A DNA stretch of 32,000 nucleotides from positions 2,190,001 through 2,222,000 of the forward strand of contig NC_007969.1 of assembly GCF_000013905.1 (NCBI RefSeq), written 5' to 3'. Of the stretch, positions 1-32,000 are shown piece after piece. How positions within the stretch are numbered: the stretch's first letter is position 1; each line of letters begins with the position of its first letter. The notes beneath the pieces were generated by a model. The model ran no database searches. It was given only the letters and a program-made list of their open reading frames with translations, and had not been told where the DNA came from. This DNA comes from Psychrobacter cryohalolentis K5. GTDB taxonomy: Bacteria > Pseudomonadota > Gammaproteobacteria > Pseudomonadales > Moraxellaceae. Made by a program: the position numbers and the translations under genes.

Positions 1-191
1 ATTGGTGCAATACCAACATAAGCAACCATCTTGATGGCCAATGCAGTTCCCATAACGACCCCAGCATTATTACCAGCCAAATCAAAAGCTAGTAGCCCAA
101 GCGCTACAGTAGCTAAACCTGTGCCAATCAGAGCAATCACTTGCGCGGCAAATAAATGGCGATAAGTTCGGTTTGCAAAGATACTGAGCAT
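1..191 (-). CDS. MFS-type transporter, first 63 codons only (gene runs off the window start)
   Basis: Not in the ORF track because it is edge-truncated. Reverse-strand translation from the ATG at 191-189 gives MLSIFANRTYRHLFAAQVIALIGTGLATVALGLLAFDLAGNNAGVVMGTALAIKMVAYVGIAP. This is a short N-terminus plus two hydrophobic helices, typical of MFS permeases. GGAGA lies 8 nt upstream. The gene starts 39 nt after the repressor stop on the same strand. Confidence 0.6.
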   Translation of the reverse strand, partial: MLSIFANRTYRHLFAAQVIALIGTGLATVALGLLAFDLAGNNAGVVMGTALAIKMVAYVGIAP

Positions 192-230
192 CCAATGTCT
201 CCAATGCTTCTTTAGATCAGTCGATTGATC

Positions 231-509
231 TTATAGGTAACGGGTTATCTCCTTAAACTCCTCGATAGAATTCTGCTGATCTTTATCAACAGACCCTAAC
301 AAATCTTCAAGGCAATGATCTAAATGGTCTTGGATTAAAATTTTCTTGGCTTGGTGAATTGCGTTCTCTACCGCTTGCAACTGTTGGGCTACATCAAGGC
401 AGGTTCGACCCTCAACCAACATCTCTATCGTACTGCTTAGATGACCATTCGCTTTTTTAAGGCGTGTGATAACGGCTGGATGAGAAGCGTGTATGTGCGG
501 TTTTTTCAT
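231..509 (-). CDS. CsoR/RcnR-family metal-sensing transcriptional repressor (DUF156), ligand pattern H5-C37-H62-C66
   Basis: 92 aa, all-helical. The family core is ...GHLSSTIEMLVEGRTCLDVAQQLQAVENAIHQAKKILIQDHLDHC.... The Cys-25-His-4-Cys spacing equals the CsoR/InrS ligand spacing. The N-terminus is His-rich (HIHASH). GAGGAAGGA RBS upstream. Confidence 0.85.
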   Translation of the reverse strand: MKKPHIHASHPAVITRLKKANGHLSSTIEMLVEGRTCLDVAQQLQAVENAIHQAKKILIQDHLDHCLEDLLGSVDKDQQNSIEEFKEITRYL

Positions 510-570
510 AATGACAGTATCCTTCCTCTAGAGAGCGCAATTATACCCTATAAGACTTGAGTTTTTACGG

Positions 571-600
571 TTGACATTATCCCCCCCTAGGGGATAGTAT
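571..600 (+). promoter_or_regulatory. Sigma70-like promoter facing the HupE-like operon
   Basis: TTGACA (571-576), 18-nt spacer, TAGTAT (595-600). The palindromic operator fills the spacer, so repressor binding would occlude RNA polymerase. Confidence 0.45.
578..596. promoter_or_regulatory. Putative CsoR/RcnR-type operator: TATCCCC-CCCTA-GGGGATA palindrome
   Basis: Perfect 7-bp arms (TATCCCC / GGGGATA) around a C-tract/G-tract core, the hallmark of CsoR/RcnR-family operators. It lies in the divergent intergenic region. A related half site, ATACCCTA, at 543-550 overlaps a minus-strand TATAAT (545-540). Confidence 0.6.
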
Positions 601-771
601 CTTACTCCTTAATCGCTTAGTTTGCATTCGAAAAATTCACGATTTTACTTACTAGTCCATAAAAAAATGCTTAGTAACACAAATCATACTTACTCCATTG
701 GTTAGGATTAACTGTTCTTATCGCATTGCATCACGCAACACATTCATTATTTTCAGACCACAGGATTCTTA

Positions 772-1512
772 ATGTATAGCCATGTTTTAAATAGGCTTTC
801 AAGCTCGCTATGGGCGACTTGGCAGACCCGTCTGTTAGTGTTCTCAGTACTTCTTATTTGTATTCTTACTGGCAGCAATGAAGCGCTTGCTCATGCTGTA
901 ACCGCAGGGGATAAAGGATATATTCAGGAGATTTCAGGAGTCAATATTTTACCCTTTATGTACTTGGGCGCTAAGCATATGATAACGGGGTATGACCACA
1001 TACTGTTTCTCTTCGGGGTCATCTTTTTTCTCTACCGTATGAAGCACATTGGTATCTATGTGAGCCTATTTGCACTAGGTCATTCCACAACGATGATTTT
1101 AGGCGTGTACTTCAACATCGGTATGAACAGTTATCTGATTGATGCCATTATTGGTCTCTCTGTTGTTTACAAAGCTTTAGATAACATTGGCGCGTATCAA
1201 ACATGGTTCGGGTATCAACCAAACACCAAAATAGCAGTGCTTATATTTGGCCTTTTCCATGGCTTTGGGTTATCAACTAAAATTCTTGAATATGAGATGT
1301 CACCTGACGGTCTACTTCCTAACCTGCTCGCATTTAACATGGGTGTGGAAATTGGGCAACTACTGGCTCTAGCGATCATATTGATTGGTATGAGCTACTG
1401 GCGACGCACGTCAAGTTTCATCCGTAACGCCTATACCGCCAACGTTGCCATGATGAGCGCAGGATTTATTTTAGTGGGCATGCAGCTCACTGGCTATTTA
1501 ATGTCTCAATAA
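772..1512 (+). CDS. HupE/UreJ-family metal (Ni/Co-type) permease
   Basis: 246 aa polytopic membrane protein. A signal peptide ending ALA-HAV would expose an N-terminal His, as in HupE. Signature ITGYDHILFLFGVIFF and a second FHGFG motif. AGGA RBS. Confidence 0.8.
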   Translation: MYSHVLNRLSSSLWATWQTRLLVFSVLLICILTGSNEALAHAVTAGDKGYIQEISGVNILPFMYLGAKHMITGYDHILFLFGVIFFLYRMKHIGIYVSLFALGHSTTMILGVYFNIGMNSYLIDAIIGLSVVYKALDNIGAYQTWFGYQPNTKIAVLIFGLFHGFGLSTKILEYEMSPDGLLPNLLAFNMGVEIGQLLALAIILIGMSYWRRTSSFIRNAYTANVAMMSAGFILVGMQLTGYLMSQ

Positions 1513-1528
1513 TCTAAGGATTTCTAAT

Positions 1529-2167
1529 ATGTATAACAGCGATACCCCCTTGCAAGCTGAACTTCCCTCTTCAAAGCAGCTTATGAAATCTACTGTTCTG
1601 GCTGTAATTGCAGCAATCGTTCTTTTATTTACGGTGGTTCTCCCAGCTGAATATGGTATTGACCCAACTGGGGTTGGTAAACTGCTTCGTTTGACAGAAA
1701 TGGGACAGGTTAAGCAGCAATTAGCAGAAGAAGCCGCCGCCGATGCTGCTGGTTTATTAGCAACTGATACACTGGCGTCTGAAACACCAGATATTGATAA
1801 TGTGACCGAACAAGCAGTAGATGCCACACTTTCTGATACTGCTGTCGCTAACGGACAGTGGCGTGATGAAATTCCCTTTACTTTGACACCAGGGGAAGGG
1901 TTAGAGATTAAGATGAAAATGGCTGCAGGTGGCAAGACTGAATACTCTTGGGTCGTGACAGGCGGTGATGTTAACTTCGACACCCATGGTGACGCATCAG
2001 GCCAAGCGATTAGCTATGAAAAAGGTCGCGGAATTGCCGCTGATGAAGGCGTTCTAGAAGCCGCATTTACAGGTAATCATGGTTGGTTCTGGCGCAACCG
2101 AGGACAATCAGATGTTCAAGTTGTCTTGCGTACCCGTGGCGATTACAGCACTATTAAAACGATGTAA
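1529..2167 (+). CDS. Single-pass membrane-anchored protein with a periplasmic beta-rich C-terminal domain (function unknown)
   Basis: 212 aa. One TM helix (STVLAVIAAIVLLFTVVLPA), an acidic Ala-rich linker, then a domain carrying His motifs (FDTHGD, GNHGWFWRN). It starts 16 nt after the HupE-like stop with an AAGGA RBS, so it is probably co-transcribed. Confidence 0.7.
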   Translation: MYNSDTPLQAELPSSKQLMKSTVLAVIAAIVLLFTVVLPAEYGIDPTGVGKLLRLTEMGQVKQQLAEEAAADAAGLLATDTLASETPDIDNVTEQAVDATLSDTAVANGQWRDEIPFTLTPGEGLEIKMKMAAGGKTEYSWVVTGGDVNFDTHGDASGQAISYEKGRGIAADEGVLEAAFTGNHGWFWRNRGQSDVQVVLRTRGDYSTIKTM

Positions 2168-2256
2168 AAAAGTAGGGAGTGGTTCGTGCCGTTATTACCT
2201 GATTAGAGCCAGAGCTGTCTCACTAAGCTTAGAGTAACAAGCTAGACAAACTCAAT

Positions 2257-2290
2257 CCTCGCATTAGACCACAAGCGGTCTAACGCGAGG
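2257..2290 (+). terminator. Hairpin downstream of the HupE-like operon
   Basis: CCTCGCATTAGACC / GGTCTAACGCGAGG, 13 of 14 positions pair, 6-nt loop, followed by ACTTATTT. The U-tract is weak. Confidence 0.45.
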
Positions 2291-2390
2291 ACTTATTTAG
2301 GATTGGATAGCAGTGCATACATGCTAGTTCTAGGAGTTATTGAAAAGGTGGTCTATGAGAGAGGCACAAAAAGATGTAGTCACAGCCGTA

Positions 2391-2780
2391 TCAAAACTTA
2401 GTGGCTCTGCCTAACCACGCTACCAACTCACGGGCAGGCGCCTCAACCAAACATTGCGGACAATTAAGATAGGTCATCACGCAGTCATTTAAATCAGTTA
2501 GCATATGTAGTAATAATCCCAAACCAATTATTTTATAGGGTTTTGGTAGAAATAGCATAGCCGCATATGCTGCCATTGCGTAGTAAGTATGCAGCGGATG
2601 AAAGTTAATACTACAGCGATTGGGCGAAAAAATAGGAGTGGCCAGCAAATGATCTAAATCTACTAGCATAGTGGCTAAAAGAATCAAATATACTCGTTTA
2701 TAGTCGTCACGAAAAAATATATAGGCGATGACCAATGGCATACCAAAGTGTAGAAAATAATGGATAACGGTTTGAATCAT
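2391..2780 (-). CDS. Small polytopic membrane protein, DUF6122/YdjM-like metal-dependent-hydrolase fold (tentative)
   Basis: 129 aa, four hydrophobic segments, conserved-looking His/Asp positions (HYFLHFG, DLDHLL, HPLH, LHMLTD). The family assignment is from memory only. Confidence 0.6.
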   Translation of the reverse strand: MIQTVIHYFLHFGMPLVIAYIFFRDDYKRVYLILLATMLVDLDHLLATPIFSPNRCSINFHPLHTYYAMAAYAAMLFLPKPYKIIGLGLLLHMLTDLNDCVMTYLNCPQCLVEAPARELVAWLGRATKF

Positions 2781-3060
2781 CGTTTTTTCCGATTTAAGAT
2801 GGTTTGTAGTGATACATCAATCTCAGATAAAACATAAGATATTTTCGTCTTTAGAATGCATGTGAAATATATGCATCATACACTCACTCTCTTATTATTG
2901 TACCTGTCCAAAAAATTAATAGTTAATATAGGGCATACCCCAGCGGAACCAGCTATTTCACCCTTCATACCTATTAATAGACCACTTAAAATAGACTGCT
3001 ATCACAATGCTGAACTAGCTCGTCTATTGCGTTACGCATCATAGAACCACATGTTCTTTA

Positions 3061-4017
3061 TTACAAAGCCACCTCGTAACTCATACTACGCCCCGAAGCC
3101 TCGGATTTTTTCAGCATCCCCTTCTCTATCAGATCATTAATATCACGCAGTGCTGTATCTATAGAACACTTGGTCATCACTGACCATTTTTTAGTGGCCA
3201 GTTTGCCATAAAAGTCTGTGAGTAAATTATTTTGAGCAGCAATGAGTGCTTGTTCTAGTGTTTGTAGAAACCAGCACAGCCAATCAGTGATATCAGTATC
3301 GTCTTTTTGTGTTCGTTCCAATATTTTATAGTAGTCATTGCGCTGTTTAAGAATCTGCGCTGACATACTATAAAATCGTTGGGCGCTATCATCGCTTTGT
3401 GCCAGTGCTCTCTCAGTAATGGCACGGGTCAATCGCCCATTGCCATCATCAAAGGGATGGATCGTCACAAACCATAAATGAGCGATACCTGCTTTAATCA
3501 CCAGATCTATGTTCTCTTGCTCATTTGGTAAGGTGTTAAACCAGGATAAATTGTCTAGCTCATCTGATAGCCTATCGGCACTAGACGCAACGAAATGAGT
3601 CTGCTCGTGACCATAACCACCAGAAACTACCTGCATAGGTCCTTGACTGTCATCACGCATACTGCCCGCTTTGATACGATAAAGTCCACTATATCCATCT
3701 GGGAATAACGCCCTATGCCATCCTAATAAATCGTCCAACAATAATGGTTGTTGATAATGATAGGTCGCATTTAGCATCATTTCCACAACTGCATCTATCT
3801 CACGAGTAGCAGTTAGCATACCCTTATTATCTATTCCTAAGTGGCGTGCGACAGAAGACCTTACTTGCTCATTATTTAATGACTCACCCTCAATCTCTGA
3901 CGTTTTAACGATTTCTAAAGTCACGGCATCTAACTGTGCCTTAACATTAAGTTCAAACCCTAGCGTTAGCAACTTTCCAAGCAAACGGCCTTGTAATATC
4001 CGCACACGACTGACCAA
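3061..4017 (-). CDS. Fic-family protein (AMPylase-type), class II with an N-terminal inhibitory helix; the true start is probably upstream of 4017
   Basis: Fic motif HPFDDGNGRLTRAI. Inhibitory motif (S/T)xxxE(G/N) present as TSEIEG. C-terminal winged-helix-like tail. The track start is a TTG, and the frame stays open upstream to 4095 with a DUF4172-like sequence (HEHSDWNEWQWSDKKLLPL). Confidence 0.9.
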   Translation of the reverse strand: MVSRVRILQGRLLGKLLTLGFELNVKAQLDAVTLEIVKTSEIEGESLNNEQVRSSVARHLGIDNKGMLTATREIDAVVEMMLNATYHYQQPLLLDDLLGWHRALFPDGYSGLYRIKAGSMRDDSQGPMQVVSGGYGHEQTHFVASSADRLSDELDNLSWFNTLPNEQENIDLVIKAGIAHLWFVTIHPFDDGNGRLTRAITERALAQSDDSAQRFYSMSAQILKQRNDYYKILERTQKDDTDITDWLCWFLQTLEQALIAAQNNLLTDFYGKLATKKWSVMTKCSIDTALRDINDLIEKGMLKKSEASGRSMSYEVAL

Positions 4018-4365
4018 TGGCAGCAGTTTTTTATCTGACCATTGCCACTCATTCCAGTCTGAATGTTCGTGAATATAGCTAATATACGCTATATTTTTTT
4101 AATGATACGCAGAGAAAATAAGGGGGATACAACGCATAAAAAACGTTTGTTATAAGAAAGTAGCTTAAATAATAATGTGGAATAAGCGTTCTTTTATGAT
4201 AAAGGCATTATTTTTGGCTTAATCGACACTACAGTCGACGTAAAAAGACTATAAAATTATAGTGCCCAAATACGTGTTAAACTTTATCTTATACTCGTTG
4301 ACCTTGGTTTTTTTAATTATAGAATAGCTATAAGCTAATAAAATCAATACATATAAGATAACGTT

Positions 4366-4512
4366 ATATAGCTAATCCACTTTTAAAAGGGTACAGAACT
4401 ACTGGGGTTAATTATTCGCAGCCTCTGTCTGCGTAGGCACAGCAAGCAAGAAAAATTGACTCCAGTAGTACCTTATAACATTTGTATTTCTTTTATTTAG
4501 GACCGACTATAT
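4366..4512 (+). mobile_element. MITE-like palindromic element, copy A (147 bp)
   Basis: Terminal inverted repeats ATATAGCTAATCC / GGACCGACTATAT. Internal 14-bp stem at 4399-4412 / 4455-4468. 112 of 147 positions are identical to copy B in a gap-free hand alignment. Confidence 0.7.
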
Positions 4513-4609
4513 TATAATACTTGGTCGACCTACTTTGACATGGTAGAAGTTTGTTGGTGGTGTGTGTTCAGCAGTTCGAGTTTGCTTATGCCTACCAAAT
4601 ATTTATAAA

Positions 4610-4640
4610 GCCCCAGTCTAACGACTGGGGCCTTTTTTTT
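4610..4640 (+). terminator. Strong rho-independent terminator with no annotated gene upstream
   Basis: GCCCCAGTC-TAAC-GACTGGGGC (9-bp GC-rich stem, tetraloop), then C plus T8. Confidence 0.8.
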
Positions 4641-5016
4641 GTCCGTAAAATATGGGCTGTAGCGGAAATATAAAGCTAGGCTTGATCAAAACTTGCCCAA
4701 TCATAGCTATAGCCAAACTACATCAAAAAATCTATGTGCCCAAATTGGGCCTAAGTTGTGCCTTCTATCAATTTTACCTATCTTTCGAAATAGCATTTTT
4801 GACCTCTACTCTAATGGTGTCAATGTTTTTATTCTCTGAAATAGCTACGGTGTATTTCATGATATACATGCCATACATATTCTATTTGTGATCGGTGCGC
4901 TGTGTACGTATCAATCAAACTTTAGCATCAATAAAATCTAGCATAAAAAAGACAGTTTATACAAGGTTCATTAAGGTATATATTAATATCAATGACTCGA
5001 ATTCGGGAATTAAGCC

Positions 5017-5883
5017 ATGTTAACTTTTCATTCAAAATCATCATTGCCTATATTCAAAACGGCAATGGCTTCTACTTTATTAATCGCTGCTGTACAACTG
5101 ATGACAGGCTGTGACTTACAGCCTTCATCTACAAATAACGATGACACTACACAAACGAATAATATAGACAAAGACATGACCAAGAATGATGAGATGCCTG
5201 TCAATCCAGCACCTACAGATTCTGGCGCTATGGATAAAATACAAACTAACAACGCAGCAGATATAGCTGATGAGCAAATCGTCAGCCCGTCAGGGTATCA
5301 AAATTTAAGCTTCGGTCAGGCTATTACCCCTGAGTTGCTAAGTAGCCTAGGAATAACCAAAGCCAAGAGCGATAACGAACAATGCTATTACGTCAGTAAT
5401 CCAGCACTGAGTTATGTCGATAAAGAGTACGGTGAACGCGCTTCTGTTTTATATCAAATCATAGATGGTAAAGTTGCTCTGATCAGTATTCGGGATCCAA
5501 TCATCCCGTTTTATAAAGACATCAATATTGGCAATTCCGCTACAGACGTTATGAAAGCACATAATGACGAGCTCACTTACGAGGTCGATAAATATGCGGT
5601 TGATGGTGATTACTATAGCCTGATTGCTAACATCAATTTCAAAATGATAAAAGAAAGCCCACTTGGAGAATCATTAAGAGACGAAAATATTGAGCTTAAT
5701 AATAAAGAGGATAAGTTACCCCTACAAATTGAATATCATATCAAGGGCGGTCAAAAGCTGAGTGATTCTACGATTAAGGCGACTGAGTGGACAGCAGACA
5801 ATAAAAGCCTATTAAAAGGTGAGGTAGGAAGCATCGATATTGGTATACCAGAAGCGATTTATTTGGTGGAAGGCTGCTCTTAA
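5017..5883 (+). CDS. Lipoprotein of unknown function
   Basis: 288 aa. Signal peptide with lipobox LMTG-C. Low-complexity Thr/Asn/Asp linker, then a globular domain. Confidence 0.7.
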   Translation: MLTFHSKSSLPIFKTAMASTLLIAAVQLMTGCDLQPSSTNNDDTTQTNNIDKDMTKNDEMPVNPAPTDSGAMDKIQTNNAADIADEQIVSPSGYQNLSFGQAITPELLSSLGITKAKSDNEQCYYVSNPALSYVDKEYGERASVLYQIIDGKVALISIRDPIIPFYKDINIGNSATDVMKAHNDELTYEVDKYAVDGDYYSLIANINFKMIKESPLGESLRDENIELNNKEDKLPLQIEYHIKGGQKLSDSTIKATEWTADNKSLLKGEVGSIDIGIPEAIYLVEGCS

Positions 5884-5894
5884 AAGTTGAACAT

Positions 5895-5921
5895 AATAAC
5901 CCAGCATCTAGCTGGGTTATT
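5895..5921. terminator. Bidirectional hairpin between convergent genes
   Basis: AATAACCCAGC-ATCTA-GCTGGGTTATT, 11-bp perfect stem, lying between the lipoprotein gene and ampC. Confidence 0.6.
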
Positions 5922-5966
5922 AGTGAAAGGCCATTTTTATAAGGTTGCTTTGTGACTCATGCTCAA

Positions 5967-7157
5967 TCAATGAGTTATCGCACTCTCTAAAATCGTATAC
6001 GCTGCTTTGACCCTATCTGCATTTGGATAGTTTTTATTTGCCAGAATGACAATGCCTGATTTTTCGGCAGGAATATAAGCGATATAGCCACCAAACCCAT
6101 TAGTAGCACCTGTCTTATTTACCCAGACGTTATTTAAAACAGCCGTTGGATGATTGTCTGTTTTGATGGCTTGAGGCTTTAGTACCACGTCCATCGAGTT
6201 GCCTTCAAGCAAGGTATCTAGCTGAGTAGGATAAGGGTACATCTCCCATCCTAACCCTTGGGTAAAAGTGCTCGCCTGATAGTAACCCTTTCTATTATTG
6301 TCTAACGCTTGCTGAATATTTTTATCTAGCGGCACAAGACCCATATTCGCTGCCATAAAATGCGTCATATCTGTGATGGTGGATTTAATGCCATAGGTTT
6401 CAGCGTCTAACATGCCAGGATTGACTCGGATAGCATCGCCAGCAGCGTTGTAACCAAACGCATAATCTGCCATCTTGTCACTAGGCACATTGATAAAAGT
6501 ATTGGGCATATTGAGTGATGGCAGTATTTTTTCTTCCATCAATTGTGTGTAATCAGTGTCCATGCTCAATGCCGATATATAACCAAACAGACCGATACTG
6601 GCGTTGGAATACAGACGCTTTGAGTTGACAGGAAAGACTGGCTGCCAAGATTTATAATAACGTAGCAACTCTTTATTGTTTTTGACGTCATCAGGGACTT
6701 GTAGCGGTAGACCACCAGCTGAATAGGTGGCTAGGTTTATAAGCTTGGTGTTACCAATGGCGCTGTTTTTTAGGTAGGGAATATATTTATCAGCAGTATC
6801 TTCTAATGTAAGTGTGCCATTTAATTCTGAATAACTGGCTAAGGTAGCCGCAAACGTCTTACTGATTGAGCCTAGCTCAAAAATAGTGTTTTCTGAGACA
6901 GGTATTTTGGCTTTCTTATCAGCCAAACCATAATGATAAAAATGTGATTTGCCATCGATGATGACGCCAAAAGCCATTCCTGAAATATTATGCTCATTCA
7001 TTAGTAATTTGGCTTGTTGATCAACAGCGCTCTTTAGATGGTCATTGTTATCCGCTGCTTGTACGGTTCCAGATAGTAATGATGCTGTCACTAAAGCGGT
7101 AAATCCCACTTGATTTAAAAAGGTTTGAAAGGGTTGTTTCATTATAGGGTTTCTCAT
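5967..7157 (-). CDS. ampC: Class C (AmpC-type) beta-lactamase
   Basis: 396 aa with a signal peptide. Catalytic motifs SISK (SxxK), YSN (YxN) and KTG are in the canonical order and spacing. The start could be M1 or M6. Confidence 0.9.
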   Translation of the reverse strand: MRNPIMKQPFQTFLNQVGFTALVTASLLSGTVQAADNNDHLKSAVDQQAKLLMNEHNISGMAFGVIIDGKSHFYHYGLADKKAKIPVSENTIFELGSISKTFAATLASYSELNGTLTLEDTADKYIPYLKNSAIGNTKLINLATYSAGGLPLQVPDDVKNNKELLRYYKSWQPVFPVNSKRLYSNASIGLFGYISALSMDTDYTQLMEEKILPSLNMPNTFINVPSDKMADYAFGYNAAGDAIRVNPGMLDAETYGIKSTITDMTHFMAANMGLVPLDKNIQQALDNNRKGYYQASTFTQGLGWEMYPYPTQLDTLLEGNSMDVVLKPQAIKTDNHPTAVLNNVWVNKTGATNGFGGYIAYIPAEKSGIVILANKNYPNADRVKAAYTILESAITH

Positions 7158-7323
7158 TTATTCTGATAGATGTACTGATAATTTAGTGAGCATGCAAATA
7201 GCGCTTTGCTTTCAGTTCGGGTATGCCGTTTTGCATTATCTCAGAATGCTGAATCTCCGACAATCTTAGCGATTTAGTATCATAGAATGGATCTTTTAGG
7301 GTATACCTCAAAGGGATCATTGA

Positions 7324-7353
7324 AAGCTGGCTTCTTCTATGTAAAGCCAGCTT
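7324..7353 (-). terminator. Hairpin downstream of tatA
   Basis: AAGCTGGCT / AGCCAGCTT, 9-bp stem with a 12-nt loop. The U-tract on the minus strand is poor. Confidence 0.4.
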
Positions 7354-7387
7354 CCATAATATTTCTCATTGGAACAAGAGGCGCGCT

Positions 7388-7672
7388 TCATACTTTGTGT
7401 TGATCATCAGCGGTAATAGGGCTGATTTGCATGTCATCAACCTGAGTACCTACCTGCGTATTTAAATCATTACTTGCAGCGGGCGTACTATTTTCATGGC
7501 TAAGCATACGATTCTTGCGAGCATGCTCGGCTTCTTCATCTTTGACCGCTTCTTTAAAACCCTTTACCGCACCGCCTAAATCCTTGCCAGCATTTTTAAG
7601 CTTAGCAGTGCCAAATACGACCACTACTACAACTAATAAAATCAGCCAATGTGTAATAGAAAAACTGCCCAT
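7388..7672 (-). CDS. tatA: Twin-arginine translocase subunit TatA/TatE, stand-alone
   Basis: Start re-set to the internal Met with an [56 protein letters not shown] matches the TatA TM helix, FG hinge and amphipathic helix. No tatB or tatC follows. Confidence 0.85.
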
Positions 7673-7751
7673 AACGGTATCCTTATATCTTAGGCCTTGA
7701 TAAGACCAGTATGTGTATGTGTGCTTTAAAACCCTCTTCACCGTACCAAAA

Positions 7752-10196
7752 TTACAGCTTCAAACGGCGCAACCGCAGCGCGTTACCAATAACAGATACT
7801 GACGAGAGACTCATAGCCGCCGCCGCTATCATTGGACTGAGTAAAATCCCGAAGAACGGATACAGCACACCTGCCGCAATTGGTACACCAAGGGCGTTGT
7901 ATATAAATGCAAAGAACAGGTTTTGTCTGATATTGCGCATCGTAGAATGGCTCAGTTTATGGGCTCTTACAATCCCCATCAGGTCACCCTTCACTAGCGT
8001 AATGCCAGCACTCTCCATGGCCACATCTGTTCCTGTGCCCATAGCGATGCCGACATCTGCTTGGGCAAGAGCGGGAGCATCGTTAATACCGTCACCCGCC
8101 ATAGCCACAACCTTGCCACTACTTTGCAACTCTTTGATGATACGGTTTTTGTCTTCTGGAGAGACGTCAGCATGTACCTCATCAATCTTTAACTTACTAG
8201 CAACCGCTCTAGCCGTTATCTCATTATCACCTGTCAGCATGACTACCCGCAGTCCAGCTTTGTGTAATAGCGATATTGCCTCACTGGTACTCGGCTTGAT
8301 CGGATCAGCGACCGATATGAGACCAGCAGCTTGCCCATCTACTGCGACAAACATAACAGTTTCACCGTCCTTCCTGCGTTTGTCGGCGCGTTCTAAAAGC
8401 GTACTATCAAAACTATTGAGGCGTTGCATGAATTTTGAGTTGCCTACGGCGACTTGCTTGCCATTGACCAGCGCCTGCGCGCCTTCACCGGTAGTTGAAC
8501 TAAAATCGCTTGCCTTAACCATATCGAGAGATTTTGCCTTTGCTGCATTGACAATAGCTTCTGCCAGAGGATGTTCGCTGGCAGTCTCTACCGCTGCGAC
8601 AAGTATAAGCATCTCATCCTCGTCTAAGCCGCCAAGCGCTTCGATAGCGGTAAGCTCTGGTTTGCCTGCTGTCAGCGTTCCGGTTTTATCGACAACGATG
8701 GTGTCGACTTTTTCCATACTTTCTAACGCTTCAGCATTCTTGATAAGCACGCCATTTTGTGCTCCTTTACCAGTACCCACCATAATCGACATCGGTGTGG
8801 CGAGCCCTAACGCACAAGGGCAGGCAATGATTAATACAGCGATAGCATTGACCAGCGCAAAAGCCATTGCAGGCGTAGGCCCAAATATCGCCCAGACAAT
8901 AAAGGTAATGACAGAGCAAATAAGTACGATGGGCACGAACCATCCAGCTACCTTATCAACCAGTTTCTGTATTGGCGCGCGACTGCGCTGGGCTTCAGCA
9001 ACCATCTTGACGATCTTGGACAATACGGTATCATCACCAACGTTAACTGCTTTGATCAGTAGTGTCCCAGTACCGTTGACTGTGCCGCCGGTGACCGTAT
9101 CCCCTTGTGCCTTTAACACTGGGATGGGTTCACCAGTCACCATCGATTCATCAATGCTACTACTACCATCAAGTACCGTGCCGTCTACAGGAAGCTTTTC
9201 TCCTGGCTTGACTCGCAATCTGTCGCCGCTGATCACTTCGTCAAGTGATACTTCGGTCTCGACATCGTTCTCATCCACACGTCTTGCCGTTGGTGGTGCC
9301 AGCTCTAGTAACGCACGGATTGCTCCTGAGGTCTGACTTCTGGCTTTGAGCTCTAACACTTGACCCAATAGCACTAAGGTCACAATGACCGCTGCCGCTT
9401 CGTAGTACACCCCTACTTGGCCAGTGGCGTCCCTGAAGCTGTCTGGAAAAACATCCGGAAGGAAGGTTGCTACCAGACTGAAACCAAAGGCTGCACCTAC
9501 ACCAACTGCAATCAAAGTGAACATGTTCAGGTTTCGGCTTTTTATTGATTGCCAGCCACGGACGAAGAATGGTGCGCCTCCCCATAACACCACTGGTGTT
9601 GCAAGCGCTAGCTGAATCCACTGAGCGATCTGTCCAGAGATATCACCTTGTCCAAGGTTGTCTAAGCTTAGACCTACCATGTCACTCATAGCATACAGAA
9701 ATAGCGGTATGGTAAGCACCGTACAAATCCAGAAACGGCGTGTCATATCGTCGAGCTCTGAGGTGTCCTCCTCACCAATAGTAGCCATCTCTGGTTCAAG
9801 CGTCATGCCGCATATCGGACAGCCGCTATTCTTCACATCTCTGACTTCTGAATGCATCGGACAAATATAGACTGTACCGCTATAATCAGCTGGCACTTTG
9901 TCGTATTTGCCGCCTTTGACAGATTTTACCTTAGTACGGTCAGTATCTTTGCCATGACAATGTGAATGACTGTCTTCATCTGTAACCTCGTCTTCAGGTT
10001 TGAGGAACATACCACATATTGGGCAGTCGCTTTTTTCAACATCTCTCACTTCGGGATGCATCGGACAGGTATAAACGGCGCCATTATAATCAGCTGGCAC
10101 TTGGTTATACTCTTTGAAGGTAGTATGGGCTTGGTTAGTATTGTTTGACTCTAAACCACTATGGCCATTCTTTTTATCGCTATTATTAGGATTCAT
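7752..10196 (-). CDS. copA: Cu(I)-translocating P1B-1-type ATPase
   Basis: 814 aa with TGE, CPC ([13 protein letters not shown]), DKTGTLT, SEHPLA and GDGINDAP. Cu(I) selectivity residues YN(x4)P (FIYNALGVP) and MSLSS. Two N-terminal CPMHxEV...CPICGM heads. GAAGGAG RBS. Confidence 0.95.
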
Positions 10197-10544
10197 CAGA
10201 TAACTCCTTCACTTATATTGAGTAAAGATTGCGCTCTAATTCAATGGTTAAGAGATGCCCGTTATCATGATTACTATTTGATAAAATCTTAATTTTGATG
10301 TTAGAGACGGATGCTAGAGGAAAGGTAATATGTACCAATAGCACTTAAAATTGGGCTACTGTTAGGCTACTGAATAAAGGCGTATAGCGAAGGTCTCAGT
10401 CATCCAATAATATATTTGCACCTAATCTTAAAGAGCAATAACTCTCTATTGGATAGTTTTATCTAAAATATAGATTCAGACTCTACGAGATTGCTACTCA
10501 AACGCCATTTCCCGACGACTACACGCATCTCTTTATTACAAGCT

Positions 10545-10703
10545 TTAATCTGGTTTACGCAGATATTTCAGAATTGCTATTAATATCAACACAAGTATAG
10601 CAAAAAGAAGTAGCGCAAATAGTAGGCAGAGAATCATCCAGCCCCAGCCCATCCCTTGCATCATCGTTCCCTGCATCATTTCTCCATTCATTATGCCGTT
10701 CAT
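10545..10703 (-). CDS. Unannotated 52-aa Met/Gly-rich single-pass membrane peptide
   Basis: Below the ORF-track size cutoff. MNGIMNGEMMQGTMMQGMGWGWMILCLLFALLLFAILVLILIAILKYLRKPD. GGAG lies 10 nt upstream of the ATG. It sits between the MBL gene and copA on the same strand. Confidence 0.4.
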   Translation of the reverse strand: MNGIMNGEMMQGTMMQGMGWGWMILCLLFALLLFAILVLILIAILKYLRKPD

Positions 10704-10855
10704 AATAGTATTTCTCCGTAGATTATAGTATTGGCATTAATAGTAGTGTGCGCGCTAAGCATGGGAATATCAAATGCTCATTAATTACATCTCTTCAAGA
10801 TCAGAGCCGATAAATTAACCATCGTTAAACGTCGACTCTTTTAAAATCAGTAACG

Positions 10856-11605
10856 TTATCCTTGAGGGCTCTGCATCATCTGGCGACAGTAAGTGGCTAA
10901 ATTTTCTGGTAAATCCTCTGGGCAGACGCCACACTGCTGGTTGCCAGGGACAGCATAATCAATGAATTTCGGATATGATAGATTTAGGTTGCTCATGATG
11001 ACCTTGAATTCTTCGAGTGTTATGTCCCCGCCAAGCCGTGGATTGCGCTTTTTTTCCTGCGCGATTGAAGAAACAAAGCGCTCCTTGTAGTCGTGCGCAG
11101 GATAGACCAGCGTGTCGTCTGGTAAAGAAAAAAGTTTCTGCCGCACAGATTTATACAGCGCATCGGCATCGCCATTCTGGAAGTCGGTCCGGCCACATCC
11201 ATCGATAAGTAAAGCATCGCCAGTGAATACCCGCTCATTAAAGAGATACGCAAAATGACCATCGGTGTGTCCCGGCGTATGCAATGGGTGCAGGGTAATA
11301 CCAGCAACCTGCAAAGGTGTTCCTTCTTCCAGCCCGACATCCACACATGGTAGACGGTCAAAGGCAGGCGCTGCGATCTTGCTACCGACGGCACGCTTCA
11401 TCTCTAGTGCTGCAGTAATGTGATCTGCGTGGATATGCGTGTCAACTGTGTAGACCAAATCCAGTCCCAATCTATGGATTTCAGCCAAGTCACGATCCAT
11501 AGTCGCTATGACCGGATCAATCAGGATAGCTTGACCTGTATCCTCATCCCCTAACAGATAGGTATAAGTGCTCGAAAGGGGTTCGTACAATTGACGAAAT
11601 ATCAT
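10856..11605 (-). CDS. MBL-fold persulfide dioxygenase (ETHE1-like) / hydroxyacylglutathione hydrolase-type enzyme
   Basis: Start re-set to MIFRQLYEP (AAGGAA RBS). HIHADH metal motif, TPGHTDGH, and GDALLIDGCGRTDFQNGDA, which is typical of ETHE1-type sulfur dioxygenases. Cys-containing C-terminal tail (QQCGVCP...YC). Confidence 0.8.
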   Translation of the reverse strand: MIFRQLYEPLSSTYTYLLGDEDTGQAILIDPVIATMDRDLAEIHRLGLDLVYTVDTHIHADHITAALEMKRAVGSKIAAPAFDRLPCVDVGLEEGTPLQVAGITLHPLHTPGHTDGHFAYLFNERVFTGDALLIDGCGRTDFQNGDADALYKSVRQKLFSLPDDTLVYPAHDYKERFVSSIAQEKKRNPRLGGDITLEEFKVIMSNLNLSYPKFIDYAVPGNQQCGVCPEDLPENLATYCRQMMQSPQG

Positions 11606-12066
11606 GATTATTCCTTGTCTAAGGTAAGGGGTGATGCCCAACACACTGGTTATTGCACCTATTTTTTATATATTATGTTCTAATATAGTGTATTCATAAA
11701 GCATTACTCTGTATGGTTTTTATGTGACATTAGCAGACCAAAGCTGTTGGACTCGTGGGTCTTCGATATTTGCTCTTGAGCTGGTCAATACGGCAAGCGA
11801 GTGATGCGGTATCATCAATGAATTGCTGTATCAAATAACCATAGTGTTAAGATTGGTTTTTAGGTTATTACACGCCCTTTCATAATCTTCTCTCTTTATA
11901 TAACCTTCCGTAATACTAAACATCATATCTTCAGTCTCAAATATAATTCTTTTAGCTTCGTCTAGAAATAATGACCATGACATCGACAGCACGGTTCATT
12001 ATCATTGAGCTGACTGATTAAACTCTCCCAAGTTAGTGGCTAAAGATTTGATATCATAAAATAAAA

Positions 12067-12711
12067 TTATTCACTCGGATCAGAACCCGGTGGAAATTCA
12101 TGACGGAGCTGAGCAACGTTGGCAGCAGTGACTGTATCGGTAAATTTATTAAGGTCACTATGCACATATTGAGTGACCGCTGCTATTTGTTCATCATTCA
12201 TCATACTTTGAAAGGATGGCATACCGCGTAAGCCATTCATCACAACACTAATGATATAGTACTTTGATTGCATCTTACTGTTATCAGCAAGCGGAGGATA
12301 GTAACCTGCCCCCTTTGCGCCCTTACCATCTTGCATATGACAGCCAGCGCAGGAATCATCATACAGCTTTTTACCATTGGTAGTAATAAACCCCTTTTTA
12401 CCTTCAGAGCTACCTTCGAACTTTGCTAACCACTTTTGCAAGCTAGCATCTTCTACCATTTTCGGTAGTGAGCTGACATCGACGATATTGGCTGTTGGCG
12501 ATCTAAGCGCTTCTCTAGTCATATACACTGCACCCCATGCACCATTATTGCGACTGGCTTGATTATCAAAGACCATTTGCGTGGTTTGTTGCTGGCTGGC
12601 GAAAGTGACAGCGTTGGCTTTAGTGGATTGGCTACAGCCTGATAGCGCGACTGTGCTTCCGATACCTAATATCATTACCACAGCAAGCAGGTTTGGTTTG
12701 ATCATGTCCAT
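12067..12711 (-). CDS. Mono-haem c-type cytochrome, lipoprotein-anchored
   Basis: Start re-set to MDMIKPN (GAGGT RBS), because the longer track ORF overlaps the upstream gene. Lipobox LSG-C. Haem site CAGCH with a distal GMPSF Met ligand region. Confidence 0.8.
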   Translation of the reverse strand: MDMIKPNLLAVVMILGIGSTVALSGCSQSTKANAVTFASQQQTTQMVFDNQASRNNGAWGAVYMTREALRSPTANIVDVSSLPKMVEDASLQKWLAKFEGSSEGKKGFITTNGKKLYDDSCAGCHMQDGKGAKGAGYYPPLADNSKMQSKYYIISVVMNGLRGMPSFQSMMNDEQIAAVTQYVHSDLNKFTDTVTAANVAQLRHEFPPGSDPSE

Positions 12712-12760
12712 GATTACCTCTGAATTTATTATGATTAATTTACTGTAATAATCACTTCTA

Positions 12761-14374
12761 CTAACCAAGTTTTTTTGCCTTTTGATGTAGTCGCTGAGCG
12801 GCATCCATGCCAGATAAAATTGCCCCTTCTTGCCATGCTGGGATATGCGAGCAGTGCTCACCTGCTAGTATGATACGGTGGTCAATCGCGCATAGCGTAT
12901 CGTAGTACTGATCACGGCTTGACTCGCTCCAAATGCCATAGCAACCGAGCGACCATGGAATACGGTGCCAAGCGACGGATGTTCCAGAGCGGAACTCTTT
13001 GGTGTATTGCGGATGAATATACTTACCATACTGTAGTGCCACATCAATACGCTCTTTTGGATTCAGCGTATTAAATCGATAAGAGGCTTCTCCAAATCCA
13101 TACGCGCCGAGTAGCACCCCTGAACCTGTGGTAAACATATCGTGTGAAGGATAGGATATCTGTGAGATGGGCATATCGGTATAGGTGATACCGCCGTAAA
13201 TCCATTCGTCTTCTTCCCAAAATCGGCGTTTGAATTCCAAACCTACTTTATAAGAGGTGTCATAATGTACCGCTGCCATCGCTTGCTTCATCGGCGCTGA
13301 GACGTTAATGTCAATTTGGGTCAATACTGATAGTGGAATGTTGCAGATACACCAGTCAGCACGCACGGTTTTAGTTTCGCCATCTAGATTGTTACTAATG
13401 CTATTACTATCGACATAATCGACAGTGACGCCAGTCTCATCTTGATGAATCTTAGTGACCTTAGCATTAAACGTAATCATGTCTCGACATTCGCGAGTGA
13501 ATGCATCACCGATTTTTCCCATACCACCGACAGGCTGAAACATCGCTGGTTGATGGTCATATGTCGTATAGTTGCTATAAATATCTGACCACATCCCTGA
13601 ATTTAAGAGCTTGTCCATCGGTATCGGTGTTGAGGGTTTGGCATCAGGCATGAGCCCGCCACCTGGATAAACACTGTACCCACGATGCTTGCTGGTTTCA
13701 TGGCTCTTGACATAGCGATAATTGTTATCAAGGACGCCCCAACCTTTTAATCCTTCTAATAACTTCTCTTTATCCTCTTTATTAACTGTCTTATCAAGGC
13801 TACCAGTATTGACTGCTTTGGATAATAGCTCTGAGACATAGCCACGTATGTCACTTTGTACTTCACCCAATCGCTGCGGTGCACCATTAAAATGAGTGGT
13901 ACGGTGCAAATAGGCGCGGTCATTGGTTTGGATAAAAGGCTGCAGTGCCACACCGAATTTTTTACAATAATGGAATACCGCATAATGATGAACGGGCAAT
14001 CGCCATGGTCCACCATTAAAGTAATTGCCTTTTTTAAAGTCACAAGTCACCTCGCCGCCACCAAGCTCGGTATATTTATCACCTGCGTTTAGTGTCCAAC
14101 TGCGACCACCACCGCGATTTTGAAACTCAAGAACAGTGACTTTATAGCCGGCTTTACGTAGCTCATAAGCAGCGGTGAGTCCGCCCAATCCTGCGCCAAG
14201 GATCACAATGCTAGCGCCAGCAGGCGCACCCTTCAAATTCATCTCTTGTTTAAAGCTAGATTCAGAAGCAAATCCTAACGTAGTCATCGCCTGATACATT
14301 GCTGTCGCCCCTGCGGTCTTACCGATCATTGATAGCAGTTGCCGGCGTGTGGGCGATTGAAGCACATCATTCAT
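12761..14374 (-). CDS. Flavin amine oxidase-family (MAO/LAAO-like) flavoprotein with a twin-arginine export signal
   Basis: 537 aa. Tat signal SPTRRQLLSMIGKTAGATAMYQAMTTLGFA. FAD fold IVILGAGLGGLTAAYELRKAGYKVTVLEFQNRGGGR. C-terminal ILAGEH flavin-binding segment. Confidence 0.9.
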   Translation of the reverse strand: MNDVLQSPTRRQLLSMIGKTAGATAMYQAMTTLGFASESSFKQEMNLKGAPAGASIVILGAGLGGLTAAYELRKAGYKVTVLEFQNRGGGRSWTLNAGDKYTELGGGEVTCDFKKGNYFNGGPWRLPVHHYAVFHYCKKFGVALQPFIQTNDRAYLHRTTHFNGAPQRLGEVQSDIRGYVSELLSKAVNTGSLDKTVNKEDKEKLLEGLKGWGVLDNNYRYVKSHETSKHRGYSVYPGGGLMPDAKPSTPIPMDKLLNSGMWSDIYSNYTTYDHQPAMFQPVGGMGKIGDAFTRECRDMITFNAKVTKIHQDETGVTVDYVDSNSISNNLDGETKTVRADWCICNIPLSVLTQIDINVSAPMKQAMAAVHYDTSYKVGLEFKRRFWEEDEWIYGGITYTDMPISQISYPSHDMFTTGSGVLLGAYGFGEASYRFNTLNPKERIDVALQYGKYIHPQYTKEFRSGTSVAWHRIPWSLGCYGIWSESSRDQYYDTLCAIDHRIILAGEHCSHIPAWQEGAILSGMDAAQRLHQKAKKLG

Positions 14375-14463
14375 TTTATTATCCTTATTATTGAACCGTC
14401 ATCCATATCATCAGGTTGCATTAGGTATTTTTATAGCTGTATCGATAATGGGATTAATAGCAC

Positions 14464-15819
14464 TTACTTTAAGATGCGTTTGACGTCAGCAGCACTGACA
14501 TCACTACTTTGTAGACCACCGAAAGTTACCCGCACGTAATTGGTAATACTGGCAATCTGCGCATGACTTAACTCTTTAGAGAAGCCTGGCATTTTGGGTG
14601 CGGTGTTTAGTGCGCCTTTCGCGCCATAAGCAATGACATTGATGAGCGCATCTGGCTTAATGCGACGAATACTACTCAGTCCTACGATAGAGGCGTAACG
14701 AGCATCAGGCTGCGCGTAACCATCTACTCCGTGACAGCTAGCACAAGCAGCAAGATATAGCGCTTTTGGTGAGTTATTAGTATTAGAACCAGCATTAGTA
14801 GTGGATTTTTCCTGCGCCAGATAGTCTTTTTGCTCAATTAAATCATAGGTAATAGAGCGACTAACCGGACTGGGTAGCCGTGACGTGTCCACGGGTATCA
14901 CGTAATCGTCTGTCTTAATGATAGGGACGACTTTTAGATAAGCCGCCATTGCAATTAAGTCGCTATCGCTTAGATAGCGGGTACTATGGTCGACCGCTTC
15001 AGCCATAGGTCCACCGGCATAAGCGCGTTTATCGAGCATGCCAGTACGTAGATAAGTGACGATATCATTCTCGCTCCAACGCCCGATACCACTGTCATTA
15101 TCTGGGGTAATGTTAGGTGCATACCATTTACCAAGCGGCGCACCAGATAAATATTTTTTCTTATCAAGACCTTGCGTAAGGTTGCGTGGGGTATGACAAG
15201 TGCCGCAATGCTCTAAATTATTAACGAGGTATTCACCGCGTTGCTGGGTTTGGGTGAGCCCTGCACGATTTTCTGTAGAAGGCACGTTAATCACATTCCA
15301 AGCCAACATTAATGTTCGGATATTTAACGGGAATGGTAGCTTAGTGGTATTTTCAGGTGGCTCCTCTACTGGAGGTACGGTTTGAAAGTAAGCAAATAGT
15401 GCACTGATATCCATATCAGCCATACCATGATAAGACGGATATGGCATCGCAGGATAAAGCTGCTGCGTAGGCGCACGACCTTTTTTCAAGGCATTTTTGA
15501 AATCAGTCTCAGTATAGTTGCCGATACCATAACGTGTGGAGGGCGTGATATTGGTCGAGTAAATATTACCAATAGGGGTTTCAATCGCGACGCCGCCGCT
15601 ATAGTCCTCGCGATGACACGCCATGCAATCAGCAGTACGGGCAATGTAGGCACCGCGATTAACCAAATCACTATTGGCAGGACTGACATTGGGTAAGCTG
15701 ATAGCGGGACTGATATTGAATAGGCTCGTCGTATTAGATAAGCCTGCACTATCAGCCATGACAGCGCTGGAAGCCATACTAAGTGCAAGTGCTGATAACA
15801 GCATATAACTTGGTTTCAT
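14464..15819 (-). CDS. Tri-haem cytochrome c (dehydrogenase cytochrome-subunit type)
   Basis: Start re-set to MKPSYML (GAGGAT RBS) with a signal peptide. Three CxxCH sites (CMACH, CGTCH, CASCH) spaced as in the cytochrome subunits of membrane-bound alcohol/gluconate dehydrogenases. Confidence 0.9.
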   Translation of the reverse strand: MKPSYMLLSALALSMASSAVMADSAGLSNTTSLFNISPAISLPNVSPANSDLVNRGAYIARTADCMACHREDYSGGVAIETPIGNIYSTNITPSTRYGIGNYTETDFKNALKKGRAPTQQLYPAMPYPSYHGMADMDISALFAYFQTVPPVEEPPENTTKLPFPLNIRTLMLAWNVINVPSTENRAGLTQTQQRGEYLVNNLEHCGTCHTPRNLTQGLDKKKYLSGAPLGKWYAPNITPDNDSGIGRWSENDIVTYLRTGMLDKRAYAGGPMAEAVDHSTRYLSDSDLIAMAAYLKVVPIIKTDDYVIPVDTSRLPSPVSRSITYDLIEQKDYLAQEKSTTNAGSNTNNSPKALYLAACASCHGVDGYAQPDARYASIVGLSSIRRIKPDALINVIAYGAKGALNTAPKMPGFSKELSHAQIASITNYVRVTFGGLQSSDVSAADVKRILK

Positions 15820-15908
15820 ACTATCCTCACTAGGCTGGCAAAAACTCATTTTTAATTATTTTAGCCATGAATTTATTACACGTTTATTATTTATCGACGC
15901 TAAAAAGA

Positions 15909-16523
15909 TTATTGTTTAGCTGCTTCAACTTTTATATTTAAAGTCAGATTTTTAGTCATACCGAACAAGACATATTTTTTGATATTCCACTGAGTACGGT
16001 CAATAGTGGCGGTAAAATTGCCTCCGCAGATATTCTTCTTAGCTAGAGCGGTCAGATAGCAACTAAATTTGGTCGCCAATAAGCTAATAGGATGGGTCTG
16101 ACCGTTTAAGGTTAGCTTGCCATCCACTTGTGTGACCTTTGGGTTTTCTTCGTCAGAGGTGAAATGCCATTTGGTAGATTCAAAATGAGCCAATGGAAAC
16201 TGTTCCATATTAAAAAAATCAGAGCCCATCAGTTTGAGAGTGAAGCTTTTATTGCCTGTGTTTAAGGATTTTATGGGGATAATGAGAGAGATGTCGCCAG
16301 TTTTTGCGCTCGGATCATACTGGAGTATTCCCGTCACATTATAGAAGCCGCCAGTGGTGGCAGAGGTTTTGAGGTGGTCAATAGCGAAACGTACGTTAGA
16401 GGTGTCAGGCTCAATTTTATAGGTGGCGGCAAAGCTACTAACCGTACAACCTACCAGCAATAATAACGTCCCTAATGGCTTGTAGTAATGCAATAGTACT
16501 TTGTCAAATACAAGCTGGCTCAT
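15909..16523 (-). CDS. YceI-family (polyisoprenoid-binding) periplasmic protein
   Basis: 204 aa with a signal peptide. YceI-like core YKIEPDTSNVRFAIDHLKTSATTGGF...SLNTGN...DFFN. AAGGAA RBS. Confidence 0.85.
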   Translation of the reverse strand: MSQLVFDKVLLHYYKPLGTLLLLVGCTVSSFAATYKIEPDTSNVRFAIDHLKTSATTGGFYNVTGILQYDPSAKTGDISLIIPIKSLNTGNKSFTLKLMGSDFFNMEQFPLAHFESTKWHFTSDEENPKVTQVDGKLTLNGQTHPISLLATKFSCYLTALAKKNICGGNFTATIDRTQWNIKKYVLFGMTKNLTLNIKVEAAKQ

Positions 16524-16772
16524 GACAACATTCCTTTGTTGTGTGATCTTACTTATGACACGATTTCTAAGCGTTTACTAGCATTGTTTTATTTGGAGGA
16601 GTTTTTAAGATTAGTGCTGTGTTTGTTATTGAACTGTCTTACTATATTGATCGAAAACTATCAGAATATGATAACCAAGCGGCTAAATGAATTGTAGCAA
16701 AGGGTTGGACTCATAATTCCCAACCATAATCACTAAGAATACCTTTCAATCAATCACCTTTTTACCAACCAG

Positions 16773-17969
16773 TTATACCACAACCGGCTTGCTGCTTTTT
16801 TTAGTCAATATATAGTGAGCAATCATACCGATACAGATGCCCCAAAACACTGAACTTAATCCCAAAAACTGCATGCCAGATGCCGTGGCTAAAAAAGTAA
16901 TCAGTGCCGATTCTCTTTGACTATCATCTTTCATGGCAACAGTAATATTGGCTGAGATAGCACCTATTAGCGCCAGACCAGCTAGAGCGGCGATCAGCTC
17001 TTGAGGTAATAAGCTAAATACCAGCACAATGCTACTAGCAAACAATCCCCCCAATAAGTAAAAAATACCATTAGCGACACCGGCGATATAACGCTTTTCT
17101 TTGAGCTCGTGCGCATCTTTTCCCGTACATAAGGCGGCGGTAATTGCTGCTAACGTAATAGTGATACCTCCTACGCAAGCAACCGCTAGTGAGGCAATGC
17201 TAGTGGCCATGACAATAGGTTTCGCCGGCGTGTCATAACCACTTAAATTCAAGATAGCCATGCCAGGTAAAAACTGTCCGCTTAAGCTCACGAGAATAAG
17301 AGGGACTGCAAGGTTAAACGTTGAATGCCAGGACCATTCTGGCCAGATGAGGACGGGCATGGTCATCGTGAAATTGATATCGACAGGGTTCATCTTGCCA
17401 AGTAGCAAACTTAAGGTGACGCCACATAATAATACCCAAATCATTGTATAGCGCGGTGACAAGCGTTTGGCCAATAAATAACATCCCAACATACTAAAAA
17501 TGATAAATGGCATGGTGTCAGTGGCGACAAATAACCCTAAGCCAAATTGAAATAGGATACCTGCCATCATACCGGCGGCGATACTGTTAGGAATCCACTG
17601 TAAAACCTTATCAAAATAGCCAGTCGCACCGACCATAAAAATGACAATGGCTGAGATAATGTAAGCCGCAACGGCCTCATTAATACTCATCTGTGGAAAT
17701 AATGTCACGAGCAGCACGGTTCCTGGAGCAGACCAAGCAGTCACTATCGGCGCTTTATATTTGATAGAAAGATAAATACCAGGTATCGCAGTGCCTATCG
17801 ATATACCCCAAATCCAAGACGCCATCATGGCCTCTGACACTTGTGCTGCTTGTGCCGCTTGAAAGAAAATAACCAGTGGCCCGGCATAAGCAATGAGTAC
17901 CGCTAAAAAGCCAGCAACAGACGCTGAAAGTGACCAGTCTTGTTTTAAATCTTGTATTACAGTTACCAT
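16773..17969 (-). CDS. benE: BenE-family benzoate/H+ symporter-like transporter
   Basis: 398 aa, about 12 TM segments. The N-terminal region ...SASVAGFLAVLIAYAGPLVIFFQAA... and the overall layout match the BenE/YdcO family. Confidence 0.8.
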   Translation of the reverse strand: MVTVIQDLKQDWSLSASVAGFLAVLIAYAGPLVIFFQAAQAAQVSEAMMASWIWGISIGTAIPGIYLSIKYKAPIVTAWSAPGTVLLVTLFPQMSINEAVAAYIISAIVIFMVGATGYFDKVLQWIPNSIAAGMMAGILFQFGLGLFVATDTMPFIIFSMLGCYLLAKRLSPRYTMIWVLLCGVTLSLLLGKMNPVDINFTMTMPVLIWPEWSWHSTFNLAVPLILVSLSGQFLPGMAILNLSGYDTPAKPIVMATSIASLAVACVGGITITLAAITAALCTGKDAHELKEKRYIAGVANGIFYLLGGLFASSIVLVFSLLPQELIAALAGLALIGAISANITVAMKDDSQRESALITFLATASGMQFLGLSSVFWGICIGMIAHYILTKKSSKPVVV

Positions 17970-18075
17970 CTTACATTCCTAAAAACTCTATGATTTTATC
18001 AATTGATCACCTTTACAATAAATATGACCTTTTATACGAGTCATTACTATTCGATAAAACTTTATCTATAGAAAC

Positions 18076-18113
18076 TAAGAAACTCTTAATTTTTTAAAAT
18101 TAAGAGTTTCTTA
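18076..18113. terminator. Near-perfect 17-bp palindrome after the yhdH/acuI-like gene
   Basis: TAAGAAACTCTTAATTT...AAATTAAGAGTTTCTTA. The A/T runs at its centre and flanks allow it to work in either direction. Confidence 0.6.
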
Positions 18114-18147
18114 CTACATATCATATCGACAAGAAAATAGATGTCCT

Positions 18148-19134
18148 TTATATTTTTACCACATACCTGCCCACTGATTTTCCCTCTAACATCGATGCGT
18201 AGGTGTCTTTGATATCTTCTAGGCCAATCTCGTTAGTGATACTATCTAAAGTAGCTATTTTAAACTCACCAGCCAGTTTGTCCCATGCCGCTTGTTTCTT
18301 CTCAAGTTTACATTCAACCGAGTCGATACCTATGAGTCTGACGCCCCTTAAAATAAATGGGAATACATTGGTATTGAGTTCATGTGACGCTGTTAACCCA
18401 CAACAAGTAGCAACCCCATCGTATTTTATATATTTTAGGGCATTGGCTAGAATATCACCGCCAACCGTATCGACAACCCCTGCATATCTTTCAGCCATAA
18501 TGGGTTTTTTAGCATCCTCATTGAAAGTATCTCTAAGGATGACTTCTGACGCGCCAATTTGTTTGAGATAATCAATTTGTTCCTCTTTTCCTGATACGGC
18601 AACGACAGTAAAGCCAATTTTATTTAGGATAGAAACCGCTAAAGAACCCACGCCACCAGTAGCACCAGTGACTAAAACCTCACCATCTTCTGGCTTGACA
18701 CCGTTATCTAATAATTCATTAACACTCAAAGCTGCCGTTAATCCTGCAGTACCGAAAGTCATGATTTCTTTATCAGTTATTGTGTCAGGAATAAGAGCAA
18801 CCCATGACGCTGGCACTTTGACAAACTCTGCATGACCGCCATCAGTATTCATCCCTAAGTCATAGCCAGTCACCAATACTTTTTCTCCGACTGCAAAGGC
18901 ATCAGATGTCGTTTGGTGTACCACTCCGGCTACATCGATACCGGTGATATGCGGGAACTTTCTAGTCACACCCGGATTGCCGACAGAGCTTAAAGCATCC
19001 TTATAATTTAATGATGAATAAGTTGTCTTTATGACCACTTCATCTTTATCACATTCTGGTACAGGAACTTCTTGTATTGCGCAAGAAAACGCTCTGTCCG
19101 CTACTTTCTCTACTACAAAGGCTTTCATATTCAT
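18148..19134 (-). CDS. acuI: YhdH/AcuI-family NADPH-dependent quinone oxidoreductase / acrylyl-CoA reductase
   Basis: 328 aa, MDR superfamily. SSLNYKDAL, FPHITGIDVAGVV, VTGATGGVGSLAV and FILRGVRLIGIDS align along the whole length with my recollection of E. coli YhdH. Confidence 0.85.
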   Translation of the reverse strand: MNMKAFVVEKVADRAFSCAIQEVPVPECDKDEVVIKTTYSSLNYKDALSSVGNPGVTRKFPHITGIDVAGVVHQTTSDAFAVGEKVLVTGYDLGMNTDGGHAEFVKVPASWVALIPDTITDKEIMTFGTAGLTAALSVNELLDNGVKPEDGEVLVTGATGGVGSLAVSILNKIGFTVVAVSGKEEQIDYLKQIGASEVILRDTFNEDAKKPIMAERYAGVVDTVGGDILANALKYIKYDGVATCCGLTASHELNTNVFPFILRGVRLIGIDSVECKLEKKQAAWDKLAGEFKIATLDSITNEIGLEDIKDTYASMLEGKSVGRYVVKI

Positions 19135-19343
19135 TCCTTATATATTCTTAGGACTACAAAACCTCAATATTTGTAACGAGAGGATTGTTCGCCTTTAATC
19201 ACTTAAATTAGAAGTTAGCATTTCACCAATATATTTTTTATGCCACATTAATTTTCATATATCGATAGATAAATTATCGTTATGTAAAATAACATAATTG
19301 ATTTATCATAACAAGATGTAAACGCTCAAGCCTTCTCGTTATA

Positions 19344-20162
19344 ATGGACGTAGCTATGCGGCGTTGTGTCGCTAAGGATATGAATCAAACCATGAATAAT
19401 GCGAAAAAAAAAGGCTCAAGCGTTGAGCGTGTGTTGCAGATAGTTGAAATGTTAGCCAAGTCTCAAAGACCTATGAGCGTCAGCGACTTAGCAGAAGCGT
19501 TAGACATACCGATACCAAGTATGTATCGATTGCTAGAACAATTACAGAATCTCGGATTCGTCCAATTAGATCTGCCTGGAAAAGTAACATGCGGAAAACG
19601 AACTTATCAGCTAGCCATAGATTTATGGCAAAACAATCATTTCAAAACTGAAAGGCTGGCAATCTTGCAACGGCTTTCGGCAAAAATAGGCGAAACGGTA
19701 GGTATTGCGATTATGCAAGATTTAGATGTGGTTTACGTCGATCGCGTATTGTCTGATTGGCCCCTGCAAATATACTTACCTGCGGGTTCTCATATTCCAG
19801 TTTGGGCAAGTGCCAGTGGTAAATTGCTTCTAGCACAACTACCTACAGATAAGTGCGAACGTATTATTGATAAAATGTCGATACATGCCTTGACCACCAA
19901 TACACAGATCGATAAAAATCAGCTACTGCAGACAATCGCTAAAACGCGTGATACTCAGATAGGGATAGATAACGAAGAGTTTATTCCAGGCATGGTCGCC
20001 TGTGCGGTACTCATTCCAAATGGTGAGCAGCAAGCATTTGCCACCGTATTTACTCATGGTCCCACTGTCAAAAAGTCTTTAGAAACGTTATTAAGCCATG
20101 TACCTCTTTTACAGGAAGCTGCAAATGAGCTGTCTGTTGTTTTTAATCAAGACTCTCTATAG
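19344..20162 (+). CDS. IclR-family transcriptional regulator
   Basis: N-terminal wHTH (VERVLQIVEMLAKSQRPMSVSDLAEALDIPIPSMYRLLEQL) plus a C-terminal IclR effector domain. The start is ambiguous (ATGs at 19344, 19380, 19392). Confidence 0.85.
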   Translation: MDVAMRRCVAKDMNQTMNNAKKKGSSVERVLQIVEMLAKSQRPMSVSDLAEALDIPIPSMYRLLEQLQNLGFVQLDLPGKVTCGKRTYQLAIDLWQNNHFKTERLAILQRLSAKIGETVGIAIMQDLDVVYVDRVLSDWPLQIYLPAGSHIPVWASASGKLLLAQLPTDKCERIIDKMSIHALTTNTQIDKNQLLQTIAKTRDTQIGIDNEEFIPGMVACAVLIPNGEQQAFATVFTHGPTVKKSLETLLSHVPLLQEAANELSVVFNQDSL

Positions 20163-20467
20163 TCATTTGTCCAATTAGGTCACTAGCAAAACACCATAGC
20201 CGTTTTTTTCTTCTTGATTAACAGGGTATAGATCATAAGTAATATAGTTCAAGCAGAACACAAGTTACTTAATAATTGACAACACGGTTGTTTTTTGCCA
20301 AGATATTTATGAACAATGATTTGGAGGCGATCATTAAATAGCCGTGATTTTAAATCAACTACTATTCATACCTTTCCGGTTTGTGTGTTAGTAGCTCCTA
20401 CATCCGGGTTTAAGCGATTAAGATTTTTCTTAATCTTTCCTAAACCTGATGACTAATAGGAGTCACT

Positions 20468-21820
20468 ATGCAGGTTAAATCTCAAAGAACTTGGATCAAA
20501 AACCCCCTCGACTGTTTAGACCCCGCTTATGCTGGCGGTATCGTTATTCAAAATGATCTTATTGTCGAATTAATAAGGGCTGGTGAACAACCCTTACAAG
20601 CGGTTGATGAGGTAGTTGATGCCCATGAACACGTTCTTGTACCCGGCTTAATCAATAGCCACCATCACTTTTATCAGACATTGACCCGTGCTTTTCCTGC
20701 CGCGTTAAACAAAAATCTCTTCCCTTGGCTGCAAAGTCTTTATCCCGTTTGGGCCAGACTAACCCCTGAAATGATAGCAACATCTACCCAAATCGCGCTT
20801 TGCGAATTACTACTCTCTGGTTGTACTACCGCCAGTGATCATCATTATTTATTTCCTGATGGCTTAGAGCATGCTATTGATATTCAAGTAGAGCAGGCAA
20901 CCAAACTGGGTATCCGCGTGCACCTTACCCGTGGCTCAATGAGCTTAGGTGAAGATCAGGGCGGCCTGCCTCCTCGAACCACCATTCAAACCGATCACGA
21001 AATCCTAGATGATAGCCAGCGATTGATTAAAGCCTATCACCAATATGAAGATGGCGCGATGACCCGCATAGCACTAGCCCCCTGCTCCCCATTTTCTGTT
21101 AGTGAAGAACTGATGCGAGCAACAGCTGATTTAGCCCAAGATCTTGATGTTAGATTACATACCCATTTGGCCGAAACCCATGATGAAACAGACTTTTGTA
21201 TAAAAATGTTTGGCGTGCGTCCTGTTGATTACCTTGAGCGCGTTGTTTGGTTAAATAATCGTACGTGGCTCGCGCACGGTATTCACTTTAATGATGAAGA
21301 AATAGCACGATTAGGTAAAGCGCATGTGGGTATTGCCCACTGCCCTTCGTCAAATATGATATTAGCATCAGGACAATGCCCTACTATTGCCCTGCAAAAG
21401 GCGGGTTGCCCTGTCGGTCTTGGTGTTGATGGCTCTGCATCAAATGACGGCTCGAACATGATTGGTGAAGTCCGCCAAGCGTTATTGTTACAACGTCTGC
21501 GTTATGGTGCTAAAGAAATAACCCACCAAAAGGCGTTTGAGTGGGCAACTAAAGGCTCAGCAGGGTGTTTAGGTCGTGATGATATTGGGGAGATAGCGAT
21601 AGGAAAACAAGCTGATATCGCGCTATTTAAACTTGATGAAATACGCTTCGCGGGCGCAGGCTCTCCTGTTGCATCACTATTACTTTGTGGTGCAACCAAA
21701 GCCGATAAGGTAATGGTTGCCGGTAAATGGCGTGTATTAGAGGGTCAAATAGTCGGTGTCGATATGAATCAATTGATGGCGAAACAAATTACGCTAGCAG
21801 CGAATTTAGCCCGTGCTTAA
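20468..21820 (+). CDS. Amidohydrolase, 8-oxoguanine deaminase-like
   Basis: 450 aa. TWIKNPL...PGLINSHHHFYQTLTRA...LFPWLQSLYPVWARLTPE...LSGCTTASDHHYLFP matches the 8-oxoguanine deaminase / atrazine-hydrolase-like subgroup as I remember it. GGAG RBS. Confidence 0.8.
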   Translation: MQVKSQRTWIKNPLDCLDPAYAGGIVIQNDLIVELIRAGEQPLQAVDEVVDAHEHVLVPGLINSHHHFYQTLTRAFPAALNKNLFPWLQSLYPVWARLTPEMIATSTQIALCELLLSGCTTASDHHYLFPDGLEHAIDIQVEQATKLGIRVHLTRGSMSLGEDQGGLPPRTTIQTDHEILDDSQRLIKAYHQYEDGAMTRIALAPCSPFSVSEELMRATADLAQDLDVRLHTHLAETHDETDFCIKMFGVRPVDYLERVVWLNNRTWLAHGIHFNDEEIARLGKAHVGIAHCPSSNMILASGQCPTIALQKAGCPVGLGVDGSASNDGSNMIGEVRQALLLQRLRYGAKEITHQKAFEWATKGSAGCLGRDDIGEIAIGKQADIALFKLDEIRFAGAGSPVASLLLCGATKADKVMVAGKWRVLEGQIVGVDMNQLMAKQITLAANLARA

Positions 21821-21901
21821 AAATATGTGAATATAAACTAGATTGATGGAAATAATAGTGGCTCCCTAATTATGATTCAAACATTCTGGTATGCGGTATA
21901 G

Positions 21902-21948
21902 ATAGTAATATTAGATTCACTAAAATACAGAGAATCTGATATTACTAT
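21902..21948. repeat. 17-bp inverted repeat hairpin abutting MITE copy B
   Basis: ATAGTAATATTAGATTC - 13 nt - GAATCTGATATTACTAT, 16 of 17 positions pair. Its right arm runs into the left end of copy B. Confidence 0.5.
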
Positions 21949-22091
21949 AGTCAATCCACTATAAATCAAACAAAATGCTACTGGGATAAGTTTTGCGCCG
22001 CCTCTGTCTACGCAGGCACAGTAAGCAAGAAAAATTTATCCCAGTAGCGCGTTATAATATTTGTACTTATTTTATTTAGGACTGACTATAG
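21945..22091 (+). mobile_element. MITE-like palindromic element, copy B (147 bp)
   Basis: Terminal inverted repeats CTATAGTCAATCC / GGACTGACTATAG (12 of 13 complementary). Internal stem at 21978-21989 / 22036-22047. Confidence 0.7.
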
Positions 22092-22300
22092 AAGTATTTC
22101 AAGCCCTTGACTTAAGACAATCAAATTTTAGTGCTTTTCTAATGAAGTCATCTTTTATTGGCGTAATAATTTTAGATAACGTACAAGATATTTTTTGACG
22201 CCAAACCAGAGAATGTTATCTATAACAAACACGTTCACAATTTTATATAGAAGATTCTTTAAGAATACTTTATATTTTATTAAAAATCACACATGGAAAA

Positions 22301-22325
22301 GTGGCTAGCGATAGCCACTTTTTTT
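22301..22325 (+). terminator. Rho-independent terminator 55 nt upstream of the TerC/DUF475-like gene
   Basis: GTGGCTA-GCGA-TAGCCAC followed by T7. The preceding GAAAA could extend the stem. Confidence 0.7.
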
Positions 22326-22379
22326 ATGCTGCGTCTATAATAGACAACCTTAGCTTTACGCAACCAGACAGGATGTGTC

Positions 22380-23447
22380 ATGAGACATTTTTATTTAGAC
22401 TTCATCTTCACAGCTATCGCATTGATGGTAGCTGCATGGTGGGGATATTCACATGGCGGTATGGGCGGTTTGATAACCACCCTTTCTATTACTGCTATTT
22501 TGGCCGTCATGGAGATTTCATTATCCTTTGATAATGCGGTGGTCAACGCCTCAGTCCTTAAAGGCTGGGACGAGTTTTGGAAAAAGATATTTTTAACCGT
22601 TGGTATTTTAATTGCTGTATTCGGTATGCGCTTGGTATTCCCAATTGTCATCGTTGCGGTTACCGCAGACCTTGGCATGATGCAAGTGATAGATTTGGCA
22701 TTGAACGATCCTAAAGAATACTCAGCAAGACTGATGGCGCATCATGCTGAAATCTCAGCCTTTGGTGGTATCTTCTTGTTACTCGTCTTCTTAAACTTTA
22801 TCTTTGATGATAAAGAAGTGCATTGGTTTAACTGGCTTGAGAGCCGCTTAGCAAAGCTTGGCAAAGTCGATGCCATGAGCGTCTTCGTTGCGCTTATTGT
22901 CCTGATGTTCGCTGTATCTTGGGCCAGTGCGGAGCAAGCTTCTGCCGTACTGATTGCGGGTGTTTGGGGTATCTTGGTCTATCTTGGTGTCCAAGTTATC
23001 TCTGGTATGCTCGAGGGTGACCTTGAAGAAGACTTAGAAAATGAAGAAAAGGGTTCAGGTGCCGCAGCGACCAGCGCGATTATGAAGGGCGGTATTATCG
23101 GTTTCTTATACTTAGAAGTTCTTGATGCTTCATTCAGTTTCGATGGTGTGATTGGCGCCTTTGCAATCACCAATGACGTTATTGTAATTATGTTAGGTCT
23201 TGCGATTGGTGCGATGTTTGTGCGTTCGATGACTATTTTCTTGGTAGACAAAGGCACACTTGATGAGTTCATTTATCTAGAACATGGTGCGCATTATGCC
23301 ATTGGTGCTTTGGCAATTATTATGCTGCTATCAGTGAAATTCCATGTACCAGAGATTATTACGGGTTTGATTGGTATTGCCTTTATTGGTTGGGCATTGC
23401 TTGCTTCACTTAAACATCGCAAGCAACAAGCGAAGGCGATTACTTAG
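22380..23447 (+). CDS. TerC/DUF475-like integral membrane protein
   Basis: 355 aa polytopic protein. Paired motifs EISLSFDNAVVNA and EVLDASFSFDGVIGA are separated by an acidic loop (EGDLEEDLENEEKG). Confidence 0.8.
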   Translation: MRHFYLDFIFTAIALMVAAWWGYSHGGMGGLITTLSITAILAVMEISLSFDNAVVNASVLKGWDEFWKKIFLTVGILIAVFGMRLVFPIVIVAVTADLGMMQVIDLALNDPKEYSARLMAHHAEISAFGGIFLLLVFLNFIFDDKEVHWFNWLESRLAKLGKVDAMSVFVALIVLMFAVSWASAEQASAVLIAGVWGILVYLGVQVISGMLEGDLEEDLENEEKGSGAAATSAIMKGGIIGFLYLEVLDASFSFDGVIGAFAITNDVIVIMLGLAIGAMFVRSMTIFLVDKGTLDEFIYLEHGAHYAIGALAIIMLLSVKFHVPEIITGLIGIAFIGWALLASLKHRKQQAKAIT

Positions 23448-23633
23448 TGTTGATTTTGTCTTACGTTTAAACGCTACGTTCAAATTAAGAAAAAGCGCTT
23501 TGGTAAAAAATCGTAGTCATGACAGGTTATATCAAGCGATTGGTATGACCTGTCTTCTGTCACGGATCACTTTCTATTGCCTAAGATAAGCATCTTATTT
23601 TATAACGCATATTCCCAAAAACAAGAGATATAC

Positions 23634-24158
23634 ATGATAAAGAAAGCTGAACAAACATTAGAGAAAACCATATTTAATAGTCGTTGGCTACTAGCCCCAT
23701 TTTATTTGGGGCTAGTGATCGGTATTATTTTACTATTTATCAAGTTTTTCCAAGAACTATGGCACATGATTACCCATGTGTTTACTGCTTCTGAAGCCGA
23801 TGTCATCGTCGGTACGTTGGCTCTTATTGACATGTCATTGGTCGCAAGCTTATTACTCATCATCATATTTAGTGGCTATGAGATCTTTGTCTCAAAAATT
23901 GATACAGGTGATCATGAAGATCGTCCTGAATGGATGGGAAAAATCGATTTCTCTGGTCTGAAACTTAAAGTAATCGGTGCCATCGTTGCCATTTCTGCCA
24001 TTGATCTTCTCAAATCATTTATGGATATACCCAAAGAGATGAGCGATGCTGATGCTGATGTATTGATGTGGAAAGTGATTATCCATATGACGTTTGTATT
24101 ATCTGGCTTGTTGTTTGCTTTGATGGATAAGATTGTCGGCGATACCAAAAAGCACTAA
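23634..24158 (+). CDS. yqhA: UPF0114 (YqhA-family) membrane protein
   Basis: Start re-set to MIKKAEQTLEKTIFNSRWLLAPFYLGL, the characteristic YqhA N-terminus. 174 aa. Confidence 0.8.
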   Translation: MIKKAEQTLEKTIFNSRWLLAPFYLGLVIGIILLFIKFFQELWHMITHVFTASEADVIVGTLALIDMSLVASLLLIIIFSGYEIFVSKIDTGDHEDRPEWMGKIDFSGLKLKVIGAIVAISAIDLLKSFMDIPKEMSDADADVLMWKVIIHMTFVLSGLLFALMDKIVGDTKKH

Positions 24159-24192
24159 AAAATCTTTCAGTACAAAGTGTAGTGACTAATAT

Positions 24193-24336
24193 ATGGCACA
24201 GTTTTCAGAAAATCCACCCGTACAAGCAATGAGTCTTGCTGTACTGGGTATGCCTGTCGGTAGCCCCAGTATAGAGTATCAAGATAAGTTTGAACCGTAT
24301 CAGATTATGCAGCGTAATAAGGATAGCATCACCTAA
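24193..24336 (+). pseudogene. Remnant of a DUF411 (copper-associated periplasmic protein) gene, C-terminal 47 codons
   Basis: MAQFSENPPVQAMSLAVLGMPVGSPSIEYQDKFEPYQIMQRNKDSIT contains the GMPxGSP(G/S)xE ... Y motif of DUF411 C-termini. An in-frame TAA lies 2 codons upstream of the ATG. No signal peptide or N-terminal domain. Confidence 0.45.
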
Positions 24337-24424
24337 GCCTACGCAGATATCGACTCGGTTCAGCAGAAATTATAGTCGGGTAAATATTTTTCCTATTGTC
24401 TGAATCTAATCGCTATAAACCAAG

Positions 24425-24462
24425 AGTATCCATTCAATTAATTGGTGAATTGAATGGATACT
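24425..24462. terminator. 15-bp perfect inverted repeat downstream of the small secreted-protein gene
   Basis: AGTATCCATTCAATT - 8 nt - AATTGAATGGATACT. No strong U-tract. Confidence 0.45.
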
Positions 24463-24519
24463 GATCAGAGGTCTTACTCTTTTTATATATAGACTTCATA
24501 GCTGTGAATGCCATAATCT

Positions 24520-24867
24520 TCAACTGGTAATTTTACGAACCAATAAAGTAAGTTTGTCTTTACCATTATCAACTGTAGCTTCCTTATCATAGGCGACGGT
24601 CGTTTCATGTTCCGCAACATCATCACCAACTTTAAGAGCCGTAACGACTTTAGCAGTATGCTCATTATAGGGCTTTACTGTCAGGTTATACTGAAACTCA
24701 GTGTCAACAGCGATCGATGCCATCTCTTCAGCATTTACAAGCATCACAGGTGAAGCAATTAACTCACCATCTTTAAATACAGAGGTAGAAACTTTATAAG
24801 CATCAGCTGCAAAGCATGATCCTGACGCCAACACGGTAGCTACTAACAAACCTAATTTTACTTGCAT
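24520..24867 (-). CDS. Small secreted protein of unknown function
   Basis: Start re-set to MQVKLGLLVATVLASGSCFA-AD (signal peptide, AGGAAATTAAG RBS). 115 aa. The longer track ORF would run into MITE copy C. Confidence 0.65.
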   Translation of the reverse strand: MQVKLGLLVATVLASGSCFAADAYKVSTSVFKDGELIASPVMLVNAEEMASIAVDTEFQYNLTVKPYNEHTAKVVTALKVGDDVAEHETTVAYDKEATVDNGKDKLTLLVRKITS

Positions 24868-24893
24868 CTTAATTTCCTTATTTATAATCAATG

Positions 24894-25039
24894 TATAGTC
24901 AATTCCAAATAAAACAGATACGTTATGTTCCAACGCAGTACTGGTATAAATTTTTCTGGCGTGCTGTGACTACGCTGACAGAGGCTGCGTAAAATTCATC
25001 CCAGTCCTACTGTATCGCTTTAATACTGAACTCACTATA
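24894..25039 (-). mobile_element. MITE-like palindromic element, copy C (146 bp, inverted relative to A and B, more diverged)
   Basis: Ends TATAGTCAATTCC ... TGAACTCACTATA. It aligns over its full length with the reverse complement of copy B, including CAGAGGC, the ACTGG/CCAGT stem arms and AAATAAAA. Confidence 0.6.
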
Positions 25040-25219
25040 ACTATTCGACAATATTTATAGCCCACTAAAAGTCTGATATTTCATGCATTCTATAACGGAA
25101 GCGCTATATCTTGAAAGTGGGACATTACTTATGTAGCGCAGTCGCTGTCTCTTTTAGCTAAGCAACTGCTTCACTTAGTTAGTTTCTATAGGTTTGATAT
25201 ACATCTGCAGGTATTCACG

Positions 25220-25265
25220 AAAAAAACAGTCAGCCTTCAAGTTTGTGAAGTTAGGCAAACTTGAA
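25220..25265 (-). terminator. Terminator of the MerR-family gene
   Basis: TTCAAGTTT / AAACTTGAA, 9-bp stem starting right after the stop codon. A T7 run follows 9 nt later on the minus strand. Confidence 0.5.
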
Positions 25266-25721
25266 TTAATACGGCGTATCATTTGGCAGCAGCTCCGCTA
25301 TTCGTTTTTGCCATTCATCTTTAGAAAGAAGCGTATTATTATTTGATTTCATTTCTTCTAATACCCTATAACGAGTAGTAAGCTGATTAATGACATTGGT
25401 AAGAGCCGCTTGTTCGCTTTTCGCTTGAGCAAGCTTTTCAGAAACGGCAAGCATTCGTTTATCGATACTGAAATTGCCATCGTAATAATCATTAAGACCA
25501 TTCTTAATTTCATTAAGACTAAAACCGACAGCTTTTATGTTTTTAATTATTTCGATACGCTCAATACATTCTGGATGAAACTCTGTATATAATCGTGACC
25601 CTGCCTGACGCTTACGAGATCTCAGCAATCCCAATTCATCGTAATGGCGAATAGTATCTTTAGTCGTATTGGCTTGTTTTGCCAATGCCCCTATCAATAA
25701 AAAGGCTGGATCAGATTTCAT
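25266..25721 (-). CDS. MerR-family transcriptional regulator
   Basis: N-terminal HTH LIGALAKQANTTKDTIRHYDELGLL plus a coiled-coil dimerisation helix. No Cys/His metal-binding loop is obvious. Confidence 0.85.
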   Translation of the reverse strand: MKSDPAFLLIGALAKQANTTKDTIRHYDELGLLRSRKRQAGSRLYTEFHPECIERIEIIKNIKAVGFSLNEIKNGLNDYYDGNFSIDKRMLAVSEKLAQAKSEQAALTNVINQLTTRYRVLEEMKSNNNTLLSKDEWQKRIAELLPNDTPY

Positions 25722-25737
25722 GTAATAATCTCGAAAA

Positions 25738-25769
25738 GGTACGTTTGTCTTATTTCAGACAAGTATACC
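25738..25769 (-). terminator. Hairpin plus TTTT after the AT-rich orphan gene, 16 nt upstream of the merR ATG
   Basis: GGTACGTTTGTCT-TATTTC-AGACAAGTATACC (10 of 13 pair, inner 6 perfect), followed on the minus strand by TTTTCGAG. It could alternatively be a dyad operator. Confidence 0.45.
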
Positions 25770-25871
25770 TCAATGAAACCAGTGTAAACCGACTTCTTCT
25801 ATCTAGAGTCATTTGCCATAACATTTCTCATGGAAAGAAGTGCGGTTCACGAGCCATGTCATGGTATTCCT

Positions 25872-26417
25872 TTATGTAATTTCATAACCATTTTCAATTA
25901 ATACTTTATAGATTTCTAGAACCTCATCTAGAATCTTTATAGCCATAGTGTCATCTTTCATCATTTGCCACGGCTTACTAGAGCTTCTCCAATCGAAAGG
26001 CTCAAACTTGTCCTTAGCTGGCCACCAGCTAGAACTTTCAAACTGCTTATTTTTAATATTCTCGTTTAGTAAACTTTTTATTCTACTTTTATGTTCACTT
26101 GCAAATTCAGAATGTCTGAATTTTCCTAAAAATCTTACGCCTAAGCTTGGTTTATTATAATAATCTTGAAATTCAAAACAAATAATTCCAATATTTTCTA
26201 TACTTCCGAAGCTGAATTTTTCATACTTATTATCTACTTTCATATTTCTTAGAATAAGTTTTTGAGGATAGCTTTTAGCATTTAGGTATAAATCTAATTT
26301 AAGCTTTCCGACAAACTCTTTTTTCATTTTTTCAACATTATTATGGAAAGCCAGACTAGCCTCTATAGTATTCTTATTTCGTCTCATAATTTCTAAAGCT
26401 GTTTTACACTCATTCAT
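25872..26417 (-). CDS. Hypothetical protein, very AT-rich orphan gene
   Basis: Start re-set to MNECKTALEIM, preceded by GGAGGTTGGAGAT (strong SD). 181 aa, Lys/Asn/Glu-rich, with a Trp-rich segment SSSWWPAKDKFEPFDWRSSSKPWQ. I recognise no family. Confidence 0.6.
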   Translation of the reverse strand: MNECKTALEIMRRNKNTIEASLAFHNNVEKMKKEFVGKLKLDLYLNAKSYPQKLILRNMKVDNKYEKFSFGSIENIGIICFEFQDYYNKPSLGVRFLGKFRHSEFASEHKSRIKSLLNENIKNKQFESSSWWPAKDKFEPFDWRSSSKPWQMMKDDTMAIKILDEVLEIYKVLIENGYEIT

Positions 26418-26819
26418 ATCTCCAACCTCCGTAAACTGTTTTTTCTTGATACTTGTCTGTGAGGTAATATTGATGTTCTTAGAGACCGCGTCCTTGCGCA
26501 TATGGTGACCCATGATTTGTGTGATAACGAGGCTAAAGCGGTCAAAGTGACTTTTGTCATATAGCGTGATATACATTACAGACTGCTCTATGGATCAAAG
26601 CGGTGTCTTGGCGCGGATAATAGCGACCAAACTTATGTAGTTGTAGTTGGTCAGATACCTGTTGCACGATGTATGATTGACCTTGCACAATGACGATCTT
26701 GTGAGTAGCTTGATATTGATAGCAAAAGACCACCTTGATAAGTGATCTTTTGCTGCTTATCCTTTTTTTCAGATATTCTTTTTCCAGATATAGCGCATCC
26801 AGTTTTCAGAAAATTCCAT

Positions 26820-28259
26820 TTAAAAAATCATATGCGCACATAATGCAATAATTGGTAATGAAATAATGGTTCTTAATAGAAAAATTATTAATAACTGAAA
26901 AAAGCTTACTGGAATTTTGGTTCCTAAAATCAACCCACCTACTTCCGACATATAGATCAATTGAGAAACTGACAAACAAGCGATGACAAATCGAGTTAAC
27001 TCTGATTCTATTGAAGAACCGATAATAGCAGGCAAAAACATATCTGCAAAACCCACCATAATGGTTTTTGACATTTCTGCTGCAAAAGGTATATTCATTA
27101 ATTCTAAGAATGGAATAAACGGCATACCTAAATAATCAAATACAGGTGTTTCTTCTGCAACGATTAAACCCATCGTCCCGATTGCCATAACAACAGGCAA
27201 TATTCCGATCCACATATCCAAAATATTTTTTAATCCATCATTTAAGAAAGTAAAAAAGCTTGGACTCTTTTCTGCTTTGTGAACGGCTTTATGTAAACTA
27301 TGGGTAAATAACGTTTTTCCTTCAGGAATGGTTTCATGATCTCTATCACTATTTTCTACTACATACGTATTGTCAATTCTAGATAAAGGCAATAACCTTG
27401 GTACTATTAAAGCACAAACAATCCCGCATAAAGCAACCACCCCAATCATATTGAGGAAGTAGCTTTCTAGCTTAACCTGAGAGATGACGACCAAACAGAA
27501 TGTAATCGAAACTGCTGAAAAACTGGTAGCAATAACAGCTGCTTCTTTTTTAGTATAAAACCCACCTTCCAATTGTTTATCAGTTAATAATACGCCAATA
27601 GTGCCATCACCCAACCATGATGTTAGACAATCTACAGAGGACCTACCGGGCAAACCAAATAGAGGTCTCATTACTTTACTTAATAAAACACCAAAAAATT
27701 CCAATAAGCCAAAATCAAGCAATAACGGTAGCAGTAATCCAGCCAAAAAAAACACAATAAAAAGTATTGGCATTAATTCATATAATATTAAACCCCCGAT
27801 ATTATCTGAATATATAAATTCATAACCATACTTAAAATAGGTAACGACAGCAAAAAACGCACCAAGCATTCTAATAATAAGCCAAGGTGTAGTGACGTTC
27901 AGTAAGTTGTTTAAAAATGCATTATTTAAAATCAATGAAGGCTTCATGATTTTAGTATATAAAGTACAACACAATGTAATCATAATTGAGATTACGACAA
28001 ACAGTGGCAAAAGGCTGCCCATATAACCTTGTATATAATCCTTTAACACAGAGATAGGAATGGTAAATCCTTCTGCATATGATACAAACTTACCATCTAC
28101 ATAGGGAATTGGAAATACGAAAAGCAACAAACCTATTATAGAGGGTATAAAGAATTTTAAAAATTGTCTGATACTGATACTGCTGACAGCTTGACTTGAA
28201 GCATTGACTTTAATAATGTCCATATTATTTTTACTCGCAGTCCATTTTTTAACTAGCAT
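26820..28259 (-). CDS. YjiH-like / nucleoside-recognition (Gate) domain membrane transporter
   Basis: 479 aa, at least 10 TM segments. The N-terminal FLKFFIPSIIGLLLFVFPIP and the overall layout resemble YjiH-family permeases often linked to amino-acid catabolism. No SD upstream of either candidate ATG. Confidence 0.7.
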   Translation of the reverse strand: MLVKKWTASKNNMDIIKVNASSQAVSSISIRQFLKFFIPSIIGLLLFVFPIPYVDGKFVSYAEGFTIPISVLKDYIQGYMGSLLPLFVVISIMITLCCTLYTKIMKPSLILNNAFLNNLLNVTTPWLIIRMLGAFFAVVTYFKYGYEFIYSDNIGGLILYELMPILFIVFFLAGLLLPLLLDFGLLEFFGVLLSKVMRPLFGLPGRSSVDCLTSWLGDGTIGVLLTDKQLEGGFYTKKEAAVIATSFSAVSITFCLVVISQVKLESYFLNMIGVVALCGIVCALIVPRLLPLSRIDNTYVVENSDRDHETIPEGKTLFTHSLHKAVHKAEKSPSFFTFLNDGLKNILDMWIGILPVVMAIGTMGLIVAEETPVFDYLGMPFIPFLELMNIPFAAEMSKTIMVGFADMFLPAIIGSSIESELTRFVIACLSVSQLIYMSEVGGLILGTKIPVSFFQLLIIFLLRTIISLPIIALCAHMIF

Positions 28260-28309
28260 AAATATATTTTTTTATGCTAGATTCTTTAACTCATTTTAAA
28301 TAATTTATA

Positions 28310-29269
28310 CTAATAGTTATTTAAAAGAGACTGTGTCACTTTTTCTAAAATCTTAAATATTCTGGTAGAGTCATCTTTTGAATTATTATATAAAGGATTG
28401 ATTTCTGCCATCTCCCAACAGCATACTTTCTTATTCTTGATTAACTCTATGTTAAGTTGCATTGCCTGTTCATACGACAGACCATTCATTGCAGGCGTAC
28501 CGGTTCCTGGCACATATAAAGGATCAACACTATCAACATCAAATGAGACATAGATATGATCACAATATTCCAATTTTTTGAAGATTTCCTCTACTGTGGA
28601 ACTGATTCCTTTCTGAGTTATCTCAGCAACGCTATATAAAGGAATTTTATGCCTTCTAATTAAATCCATTTCTTCTTCTTGATAATCTCTAACGGCACAA
28701 AAGACCACATTTTCTGGCTTGATTGATGGTTCGCTTGATGCCATAAATTTTAATTTTTCCCAATACTCTGTTTCTTTTTCAGAGAGTTCGTTACGCTGAC
28801 ATTCCAAATTATCGATCGCACAAGCCATCGCCAAAGGCATGCCATGCATGTTCCCTGATCCACTGGTGTATGGTGAATGAAAGTCAGCATGTGCGTCTAT
28901 ATAGACCACACCAATTTCAGCATCAGGATGCGCCATTTTTAGGCCATGCATTGTTCCTGCGCAGCTAGAATGATCTCCAGCTAAGACAATTGGGAATTTA
29001 TTCTCATTTCTTATATCTTTTATTTTATGTGCTAATTTAGAGATAATCGGTTCAATCACATCAGCATATTTTGCATGCGCAAATTGTGATTCTCCTTCGT
29101 TATTACTATCATCCTCAATACTGTCGAATTGCAATTTTTCAAAATAATCTGCATTAAGCTCTTTCGATGATGCTTTTAATGCATCAATGCCTAGAGAGGC
29201 GCCTTTTTTATATCCTGCGATATCTGAATAAACTTCTACTATTCTTATATTTTTCATCATATCAGTCAT
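28310..29269 (-). CDS. Arginase/ureohydrolase-family enzyme (arginase most likely given the neighbours)
   Basis: Mn-binding motifs in order: LAGDHS, IDAHADFH, SFDVDSVDP. Also GLSYEQ and EMAEINP. Confidence 0.85.
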   Translation of the reverse strand: MTDMMKNIRIVEVYSDIAGYKKGASLGIDALKASSKELNADYFEKLQFDSIEDDSNNEGESQFAHAKYADVIEPIISKLAHKIKDIRNENKFPIVLAGDHSSCAGTMHGLKMAHPDAEIGVVYIDAHADFHSPYTSGSGNMHGMPLAMACAIDNLECQRNELSEKETEYWEKLKFMASSEPSIKPENVVFCAVRDYQEEEMDLIRRHKIPLYSVAEITQKGISSTVEEIFKKLEYCDHIYVSFDVDSVDPLYVPGTGTPAMNGLSYEQAMQLNIELIKNKKVCCWEMAEINPLYNNSKDDSTRIFKILEKVTQSLLNNY

Positions 29270-29518
29270 GATTTTGTCTCTATTAAATAAAATAATTTTT
29301 ACAGCAGTTAAATTAAATTCGTTTTTATATATTAAAGCTCTTGAAAATTAGTAGATATATTTAAAAAAATAAACATATCCATAACTGCTCAAGAGCCTTG
29401 ATAAACATAGATAAACTTTTAAAAAACGATGTTAGTTTTAAACGCTACACAAAATGAGAAGTGCTTATCATTTTTTTGTATTAATTACTGTTGCATCAAT
29501 AACTATTGTATTAATCAC

Positions 29519-30619
29519 TTACGACATAGCCACAGATTCAGCTTCATTCGTCACTAGGCTATGATCTTTGCTATGGCCTTTCACTACCGAATATAAGTTT
29601 TTAGGGTCAGCTTGCTGAGGGATCAGATCTAAAATCTCATACCCTCCCTGCTCTCTGATCAAGTCGCGTAAAAATACCAACGCCGTAAAGTCTTCTGATG
29701 CAAAACCAACACCATCAAATACGATTAGATCATCCGCTGACGTTCGAGCTTGCACTTCACCTTTGAGGATGCGATGAAATTCAGTAACAGGAAAGTCGCT
29801 TGATAGATTTTGGATCTCTCCCTCAATGCGTGTCTGAGGCTCAAACTCCACAATCACATGATCTGCTCGCATTAATATATTGCTATCCAGCTCTGTCTTA
29901 CCAGGACAATCACCGCCTATCGCATTGATATAAACACCTTTTGTGATTATATCGTCTCGTAAAATAGTAGCATTGGTTTTATCAGCGGTACAGGTAGTAA
30001 TGATCTCTGCACCTAAAACAGCTTCTTCTAACGTGCGACAAACAATGACTTTCAAACCTGAGTCTGAAAGGTTGTCAGCCGTTTTCTGCGATGCTGCTGG
30101 ATCAACATCATACAAACGAACTTCTGAGATACCCATGATGGCTTTCATACCCAATGCTTGAAATTCAGACTGAGCGCCGTTTCCTATTAACGCCAGTTTT
30201 GTAACGTCTTTTGGCGCACAATGTTTGGCCAACATAGCTGATGTGGCAGCCGTACGTAATGCCGTCAGGATACACATCTCTGTCAGCAAAATAGGATAGC
30301 CAGTTTCGACGTCAGACAAGATACCCATCGCCGCCACGGTCTGCAAGTTTCGTTTGGTATTGATTGGATGACCATTGACATATTTGCAGGCAAACATCTC
30401 TCCATCGCTGACTGGCATCAACTCGATGACACCGTTTTTTGAATGCGAAGCAAAGCGAGAAGATTTTTCAAATTGATCCCAACGAAGATAATCTTGCTCT
30501 AAAGCATCCACTAGATCTGTAATACATTGCTCAACGCCATAATCATGAATCATTTTAGCCATCGCTTGTACACTAACGAATGGCACGCCTTCCTTGGGTG
30601 ATACGATAAATTTAGACAT
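29519..30619 (-). CDS. ocd: Ornithine cyclodeaminase / mu-crystallin family enzyme
   Basis: 366 aa. YVNGHP, LTALRTAATSA and the Rossmann segment LIGNGAQSEFQ are typical of ornithine cyclodeaminases. Confidence 0.85.
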   Translation of the reverse strand: MSKFIVSPKEGVPFVSVQAMAKMIHDYGVEQCITDLVDALEQDYLRWDQFEKSSRFASHSKNGVIELMPVSDGEMFACKYVNGHPINTKRNLQTVAAMGILSDVETGYPILLTEMCILTALRTAATSAMLAKHCAPKDVTKLALIGNGAQSEFQALGMKAIMGISEVRLYDVDPAASQKTADNLSDSGLKVIVCRTLEEAVLGAEIITTCTADKTNATILRDDIITKGVYINAIGGDCPGKTELDSNILMRADHVIVEFEPQTRIEGEIQNLSSDFPVTEFHRILKGEVQARTSADDLIVFDGVGFASEDFTALVFLRDLIREQGGYEILDLIPQQADPKNLYSVVKGHSKDHSLVTNEAESVAMS

Positions 30620-30787
30620 TAATGCTGTTCCTTTTCATGAATATTGTTTGTTGAACCAACAATTAATATGCTACCAATTATAATTGTCAGTTAAAATGTC
30701 AATAAGTTATTAAATATGGACGTATTTTTGACATATTGTTAAGTACTACTTAGCATAATGTCAAAATTCAATGAAGGAAGCATTTTT

Positions 30788-31219
30788 ATGGCGTATTACA
30801 CTTATGACTCTTTAGATAGCGAACTGATATCTGAGCTGCGACAAGATGGTCGAGCAACCATCTCAAACCTTGCTAAAAAACTCAAAGTTTCTCGTGCCAC
30901 TGTCCAAAACAGATTGGATAGACTGATTCATAACGGCGCTATTTTAGGATTCACGATTCGAGTGCATGAAGCACTAGATAAAGAAACCGTCAAAGCGATG
31001 ATGATGATTGAAGTGACAGGAAAGTCTACGTCACAAGTGATTAGGAAACTGCGGGGTATCCCGCAACTGATTAAGCTACATACAACCAATGGGGCGTGGG
31101 ACTTGGTCGCAGAGATACACACTACAAGCTTGAGAGAATTTGATGAAGTGCTGCGTCAAGTAAGAGAAATTGACGGCATTCTGAATAGCGAAACCAGTGT
31201 TCTGCTTTCGAGTTTGTAA
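30788..31219 (+). CDS. Lrp/AsnC-family transcriptional regulator
   Basis: Start re-set to MAYYTYDSLDSELISELRQDGRATISNLAKKLKVSRATVQNRLDRL (HTH, GAAGGAAG RBS) plus a C-terminal RAM/ACT-like domain. Divergent from ocd. Confidence 0.85.
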   Translation: MAYYTYDSLDSELISELRQDGRATISNLAKKLKVSRATVQNRLDRLIHNGAILGFTIRVHEALDKETVKAMMMIEVTGKSTSQVIRKLRGIPQLIKLHTTNGAWDLVAEIHTTSLREFDEVLRQVREIDGILNSETSVLLSSL

Positions 31220-31384
31220 TATAACTATACCCAGAAAAATATGTTCAGCACAGCCAAAGGTTCAATTCCCTAGTGAGGACTTGAATCTTAGGCTGTAGGC
31301 TAAGGGTATCAATGGTTTGTGTAGTGGCATAATAAAACTGGACAGCTTCTAAGAGGTTAGATAAACCCAAAGAAGGAAAATAGT

Positions 31385-31519
31385 ATGACCAACAAACGCG
31401 ACCAATATATCCAAGAATTCAAACTTAAAGCTATCAGCTTAGTGGTTGATCACCAACGTAAAATACTCGATGTAGCAAACTCACTTGGTATTGGTAGATC
31501 AACTGTAGTGATCAAATAA
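31385..31519 (+). mobile_element. IS3-family transposase OrfA stub (44 codons, HTH only)
   Basis: MTNKRDQYIQEFKLKAISLVVDHQRKILDVANSLGIGRSTVVIK* matches the N-terminal HTH of IS3 OrfA proteins (xxFxxEFKLxAV...VAxxLGIxxSTL). It stops where the leucine zipper, OrfB and the right end should follow. GAAGGAAA RBS. Confidence 0.6.
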
Positions 31520-31563
31520 TTTAGAACATCTGACCACTACAGTACAGTCTCATATTGCATATC

Positions 31564-32000
31564 TTAATGTAGATTGTTTTGTTCTAAATGGGTTAGAAAT
31601 GCTGCAAAACCTTCGGTTGCTCGAGCCTGTAGTCGGCTACTGGTCATTACACGGACACGATTGCTCCAAGTGATGGCATAGCTTTGAGCTTCAAATCTAC
31701 TGACCAAGTCCACATCCTCATGACAAGGTATAGATGCAAAGCCGCCAACAGCCAGATAAGCCTCACTACTAAAACTTAAATTTGCTCCATGAATATGATG
31801 GTGTCCCATTCTATCTTGGTAATGAGCGATATAATCCTTTCGAGTTTGCGGTGTTAACCGTGCCCAACTGTCAACTTGCACTACGCCGCAAATCATATCT
31901 GTCGGCTGGTGGCTAATATGTTCAATCTGCTGTGCCAACCAATCCACAGTTACCACGGAGTCAGCGTCTGTACAGGCAATCCATGTGGCACCATTTGTGA
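31564..32000 (-). CDS. Family 2 glycosyltransferase, C-terminal part (gene continues beyond the window end)
   Basis: The frame is open to position 32000. Upstream of the track GTG it reads ...TNGATWIACTDADSVVTVDWL (DxD-type TDADS motif). Confidence 0.7.
   Translation of the reverse strand, partial: TNGATWIACTDADSVVTVDWLAQQIEHISHQPTDMICGVVQVDSWARLTPQTRKDYIAHYQDRMGHHHIHGANLSFSSEAYLAVGGFASIPCHEDVDLVSRFEAQSYAITWSNRVRVMTSSRLQARATEGFAAFLTHLEQNNLH

Follow-up and report, generated by a model that had tools for sequence, protein, structure and literature searches.

A probable MITE family with TA target duplication in the intergenic regions of Psychrobacter

Three repeats in the window and their surroundings

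The window, by which we mean the whole 32,000-nucleotide stretch of Psychrobacter cryohalolentis K5 DNA that was analysed, has a G+C content of 40.7% and carries three related repeats, designated copies A, B and C, at a density of about one per 10 kb (Table 1). All three had been reported in an initial annotation of the sequence; each was found again here, and all lie between genes, as stated there. Copy A is located about 350 bp upstream of the opposite-strand Fic-family gene and is followed by a strong terminator-like hairpin at 4610-4640. Copy C has the same orientation as the genes on either side, and 27 bp separate its end from the ATG (24867) of a gene whose 115-aa product has a signal-peptide-like N-terminus. 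Judged from this arrangement, copy C may be part of the 5′ leader of the 115-aa gene or of its promoter region. By inspection, a TTGGAA within copy C was seen 16 nt before a flanking TATAAA, a pair that was not called by the promoter scan. An ORF at 24520-24933 runs into copy C from a TTG start; it is probably an ORF-calling artefact, because the gene call in assembly GCA_904845985.1 corresponds to the 115-aa product, i.e. to the ATG at 24867.

Table 1. Positions of the three repeats, their parts and the neighbouring genes in the window
Feature	Position	Strand	Remarks
Copy A	4367-4511	+	145 bp, 145-bp subfamily, TA included on each side; nhmmer 124.6 bits
Copy B	21946-22090	+	145 bp, 145-bp subfamily; nhmmer 120.4 bits
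Copy C	24894-25039	-	146 bp, 146-bp subfamily; nhmmer 122.4 bits
Left TA of copy A	4367-4368	.	presumed half of the target duplication, judging from a family member's empty site
Right TA of copy A	4510-4511	.	other presumed half of the target duplication, on the same grounds
Asymmetric conserved centre, copy A	4418-4457	+	GCAGCCTCTGTCTGCGTAGGCACAGCAAGCAAGAAAAATT; hairpin tip
Conserved centre, copy B	21997-22036	+	
Conserved centre, copy C	24949-24988	-	
Fic-family gene	3061-4017	-	one neighbour of copy A
Lipoprotein gene	5017-5883	+	other neighbour of copy A
Amidohydrolase gene	20468-21820	+	stop 125 bp before copy B
DUF475/TerC gene	22380-23447	+	starts 290 bp past copy B
MerR-family gene	25266-25721	-	copy C lies 226 bp downstream

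Similarity among the three copies starts at TATAG and stops at CTATA, and their flanks are mutually unrelated. With these limits, copies A and B begin and end one base inside the positions first assigned to them, and the lengths become 145, 145 and 146 bp. Pairwise identity was 116/145 between A and B and 109/146 for both A-C and B-C (75-80%); an earlier gap-free hand count of 112/147 for A and B is of the same order. A 22-nt core, GCCTCTGTCTGCGTAGGCACAG, occurred three times in the window at up to three mismatches, compared with 0 occurrences in 100 shuffles, and a repeat finder independently recovered the same three places. When the first and last 14 nt were compared, the terminal inverted repeats matched at 8/14 positions in copy A, 11/14 in copy B and 10/14 in copy C. 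The 12 of 13 previously given for copy B is roughly right, and copy A is weaker. The flanks of all three copies permit the reading TA-TAG...CTA-TA.

The proteins flanking copies A and B have identical sequences in assembly GCA_904845985.1, and their nearest named homologues are all from Psychrobacter. A related strain, whose TerC is 98% identical, has copies B and C at the same positions, with 1/146 positions differing in C and 7/147 in B. This retention was seen in the single close relative of the same synteny that was retrieved; more distant relatives have another gene order. Contigs carrying the gene next to copy A end before the element. Short-read contigs break off within copy B and, near copy A, a few hundred bases away from it, which is what assembly breakage at the repeat would produce. 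On the basis of their mutual identity of 75-80%, we consider the window copies to be old, and since they are also conserved in the close relative, they are probably immobile relics.

Family members, boundaries and insertion sites

Scanning the core motif GCCTCTGTCNNCGNAGNCACAG over one genome per bacterial species yielded at least 120 loci. Among the matches listed, Psychrobacter or MAGs closely allied to it accounted for 118/120, from 44 assemblies; the remaining two, from a Clostridium MAG and a Jiangellaceae MAG, were taken as chance on taxonomy. A profile search (nhmmer) of approximately 1 Mb of fetched loci then gave 181 non-overlapping copies, of which 142 were full length. The host group that had been suggested, Moraxellaceae, can thus be narrowed to Psychrobacter, in which the element is multi-copy and genus-wide. 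Lengths peaked at 138 bp and at 145-146 bp, and clustering separated three main subfamilies of 138 bp, 145 bp (copies A and B) and 146 bp (copy C). These subfamilies have the terminal TATAGTC/GACTATA and the centre in common, and their arms differ.

The boundaries of the element are sharp. Over 125 copies, conservation was 0.3-0.4 outside the element, rose to 0.9-1.0 at TATAG and dropped right after CTATA, the terminal 7 nt being conserved at 0.9-1.0. Coding capacity is nil, as the longest stop-free stretch among 137 copies was 52 codons. Generic features of MITEs are therefore present: the element is shorter than 300 bp and non-coding, and terminal inverted repeats mark the exact ends of similarity.

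Copy A had no match in the plasmid collection at 1e-5, and queries with the subfamily consensus sequences found only a few copies and relics, on Psychrobacter plasmids and on two Acinetobacter plasmids. The core motif was not found in viral contigs; of the matches that a scan of the viral collection for the end pattern gave, five were due to chance and one, from a provirus contig, was a real copy. An Rfam scan of the whole window at the gathering threshold returned 0 matches, and a scan around copy A placed nothing on the element and gave no match with an E-value below 3. The searchable literature, queried for Psychrobacter MITEs and repeats and for sequence strings of the element (ISfinder, Dfam and subscription journals being outside this scope), contained no description. 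With no named family matching in Rfam or in that literature, this TA-duplicating MITE family of Psychrobacter is apparently undescribed, as the initial annotation had supposed.

Filled and empty versions of one site were obtained for a 138-bp copy (L051) of P. glacincola CCUG 34874, located between convergent dusB and a DUF1622 gene. The filled site reads ...AATAGC TA TAGTCAGAG...TTAACTA TA TTTACAATG..., or, with longer flanks, ...CATGAATAGC TA TAGTCAGAG...ATTTTAACTA TA TTTACAATGAAAC.... Six contigs (L132-L137), in which DusB is 97% identical, have only 32 bp between dusB and the DUF1622 gene and read ...AATAGC TA TTTACAATG... (longer flanks, ...CATGAATAGC TA TTTACAATGAAAC...); the flanks are otherwise identical. 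The junction is AATAGC-TA-[TAGTC...AACTA]-TA-TTTACA in P. glacincola and AATAGC-TA-TTTACA when empty. Because the empty site holds a single TA, with C before it and T after it, the duplication is TA and not TATA, and the inserted unit is TAG...CTA. These results show that insertion of the TAG...CTA unit at a TA duplicates the TA. The target duplication proposed for the window copies is thereby seen at an orthologous empty site with one TA, but in the 138-bp subfamily and not in the window copies themselves, which belong to the 145- and 146-bp subfamilies. In the 83 copies whose ends are intact, the preceding base was A or C in 61 and the following base T or G in 61, which suggests a weakly palindromic target, (A/C)TA(T/G).

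Evidence for movement also came from comparisons within and between genomes. Copies 95-98% identical were found at different loci of the same genome in P. glacincola, FME6, B38 and MFD10591, and in P. glacincola the inspected flanks are unrelated right up to TATAG/CTATA. We read near-identical copies with unrelated flanks as the signature of recent spread. Presence and absence differed between species in both directions at L016/L044, L040/L093 and L005/L102, with junctions blurred by divergence. Two copies occupy the nqrF-SDR-apbE intergenic region of strain B38; there, one relative carries a different copy, degenerate and oppositely oriented, and all that another retains is a terminal remnant. 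This region documents insertion states reached independently as well as decayed remnants.

We consider it probable, at roughly 0.85, that the three repeats represent a non-autonomous DNA transposon, from a 138-146 bp MITE family abundant throughout Psychrobacter. The mobile, MITE-like nature first proposed from three copies is upheld by the empty site and by the near-identical copies at unrelated loci within genomes. Instead of only three copies, always syntenic and lacking empty sites, we found 181 copies and an empty site.

Hairpin, conserved centre and possible roles in the host

The body of the element is a hairpin of approximately 65 potential pairs. Folded as ssDNA, each of the three window copies forms one long hairpin, with z-scores against shuffles of -1.8 for A, -4.8 for B and -2.7 for C. 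The long hairpin noted earlier therefore holds for all copies, but the fold of copy A alone is only marginally above chance, and covariation across the family is stronger evidence than the z-scores of single copies. Seventy-six copies, thinned so that none exceeded about 88% identity, were aligned with window copy A; the consensus fold comprised 20 pairs, 14 of which showed changes on both sides with pairing kept. At columns 45/118, for example, the pair was CG in 28 copies, AU in 16 and GC in 8, and at columns 46/117 it was UA in 37 and GC in 19. Double changes relative to the subfamily consensus restored a Watson-Crick pair in 146 cases and failed to do so in 38.

The tip of the hairpin is formed by a centre of approximately 40 nt, GCAGCCTCTGTC-loop-(G)CACAGCAAGCAAGAAAAATT, in which CTGT and ACAG pair around a variable loop (TGCGTAG, ACGCCTGC, GATA and others). 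As the centre is non-palindromic, the element has a direction. Because copies were first sought with the core motif, its conservation among those copies is partly by construction; when elements were identified solely through their termini and fold, 81/81 had the centre or a variant close to it. Core positions left unspecified in the motif, and the adjacent CAAGCAAGAAAAATT, were also conserved at 0.9 or more. In one copy (L063, 5707-5842), the centre is inverted relative to the arms.

Several candidate signals in the core were dropped. The spacing was wrong, by inspection, for a sigma-54 or sigma-70 promoter; an IHF site, WATCARNNNNTTR, occurred on either strand in 10/137 copies; and a pseudoknot would have loops of zero length.

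We take the whole body to be a single long hairpin, imperfectly paired, around a 40-nt centre that is universal and non-palindromic, with arms that differ between subfamilies yet co-vary so as to preserve pairing. Given the universal centre and the co-varying arms, propagation probably depends on the fold or on a factor that binds the centre, or else these are tolerated or of use in transcripts. We read both the fold and the centre as being under selection, which may serve either transposition or a host-level role.

Family-wide, 167/174 copies are intergenic and 7/174 overlap a long ORF. The median distance from the preceding stop codon is approximately 50 bp. Between tandem genes, 56 copies are co-oriented with the genes and 37 opposed to them; divergent promoter regions hold the fewest copies (17, compared with 30 between convergent genes and 93 between tandem genes). 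As RNA, the core-forward strand folded to a mean of -40.8 kcal/mol versus -39.6 kcal/mol for the reverse (Wilcoxon p=0.04), with the forward strand folding better in 77 copies and the reverse in 60. Single-side stem transitions read on the core-forward strand were G:T in 322 cases versus A:C in 228, counts that are not phylogenetically independent, and our own tally of the alifold pair table gave G:U 88 versus A:C 34. The G:T excess was seen in copies co-oriented with neighbouring genes (127 to 79) as well as in opposed ones (65 to 52), which makes inheritance from source copies a likelier origin than an effect of local transcription. Orthologous copies were 97.5% identical (831/852) versus 95.5% (1605/1680) for 120-150 bp of flank, in a small and partly non-independent sample, which hints at some constraint. 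Neither orthologue conservation above that of the flanks nor a universal centre is predicted for a purely selfish, neutrally decaying element.

Ordinary intrinsic terminators adjoin several copies. The element as an intrinsic terminator was itself rejected, as canonical terminators were called beside copies and none on the element. Around the window copies, scans for promoter and terminator consensus sequences stayed at shuffle level.

One alternative is compatible with a MITE origin and would add a function to it. The element would have been domesticated and would now be kept for the action of its hairpin and centre in host transcripts or DNA, as an mRNA stability or processing signal or as a protein-binding site, roles reported for Correia and ERIC elements. 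The universality of the non-palindromic centre and the compensatory stem changes are what such a use would leave behind, and the position of copies about 50 bp past stop codons would suit a transcribed signal. The co-orientation of tandem copies (56 to 37) points the same way, but this bias is weak and both orientations are common. Similarly, the preference for G:T over A:C and the slightly better folding of the forward strand would be expected of an RNA, yet the strand asymmetry is modest and drawn from phylogenetically non-independent counts, and there is almost no difference in how well the two strands fold. The conservation of orthologous copies is no lower than that of their flanks; against this, copies decay to remnants. 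The canonical terminators beside several copies make the element dispensable as a terminator, copies are not enriched in the promoter and terminator scans, an IHF-like site is present in only 10/137 copies, and no RNA family in Rfam matches. On balance, we regard domestication as rather unlikely.

The element could also be read as a multi-copy family of sRNA genes, each copy being independently transcribed from TATAGT as its -10 box and terminated at the T-rich run (TTTTATTTAGG) that follows the outer stem. The resemblance of TATAGT to a -10 hexamer and the conserved interior lend this some appeal. However, no -35 is conserved and conservation immediately upstream of TATAG is at background, and since the end is the mirror image of the start, the two are inverted repeats and not a promoter-terminator pair. 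Together with the TA duplication and the empty site, the occurrence of copies in both orientations relative to genes, and the lack of any terminator-like site called at copies or of any Rfam match, this makes the sRNA reading very unlikely.

Movement as a REP/REPIN-type element by RAYT, an IS200-like tyrosine transposase acting on single-stranded hairpins, would account for the long-hairpin body and for the mild single-strand asymmetry, and the stem of the 145-bp subfamily does contain CTAC/GTAG (GCTACTGG...CCAGTAGC). This motif is not kept in the other subfamilies, though, and REPINs are not known to make a target duplication, whereas the Psychrobacter element has a TA target duplication and true terminal inverted repeats. 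Its 138-146 bp with AT-rich stems are unlike the short, G+C-rich REP hairpins, and no RAYT gene or RAYT-like domain was found in the window. We consider this origin highly improbable. Finally, a fixed cis-regulatory or structural motif that was never mobile and is inherited vertically would explain why B and C occupy the same positions in the related strain and why several copies are shared between species at orthologous sites, but it is refuted by the empty site with identical flanks, and near-identical copies at unrelated loci, positions that differ between species, and copies on plasmids and in a provirus contig leave it almost no credence.

Transposase search and comparison with known elements

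Returning to the non-autonomous transposon, we searched for an enzyme that could move it. The element encodes no transposase, in agreement with the initial annotation, and none is present elsewhere in the window. No cognate transposase or full-length parent was found in approximately 1.2 Mb of Psychrobacter loci, plasmids and contigs. There, inverted TATAG...CTATA pairs with matching ends, spaced 600-3000 bp and spanning an ORF, proved in every case to be housekeeping genes, a HicAB pair, MITE pairs or relics, and an all-against-all search for repeated segments of 0.6-3.5 kb gave none. On plasmids pYP14c and pPSYFG1, a copy is bordered by an IS5-family IS showing a CTAG duplication, and a relic on an A. 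baumannii plasmid is split by an IS4-family IS; both were rejected as parents, being unrelated ISs inserted into the MITE.

As the element encodes nothing, it would be moved in trans by a transposase recognising the short conserved ends (TAGTC.../...GACTA). Near-identical copies in several species imply a currently active, TA-specific transposase in this cold-adapted genus. By analogy, going by the TA duplication, the odds that this partner is of the IS630/Tc1-mariner type are about even. IS630-AB1 of Acinetobacter is a small IS630-family element of 884 bp with 'TA|TA' ends (PMC9977792). Elements of this family of 884-888 bp, with 'TA|TA' or 'TATA' ends, occur in Acinetobacter and Nitrosomonas communis, and a homologue lies in a record re-attributed to Moraxella osloensis (PMC9977792; PMC11544213). 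Published IS630 ends are CTAAATAGC.... As described, the small Acinetobacter elements offer a precedent for TA|TA ends.

The repeat is a frequent, unannotated feature of Psychrobacter intergenic regions, and it is open to being mistaken for a regulatory RNA. Some copies, such as copy C, lie directly before genes, where related elements in other bacteria change expression. Its very short conserved ends, co-varying arms and invariant asymmetric centre make it well suited to studying which parts other than the ends a MITE requires. Its more unusual features are this centre, these arms, the Correia-like termini and the lack of any transposase found in the window and the approximately 1.2 Mb searched, despite very young copies in some species.

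RUP of Streptococcus pneumoniae and Nezha of cyanobacteria are bacterial MITEs derived from IS630/Tc1-mariner elements, and both families have an identified parent IS with matching ends. The Psychrobacter element is like them in its TA duplication, short terminal inverted repeats, size (100-150 bp) and dependence on a trans-acting transposase, but differs in that a parent IS with matching ends was not found in the window and the approximately 1.2 Mb. ERIC/IRU elements of Enterobacteriaceae are imperfect palindromes of about 127 bp, intergenic and usually co-transcribed with their neighbours, and their orientation affects mRNA stability; they are unrelated to the Psychrobacter element in sequence and host clade. 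Within the same family of hosts, MITEAba12 of Acinetobacter and Moraxella is 113 bp long, with the inverted repeat GGCTTTGTTGCACAAA and a 9-bp duplication, and is moved by the IS5-family ISAba12 (PMC6382973). Both are Moraxellaceae MITEs, AT-rich, non-coding and intergenic. Identity with MITEAba12 was rejected, as the ends, length and duplication differ and no sequence is shared.

The closest comparison is with the Correia elements (CREE/NEMIS) of Neisseria, whose resemblance had already been pointed out. Correia elements duplicate TA on insertion, and no transposase is known for them. They share with the Psychrobacter element its size, its non-coding, intergenic nature and its many copies per genome, and in both the ends are TATAGT...ACTATA and the whole length is an imperfect palindrome with a directional core. 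The resemblance thus stands for TATAGT and for the TA duplication, but extends to nothing further in the sequence. Correia elements begin TATAGTGGATTAA..., and their long form is 153-157 bp (PMC5039591, PMC2649163 for the length; PMC5039591 for the start). The inverted repeats agree over the initial 6 nt and have nothing in common thereafter (TATAGTGGATTAACAAAAA... versus TATAGTC(A/G)(A/G)T(C/T)CA... in Psychrobacter): the 26-28 nt Correia repeat, TATAGTGGATTAA(C/A)A..., is not matched, with divergence from position 7. The interiors are likewise unrelated, and the hosts are Moraxellaceae as opposed to Neisseria. Correia elements have a directional core, are able to bind IHF and RNase III, and can give rise to promoters at their ends (PMC2649163). 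Unlike the long Correia forms, the Psychrobacter element has no consistent IHF site. Promoter creation and RNase III cleavage have been shown for Correia elements; in the Psychrobacter element, the window copies are at shuffle level in the consensus scans. Membership in the Correia family was therefore rejected: the element works like Correia, but the rest of the repeat, the interior and the IHF site differ.

A bolder reading, which we consider unlikely, is that the Psychrobacter element and the Neisseria Correia elements are each a branch of the same superfamily, made up of hairpin MITEs that end in TATAGT and duplicate TA, and served by one as-yet-unidentified type of transposase, with the 40-nt centre as a functional module kept since before the subfamilies split. 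The centre would then be a binding site for a host factor or the transposase, or a single-strand fold. The ends matching those of Correia offer a possible, unproven route to the missing Correia transposase, and if the two families are indeed such branches, the genomes with very young copies, P. glacincola and FME6, would be the place to find the Correia enzyme.

Copy A, its surroundings and an interval without the element

Copy A of the element and a copy from P. glacincola are 95% identical, and no homologous flanks emerged from the flank search. Within the window, the two members of this subfamily share only 80% identity. A slowly evolving source lineage, or horizontal transfer, could account for this.

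A promoter-like site (TTGACC-16-TAGAAT) lies 40 bp ahead of copy A, and a strong terminator-like hairpin with a T-run follows ~100 bp past it, within window 4512-4640. There is no ORF ahead of this + strand hairpin, and the terminator region gave only weak, sub-threshold Rfam matches. The promoter-like site and the hairpin might bound a non-coding transcript of ~300 nt that encloses the MITE.

Two other Psychrobacter species (L112 and L029) carry an element copy between ornithine cyclodeaminase-family and arginase-family genes. In the window, the same gene interval contains ~215 bp of unrelated AT-rich sequence instead.

Features discussed in this part (L-numbers are fetched loci, plasmids or contigs from other genomes)
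Feature	Sequence	Position	Strand	Context
Promoter-like site	window	4298-4325		
Terminator-like hairpin	window	4610-4631	+	
Copy A	window	4367-4511	+	
Copy A relative	L049	6250-6394		
Interval lacking element	window	29270-29518		
78-nt repeat	window	7301-7378	gene on -	just upstream of class C beta-lactamase-like gene 5967-7157
78-nt repeat	window	25763-25840	gene on -	just upstream of MerR-family gene 25266-25721
112-nt repeat pair	window	9790-9901, 9994-10105	gene on -	N-terminal region of heavy-metal P-type ATPase gene 7752-10196
IS5-family IS	L151 (pYP14c)	3311-4308		
IS5-family IS	L152 (pPSYFG1)	about 5670-6663		
Element relic	L147 (A. baumannii plasmid pPUMA0052_1)	3004-3058		
Element relic	A. 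variabilis plasmid NZ_CP078030.1	16155-16238		
Full-length copy	L160 (IMGVR_UViG_2920962495_000003)	7612-7757		
Short variant	L146 (plasmid pA17P4)	3001-3097		
Inverted centre	L063	5707-5842		
Inverted pair	L047	4732-5998		

Other repeats in the window

Two further direct repeats were observed, each with copies 76% identical. The 78-nt repeat, which contains a hairpin (AAGCTGGCTT...AAGCCAGCTT), could be regulatory DNA that the two genes have in common, or a separate repeat family. Pfam identifies two HMBD metal-binding stretches, and the 112-nt pair fits these.

Copies on plasmids and in a viral contig

On two Psychrobacter plasmids, an IS5-family insertion sequence has landed precisely at the left boundary of a MITE copy. 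Its ends are GGCGTGTTGAACAT, with CTAG duplicated, and the centre of that MITE is shortened (GCAGCCTCTGTAATAACAGCATGCAAGG). Acinetobacter plasmids also carry relics of the Psychrobacter element, one of them truncated by an IS4-family insertion sequence. The presence of these relics suggests that plasmids move between Psychrobacter and Acinetobacter.

One contig classed as viral or proviral carries a full-length copy (119 bits). Five other viral contigs with the 21-nt end pattern proved to be chance matches only.

Rearranged and shortened copies

A short variant of ~97 bp on plasmid pA17P4, overlapping an annotated hypothetical protein gene, retains the two ends (TATAGTCGATAC...GCGGACTATA) together with the left arm as far as GCAGCCTC; the right arm is absent, as is the remainder of the centre. 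In a 138-bp subfamily copy, the 40-nt centre is inverted relative to the arms, as if recombination between the arms had flipped the hairpin loop; this state occurs in only 1 of the 142 full-length copies.

At a further locus, two 138-bp copies lie in inverted orientation with ~1 kb between them. The longest ORF inside the pair is 112 aa, and the outer ends match at 19 of 20 positions. The arrangement is composite-transposon-like.

Follow-up and report, generated by a model that had tools for sequence, protein, structure and literature searches.

What accepts the electrons of a flavin amine oxidase-like protein whose gene lies between those of two c-type cytochromes? The question is raised by a gene cluster in a 32,000-nucleotide stretch of Psychrobacter cryohalolentis K5 DNA (the window), for which a sequence-only reading had proposed a periplasmic amine dehydrogenase feeding the respiratory chain. 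That reading is supported in part. Comparative genomics and published precedent lend strong support to its core, a predicted transfer of electrons from the Tat-exported flavoprotein to haem c rather than O2 and on into respiration. As a whole, the cluster probably encodes a periplasmic, cytochrome-c-linked dehydrogenase of L-amino acids.

Gene content and boundaries of the cassette

The four consecutive minus-strand genes of the earlier description were all recovered at their coordinates (Table 1). Their open reading frames, for a YceI-like protein, a trihaem cytochrome c, the flavoprotein and a monohaem cytochrome c, span 4.5 kb and are separated by gaps of 59-89, 89 and 49 nt. The monohaem frame (12067-12861) opens at an upstream GTG and overlaps the flavoprotein gene, but translation almost certainly begins at ATG 12711, where GAGG lies 7 nt upstream. 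Likewise, the trihaem gene probably starts at its second ATG (15819; 451 aa), since this is the one preceded by a GAGG ribosome-binding site.

Table 1. Features of the cassette in window coordinates (all on the minus strand)
Feature	Position	Strand	Basis or remark
Monohaem lipoprotein cytochrome c, 214 aa	12067..12711	-	PF13442 (3.4e-14) and PF00034
CAGCH, sole CXXCH	12351-12337	-	monohaem cytochrome c
Lipobox L-S-G-C	12645-12634	-	monohaem cytochrome c; followed by a ~95-aa linker
Tat-signal flavoprotein, 537 aa	12761..14374	-	PF01593 (E 6e-54)
Tyr425	13102-13100	-	flavoprotein; aligns with LAAO carboxylate-binding Tyr
Lys376	13249-13247	-	flavoprotein; aligns with LAAO N5 Lys
Arg125	14002-14000	-	flavoprotein; aligns with LAAO carboxylate-binding Arg
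Tat motif TRRQLL	14350-14333	-	flavoprotein residues 9-14
Trihaem cytochrome c, FdhC/AdhB/GDH-beta type, Sec signal	14464..15849	-	PDB matches
Trihaem CXXCH motifs	15627-15613, 15207-15193, 14745-14731	-	ORF residues 75, 215, 369
YceI-like periplasmic lipocalin, 204 aa, Sec signal peptide	15909..16523	-	PF04264 (E 1.9e-31)
Conserved ~70 nt upstream of yceI	16524..16593	-	L001/L007 blastn homology ends at 16593; unrelated beyond

In blastn comparisons with the nearest Psychrobacter loci (L001 and L007), homology covered exactly window positions 12057/12068-16593, and the flanks had no match. All four genes together make up one discrete unit of homology, which occurs in varied genomic contexts. 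Its conserved leader upstream of yceI is the 5' edge of the cassette, probably a promoter or 5'-UTR; a consensus promoter scan of this region returned nothing above chance level. As previously noted, no regulator or transporter lies inside the cluster. Genes for BenE, AcuI and IclR adjoin it, a neighbourhood that is not kept in other species.

Synteny was followed in 80 sampled genome loci from Alpha-, Beta- and Gammaproteobacteria and one Campylobacteraceae MAG. The monohaem cytochrome gene lies directly downstream of the flavoprotein gene, on the same strand, in 79 of them, and a frameshifted copy is present in the 80th. Because a cytochrome c gene follows that of the flavoprotein in every sampled locus, the arrangement is far beyond chance. 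The remaining neighbours differ widely among the loci, M20 peptidases and TonB-dependent receptors being frequent.

The flavoprotein and its likely substrate

The best PDB match of the flavoprotein is the L-amino acid oxidase (LAAO) of Rhodococcus opacus (2jae, E 4.1e-85, residues 53-533), to which it aligns over its full length with FAD-binding and substrate-carboxylate residues conserved; snake-venom LAAOs match at about 1e-43. A MAO- or NicA2-like identity was rejected, as R. opacus LAAO is the closest solved structure and NicA2 falls outside the 60 best PDB matches. These matches place the flavoprotein in the bacterial L-amino-acid-oxidase branch. R. opacus LAAO, the closest characterised enzyme, is a true H2O2-forming oxidase; it differs from the system proposed for the window in using O2 and in coming from a Gram-positive bacterium, and it is not known to have a cytochrome partner.

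Of 81 aligned flavoprotein relatives, 80 have the twin arginine, and Arg125, Lys376 and Tyr425 are invariant throughout. From the alignment and the structural literature on LAAOs, we take Arg125 and Tyr425 to bind the substrate carboxylate. As both are invariant, the substrate is likely an alpha-amino acid, with which the secreted RidA imine deaminases of sister loci agree. Given also the LAAO branch, the enzyme is probably an amino-acid dehydrogenase rather than the amine dehydrogenase first proposed.

Cytochrome partners and YceI

The downstream cytochrome, with its single CXXCH motif and lipobox, is the anchored monohaem protein that had been described. Lipobox and a linker of ~100 aa recur in all 16 Psychrobacter loci, while nearly all loci outside the genus have a plain Sec signal. 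Among solved structures, GDH beta and FdhC match the monohaem protein best, through their third haem domains.

The trihaem cytochrome matches the cytochrome subunit of fructose dehydrogenase over its full length (7w2j_C, 2.5e-83), followed by an ADH subunit (8gy2_B, 1.2e-74) and a GDH beta subunit (8hdd_B, 4e-72), in keeping with the electron-exit type suggested earlier. Its gene lies upstream of the flavoprotein gene in 20 of the 80 loci, all belonging to a single flavoprotein clade, and in 3 of 3 further clade members with unrelated flanks. The trihaem cytochrome is thus confined to one clade but found in every member examined, across three proteobacterial classes. In the alphaproteobacterial loci of the clade, the trihaem stop overlaps the flavoprotein start by 4 nt. 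Psychrobacter urativorans carries two tandem modules, and divergence runs in parallel across their three proteins: identity to the window is 93/84/78% in one module and 76/68/51% in the other. Taken together, these comparisons mark the trihaem cytochrome as a genuine co-inherited partner in one clade only, and as the new element relative to known systems.

Only 92 aa follow the third haem motif in the window protein, which has no C-terminal membrane anchor, whereas 16 sister proteins extend 133-141 aa past this motif with a TM helix and an Arg-rich tail. Judging from these tails, the cytochrome is C-tail anchored in most lineages and anchorless in that of the window.

YceI has BcnA/YceI as its best solved match (5ixg, E 5.5e-17), followed by polyisoprenoid-binding proteins. 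Cys155 and Cys166 are invariant. A lipoprotein assignment was rejected, as conservation does not extend to the Cys of 'LLVGC'. The 25 module-linked YceI proteins all group in a single clade without any stand-alone member, which identifies the window protein as a module-dedicated paralogue. The linkage is maintained across 58-99% identity, yet it is restricted to one Psychrobacter sub-lineage and traces to a single evolutionary event; 16 anchored modules lack YceI, as does one anchorless module (L085 module B). As regards the extension to the quinone pool that had been envisaged for the trihaem cytochrome and YceI, the cytochrome is co-inherited within its clade, but the anchor is absent here and YceI belongs to one sub-lineage.

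Proposed mechanism

The flavoprotein would fold with FAD in the cytoplasm before Tat export. In the periplasm, it would oxidise an alpha-amino acid, and the resulting 2-imino acid would hydrolyse to a 2-oxo acid and ammonium. The reduced flavin would be reoxidised in one-electron steps by a c-type haem, not by O2. The universal electron partner would be the monohaem cytochrome encoded directly downstream, tethered in Psychrobacter as a lipoprotein with a long linker, and the trihaem cytochrome, always co-inherited in the clade of the window, would be the second.

In quinohaemoprotein alcohol dehydrogenase, a catalytic subunit with one haem c passes electrons to a trihaem subunit and on to ubiquinone. 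By analogy, the likely route here would run from FAD to monohaem c, to trihaem c, and then to ubiquinone or a terminal oxidase, although the two cytochromes could also be parallel exits. As the trihaem protein has lost its membrane anchor in the window's lineage, quinone reduction appears less secure in the window than in anchored relatives, and the quinone-pool link less direct than had been assumed. YceI may help the now-soluble trihaem cytochrome to reach a lipophilic acceptor.

Relation to known systems

NicA2/CycN had been offered as the one well-studied precedent, but others exist, namely the lao-cccA-ridA cluster of Gluconacetobacter diazotrophicus (PMC5053998) and a general rule for flavin amine oxidases (FAOs) with a linked cytochrome c (CytC) (PMC12224317). 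The former (PAL5 GDI2456-2454; Rodrigues et al. 2016, PMC5053998) already displays the flavoprotein-cytochrome c-RidA layout. Tn5 insertions in its Tat-signal lao abolished IAA synthesis dependent on conversion of tryptophan to indolepyruvate, and cytochrome c maturation mutants kept 5% of that synthesis (PMC5053998). As in the window, the flavoprotein was modelled on R. opacus LAAO and is followed by a cytochrome c gene (PMC5053998). The peptides YPSHGYF and QVIHPNY, encoded by lao primers, match window flavoprotein residues 408-414 and 451-457, and so place lao in the same family. A Rid-family imine deaminase with a signal peptide comes next in ~28-30 of 64 non-Psychrobacter loci (~45%), giving the same three-gene layout; in the trihaem clade, RidA is absent. 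The window differs in lacking ridA, in adding an upstream trihaem cytochrome and YceI, and in its lipoprotein monohaem cytochrome. The G. diazotrophicus work was genetic only, and the cytochrome c acceptor was proposed there, not measured (PMC5053998).

In 2025, Akram et al. generalised the rule by which a Tat signal and a neighbouring cytochrome c mark a flavin amine oxidase as a dehydrogenase: many such FAOs were verified kinetically, and of the two features the neighbouring CytC predicts better (PMC12224317). That study began from NicA2 BLAST hits and nowhere mentions LAAO, RidA or trihaem cytochromes (PMC12224317). NicA2/Pnao-CycN and FAO-CytC systems share with the window a Tat-signal PF01593 flavoprotein, an operon that also encodes a Sec-exported monohaem cytochrome c, and, as proposed here, the principle of transfer from FADH2 through cytochrome c to the respiratory chain. 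However, the window flavoprotein is LAAO-like, from another branch of the superfamily, and those systems have no trihaem partner.

The trihaem protein is homologous, in all three haem domains, to subunits of fructose dehydrogenase FdhSCL, of FAD-glucose, gluconate and sorbitol dehydrogenases, and to quinohaemoprotein ADH subunit II (E 1e-72 to 1e-83). The sister modules have their C-terminal TM anchor just where FdhC, AdhB and GDH beta run on past the end of the alignment. In contrast to these complexes, the catalytic partner in the window is a PF01593 amine oxidoreductase instead of a GMC flavoprotein or PQQ enzyme, a free monohaem cytochrome is added, the trihaem protein has no anchor, and the small Tat-signal 'hitch-hiker' subunit is missing, as the flavoprotein carries its own Tat signal. 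YceI/BcnA-cytochrome b561 (YceJ/LcoA) systems share the PF04264 fold and a linked cytochrome gene, but where they have a membrane b561, the window has a periplasmic trihaem cytochrome of the c type, and its YceI belongs to a separate paralogue clade.

Alternative explanations

An ordinary periplasmic L-amino acid oxidase, reducing O2 to H2O2, is an unlikely alternative. Its cytochromes and YceI would handle the consequences, feeding peroxidases or quenching H2O2 and lipid peroxyl radicals like BcnA(YceI)-cytochrome b561. In favour of this reading, the nearest homologue of solved structure is a bona fide oxidase, the protein keeps the N5 Lys, which promotes O2 reactivity, and di-haem cytochrome c peroxidase genes occur near the pair, albeit in just 4 of 80 loci. 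Against it, cytochrome c would still need a reductant, and the flavoprotein is the sole redox enzyme always linked to it. YceI/BcnA lipocalins and a cytochrome do counter lipid peroxidation (PMC9113575), and oxidase or dehydrogenase character is not readable from sequence (PMC12224317). Nevertheless, the FAOs with adjacent CytC in that study were dehydrogenases that also keep the Lys (PMC12224317), and the lao-dependent reaction needs cytochrome c maturation (PMC5053998). A distinctly unlikely alternative is that the flavoprotein and monohaem cytochrome form the whole system, delivering to cytochrome c oxidase, with the trihaem cytochrome and YceI as a separate travelling unit for electron transfer or stress. 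The monohaem cytochrome does stand alone in 60 of 80 loci, stand-alone YceI homologues occur in 18 metagenome loci, and the 59-89 nt gaps leave room for internal promoters. Against it stand the presence of the trihaem gene throughout its clade amid unrelated flanks, the 4-nt overlap and the P. urativorans co-divergence. Among the loci examined, trihaem modules have no conserved neighbour that encodes another dehydrogenase, and the cassette boundary at 16593 takes in YceI, which counts against its being a separate unit.

Cytochrome-c-linked dehydrogenation could also act on a non-proteinogenic carboxylate-bearing amine (an opine, N-methyl or non-protein amino acid) in a specialised catabolic or signalling route, such as auxin-like keto-acid production, which we regard as unlikely. 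G. diazotrophicus lao is known solely through its tryptophan-to-IAA phenotype (PMC5053998). Two paralogous modules in one genome suggest differing specificities, and the varied neighbours fit this idea. A general L-amino acid substrate is favoured by the invariant Arg/Tyr carboxylate clamp and by R. opacus LAAO, which is broad-spectrum for L-amino acids. Supporting this, RidA, M20 peptidases, S33 aminopeptidases and PD40/Tricorn-like proteins, whose genes lie close by, suggest that peptides and amino acids are scavenged.

Gene organisation of the cassette

The sequence-only reading had placed four consecutive minus-strand ORFs at 12067–16523, and the ORFs, their Pfam matches and their CXXCH motifs confirm this arrangement. 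Reading of the DNA sets the start of the monohaem cytochrome c gene at ATG 12711, with a GAGG 7 nt upstream, rather than at the earlier GTG, which would make it overlap the flavoprotein gene. This leaves a gap of 49 nt between these two same-strand genes. The trihaem gene probably starts at ATG 15819.

Coordinates of the cassette genes in the window, and of di-haem peroxidase genes found in loci of sampled relatives (L044–L053)
Feature	Position	Strand	Basis or remark
YceI-like protein	15909-16523	-	PF04264, E 1.9e-31
c-type cytochrome, trihaem	14464-15849	-	three CXXCH motifs
flavin amine oxidoreductase, 537 aa	12761-14374	-	PF01593, E 6e-54
monohaem cytochrome c	within ORF 12067-12861	-	start refined to ATG 12711
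di-haem cytochrome c peroxidase	L044:4858-6327, L046:9885-10964, L052:9933-10916, L053:9753-10955		PF03150

The cassette has sharp edges, as DNA homology with two relatives' loci (L001 and L007) is confined to window positions 12057/12068–16593. Flavoproteins of the nearest genome loci are 96–97% identical to that of the window. Psychrobacter arcticus carries the same four genes beside malonate decarboxylase genes, and the window gene order is repeated at 99% in the metagenome contigs L088–L090. BenE, AcuI and IclR were considered as a transporter or regulator of the module and as conserved partners. However, they neighbour the cassette only in these same-species contigs, and are missing from L001, L007 and P. 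arcticus. A promoter and terminator scan of 11500–17200 returned no more sites than shuffled sequence and none that was usefully positioned. Signs of an origin from a mobile element or plasmid were also sought, and Pfam annotation of the window's other long ORFs showed neither a transposase nor an integrase.

[quoted passage not shown]

The PF01593 match spans residues 63–529 of the flavoprotein, i.e. the whole mature protein. The best solved relative by a wide margin is the L-amino acid oxidase (LAAO) of Rhodococcus opacus (2jae), which aligns over the full length (E 4.1e-85), followed by snake-venom LAAOs at about 1e-43. Matches to MAO-B, putrescine oxidase and LSD1 are restricted to the N-terminal dinucleotide fold. 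This places the protein in the LAAO branch, and not among MAO- or NicA2-like enzymes.

Active-site conservation was assessed across 81 relatives. The GxGxxG...E fold residues G60, G62, G65 and E83 are invariant (81/81), as is K376, which aligns with the lysine of the snake-venom LAAO motif 'GTK' and falls at the position of the lysine next to flavin N5. Two further residues are equally invariant: R125 ('GPWRLP'), which aligns with 'GATRIP' and 'GPMRLP' of LAAOs, and Y425 ('GAYGFG'), which aligns with 'VAYYSS' and 'AYGIG'. We take these two positions to be the LAAO clamp for the substrate alpha-carboxylate, corresponding to Arg90/Tyr372 of C. rhodostoma and their R. opacus equivalents. Judged by its sequence, the window enzyme is thus probably an amino-acid-type and not an amine-type flavoprotein.

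The N-terminus, MNDVLQSPTRRQLLSMIGKTAGATAMYQAMTTLGFA, is a canonical twin-arginine signal in which the motif T-R-R-Q-L-L is followed by a hydrophobic stretch with a G-F-A end. The twin arginine is found in 80 of the 81 relatives and the x-L-L in 78. Of the proposal of a Tat-exported amine dehydrogenase, the central interpretation is well supported by comparative evidence, and it is the assignment of the flavoprotein to the amine type that has to be given up.

Linkage to a monohaem cytochrome c

One genome per GTDB species was scanned, which gave at least 594 loci encoding relatives of the flavoprotein, and the best 80 were fetched. These come from Alpha-, Beta- and Gammaproteobacteria and one Campylobacteraceae MAG. 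In 79 of them, a monohaem cytochrome c gene lies directly downstream on the same strand. The remaining locus (L056:8569-9022) also has the gene, but a frameshift separates the reading frames of signal peptide and haem domain, probably through a MAG assembly error or as a pseudogene. The adjacency of flavoprotein and monohaem genes is conserved in 80 of 80 loci, one copy being frameshifted, among the best 80 of at least 594. The monohaem protein carries a lipobox (VALSGC) and then a low-complexity linker of about 95 residues. Among solved structures it is most similar to the third haem domain of trihaem subunits of the FdhC/GDH beta type, which hints that the free cytochrome (12067–12711) and the trihaem protein, compared at 14464–14800, share ancestry.

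Other neighbours recur across the best 80 of at least 594 loci. A Rid-family (PF01042) gene with its own signal peptide comes next in about 28–30 of the 64 non-Psychrobacter loci, and none is present in the window or in any trihaem-clade locus. M20 peptidases (11 loci), TonB-dependent receptors (12) and S33 aminopeptidases (4) also occur. Together, these neighbours point to a metabolism of amino acids and peptides in the periplasm that yields a 2-imino acid. In four Steroidobacteraceae or Gammaproteobacteria loci, a di-haem cytochrome c peroxidase gene lies near the flavoprotein–cytochrome pair; these peroxidases may be a safeguard against H2O2 leakage, with the same cytochrome c as donor.

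A trihaem cytochrome inherited with one clade

The trihaem protein aligns across all three haem domains with three solved subunits: the fructose dehydrogenase cytochrome subunit (7w2j_C, E 2.5e-83), ADH subunit II (8gy2_B) and the beta subunit of FAD-glucose dehydrogenase (8hdd_B). Counted at >300 bits, a trihaem gene lies upstream in 20 of the best 80 of at least 594 loci, namely all 16 from Psychrobacter and those from Azoarcus, Loktanella, Roseinatronobacter and a Rhodobacteraceae MAG. Trihaem marks ('*3') lower in the tree were discarded as artefacts of weak cross-hits, real genes being present only in these 20 loci. The 20 linked flavoproteins form one clade in a neighbour-joining tree. 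Three more clade members, independently retrieved, repeat the order of cytochrome (473–492 aa), flavoprotein and cytochrome (167–185 aa) with entirely unrelated flanks, and in all three the stop of the first cytochrome gene overlaps the flavoprotein start by 4 nt. As a third component, the trihaem cytochrome is specific to this clade and co-inherited.

Psychrobacter urativorans (CP012678) carries two trihaem–flavoprotein–monohaem modules in tandem (L085:2887-10741). Identities to the window for flavoprotein, trihaem and monohaem proteins are 93/84/78% in module B and 76/68/51% in module A, indicating that the three genes diverge in step, in line with the partner specificity reported for pairs of flavin amine oxidase (FAO) and cytochrome c partner (CytC; PMC12224317). 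The two flavoproteins are paralogues with 76% identity, which suggests, at the level of sequence, that the modules may act on different substrates. The trihaem protein of module A is anchored by its C-terminal tail, and that of module B is anchorless and has no YceI. On the opposite strand after the modules are PD40/Tricorn-like, TonB, ExbD and ExbB genes. Between a flavodoxin-like gene and the anchored module lies about 1 kb of non-coding DNA at 31% GC (L085:1858-2887), unusually long for an intergenic stretch, which may be regulatory; the related locus L015 has a gap of similar size between the flavodoxin-like gene and the module.

Two forms of the trihaem protein can be distinguished. In 16 modules (nine from Psychrobacter and all non-Psychrobacter examples), it has a C-terminal hydrophobic helix and Arg-rich tail, and extends 133–141 residues past the third haem motif. 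The version encoded in the window and in the seven genome loci closest to it ends 92–95 residues past this motif (92 in the window) without the helix, and a hydrophobicity scan of the window ORF found no segment at the cut-off anywhere. FdhC, AdhB and GDH beta run 45–60 residues past the alignment end, in the same place as the anchors of the sister modules.

A dedicated YceI paralogue

The YceI protein (PF04264) has a signal peptide whose S-x-A-A cleavage region is conserved. Its best solved match is the Burkholderia lipocalin BcnA (5ixg, 5.5e-17), followed by polyisoprenoid-binding proteins. A lipoprotein assignment based on 'LLVGC' was rejected, as the apparent lipobox cysteine is not conserved in six of eight orthologues, and YceI is thus taken as a soluble periplasmic protein.

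Among genome loci, YceI lies upstream in exactly those with an anchorless trihaem protein, a pairing also seen in P. arcticus 273-4. Only module B of P. urativorans, which adjoins an anchored module, departs from this pattern. A metagenome scan for YceI gave 52 loci. In the tree, all 25 module-linked YceI proteins form one clade without a stand-alone member, and 18 stand-alone proteins fall outside it at 41–68% identity, so the module-linked YceI is a dedicated paralogue. Its linkage to the module has been kept over 58–99% identity while the flanks changed. YceI pseudogene remnants were sought upstream of anchored modules and none was found, the region being 1 kb of non-coding DNA at 31% GC.

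Relation to described systems

Among the closest described systems is the lao-cccA-ridA cluster of Gluconacetobacter diazotrophicus (Rodrigues et al. 2016, PMC5053998), whose LAAO bears a Tat signal and was modelled on that of R. opacus. Insertions of Tn5 in the cluster abolish tryptophan-dependent IAA formation, earlier cytochrome c maturation mutants retained 5% of it, and the authors proposed that the cytochrome serves the LAAO (PMC5053998). The lao primer peptides YPSHGYF and QVIHPNY match the window protein at equivalent positions (YPSHDMF, 408–414; KYIHPQY, 451–457), which places both in the same family. The tryptophan phenotype of lao, like the linkage to RidA and peptidase genes in other loci, is indirect evidence for an L-amino-acid substrate. 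However, the window cassette lacks the downstream ridA.

More broadly, Akram et al. (2025, PMC12224317) showed by kinetics that many of the Tat FAOs whose gene has a CytC neighbour act as dehydrogenases. Like these, the window enzyme has a Tat signal and a same-operon cytochrome c. Their set was drawn from NicA2 BLAST hits, with no mention of LAAO, RidA or a trihaem cytochrome, and the supplement names none of the genera found here.

The cassette also shares a trihaem FdhC-homologous subunit with FDH/GDH/GADH complexes. In those, the catalytic subunit is of the GMC type with a small Tat subunit and the cytochrome subunit is C-terminally membrane-anchored, whereas the window has a PF01593 enzyme with its own Tat signal and a trihaem protein without an anchor. 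Neither a GMC nor a small-subunit gene is present in the window cluster or related loci.

Literature searches combining LAAO, Tat and cytochrome c, trihaem and flavin amine oxidase, or Psychrobacter and YceI returned only PMC5053998 and PMC12224317, and no description was found in which an FdhC-type trihaem subunit or YceI partners a PF01593 enzyme. The flavoprotein–cytochrome c principle and this gene family are already in the literature. The FdhC-type trihaem partner and its two forms, with and without an anchor, appear to be undescribed, as do the lipoprotein cytochrome and the YceI paralogue dedicated to the module.

Proposed mechanism and alternatives

An LAAO-type exported flavoprotein is genetically coupled to two cytochromes. 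Beyond this, Tat would carry the FAD-loaded enzyme out, the exported enzyme would turn an L-amino acid into an imino acid, and haem c would reoxidise the reduced flavin, with the monohaem cytochrome as the putative universal acceptor. As a whole, we regard this mechanism as probable. By analogy with quinohaemoprotein ADH, where electrons pass from a catalytic subunit with one haem c to the trihaem subunit II and ubiquinone, electrons in the trihaem clade would probably move on to the trihaem protein and, in anchored forms, to ubiquinone. In the window lineage, the monohaem lipoprotein tether and the YceI paralogue may, speculatively, offset the lost anchor. A functional role of any kind for YceI is tentative, somewhat short of an even chance. 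The specific idea that the trihaem protein is now soluble in the periplasm and that YceI replaces the anchor, ferrying an isoprenoid quinone or other lipophilic acceptor between membrane and cytochrome, is a long shot.

The enzyme could also be a genuine oxidase, with neighbours that remove H2O2 or lipid radicals; we consider this improbable. Adjacency of a CytC has been found to be a better predictor of dehydrogenase character (PMC12224317). YceI/BcnA lipocalins elsewhere have a linked cytochrome b561 and guard against lipid peroxidation (PMC9113575). The cassette has no cytochrome b561 gene (yceJ/lcoA), the YceI neighbour being the c-type trihaem cytochrome. Alternatively, the trihaem and YceI genes, confined as they are to part of the family, may be a separate unit hitch-hiking beside the flavoprotein. 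With no other dehydrogenase gene as a conserved neighbour of trihaem modules, and with the shared divergence of the three genes, this seems most doubtful. A non-proteinogenic substrate is unlikely, though less so than either of these, and would be compatible with the favoured dehydrogenase mechanism.

Implications

It was shown recently that not every flavin amine oxidase acts as an oxidase, and these findings extend that revision to the LAAO branch, in a family spread over hundreds of proteobacterial species. If the dehydrogenase mechanism is true, periplasmic amino-acid deamination would yield respiratory energy without H2O2, with a bearing on nitrogen scavenging, the ecology of cold-soil and marine Psychrobacter, and bacterial auxin synthesis. 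Subunits of the FdhC trihaem kind give fructose dehydrogenase its direct electron transfer to electrodes, making a natural amino-acid-oxidising enzyme with such a subunit an attractive start for mediator-free amino-acid biosensors. Should the quinone-carrier reading of YceI hold, the cassette would represent a previously unknown carrier-mediated coupling of a periplasmic flavoenzyme to the quinone pool, and a natural L-amino-acid dehydrogenase with a direct-electron-transfer haem subunit. Anchored modules versus anchorless modules with YceI provide a natural experiment on the membrane connection of periplasmic dehydrogenases, and the cassette gives the poorly understood YceI family a concrete partner that can be tested.

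Other features of the window

Downstream of the cassette, at a distance of 420 nt, is an MBL-fold gene (10856–11644) with hydroxyacylglutathione hydrolase and persulfide dioxygenase as relatives; its conservation is limited to same-species contigs (L088, L090). Further along, a P-type ATPase ORF (7752–10196), labelled CopA from sequence, has two N-terminal repeats of a YxCPMHxEVRD...CPICGM metal-binding motif. This stretch is 49–50% GC, whereas the remainder of the window has about 40%, and from this contrast it may have been horizontally acquired. A 541-aa antisense ORF inside it (7711–9336, plus strand) looks spurious.

The window also holds further amino-acid catabolism, which in other genomes is not linked to the cassette. 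At 28310–31219, genes for arginase and ornithine cyclodeaminase adjoin a divergent AsnC/Lrp regulator and look like an arginine-to-proline route, and a Gate-domain transporter is encoded at 26820–28259.
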